A stretch of DNA of 16,538 nucleotides, taken from positions 1-16,538 of the forward strand of contig ACYB01000032.1 of assembly GCA_000175855.1 (NCBI GenBank). The letters run 5' to 3'. The translations under genes and the position numbers were made by a program. Shown here in pieces: positions 1-16,538 of this stretch. Source of the stretch: Raphidiopsis brookii D9. GTDB taxonomy: Bacteria; Cyanobacteriota; Cyanobacteriia; Cyanobacteriales; Nostocaceae. A model generated the notes under the pieces. The model had not been told where the DNA came from. It worked only from the letters and a program-made list of their open reading frames with translations, and made no database searches. Position 1 is the first letter of the stretch. Each line of letters starts with the position of its first letter.

Positions 1-1
1 C

Positions 2-292
2 TGGAAAAAAATGGTTCCCCATAATAAAGGTGGAGAATTTAGAAAATGGTATGGGAATCAACAATATGTTGGTGTAGCATATAAACACACCCGATTTAAA
101 GGACTAGTTTATGAGGGTAGCGATTTAAAAATGGCAGATTTAGAAAAAGCATCTCAGCGGAAAAAATATACCCTCGTTCACACCTCCTTACTTTTAGATG
201 AACACCAGTCAAATTCAAACCTTACTCCAAAATTTATTTCAACAAGATTCCCGTTGGCCTCACACCCAAAGACGAATCATATTTTGGTATGA
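2..292 (+). pseudogene. pglX: BREX PglX methyltransferase, internal/3' remnant entering the window mid-gene; probably truncated
   Basis: Translation from nt 2 reads WKKMVPHNKGGEFRKWYGNQQYV. I recognise the NKGGxFRKWYGN motif from the region just after the methyltransferase core of PglX and type IIG enzymes. Only about 40 codons follow before the pglZ ATG at 198. The frame then runs 95 nt into pglZ, and the other two frames upstream of 198 are full of stops. Confidence 0.5.
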
Positions 293-430
293 CCCAGATG
301 GGCAATTTGTCAGTATTTTTGAGGAATTAGAAATAAATGATGTCAAAAAAATTCAACTGGGTGATACCCCATTTACACTTAAATATCGCCTCCTCATTGA
401 AGAACCTGAGCAAAATTTCTTACTTTATGC

Positions 431-437
431 CCCTTTC
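431..437 (+). other. CCCTTTC heptamer (X XXY YYZ in the upstream pglZ frame) at the position where the pglZ frame changes by -1
   Basis: The upstream-frame codons are gcC CCT TTC. Slipping back one nt gives CCC TTT, then cct caa ccg gaa ccc caa gaa aac tgg. That product, ...LLYAPF-PQPEPQENWLLD, restores the conserved NWLLD segment. The same site also contains C4 and T3 runs, so a simple 1-nt deletion is equally possible. Confidence 0.4.
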
Positions 438-539
438 CTCAACCGGAACCCCAAGAAAACTGGCTCTTAGATATCGAAAAAAGCAGTTTAACCTTCTCCG
501 CTGACCCAGCAGCTCTAATTTATGCTAACCTGGGTCTAC

Positions 540-547
540 GCGATCGC
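540..547. repeat. HIP1 octamer GCGATCGC
   Basis: Exact match, inside pglZ. Confidence 0.9.
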
Positions 548-1312
548 TTTTTAGAAGATACTATTCGCCAACATCTGAAAAAATTCTTTAATTGTAAAAA
601 GCGGATAAGTCATTTACAATCCATGTCTATCTCTCCCGATACGGAAGAAAGAGGACTAATATTGGCCATGCTTTCAGTTTTAGTCAATTTAAAAGTTCCC
701 GATGGTAATCTTTTAATCCGTGAAGTACTACTAAAAGGATTATTAGAGTCTGATAACCCTAGCTGGCACGATATTGTAACATTTGTTTCTGCCAAAGCTT
801 TTTGGGATGTGGTAGAAGAATGCACTGGCTTCTCATCTAACACTCCTAGCCTAACTAAGTTATTTACCCATCTGCTCATTACCCATTTTAGTATATCCTT
901 AAATACCCCATCCTCATTAACCCCAATTAAAGAATCACCATTAACCGAAAAAATAGCAGATAAAATTATCAAACCAGGACAACGAGCCTATTCATTCATA
1001 GACCAGTGGATGCGCGATGATAAACATCGGGAAGGTTGGCAAAAACTCAGTCAAGAAATTAGTGAACAATTACAAATATTTGACCTCATCGAAAATGAAC
1101 CACCGGAGATTCTATACACATCTGCCAGTTTTGAAGTAATAGACCAAGTGTTAATTCGTAGCTGTGTAAAAACCCTCCGCCCTGCTTTTGCACAAATCTC
1201 TCTCCCAGAAACTATACCCCTAGAAGTAAAATCCTGGAAACAATGGTTAAAACATCGTTCCCAGTTGATTTGGTACTCTAAATACAAATATGTTTATCAA
1301 TCTCTAGAAGCA

Positions 1313-1320
1313 GCGATCGC
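1313..1320. repeat. HIP1 octamer GCGATCGC
   Basis: Exact match, inside pglZ. Confidence 0.9.
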
Positions 1321-2838
1321 ACTTTGGGAAATACAACAACAATATCCAAAAGGATTTGACTCAACTACCAAACCTCTATTTCAAGAATACGCGGAGTACT
1401 TATATAAATTCGACCAAGAATATCGCCACTTCGTTTTAGCCAGCACCCAATCTTTCGGGGATATTATTAAACAACTAATGGAAGATATAGACAAATTTTA
1501 TACCCAATGGTTTTTAGAAAATCTCGGTTCATCCTGGTCTAATGTTCTCAGCAAGAATAGCAATTGGGAACTAACTGATATTCCCCCCCAACAGAGATTC
1601 TTTCGTAGATATGTATTGCCCATTCTGCAACGAAATAATAAAGAAAGAGTATTTGTAATTATTTCTGATGCTTTTCGCTATGAAGTAGCCAAAGAACTGG
1701 TAGAAATAATCCAACAAAATTTACTAGGAGAAATCCAAATAGAACCAGTTTTCGGTGTTTTACCCAGTATTACCCGTCTGGGAATGGCAGCCCTTTTACC
1801 GGGATCTAAGTTAGAATTAATACAAAATAGTGAGGATGTCTTAGTAGATAGCATGAGTACGAAAAGCAGTAAGACTAGGGAAAACGTACTAAATCAAAAT
1901 GGGTCCGTGCCAGCAAAAGTCATAGAAGCCAAAGAGCTATTAACAGAGACTACGGAAAAAGCCAAAAAAATAGTGCAACCCAACAGACTAATTTATATAT
2001 ATCACAATGTAATTGATGCCATTGGGGACCAATCATCTAGTGAATCTCATGTTTTTTCGGCTTGTCAAACAGCCATTGAGGAACTGTTAAGACTAGTCAA
2101 AAAGATTTGTAATTCCCTGAATGGAAAAAACGTTATTATCACAGCAGACCATGGATTCTTATATCAAAGACCCGGGCTTGAACCAAGAGATAAACTAAAT
2201 ATACCATGGGAGCAATGTATCTTAGAGAGCAAACGTCGTTATCTACTAACAAGCAAACAAATTAATGATAATACCCTACTCAACTTTAAACTCCCTTATA
2301 TTAAAGAAGAAGTATTTGCAGCAGTTCCGCGAGGGACATTAAGATTTGCAGTGCAGGGAGGAGGATCAAGATTTGTTCATGGAGGAGCTTCCCTGCAGGA
2401 AGTTTGCGTCCCCGTAATCTGTTATCAGCAAAAATCAGTCAAAGGTGACCAAGGACTACCGCGCAAAGTAGAAGTGGAAACAATTAGCACCAACAAAAGA
2501 GTTAGCAATAACCGATTTACGGTCAGAATCCTACAAAATAAGCCAGTACAAGGAAGATGGCGTCCTCGTAAGATTACAGTTGCCATGTATGACATTCAAA
2601 GTAATATTCAAATTACAGATGAGTGCACCACCAACCTGGATAGGACCAGTCAGCATATCAAAGAGCGAGAAATGGAGATAAGATTAATGATAAACACAAG
2701 CGTTCCACCCACGGAAGGCTACTTAATTATCAAAGACCAAGAAGACCAAACTGAACTGGTCAAAGAAAAATGGAGAATCAGTCTCGGAATTGCTAATGAT
2801 TTTGGCGACTTTTAATCAACCTCACCCAGCTCCCCCCC

Positions 2839-4857
2839 ATGCACGACCTCAATCACAAACTTAATACCCATTATCCTGGAAAAGTTGTACGCAAGGATTT
2901 AACTAAGCGCATTAAGGAAGGTGCTAATGTACCCGTTTATGTGTTGGAATATTTATTGGGTATGTACTGTGCTACCGAAGATGAAACCACAATTGAGGAA
3001 GGGCTAGAGCGAGTAAAAAAGATTCTTGCCCAAAACTATGTACGTCCAGATGAAGCAGAACTAGTAAAGTCTAAAATTAGAGAGTTAGGGCGTTTTACAG
3101 TTATAGATCAAGTTAGCGTCACATTAAATGAAAAGAATGATATTTACCAGGGGACATTAACCAATCTAGGGATAAAAAACCTAGTCATAGATCCAGAGAT
3201 TGTCAAAACCAACTCCAAATTATTGGGTAGTGGAATTTGGTGCATTTTGCAACTAGAGTATGAAGCAGGAGCAAAACCGAGTCCTTTTATTGTAGCCAGT
3301 TTAAAACCGGTGCAAATGCCTACCATAGACATGGAGGAACTATTTAATACCCGTTCAGCCTTTACCCGTAGTGAATGGATTGATATTCTAATCAGATCCA
3401 CAGGAATTGAGCCAACTACCCTCAAAGAAGAAGTAAAATGGCACTTACTAGCTAGATTGATACCGTTGTGCGAGAACAACTATAATAGTTGTGAACTAGG
3501 ACCTCGCTCCACAGGTAAATCTCATGTCTATAAAGAAGTTTCCCCCAATTCCATCCTAATTTCCGGAGGTAAAACCACAGTAGCCAACTTGTTTTATAAT
3601 ATGTCCACCCGTCGAATTGGACTAGTGGGTTTATTTGACGTAGTAGCTTTTGATGAAGTTGCGGGAATCAGCTTTCATGATAATGATGGCGTGCAGATCA
3701 TGAAAGATTATATGGCATCTGGCTCTTTCGCACGAGGAAAAGCGGAAATTAGTGCCAATGCTTCTATGGTATTTGTGGGTAACATTGATCATAGTGTAGA
3801 ATCCCTAGTTAAAACATCCCATCTGCTGGCACCTTTTCCTCAAGCGATGATAGACACGGCATTTTTTGACCGATTTCACGCCTATATACCAGGGTGGGAA
3901 GTGCCTAAATTTAGTCCGGAGAACTTTACCAATCAATATGGTTTTATAGTAGATTATTTAGCTGAATGGCTGCGGGAAATGCGTAAACGTAGCTTTGCTG
4001 ATGTCTTAGATAAATACTTTCGTCTTGGTAATAATCTAAAACAAAGGGATGTGCAAGCCGTGCGCAAAACCGTATCAGGGATGCTAAAACTGCTATTTCC
4101 CGATGGCTCATTTAGTAAAGAAGATGTACGAGATGCCCTAATTTACGCACTAAGAGTTAGAAGACGGGTCAAAGAACAGCTGAAAAAAATTGGAGGGATG
4201 GAATTTTATGATGTGCATTTCAGTTATTTTGACCTAGAAACCATGGACGAGCACTTCGTGTCAGTACCAGAACAGGGAGGATCTAGCCTAATCAGTCAAG
4301 ATATTTTATCCCCTGGTCATTTACACTTTATTGGTTCTGGAGAGACTAGTATTATTGGCACCTTCAAACTAGAATTGCAAGTAGTTCCCGGGAACGGAAA
4401 AGCCATGCGCACCGGAATGGCTAATAATGCCAAAATCAGGGACAGTTTTAACATTGCCATGAACTACTTTAAAGCTAACAGTCAAAGAATTAGCGGGAGT
4501 ATTCAACCTGGAAACTGGGATTTTTTAGTACAATTGTTGGATTTACAGGGGACAGGTACTCCTCAAGAAAGCAGTTTAGCATTATTTATTTCTTTATGCT
4601 CTGCTGCACTGAAACGTACTGTGCAAGTACAACTAGTAGTGCTTGGGGATATGACCCTAGGGGGTACAATTAGTCCAGTTAGTAACTTAGCTGGCAGTTT
4701 ACAAGTAGCATTTGATGCTGGTGCCAGACGTATTCTTTTACCAATGAGCAGCGCAGTAGATATAGTCAGTGTTCCCCCGGAATTATTTGCCAAATTTCAA
4801 ACTTCTTTTTACACAGATCCAGTAGATGCGGTGTTTAAAGCCCTTGCCATTACTTAG
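2839..4857 (+). CDS. brxL: BREX Lon-like protease/ATPase BrxL
   Basis: 672 aa. The N-terminus HKLNTHYPGKVVRKDLTKRIKEGANVPVYVLEYLLGMYCA is the BrxL signature. It has Walker A-like GPRSTGKS and Walker B-like VVAFDEVAG motifs, plus a C-terminal Lon-protease-like region. It starts 23 nt after the pglZ stop, as the last gene of the type 1 BREX order. Confidence 0.9.
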   Translation: MHDLNHKLNTHYPGKVVRKDLTKRIKEGANVPVYVLEYLLGMYCATEDETTIEEGLERVKKILAQNYVRPDEAELVKSKIRELGRFTVIDQVSVTLNEKNDIYQGTLTNLGIKNLVIDPEIVKTNSKLLGSGIWCILQLEYEAGAKPSPFIVASLKPVQMPTIDMEELFNTRSAFTRSEWIDILIRSTGIEPTTLKEEVKWHLLARLIPLCENNYNSCELGPRSTGKSHVYKEVSPNSILISGGKTTVANLFYNMSTRRIGLVGLFDVVAFDEVAGISFHDNDGVQIMKDYMASGSFARGKAEISANASMVFVGNIDHSVESLVKTSHLLAPFPQAMIDTAFFDRFHAYIPGWEVPKFSPENFTNQYGFIVDYLAEWLREMRKRSFADVLDKYFRLGNNLKQRDVQAVRKTVSGMLKLLFPDGSFSKEDVRDALIYALRVRRRVKEQLKKIGGMEFYDVHFSYFDLETMDEHFVSVPEQGGSSLISQDILSPGHLHFIGSGETSIIGTFKLELQVVPGNGKAMRTGMANNAKIRDSFNIAMNYFKANSQRISGSIQPGNWDFLVQLLDLQGTGTPQESSLALFISLCSAALKRTVQVQLVVLGDMTLGGTISPVSNLAGSLQVAFDAGARRILLPMSSAVDIVSVPPELFAKFQTSFYTDPVDAVFKALAIT

Positions 4858-5435
4858 ATTACTACCTACTTATTTTATATTACTTGATAACTTTTACTCA
4901 TGCTTGACAGGCCTATAGCCCAATTTTCCGACGTATTTTTATTCTGGCAATTTTGCCTTCGTTATTTACTTTTGGATTGATTACTCTTGTCTTATCAGTT
5001 TAAATTAAATTTAGTCCAGATGTGTTTGTGGCTGTAGAATAAGAAAGACTTCTGAAAGAGCAGGAAAAATAAAGTATAAAACCTTGCTATCACAATTAAA
5101 AGCTAAGGGTACTGATATTAATGCAGTTGAATAAACTGTTACCTGCACTATAAAACCTTAGGAGGGGGGTTTTTAAAAACTGGAGTTTAGACTAAAAAAG
5201 GTGCAACGCCCAATTTTTTGATAACCTTAGAAAATTACCTCCCAGGAAAGCTTTTAGTGACTTCCGTGAAAAAGACTAAAACTCAATCCTGGTAAGGCTG
5301 TCAGCGGTTTTCTTATTGAATCCCAACAGGTCTAATCTAGTGTTATTTGGCTAAAATTTCAGAAAATAGGAGGAATTTGTGAATTAATGGAACCTTCTGA
5401 TCAGGAGAAAGTTTGCCACCAAGCATTTCTGACAG

Positions 5436-5443
5436 GCGATCGC
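5436..5443. repeat. HIP1 octamer GCGATCGC
   Basis: Exact match, in the convergent intergenic gap. Confidence 0.9.
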
Positions 5444-5500
5444 TATTATAAACAAAGCGGGTGTATTTTAGTATCTCAACAGTGTATCTATTAAATACCA

Positions 5501-5935
5501 TCAATCCTGATGAGATACAAAAGCATTTATTTTGTAGTCATTAAGCATCTCATTTAAGAGTTGATGCACTTTGTACATAACACTTACCTCTTCTAAGGAC
5601 TTAAATGATTGATCAGAAACAAAATTTAAGCAATCTAAAACTTTAGTTTTCCAACTATCTTTATCTGTCGTGTCCCACGCTTCGAAGACGTCTGTTTCTT
5701 TCAAACCAAGTAATTTATGAAATAATTCATTTCTTTTATCTCGTACTTTTTTACCTGTTTCTCCCACAAATATACTCATAATATTACCTTCGACTTCACA
5801 TTCTGGTTTTGCCTCTTTTAACAAGTTAAAAGGGAATGTTTCGTTGTTTTTTTTGTTAACTTGGCAGAACTTCTTTAATAGTTTGCTCCTTAACTTTGGG
5901 CCAGCCCTTTTCTGGGTAGTCAATATACGTTTCAT
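5501..5935 (-). CDS. C-terminal half of a HEPN domain (Rx4H motif); probably the 3' part of the frameshifted CARF-HEPN gene
   Basis: RNELFH (Rx4H, nt 5717-5734) sits at the start of a predicted helix, as in Csm6/Csx1 HEPN RNases. This frame is open upstream to 5959 and overlaps the 380-aa ORF by 80 nt in the +1 frame. There is no convincing independent start or RBS. Confidence 0.6.
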   Translation of the reverse strand: MKRILTTQKRAGPKLRSKLLKKFCQVNKKNNETFPFNLLKEAKPECEVEGNIMSIFVGETGKKVRDKRNELFHKLLGLKETDVFEAWDTTDKDSWKTKVLDCLNFVSDQSFKSLEEVSVMYKVHQLLNEMLNDYKINAFVSHQD

Positions 5936-6998
5936 ACTTTTCTTTAGCCCACATACGAATTAGACCTTCTACTGCTCTGAAACTGTGAAACATTGCTTCC
6001 ACCGTGTTTCCCTGTTCTATTCTAATTACAGCCAAATAGGCAGCTTCATATCCAAGCTGCCACCAATCATTTGAACGTTCTTTTGCTACATCGCTTAGGT
6101 TTGTTAATTTATACAAATCTAAATCCTCTAGAAATTTATCAAATTTAGCGCAATTCCACTGAGTAGCTATCTCCAGTAGCTTCAGTAATTCTTCGAGGTT
6201 TTCTCCTTGTGGGTTAGAAACTTTTAGATCATGCAATAAACTGTTCAATCCTGAATAGTCAAAACGTTGGAGTAATCTTTTTGCCTCTTGTAGTTGAATA
6301 CCTCGTAAATAATTGGAGCTGCTAATAAATATTGTATTTTCTGGTTCATATTCATTTGAAACCAGAAACTTCACTTTCTTACCAAATTTAGCTAAGGTCA
6401 CAAATTGAATTGCAGATGAAATTGCCGGGATACCCGCTTGATGGCTAACGTATACATTATCTATATCATCCAGGGAGTTAAACTCCAACTCTAATAGCTT
6501 TGTTTGAACTAAACTCAATGATTGATCCCAATTATCTAAACTTTGAGTTTTTGATTCTGGCTGAAGCTCTACATATTCTAACTCTCTCACATCGGGAAAC
6601 TTACTTTTTAAATACTTGTCGAGTATTGGTTTCAAGGTACAAGTATCTTTCCAGTATGGACTTCTTTCATTTATATTATAACCTTTATAAGCAAACTTCT
6701 GATCTGTTAAAATGACAATAATTCTGTGAGGTAATTTTTCATCTTGTAGTTTCTCCGAGAAAATTTTTAACATGGGAAAATGTAAGCCCTGATAGTTCTC
6801 ATCGTTTAATTGATTACCAATAACTATGCCCATCACTCTTGCAGGAACTGTAAAAAGATCCTCACCCTCCAGTTTTTTGGGTTCAAATAAGATGTCTGTT
6901 TCTAAATCAATTCCTGAGCCTAGCAAGTATTTATTCCATTGGTCTATATTCCCTAGCTTAATGTCGCTGTTGCCAATAGTTACAATCCAGATATTCAT
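5856..6998 (-). CDS. CARF-like Rossmann sensor domain plus N-terminal helices of a HEPN domain (Csx1/Csm6-like ancillary effector, 5' part)
   Basis: The N-terminus MNIWIVTIGNSD (a beta-strand followed by small polar residues) and the later VSHQAGIPAISSAIQF loop resemble CARF ligand-pocket motifs. The C-terminal third is helical (EAAYLAVIRIEQGNTVEAMFHSFRAVEGLIRMWA), like the first HEPN helices. It is the last gene of the Cmr operon, and an AGGTG RBS lies upstream of the ATG. Confidence 0.55.
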   Translation of the reverse strand: MNIWIVTIGNSDIKLGNIDQWNKYLLGSGIDLETDILFEPKKLEGEDLFTVPARVMGIVIGNQLNDENYQGLHFPMLKIFSEKLQDEKLPHRIIVILTDQKFAYKGYNINERSPYWKDTCTLKPILDKYLKSKFPDVRELEYVELQPESKTQSLDNWDQSLSLVQTKLLELEFNSLDDIDNVYVSHQAGIPAISSAIQFVTLAKFGKKVKFLVSNEYEPENTIFISSSNYLRGIQLQEAKRLLQRFDYSGLNSLLHDLKVSNPQGENLEELLKLLEIATQWNCAKFDKFLEDLDLYKLTNLSDVAKERSNDWWQLGYEAAYLAVIRIEQGNTVEAMFHSFRAVEGLIRMWAKEKYETYIDYPEKGWPKVKEQTIKEVLPS

Positions 6999-7134
6999 GA
7001 TTTACACCTAAGTTTTTGTTACCTCTAAAGTATAACTGAGAAAATACAGTTTTGCTCAAAAATTATTGGTTTTTGATTTTTTAAACCTCACTCTTCAAGA
7101 TTGGTCAATTTGGTACAAAACCAAAAGTACTTAA

Positions 7135-8916
7135 TTATGGATTATTTCCCCAAAGTCTTTCAAAGTTTCCTTTACCCTGTAAGGTTTTATCTTCTAAAAA
7201 CTTCAAAAATTTTTCTGTTGTGCAATCCGGATTATTTGAAAGATAAACAGTTAGTAGTTCTACATATTTTTTACTCTTGGCATCAGTTTTGTCAATCATC
7301 TCCTTTTGATTGATAACTTCGTAAAGAGGATACATTCTATGCCAAATTCTACCAACCTTGCTAGGATTTTGGGCATTACCAACATATCCAGTCAACTTGG
7401 TTCTTTTAATAAAGTTATCTTTATGGAACCATGGAAGAGCCATACTATCGTTTTTACTATTTGCAACTCTACCCCAAACCTGGACCTTATCAGGATGCCA
7501 AATTTCTCGCCAACTTTCTGTATAAGTATCTGTAGATGGAAGGTTGAAGCAATCTCGTACTTTGTCGGAAATACCGGATAAGAAATCCTTAATATTGGTC
7601 AATTCACCTCCGGGAGCTGTAATACAATATTCTGCTGATTCATTAGGATTACTGAATGACCAATGACAACCAATCATTGGTTTCTTTGTATTATGAAAGT
7701 ATGATGGATAAAATAGATCATGATCGACTCTACGCCACGATCTACCAAAACCGCCCAGCAGTAAAGAAAATTTAACTAAAAGAATTAAAAATTCTCTTTC
7801 TTTTTCATCTCTTTGCCCTTGACGGTACTGTTCAAAAATATTTATTTTACCCGAATTTAATTTATATTTATGTTTTTTTATAAATTCAAGTTGTTCCCTT
7901 TCAAAATTAACACTAAATCTCCCGACAATTGAACCTTGTTCTGTTTGATTTTGTATGAATCCACCCCATAGTTTATTCGTTAATTCTCTGGTCTTTTCTT
8001 CATTTGTTACCCCTGCTAATAAGCGTAAAGTATGTCCCCTCAAAGCAGCTTTAAACATATTAGGACGGAATTCTTTTGATCCATCTAATAAAGTAGAACT
8101 TATTCCTTGTCCATCAAGTTTTACTGAAATAACTGGTGCTATAGATAGGTTCTGAGTAGCTGCATCTTTAGACTTACTAAAATATCCATAGCCTGCACTA
8201 GTTCTTGAGCCAATTCCCTGGGATAATGCTTGTTCCCAAATTTTTTCTACCAGATCCCAGTCTATATTGACATGAGTGCTATTTTTAATTGCAGAAATAC
8301 CAAATCTAAAGATAGTTTTGTACAGCGATATTTGTACATTTGCACTGCTCCTAGAATCTCGTTCAACCTGACGTTCCTGTTGAGAATGAACAATATCAAG
8401 TAACCTTTCGCGGTTTGCCCAGGACATATCTATAGGATAACCACCATGAAAACGTAAAATACCCGGTTTAGTCCTTTTGTATTTTTTTCCATCAATGATT
8501 TCTTCTACTTCTCCACCACAATAATCCTGGACCTTATCAGAAGCAATTTGTTGACAGGCACGTAAAAATGCACCTTTCATGCTGCTACCCGGGTAGTGGG
8601 GTATACCTTTGGCACCAATGACAGGTCGAATTATCCCTTCATCTTGTCCGGAATTTGTTACAAAACGCCAATTTTGAGTATATTCCCAAGTATGTACATC
8701 AGGACCAAATTGAGGTATTTTTATTTCAGATTGAGGTTTTTTTCGCTTCCATAATGGAACACCCTCATCTGGTGGTTGGGGAATAGGAGGGCATCCTTCT
8801 AGCCATTCTTCCAACCATTTTGATGCGGTTTGTGATTTTTTCCCAACATATTGAATCTTTCCCCTCTTTTCAATTTGGCTTTGATACATTAAAGGTACTA
8901 AATTACTATCACTCAT
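7135..8916 (-). CDS. cmr6: Double-RAMP protein: Cmr6-like N-terminal half fused to Cmr1-like C-terminal half
   Basis: First half: NWRFVTNSGQDEGIIRPVIGAKGIPHYPGSSMKGAFLRAC, GILRFHGGYP and the G-rich loop GIGSRTSAGYGYF, which are Cmr6 hallmarks. Second half: FRPNMFKAALRGHTLRLLAG, KLWGG and the loop LLLGGFGRSWRR, which are Cmr1-like. At 593 aa it is roughly two RAMP proteins long. An AAGGAAAGGA RBS precedes the ATG. Confidence 0.75.
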   Translation of the reverse strand: MSDSNLVPLMYQSQIEKRGKIQYVGKKSQTASKWLEEWLEGCPPIPQPPDEGVPLWKRKKPQSEIKIPQFGPDVHTWEYTQNWRFVTNSGQDEGIIRPVIGAKGIPHYPGSSMKGAFLRACQQIASDKVQDYCGGEVEEIIDGKKYKRTKPGILRFHGGYPIDMSWANRERLLDIVHSQQERQVERDSRSSANVQISLYKTIFRFGISAIKNSTHVNIDWDLVEKIWEQALSQGIGSRTSAGYGYFSKSKDAATQNLSIAPVISVKLDGQGISSTLLDGSKEFRPNMFKAALRGHTLRLLAGVTNEEKTRELTNKLWGGFIQNQTEQGSIVGRFSVNFEREQLEFIKKHKYKLNSGKINIFEQYRQGQRDEKEREFLILLVKFSLLLGGFGRSWRRVDHDLFYPSYFHNTKKPMIGCHWSFSNPNESAEYCITAPGGELTNIKDFLSGISDKVRDCFNLPSTDTYTESWREIWHPDKVQVWGRVANSKNDSMALPWFHKDNFIKRTKLTGYVGNAQNPSKVGRIWHRMYPLYEVINQKEMIDKTDAKSKKYVELLTVYLSNNPDCTTEKFLKFLEDKTLQGKGNFERLWGNNP

Positions 8917-8998
8917 TTTTGGTTTATCCTTTCCTTAATGTTATGAATTTTTTTACTGCGATATGGGCTATCTTCTCTACAAGAAATGATAAATATCT

Positions 8999-9385
8999 CT
9001 ACTCATCGCCGTTTCTTGAATCACCTCGGGTAGGTTTATATCTTTGAGTCCACCACACCATGCAATCACACAGTTGTGTTAGTATCACTAGTGTAACCTT
9101 GCGATATTCCAAAGGAAATATTGCTGAATCCCACAGCCCTTCAGGAGTATCAGGAACAGTAATATCAGCTTGCTGCATAATTTCGACTAGTTCATTCCAG
9201 GTAGCCCGCCAGTACTTAGATTTTTCACCTTCTAAACGTAGCTGTTCCCCCCAGAATCTCTCCAATCCATAGGGAACAGTAGCACGCATTTTATGAACCT
9301 GGTTAACTGTTTCTCTGTCTTCATTTCGGTACTCACAAACCAGACTGTGAGCAATTTTATCTAAACTCAAATCTTTCCAAGTCAT
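8999..9385 (-). CDS. cmr5: Putative small subunit (Cmr5/Cas11-like), assigned by position and size
   Basis: 128 aa, predicted all-helical, lying between cmr4 and cmr6 where cmr5 sits in cmr2-3-4-5-6 operons. An AAGGA RBS is present. I recognise no diagnostic sequence motif. Confidence 0.45.
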   Translation of the reverse strand: MTWKDLSLDKIAHSLVCEYRNEDRETVNQVHKMRATVPYGLERFWGEQLRLEGEKSKYWRATWNELVEIMQQADITVPDTPEGLWDSAIFPLEYRKVTLVILTQLCDCMVWWTQRYKPTRGDSRNGDE

Positions 9386-9409
9386 ATTTCTATCCTTAAC
9401 AATAACTAA

Positions 9410-10315
9410 TTAATCTTCCCGAACATTTGTATTAAACAATGTCATTTGACATTGTCCAAATCCCACCGATTCTAGCCCCCCTAGGTAAACATTACTGACC
9501 ACTTTTTTGTCATTATTTCCATCATGTTTAGCCTTACTATCTTGAGGTTTATGATTCTGAACTTCCTTTTTACCAAAGGGTTCCCACTGTTTATTATCCC
9601 TATTTTTTTTCAATCCAATGGGAAAAGCTAAAATTGTTTCTTCTGGTAATGCTTCAACTCCGAAAAAAGCTTTGTCTGCATTGCGCTTTTGATTTTTCTC
9701 CAGGGCAACACGACTTTGACGATACAAGGCCATGTCGTGAATCATGGATATTTCATCATCACCGACTATGACTGCTGGTAATTCTTCACCGTCGGGGAAC
9801 CAATCCGATGAAATAGTACCATTGGCAATAGTCAAAAACCCAAAGTTGAAGAATAATTTTTGATTTGGCAAAGGAGTAAGTGATTCCGATTTCACGTATG
9901 TACGAGGTAATATCAAATCATTTAATCCAGCTATTCTTTGATAACGTTTAAGCAAGCGTTTACAACTTACCCAGATAATTGGTTGTCCCGGGCAAAACAC
10001 GGGTAACCACACAATAGAAGCGTATTCAAACTTTACCCGGGACTCTGTTGTTCGGTTAGAAACAGTACCGTTACTTAATTTTTGTTCGTCATCATCCGTT
10101 ACGTCACTACCATACCATATTCTGACTTCTTCTTCCCCTTGATAATATCGCATTTCTGCTCGCAATCTACCACGAATTGAGCTACCGGGAATAATACCAG
10201 TTCGGGTAAATTGATCTCGAAAAATTAGGTTCATGTTTCCCGTTTCTTCTCCTGCTGTCGCTCCCACGTGAAGTGGTGCTAAAGTTTTGATAATCCCGTA
10301 AGCTTGGTGATACAT
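9410..10315 (-). CDS. cmr4: Cmr4 (Cas7-family RAMP backbone subunit)
   Basis: IKTLAPLHVGATAGEETGNMNLIFRDQFTRTGIIPGSSIRGRLRAEM aligns with the Cmr4 N-terminal motif (TLTPxHxGxG...PIxRE...IPGSSxKGxLR). The C-terminal loop is LGGLESVGFGQC. An AGGAGG RBS lies 8 nt upstream of the ATG. Confidence 0.85.
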   Translation of the reverse strand: MYHQAYGIIKTLAPLHVGATAGEETGNMNLIFRDQFTRTGIIPGSSIRGRLRAEMRYYQGEEEVRIWYGSDVTDDDEQKLSNGTVSNRTTESRVKFEYASIVWLPVFCPGQPIIWVSCKRLLKRYQRIAGLNDLILPRTYVKSESLTPLPNQKLFFNFGFLTIANGTISSDWFPDGEELPAVIVGDDEISMIHDMALYRQSRVALEKNQKRNADKAFFGVEALPEETILAFPIGLKKNRDNKQWEPFGKKEVQNHKPQDSKAKHDGNNDKKVVSNVYLGGLESVGFGQCQMTLFNTNVRED

Positions 10316-10390
10316 AAAGTTATTCCTCCTGATTTATTATACTCTAACCTTAGAAATGCTCGAGACGATTTTCATGAGAATTAAGGGTGG

Positions 10391-11458
10391 TTACTGATCA
10401 ATACCAATAATGTTTAGAGGTAAACATAAACCACATCCCAATTGTTTTAGAGAAAAGCCCTCATTAGGAAACCATTCGTCGGGAAATCCTGAATCATTTT
10501 CGTCTCCCCACCATGATTTATTTAATGGTTTATCAAAGACGTAAACAGTCCCTGCGGGAACCGCGTAACGCCCTCTTCCTAACCTTCCTTTTCCTTTGGT
10601 ATCTCCCAAACGGTAACGATAGGGAGAAGGCCTATCAGTAAGAATATGACTCGGTTTGGGAAATGTTGTGTGTTCTGGATTTGGATAACGGTGAGAAAAC
10701 CGAGTTGAACCCCACACTCCTGGAGTAATCAAAGCGCAACTGCGTTCAATTTTTTTCCTTAATATTTTTAATATTTTGCTATTGCTTGAAATTTCTTGCG
10801 AAGTGATTTCTACAAGATGGCTTTCACCACCAAAACAATACCATCCTTTAGGTATCTCATGGGTTGATAAATAAACTAAACAGGTTTCATCTTTCTGATC
10901 ATCTCTTGGATAATATCCCATTTGTACGGCATTTTCAAGAAATAATCCCCCTTCTTCTTCAACACATCTTTCATTTTTAACTAGCTTGGGATGCAGTATA
11001 GATATATATTTCCATGGATCATTTGTACCTTTTCCCAAATCTTTTCCCAAAATATGCTTAGCAGGAAAATCCCAATAATTAATACTGTGCCACCTACAAT
11101 CAGGGTCTAAGGAGTTCTCTTTGCGATACCATTTGTCGTTCCTAATTTCCCATTCATCTGATTGCCCACTCTCAAGATTGATAATTTTTGTCCAAGGAAT
11201 AGGAACATAAAAATATTCTAGAGCATTTAGTTTTGCCCAAAAAGGCCCAGCAACGTGTAATTTTTTTAGTTCTTGATGATCGATAAACGGTTCGGATTGA
11301 TTGGCCGCAAAAAACAAACCAGATAATGTACAAGCATCTGGTGGGAATTTGGACCCAGATCTTCCCACTAGATTTTCTGGTGACAAAAATGCCCCAGTGC
11401 TGCCATATAAAAACCCTAAAGGATTAATCACAATTAGATATTTGTACATAGTTGCCAC
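10391..11458 (-). CDS. cmr3: Cmr3 (Cas5-family RAMP)
   Basis: The N-terminus INPLGFLYGSTGAFLSP...SKFPPDACTLSGLFFAA matches the Cmr3 pattern (P.DPLFFRDGRPF...FPPsPsTlaGalR). Glycine-rich C-terminal loops are present (GKGRLGRGRYAVPAGTVYVF, GCGLCLP). It overlaps the cas10 stop by 25 nt, which suggests translational coupling. Confidence 0.8.
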   Translation of the reverse strand: MATMYKYLIVINPLGFLYGSTGAFLSPENLVGRSGSKFPPDACTLSGLFFAANQSEPFIDHQELKKLHVAGPFWAKLNALEYFYVPIPWTKIINLESGQSDEWEIRNDKWYRKENSLDPDCRWHSINYWDFPAKHILGKDLGKGTNDPWKYISILHPKLVKNERCVEEEGGLFLENAVQMGYYPRDDQKDETCLVYLSTHEIPKGWYCFGGESHLVEITSQEISSNSKILKILRKKIERSCALITPGVWGSTRFSHRYPNPEHTTFPKPSHILTDRPSPYRYRLGDTKGKGRLGRGRYAVPAGTVYVFDKPLNKSWWGDENDSGFPDEWFPNEGFSLKQLGCGLCLPLNIIGIDQ

Positions 11459-13035
11459 CCCACGTTAATCAAATCAATAATCCAACTTGTCATAGCGTCA
11501 GCATTAGTTTTACCAGTAATTGCCTTTTCATTATTTACTAAATCCTGTTTGGTGTTAAAATAAATATCAAATAGGGTCAATGCCATAATCCATCCTGAAC
11601 TACTTTGTTTAGACAAATTAATTGCATTACGAAATCTGAGTTGCATTAAATCGTTATAAACATGGTTCCAATTAGGTTCAAACTTAGAATCTCGACCGTT
11701 GCACTCCCATTCTGCATAGGTTTTGCCGTCACGGTCTCGATATTTCTTCAGAACATATAAGTAGTCCCAAGGACAAGTCCACTGTACATACTGCCCACTA
11801 TTAAATAAAACTCGAATAGCTACACGATTACGCCCACTGGATTTTGCTAATTTCTGTGCTTCCCTACAATGCTGTAGCACATCTCGTTGGGGTACACTAC
11901 CTGCGACCCATACAAATCCAACACTCAAAGTAATGGGTTGTTTGTGTTCTTGCCATCTATGATTGAGAGTCATCAACCACTCGTAAGTTGCAAGGGGTGA
12001 AATAGGTTCATGAGGATTATTACTATAAATCACCCCCAAAAAATCATCCCCACCTGCATAAACTATCCTTCCATTAATTCCCGGAATACCTTTCTGAAAA
12101 TGACTAGAGAAATTTTCTCCCCATTTTTGCATTTCTGTACTAAAGTTTTTTAAGCCCACATCACCTTCATTTACCGCAATTTTTTGTAGGTGATCACCCA
12201 CTTTATCCCCATCTCCCATAAACCAACCTGTCCACTGTCCAGGGTTACCAGTTTGTGGATCTGGCTTGCGCTGAATTTCTTGAAATCCCTCGGGTAGAGG
12301 AAACAGTTGAAAACGTTTTCCCACATCGGGGTAAGTTACTAAACGTTTAGTCAATTCAGGAATACTCAATTTCTCTCTAGGGTCAATAAATTTACCCTCG
12401 ACTTCCTCTTGTTTGGTATTTTCAGTTATTTTTGCCAGTTCTGTGTAAAAACGTTCAATCTCTTCCTTCTCTTTTCTGTAGTCAATGTTTGCCGGATTAC
12501 GTTTATTCCCCCCCAATCCAGGAAATGCAATTCCATCAGCACCAGTGAGACTCGAACTTTCCCCAATCCAGTTAATTCCTATCCAGTCGCGAGCTAACTT
12601 ATTGGTTTCTAGTTCTCGCATAACAGAAGTGGGGGAGTCTCCCTGGGACCAAAATATCTCCCAACTGTGATTAGCCCAGTTATTCCACTCACGCTCCCAA
12701 TGGTAGGGACCCAAATGTCTTAAATTTTCACTAAGCCATTTCTCACAGTGGTAGATGACCTCTTTCCAACTTGATAAGAATACTTCTCTTGCTTGGTTCT
12801 CAGGAAAGTTACCCTTAATAAGAATGCGGTTAGGTGTTCCCTGTTTAATATTATGGGTACCGGGGGAAATTACATCCAGCTCCATTTCACAAACAGCATC
12901 GATTATTTTTTTACTCATGTAGGAAAGCAGCACTGAAGCACCATATAGGTCTCGCAGCTTACGAGATTTTTCTATAAATCCTTGTACTGGTGCAAAGGTA
13001 ACAGCAGTATATACACATTTGGGTTGATCAGCCAT
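11434..13035 (-). CDS. cas10: Minimal Cas10/Cmr2 (two Palm domains, GGDD cyclase motif, no HD domain)
   Basis: VYTAVTFAPVQGFIEKSRKLRDLYGASVLLSYM is the Cas10/Cmr2 Palm1 signature and starts at residue 8. WFMGDGDKVGDHL (GDGD at nt 12205-12216) and RIVYAGGDDFLGV (GGDD at nt 12043-12054) form the Palm2 cyclase site. ITLSVGFVW...AKSSGRNRVAIRV is typical of the Palm2 end. No H-D motif region and no CxxC pairs are present. Confidence 0.85.
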   Translation of the reverse strand: MADQPKCVYTAVTFAPVQGFIEKSRKLRDLYGASVLLSYMSKKIIDAVCEMELDVISPGTHNIKQGTPNRILIKGNFPENQAREVFLSSWKEVIYHCEKWLSENLRHLGPYHWEREWNNWANHSWEIFWSQGDSPTSVMRELETNKLARDWIGINWIGESSSLTGADGIAFPGLGGNKRNPANIDYRKEKEEIERFYTELAKITENTKQEEVEGKFIDPREKLSIPELTKRLVTYPDVGKRFQLFPLPEGFQEIQRKPDPQTGNPGQWTGWFMGDGDKVGDHLQKIAVNEGDVGLKNFSTEMQKWGENFSSHFQKGIPGINGRIVYAGGDDFLGVIYSNNPHEPISPLATYEWLMTLNHRWQEHKQPITLSVGFVWVAGSVPQRDVLQHCREAQKLAKSSGRNRVAIRVLFNSGQYVQWTCPWDYLYVLKKYRDRDGKTYAEWECNGRDSKFEPNWNHVYNDLMQLRFRNAINLSKQSSSGWIMALTLFDIYFNTKQDLVNNEKAITGKTNADAMTSWIIDLINVGWQLCTNI

Positions 13036-13158
13036 ACTATTATTTCAAGAGTAACTACGGTTTTGCAATTTAAAAAACTACTATTCCAGCAGATGTAAAA
13101 ACCATGTTTCCGACACGTTAAAGTCTGGGACAATTTCATAAAAATCATCTTGACCTAA

Positions 13159-13776
13159 TCATATCAATTTAATGCTAGGAAAGATTATTTCATCAACAAC
13201 AATAGCAATACCTTCATCTTCCTCCTTTTTTCGTTGCATTTTTACCCTCAGTTCAAGATCTTTAACTTCCTGAGAATACTCATATTTTTTGCGATGTATT
13301 AAGTAAGCGTAAAAGCTATCAGTCCTTACTTTCTCCCCCTGTTCTTCAAGTAAAGAGACAATGTTTGGTTTTAGTTCCTCCATTTCTTTTTCAAGTTCTT
13401 TTTGAATCGTCCTAATCTCTAGATAGCGGTTGAAGTAACTACTTTTTTCATACCCCAAATCCACCAAAGGGATGTGGTGTCCCTGTTCTTTATTCAAAGG
13501 AGGTTGATAATGCTTGATTGCTTCTTCCTCCCATTCTTCTAAGTCTTGCCTATCTTCCCACAGGAAATATCTCAGACCATGGCATTTTGCTTCAAGAAAT
13601 AGGTTTTTTTTCTCGTGAGCTAAATGTCTTTGTTTTAAATTGTCCGCAATTCCACAGTACCATACCCGTGATGCACCGTCAGTAACAAAATAGATACCTG
13701 GATGTTCCGGTAGGGAATTAAAAGCGACAAAGGGCGTATAGGCAAGTTTTTTAATTTGTGTTAATTTTTCTAGCAT
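13159..13776 (-). CDS. GIY-YIG nuclease domain protein with C-terminal coiled-coil region
   Basis: HPGIYFVTDGASRVWYCGIADNLKQRHLAH (GIY ... YCG ... R; nt 13651-13698) followed by LEEWEEEAIKHYQPPLN (catalytic Glu and P..N) gives the full GIY-YIG motif set in residues 25-95. Residues 110-195 are rich in E, K and L heptad-like sequence. Confidence 0.8.
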   Translation of the reverse strand: MLEKLTQIKKLAYTPFVAFNSLPEHPGIYFVTDGASRVWYCGIADNLKQRHLAHEKKNLFLEAKCHGLRYFLWEDRQDLEEWEEEAIKHYQPPLNKEQGHHIPLVDLGYEKSSYFNRYLEIRTIQKELEKEMEELKPNIVSLLEEQGEKVRTDSFYAYLIHRKKYEYSQEVKDLELRVKMQRKKEEDEGIAIVVDEIIFPSIKLI

Positions 13777-13941
13777 GTTGTTATGTTACCGGTGATTTGA
13801 TGTCGTAGTGGTTTCCTAGTTTTCATGTTTTATCAGTAAAAATACGGCTAAACTTAGATTAAAATAAATCCCGTTTGATAAGTCCAGGGGTTTACTTAAG
13901 TATTCAGGTGTTACCTACAATAAGTAATTACATTATTTTTA

Positions 13942-13965
13942 AACATCTATCCTAGGATAGATATT
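13942..13965. promoter_or_regulatory. Palindromic motif copy 1: AACATCTATCC-TA-GGATAGATATT (perfect 18-bp palindrome at 13945-13962)
   Basis: Seen directly in the sequence. It lies 166 nt upstream of the GIY-YIG ATG on the minus strand and 144 nt downstream of the DUF262-DUF1524 stop. On the plus strand it is preceded by AATTAC (13926-13931) at a 10-nt spacing, exactly as in copy 2. Confidence 0.6.
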
Positions 13966-14048
13966 TTTAGGAAATTATGTAGTATTTGCTCGGAAGATAT
14001 AGGGCCAATAAGCGGGGTGGGAATTCTCTTCCTTACCTTTACTGTCAA

Positions 14049-14068
14049 AGGTTCGGTTTACCGAACCT
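14049..14068 (-). terminator. Candidate intrinsic terminator hairpin downstream of the DUF262-DUF1524 gene
   Basis: Perfect 8-bp stem AGGTTCGG/CCGAACCT with a 4-nt loop, 41 nt after the minus-strand stop codon. On the minus strand only TTTG follows, so the U-tract is weak. Confidence 0.35.
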
Positions 14069-14108
14069 CTCAATCAGTGCTTGGCTCCGATTTGCACACA
14101 GATGTACT

Positions 14109-16109
14109 TTATCTAGAATCTTGAGTTTCAATTCTCCATTCATCATCTGATAACCCTGCGGTTTCTATGGCCTTCATATAGAAGTTATAGATCACTTGTG
14201 ATGATAGGTTAACTTCAATAAAAGCTCCATTACGCAGGGTCCGTGTTTCGCGAAAGTTTTTTCTATCCCAACTTATAAAGCGGGTAAATTTCTGGACTAT
14301 ATCATTGAAGGAATTTGGTTCCAAATCAGCAATTTCATTCAAAGTTGTTTCTAAAACATCTCGCCAACTTTTAACAGGATATTGTTTCCCAGAACAAAAA
14401 ACAGCCTTTGGCTTTGGAGTAGTCCCTTTTAACTTAGTAGGGGGGGAAGATTGGGCCGATTCATCACCAAAATAACCCCAAATTTGTAAGGCAATATCAG
14501 CAAGATAGTCGGCTCTTTTTTTAATATCTTCCTCACGCCATTCCTCTCGAGATTGAAAATACTTGTTTAACTCCAAATTACTATTTCTAAAAGTCTGTTT
14601 TTTCTGTTTAAAAGAATCGTTAGAAAGTTCCCCGTTATATGCAGTAAGTGTTAAGTTTCCCAGGGTATGAACCAGAAGTTCATGGGCTTTTTCCCATTCC
14701 TCTCCCAAGTCTTTTTTCCAGGAATCACTGAGATTTTGTGGCATAATATGCTCAATCGAAACATTTTCAAACCTAACCTGTTCTTTATGTCCAAAATATT
14801 CCTCGATGGATTCAAGAATAATCTTGCATTTTTCTGATCGTTTTTCACCGTATAGTTTTACGTCAATCAATCTTGCTTTGAACTCTGCATCTTTAGGATA
14901 GTCTTGATTTTGAAGTGTTAACTTTAGCCTGTCGACAAAATTATCAGAGCCAAGAGCTGTTGCTTTGCTGACTTTTGAATGTAGTAAAGCAAATATTCTG
15001 TTTAGTCCTCTTGTTTGGATATTACAAACAAAACGACGAAGAATGAAGTTCTCGATCACTTTAAGAACAGATATAAATTCCTCTTCTGTCAGTCTTTGGT
15101 TCACACAATCATCATAACAATTTAAGAGAAATGGATAAACAGTTACAACATCTAAACGATTTAACCTACAAAGATATTTACGAATCATATCCTTGGGTTC
15201 TCGTTCTGGGTTTGAAAGTCTTGAATAATATTCCGAAAAAATGTGCAAATGTTTCAGATAAGAACGTGCATCACTTTCATTAATTCTATCTTTGATCTCA
15301 AAATAAATCTCACTTTTCTTAACATCAGAACCACTTTTAGTTAGGTAGTGGCGAATAAACTCCGTTAAATTATCACCTAGCAAATCCTGCATAGGTTGCC
15401 AATATTCAGCATGTATAGGTTCTTGATCTTCCCCAGGAATACGCATGAATAAATAATTTCGGATTAAATCCGCTTGAGTTAAAGGTCTTCCTTTAGCATT
15501 AAGACTTTCAAAAACTAAATAAGGATCATCATCAGCATTCAGAACAACACTCACCACGGAAAAACTACCACCAATAACTTCCTTTATTTTTTGCAGTTCC
15601 GATGATGATGAGATTTTTTTAATCTTCTTTTTAAAAAAGTCATAGCATTCCGAAATTCCACTTTTATTGACGCTGGAATCTGAATTGATTATTTGATGAA
15701 ACACTATACGGTCAACTTGTGTGGGTTGCAACTTATAGTAATCTGAACCATTTTTCTTTTTAAAAGGATTAACCAAAATAGTATCATTGATCTCTTTTGC
15801 CAATTCCTCCTCTGAATGTTTTACAGTATCTCTGAGTGCAGATAGCAGTATAAAAATCGTAGTCAGTCTTTGTTGTCCGTCAATTAGTAGATACTTGCTT
15901 ACTTGTTCTGGGGATGATGTAGTAGGCATAGTTACAATTGAACCCATAAAGTGGGGACGAGGTTTATCTACTTCACATAGACACAAAATATCATTCCATA
16001 ATGTCTTCCACTCAGGTACTTTCCAGCTATATGGTCTTTGAAAGAGAGGAACAATATATTGTCTTGTCCCCTCAAGAATTTGCTGTAGTTTGGTTTCTGA
16101 TGCTTGCAT
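14109..16109 (-). CDS. DUF262-DUF1524 protein (GmrSD/BrxU-like type IV, modification-dependent restriction enzyme family) with extra C-terminal domain
   Basis: N-terminus QYIVPLFQRPYSWKVPEWKTLWNDI and LLIDGQQRLTT (DGQQR at nt 15867-15881) are the DUF262/ParB-like NTPase motifs. SIEHIMPQ...HTLGNLTLTAYNGELSNDSFKQK is the DUF1524 His-Me finger nuclease. About 120 additional C-terminal residues are of unknown type. An AAGGGA RBS precedes the ATG. Confidence 0.85.
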   Translation of the reverse strand: MQASETKLQQILEGTRQYIVPLFQRPYSWKVPEWKTLWNDILCLCEVDKPRPHFMGSIVTMPTTSSPEQVSKYLLIDGQQRLTTIFILLSALRDTVKHSEEELAKEINDTILVNPFKKKNGSDYYKLQPTQVDRIVFHQIINSDSSVNKSGISECYDFFKKKIKKISSSSELQKIKEVIGGSFSVVSVVLNADDDPYLVFESLNAKGRPLTQADLIRNYLFMRIPGEDQEPIHAEYWQPMQDLLGDNLTEFIRHYLTKSGSDVKKSEIYFEIKDRINESDARSYLKHLHIFSEYYSRLSNPEREPKDMIRKYLCRLNRLDVVTVYPFLLNCYDDCVNQRLTEEEFISVLKVIENFILRRFVCNIQTRGLNRIFALLHSKVSKATALGSDNFVDRLKLTLQNQDYPKDAEFKARLIDVKLYGEKRSEKCKIILESIEEYFGHKEQVRFENVSIEHIMPQNLSDSWKKDLGEEWEKAHELLVHTLGNLTLTAYNGELSNDSFKQKKQTFRNSNLELNKYFQSREEWREEDIKKRADYLADIALQIWGYFGDESAQSSPPTKLKGTTPKPKAVFCSGKQYPVKSWRDVLETTLNEIADLEPNSFNDIVQKFTRFISWDRKNFRETRTLRNGAFIEVNLSSQVIYNFYMKAIETAGLSDDEWRIETQDSR

Positions 16110-16360
16110 CTAAATTTCCCTTGTGTTTTTTCTATACAACTTAGTAAGTCTACAACAGCTATGACTGACTCAGTTAAAATATAAACAATTATAATACTCA
16201 TCATAAGACCAAGTATTGTAAATGGTGTCGAAGAGAGAGATGAGACTACCATTACCACCACCATGAAAAAGAGCAAAAATTGAAGCAGACGCATAGTGGC
16301 AATCAAAGTAACATACTTTTTATTTTGAGGATCGCTTGATGGCGGAGTACTTGTACGCAT
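15968..16360 (-). CDS. Hypothetical small protein with two predicted transmembrane helices (doubtful)
   Basis: There are two hydrophobic stretches, LLQFLLFFMVVVMVVSSLSS and FTILGLMMSIIIVYILTESVIAVV. However, the last 142 nt overlap the well-supported DUF262 start out of frame. T-rich sequence also easily yields hydrophobic pseudo-ORFs. Confidence 0.3.
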   Translation of the reverse strand: MRTSTPPSSDPQNKKYVTLIATMRLLQFLLFFMVVVMVVSSLSSTPFTILGLMMSIIIVYILTESVIAVVDLLSCIEKTQGKFRCKHQKPNYSKFLRGQDNILFLSFKDHIAGKYLSGRHYGMIFCVYVK

Positions 16361-16446
16361 GATAAAATAGTAGGTGGTTTTCGACTAAATGTGTAAATCA
16401 CAACTAAATGTAAGCATTTATACTGTAAAAAATTACTGGGTCTCAT

Positions 16447-16470
16447 AACATCTATCCAGGGATAGATATT
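16447..16470. promoter_or_regulatory. Palindromic motif copy 2: AACATCTATCC-AG-GGATAGATATT
   Basis: 22 of 24 positions are identical to copy 1, differing only in the central dinucleotide. On the plus strand it is preceded by AATTAC (16431-16436) at the same 10-nt spacing. It lies 87 nt upstream of the 16360 ATG and 338 nt upstream of the DUF262 ATG on the minus strand. Confidence 0.6.
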
Positions 16471-16538
16471 AACTGAGTCGCGGGGGAAAGATTTTAGCAT
16501 TTAGCAGGCGAACTTTTTCAGCTTATGTGTAACTGTAA

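Follow-up and report, generated by a model that had tools for sequence, protein, structure and literature searches.

A Cas6-less III-Bv interference module among the defence genes of Raphidiopsis brookii D9, with a CRISPR array just beyond the contig boundary in sister strains

The III-Bv variant of type III CRISPR systems is defined by a fused Cmr1-Cmr6 protein, a lack of Cas6 and the maturation of its crRNAs by RNase E with 13-14 nt handles (PMC6546367; PMC12464536). Its example is CRISPR3 of the Synechocystis sp. PCC 6803 plasmid pSYSA (Behler et al. 2018, as presented in PMC12464536 and PMC6546367), and processing by RNase E has been demonstrated in Synechocystis only (PMC12464536). CRISPR arrays are absent from most III-B loci, which nonetheless use crRNAs (PMC12669027), and the sharing of arrays is a known III-B mode, e.g., in Marinomonas mediterranea, where the III-B system uses I-F arrays (PMC7145637). 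Type III operons may end in RNases of the Csx1/Csm6 type (e.g., SyCsx1 and SisCsx1; PMC9676260), which combine a CARF domain with a HEPN domain displaying an Rx4H motif. The bloom-forming cyanobacterium Cylindrospermopsis raciborskii carries other CRISPR-Cas genes (PMC3922686); a literature search for CRISPR in strain D9 returned nothing.

We analysed a window of 16,538 nt that is a complete contig from the draft genome of Raphidiopsis brookii D9, and its two ends are thus assembly breaks. On its minus strand, between 5501 and 13035, lies the tight six-gene type III operon announced by an earlier note on this DNA, with the order cas10, cmr3, cmr4, cmr5, cmr6-cmr1 and csx1, set between other defence genes. 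The features are:

1-71 and 66-178, plus strand: two pglX fragments, part of the BREX remnant half (1-4857)
198-2815, plus strand: pglZ (BREX), with a frameshift at a C-run at position 434
2839-4857, plus strand: brxL (BREX), closing the remnant half
4858-5500: spacer between brxL and csx1, array-free, with a fragment resembling a Uma2 endonuclease gene at 5043-5196
5501-5935, minus strand: csx1 3′ ORF in the +1 frame, with the HEPN motif RNELFH
5856-6998, minus strand: csx1 5′ ORF (CARF and the start of HEPN), 380 aa, ending at a premature TAA
5857: single-base insertion that splits csx1 (GTTAAC versus GTAAC)
7135-8916, minus strand: cmr6-cmr1 fusion, 593 aa, a single ORF of 1,782 nt; PADLOC PDLC01212, E 5e-184, full length
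8999-9385, minus strand: cmr5 (Cas11 small subunit), 128 aa; PADLOC Cmr5 PDLC01476, E 2e-46
9410-10315, minus strand: cmr4 (Cas7 backbone), 301 aa; TIGR02580 2e-19, Pfam RAMPs 5e-17, PADLOC Cmr4 1e-23
10391-11458, minus strand: cmr3 (Cas5-type subunit), 355 aa, GTG start; PADLOC Cmr3 PDLC01640 E 4e-14, PDLC01361 5e-12
11434-13035, minus strand: cas10/cmr2, 533 aa; PADLOC Cas10b PDLC02051, E 3e-224, full length
13039-13068, minus strand: promoter-like site (TTGCAA, 18 nt, TG-AATAAT) immediately 5′ of the cas10 start
13159-13776, minus strand: weak GIY-YIG-like gene, in the flank 13159-16109
14109-16109, minus strand: GmrSD-type gene, in the same flank

Each of the six operon proteins has a match among Cas profiles, with E values from 1e-111 to 1e-224 for three of them, and the profile searches and fold comparisons bear out the gene calls of the earlier note together with its cmr6-cmr1 fusion. 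The candidate that it had offered for the small subunit is Cmr5 by the PADLOC profile, with no match to this protein in Pfam or NCBIfam. Its description of the neighbours as other defence genes likewise holds, since they are PglZ and BrxL of BREX, a GmrSD-type enzyme and a weak GIY-YIG-like protein. The cmr3 gene is called at 352-356 aa in sister strains, and its DNA is the same as in CENA302. The promoter-like site upstream of cas10 is a consensus match only, such sites being no more numerous than in shuffles.

The Cas10 protein (EFA73053.1 of R. brookii D9) has Pfam matches to Cmr2_N and Cas10-Cmr2_palm2 and retains the GGDD cyclase motif at residues 328-331. It begins directly with Cmr2_N at residue 8 and features no HD dipeptide anywhere; the HD domain is absent. 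In the fusion protein, the N-terminal half is Cmr6-like, as the profile matches Cmr6 (3x1l_H) at 5e-4. A model of the whole fusion (pLDDT 65) matches Cmr6 in Foldseek, but the matching half was not resolvable there, and the C-terminal half (about residues 256-593) was therefore modelled separately. This model (pLDDT 79, pTM 0.85) displays a predicted Cmr1 fold, with Foldseek matches to 9l7c_A (2.7e-6) and to Cmr1 4l6u_B (9.8e-5). Taken by sequence and by predicted fold, the fusion is Cmr6 followed by Cmr1.

These features place the locus in the III-Bv family. Like Synechocystis CRISPR3, the D9 module has the order cas10-cmr3-cmr4-cmr5-fused cmr6/cmr1, a Cas10 without an HD domain and no cas6; against the plasmid locus of Synechocystis sp. 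B12 (PCC 6803 lies outside the collections searched), the fusion, homologous along its entire length, has 38% identity over 83% in tblastn, and Cmr4 has 49%. The two differ in their accessory genes, csx1 standing at the operon end in D9 and most relatives, and in the lack of neighbouring cas1/cas2 in D9. Compared with the canonical III-B systems of Pyrococcus furiosus, Archaeoglobus fulgidus and Sulfolobus islandicus, the D9 module shares the six roles, the folds, the profiles and the GGDD motif. It differs from them in that their Cas10 carries an N-terminal HD nuclease domain, their Cmr4 has a catalytic Asp (D26 of P. furiosus) where D9 has Asn, their cmr1 and cmr6 are separate genes rather than one polypeptide, and crRNA maturation of the D9 type would not proceed via Cas6. 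The earlier note had seen a divergent variant in the reduced Cas10, the fused cap subunits and the atypical Cmr4; these traits are real, but they are family-wide III-Bv traits (PMC6546367) and not peculiar to this locus.

A contig scan of species representatives recovered 359 relatives, all cyanobacterial and none above 58% identity, and a plasmid collection contributed distant relatives only. Among the relatives, 118 of 118 retain GGDD and 48 of 48 retain the HEPN RxxxxH motif. The Cmr4, Cas10 and Csx1 motifs of D9 are identical to those of array-associated relatives, with no lineage-specific change in the proteins.

Within the window itself, we confirm that there is no repeat-spacer structure by TRF, direct repeats, family-repeat patterns, nhmmer and Rfam: an nhmmer profile of 60 family repeats reached a best E of 0.63 and Rfam gave nothing. 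A candidate remnant repeat, GAATTAATGGAACC at 5381-5394, matches the repeat 3′ end at 13/14 positions, which is chance level (0.4 expected; 14/200 shuffles as good). Nor does the window hold a candidate ORF for cas6 or cas1/cas2, every ORF of at least 120 aa being assigned. The further claim that no array lies in reach is not borne out once the contig boundary is considered. In six of six sister strains, i.e., Cylindrospermopsis raciborskii strains with the same DNA at 98-99.7% identity, AbiEi and an AbiEii fragment lie past window position 1 and are followed by a CRISPR array of the GTTTCCATTAATTCCACTTCCTAGATGAAAGCGGAC class, which starts 1,259 nt outside the window and about 6.6 kb from the csx1 stop. 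The apparent lack of an array thus probably stems from an assembly boundary, as the D9 draft contig stops about 1.3 kb before the array site of the sister strains. As a practical caution, claims of this kind require contig context. On the right-hand side, the sister strains continue with the core-genome genes petD and petB and show no array. The one near-identical contig found in a metagenome scan extends just 96 nt beyond the window end.

The sister-strain array is set apart from the operon by brxL, pglZ and AbiEi and is transcribed in the opposite direction. In four strains it comprises 32-40 perfect repeats, whereas the other two strains have 3 repeats each. Its spacers are strain-specific, with just the 2-3 nearest AbiE held in common, which indicates ongoing spacer acquisition. 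No cas6 or cas1/cas2 was found adjoining it, and the genes called over about 10 kb to each side in the sister strains include no Cas6 Pfam family. The repeat, GTCCGCUUUCAUCUAGGAAGUGGAAUUAAUGGAAAC (GTCCGC...GGAATTAATGGAAAC), folds into a hairpin at positions 2-24 followed by a 12-nt single-stranded A/U-rich 3′ tail (z = -3.5). The Synechocystis plasmid locus bears an adjacent array of the CCCTACCGAT class (CCCTACCGAT...TTGGAAAC) as against GTCCGC...GGAATTAATGGAAAC across two BREX genes and AbiEi, 6.6 kb away, in the sister strains; the repeats are alike in their 5′ hairpin and their single-stranded 3′ tail ending in GGAAAC. The presence of the array in D9 itself is probable from the identical flanks and the identical AbiEi protein (EFA71859.1), and, as two sister strains show, it could be short there. 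Across the strains of the species, the operon is present, deleted or recombined, and a growing array is wedged into a BREX operon.

The earlier note had offered two readings, a cas6-less III-Bv module served by an array outside the window and a CRISPR-independent type III derivative working without crRNA. In favour of the latter is solely that the 16.5-kb window, the ends of which are contig breaks, contains no array, cas6 or cas1/cas2. Against it stand the array in all six sister strains, the arrays within window-equivalent reach in 47 of the 52 relatives with comparable flanks (about 90%), the array-less relatives being scattered on the tree and forming no clade of their own, the motifs shared with array-associated relatives, the use of crRNAs by III-B loci, most of which have no array of their own (PMC12669027), and the several arrays reported for C. 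raciborskii genomes. We regard CRISPR independence as close to refuted and give it next to no credence. It is less far-fetched, though still rather unlikely, that the nearby array belongs to another system (e.g., a Cas6-containing I-D or III-D) and that the III-Bv module shares its crRNAs or uses a distant array. Spacers are still gained here without adjoining cas1/cas2 or cas6, which implies servicing in trans; the operons of the nearest relatives adjoin two other repeat classes; C. raciborskii genomes have been reported with 7-9 CRISPR arrays and separate cas1/cas2 loci; and one strain has a gene of the CARF family located 10 kb further along. However, in all strains examined no effector other than the III-Bv operon lies within 10 kb of the array, and the same repeat class adjoins cmr6-cmr1-type operons in 28 other cyanobacterial loci. 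Elsewhere, III-Bv operons have an array of this class and no other beside them, and next to the Anabaenopsis operon the single array carries the closest repeat (89% identical). As array sharing is known for III-B (PMC7145637), such a case would alter the source of the crRNAs and not the mechanism.

It is also conceivable, but quite improbable, that the D9 module is a decaying remnant with a real csx1 frameshift, an HD-less Cas10, an Asp-less Cmr4 and no working output, heading for loss like BREX. The csx1 5′ ORF matches PADLOC CARF1--CARF_HEPN PDLC01795 at E 2e-111 over profile positions 1-335 of 449 and the 3′ ORF at E 2e-25 over positions 325-448, and the 1-nt insertion between them, which is a genuine mutation or else an error of 454 sequencing, sits outside any long homopolymer. 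Decay would also be in keeping with the frameshift of pglZ, the deletion of the whole operon in one strain, which keeps 70 nt of cas10, the absence of the operon from the GTDB species representative and the arrays of only 3 repeats in two strains. Yet the D9 assembly was built from 454 GS20 reads (PMC2821919), and each of the four indels relative to CENA302 is a homopolymer shortened by 1 nt in D9, which makes single-base frameshifts in this contig suspect. Two csx1 alleles occur in the species, with only about 70% identity over their 3′ halves; in four sister strains the D9 allele (98.9% identity) is present as an intact 499-aa csx1, and the gene is intact in every sister strain compared. The five effector genes are intact in D9, and the fusion gene has a pN/pS of 0.43 versus a sister strain; dN/dS between D9 and CENA302 is underpowered, with just 0-3 differences in four genes.

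We consider it probable that the D9 locus is a III-Bv interference module of the Synechocystis CRISPR3 family, with its crRNAs most likely coming from an array of the sister-strain type, as family membership and the sister-strain array support; in favour of this reading, too, the strain that lost the operon has an array of just 3 repeats. What the earlier note had named as evidence against novelty was found for the most part: an array immediately outside the window in the sister strains and the placement of all subunits in the III-Bv clade, but no adjoining cas6 or cas1-cas2. The D9 operon resembles the array-less III-B modules in having no adjacent array or adaptation genes, with guides and spacer acquisition presumably provided in trans; it differs from them in that an array sits in the same island of the sister strains, an adjacent array being usual in III-Bv (47/52).

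Under the III-Bv reading, host RNases, which in Synechocystis are RNase E and RNase J, would cut the CRISPR transcript into crRNA in place of Cas6, and RNase E-type processing would be expected to leave the 13-14 nt handle AAUUAAUGGAAAC. The most likely source of crRNA is the array of 3-40 repeats that lies 1.26 kb past the left window end in sister strains, while further crRNAs may stem from arrays of the same repeat class elsewhere in the genome and cas1/cas2 at other loci would supply new spacers in trans. Cmr3, several copies of Cmr4, Cmr5, the Cmr6-Cmr1 fusion and Cas10 would assemble on the crRNA, whose pairing with an invader transcript is predicted to switch on the GGDD cyclase of Cas10; the resulting cyclic oligoadenylate (cOA) would activate the CARF-HEPN RNase Csx1. 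The set for such signalling is present, with GGDD and a Csx1 that has the CARF domain, the Rx4H HEPN motif and the operon-end position of the Csx1/Csm6 RNases, but, unlike them, is split by the 1-nt insertion in D9, leaving the effector gene frameshifted.

The module, part of a Raphidiopsis brookii D9/Cylindrospermopsis raciborskii defence island, thus adds one more member to III-Bv, and new biology need not be invoked to explain why it seems to lack an array. In both single-sequence and profile alignments with the solved chains 9arw, 4rdp, 4wnz and 4w8w, Asn29 of its Cmr4 aligns with the catalytic Asp D26 of P. furiosus Cmr4, and Asn occupies this column in 114 of 114 relatives; a literature search for Cmr4 Asn in III-Bv found nothing. 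Because this Asn is universal among these Cmr4 proteins and Cas10 lacks the HD domain while GGDD and the HEPN motif are strictly kept, we tentatively put forward, as a possibility read from sequence and somewhat less than an even bet, that the III-Bv family, including the D9 module and Synechocystis CRISPR3, may consist of naturally slicer-deficient type III complexes. If so, immunity would run solely via cOA signalling, and cutting of the target RNA could not end the signal. Should the Asn abolish target cleavage, III-Bv would offer a natural setting in which to test how type III signalling is brought to an end.

Six genes lie close together on the minus strand at 5501-13035, and profile and fold matches of the encoded subunits bear out the Cmr operon, including a cmr6-cmr1 fusion, that the earlier note had read from the sequence. 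On one side they are flanked by the BREX genes pglZ and brxL and on the other by a GIY-YIG-like gene and a GmrSD-type gene (EFA73055.1).

13159-13776: GIY-YIG-like gene (label tentative; weak Pfam GIY-YIG match, E 0.0036, under the gathering score)
11434-13035, minus strand: Cas10 (EFA73053.1; PADLOC Cas10b, full length, E 3e-224; Pfam Cmr2_N and Cas10-Cmr2_palm2)
10391-11458, minus strand: Cmr3 (profile match, 4e-14)
9410-10315, minus strand: Cmr4 (TIGR02580, 2e-19)
8999-9385, minus strand: Cmr5 (profile match, 2e-46)
7135-8916, minus strand: 593-aa RAMP protein, the Cmr6-Cmr1 fusion (full-length profile match, 5e-184)
5856-6998 and 5501-5935, minus strand: Csx1 (CARF-HEPN) as two overlapping ORFs (one 449-position model, matched at 1-335 and 325-448, respectively)
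5198-6249: two-allele csx1 region (10964-11841 in compared locus L087 and 12373-13872 in L141)

The 593-aa RAMP protein joins Cmr6 and Cmr1 in one chain: its N-terminal half resembles solved structures of Cmr6 in both profile (3x1l_H, 5e-4) and fold comparisons, and residues 256-593, modeled on their own (pLDDT 79, pTM 0.85), match Archaeoglobus fulgidus Cmr1 (4l6u_B, 9.8e-5; 9l7c_A, 2.7e-6). The 359 relatives of this fusion in species-representative genomes are all cyanobacterial, with further ones in plasmids and metagenomes, and they include a Synechocystis plasmid locus as well as the TIOX110 plasmid, Leptolyngbya boryana and Trichormus loci, in which the operon leads into an intact csx1, arrays and cas1/cas2. 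The subtype III-Bv, typified by Synechocystis CRISPR3, is defined by "an unusual fusion of Cmr1-Cmr6" and the lack of Cas6, its repeat being cut by RNase E to leave 13-14 nt handles, with assistance from RNase J (PMC6546367, PMC12464536). Given this definition, the traits that had been taken to mark a divergent variant are instead hallmarks of an already described one, and they occur family-wide: GGDD is retained in 118/118 Cas10 relatives and the HEPN motif in 48/48 Csx1 relatives, and the Cmr4 motif HVGATAGEExGNLNLIFRDQ is almost invariant. Of the other defense neighbors proposed earlier, the BREX and GmrSD-type genes stand, whereas the GIY-YIG label does not go beyond its weak match, and this gene matches none of the PADLOC models.

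No CRISPR array was recovered in the window by Tandem Repeats Finder, direct-repeat search, pattern searches with the repeats of relatives or Rfam, and a profile of 60 family repeats gave a best nhmmer E of 0.63 there, as against 47 hits in the positive control; the earlier statement that the window lacks an array is thus upheld. At 5381-5394, 13 of 14 nt agree with the 3′ end of the repeat, a match rejected as being at chance level. The broader claim that no array lies in reach is not borne out, because the window is an entire contig of the Raphidiopsis brookii D9 draft genome, assembled from 454 GS20 reads (PMC2821919), and an array is found 1,259 nt past position 1 in the sister strains, from which we infer its presence in D9. 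The window is 99.2-99.7% identical to a 100-kb contig of Cylindrospermopsis raciborskii CENA302, except over 5198-6249. Past the GmrSD end, the sister strains show a repeat-rich gene and then the core-genome genes petD and petB, with no array found on that side. Past position 1 there follow AbiEi, a 97-aa AbiEii fragment and the array, whose 36-nt repeat (GTTTCCATTAATTCCACTTCCTAGATGAAAGCGGAC) occurs in 40, 37, 36 and 32 perfect copies in four strains and in three copies in two. Strains have in common only those two or three spacers that lie closest to AbiE, a pattern that puts the leader at the opposite (pglX) end and indicates continuing acquisition. Beyond the array lie ~2.2 kb of tandem elements, followed by pglX, an RNase T2 gene, brxC and brxB; this gene order means that the array and AbiE are wedged into the BREX operon, which is broken between pglX and pglZ by a ~6.4 kb insert of ~240-nt tandem elements, array, AbiEii fragment and AbiEi (compared locus L143, 9779-20624). 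Window positions 1-178 comprise two duplicated pglX pieces (1-71, 96%, an internal piece; 66-178, 92%, the 3′ end), as if left by rearrangement. Several of the ~240-nt elements lie between the presumed leader end and pglX (L143, 14304-15394), each with the same 42-aa ORF (MTHNIGNVFAKHSLCELALLPPSK...). NPIK01000002.1 (L145, 20249-20624) has rearranged DNA past its array of three repeats, and a Cas_APE2256 gene of the CARF family begins ~10 kb from AbiEi, which hints at another CRISPR-associated locus nearby.

The module likely uses this array, to judge from repeat and gene context. In crRNA sense the repeat (GTCCGCTTTCATCTAGGAAGTGGAATTAATGGAAAC) folds into a hairpin (positions 2-24) that is followed by 12 nt of single-stranded, A/U-rich tail, as has been described for the CRISPR3 repeat. 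Its class, which combines a hairpin with GGAATTAATGGAAAC, adjoins III-Bv operons in 28 of the loci surveyed. The sole array beside the Anabaenopsis elenkinii operon, likewise in opposite orientation, has the closest repeat (89% identical). In none of the sister strains does an effector other than the III-Bv operon lie within 10 kb of the array. Against such use, the operons of the nearest relatives adjoin two other repeat classes, no cas1 or cas2 was found near the array, and other CRISPR-Cas genes are present in the species. Across III-B as a whole, most loci are without arrays according to the 2025 classification (PMC12669027). In each relative locus fetched, we mapped the operon together with every array, and among the 52 with flanks at least as long as those of the window, 47 have an array within the equivalent reach, the remainder being Iningainema, a Coleofasciculaceae MAG, a Dolichospermum MAG, Xenococcus and one with an array at 4.3 kb. 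On the fusion-protein tree, the array-less loci are scattered among array-bearing neighbors, and hence the lack of an adjacent array is sporadic rather than lineage-defining. With the array past position 1 in the sister strains, this leaves the CRISPR-independent reading unsupported; the cas6-less III-Bv option of the earlier note is supported by the fusion, the family-wide hallmarks and that same array, and the locus is a known kind of system.

Within the species, the locus has undergone turnover. In C. raciborskii NPIL01000001.1 (L146, 4834-4865), a clean 8.05-kb deletion corresponding to window 4917-12965 removes the whole cmr-csx1 operon, leaving the first 70 nt of cas10 and an array of only 3 repeats at the conserved site. 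There are two alleles of csx1, which share only ~70% identity over the 3′ half of the gene and the adjoining downstream DNA. Between D9 and CENA302, by comparison, cas10 to cmr5 show 0-3 nt differences, with 2.5% divergence in the fusion gene; the operon is a recombination mosaic. One inserted base at 5857 (GTTAAC vs GTAAC), which may be a real mutation or a 454 error, splits csx1; in the four strains used for comparison, which have this allele at 98.9% identity, the gene is intact at 499 aa. All four indels relative to CENA302 (17, 434, 5070, 16132) are 1-nt homopolymer contractions in the window, that at 434 (C4 vs C5) frameshifting pglZ, a pattern that fits 454 GS20 error rather than biology. 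In the brxL-csx1 spacer, 154 nt (5043-5196) are probably a gene fragment; they share 88.5% identity with a portion of a Uma2-family endonuclease gene from a plasmid of Cylindrospermopsis curvispora.

A motif check finds GGDD at residues 328-331 of Cas10 and no HD domain. In single-sequence and profile alignments with four solved Cmr4 chains, Cmr4 Asn29, set in GNLNLIFRDQ, aligns with the catalytic Asp (D26 of Pyrococcus furiosus), and Asn occupies this column in 114/114 relatives, including the Synechocystis locus. A recent structural study describes the catalytic aspartate as essential "across all type III systems" (PMC11026444), and we found no literature noting its substitution in III-Bv. 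Together, Asn29 and the HD-less Cas10 suggest a complex whose sole output would be cOA, that is, one predicted to signal but that may not cut its target.
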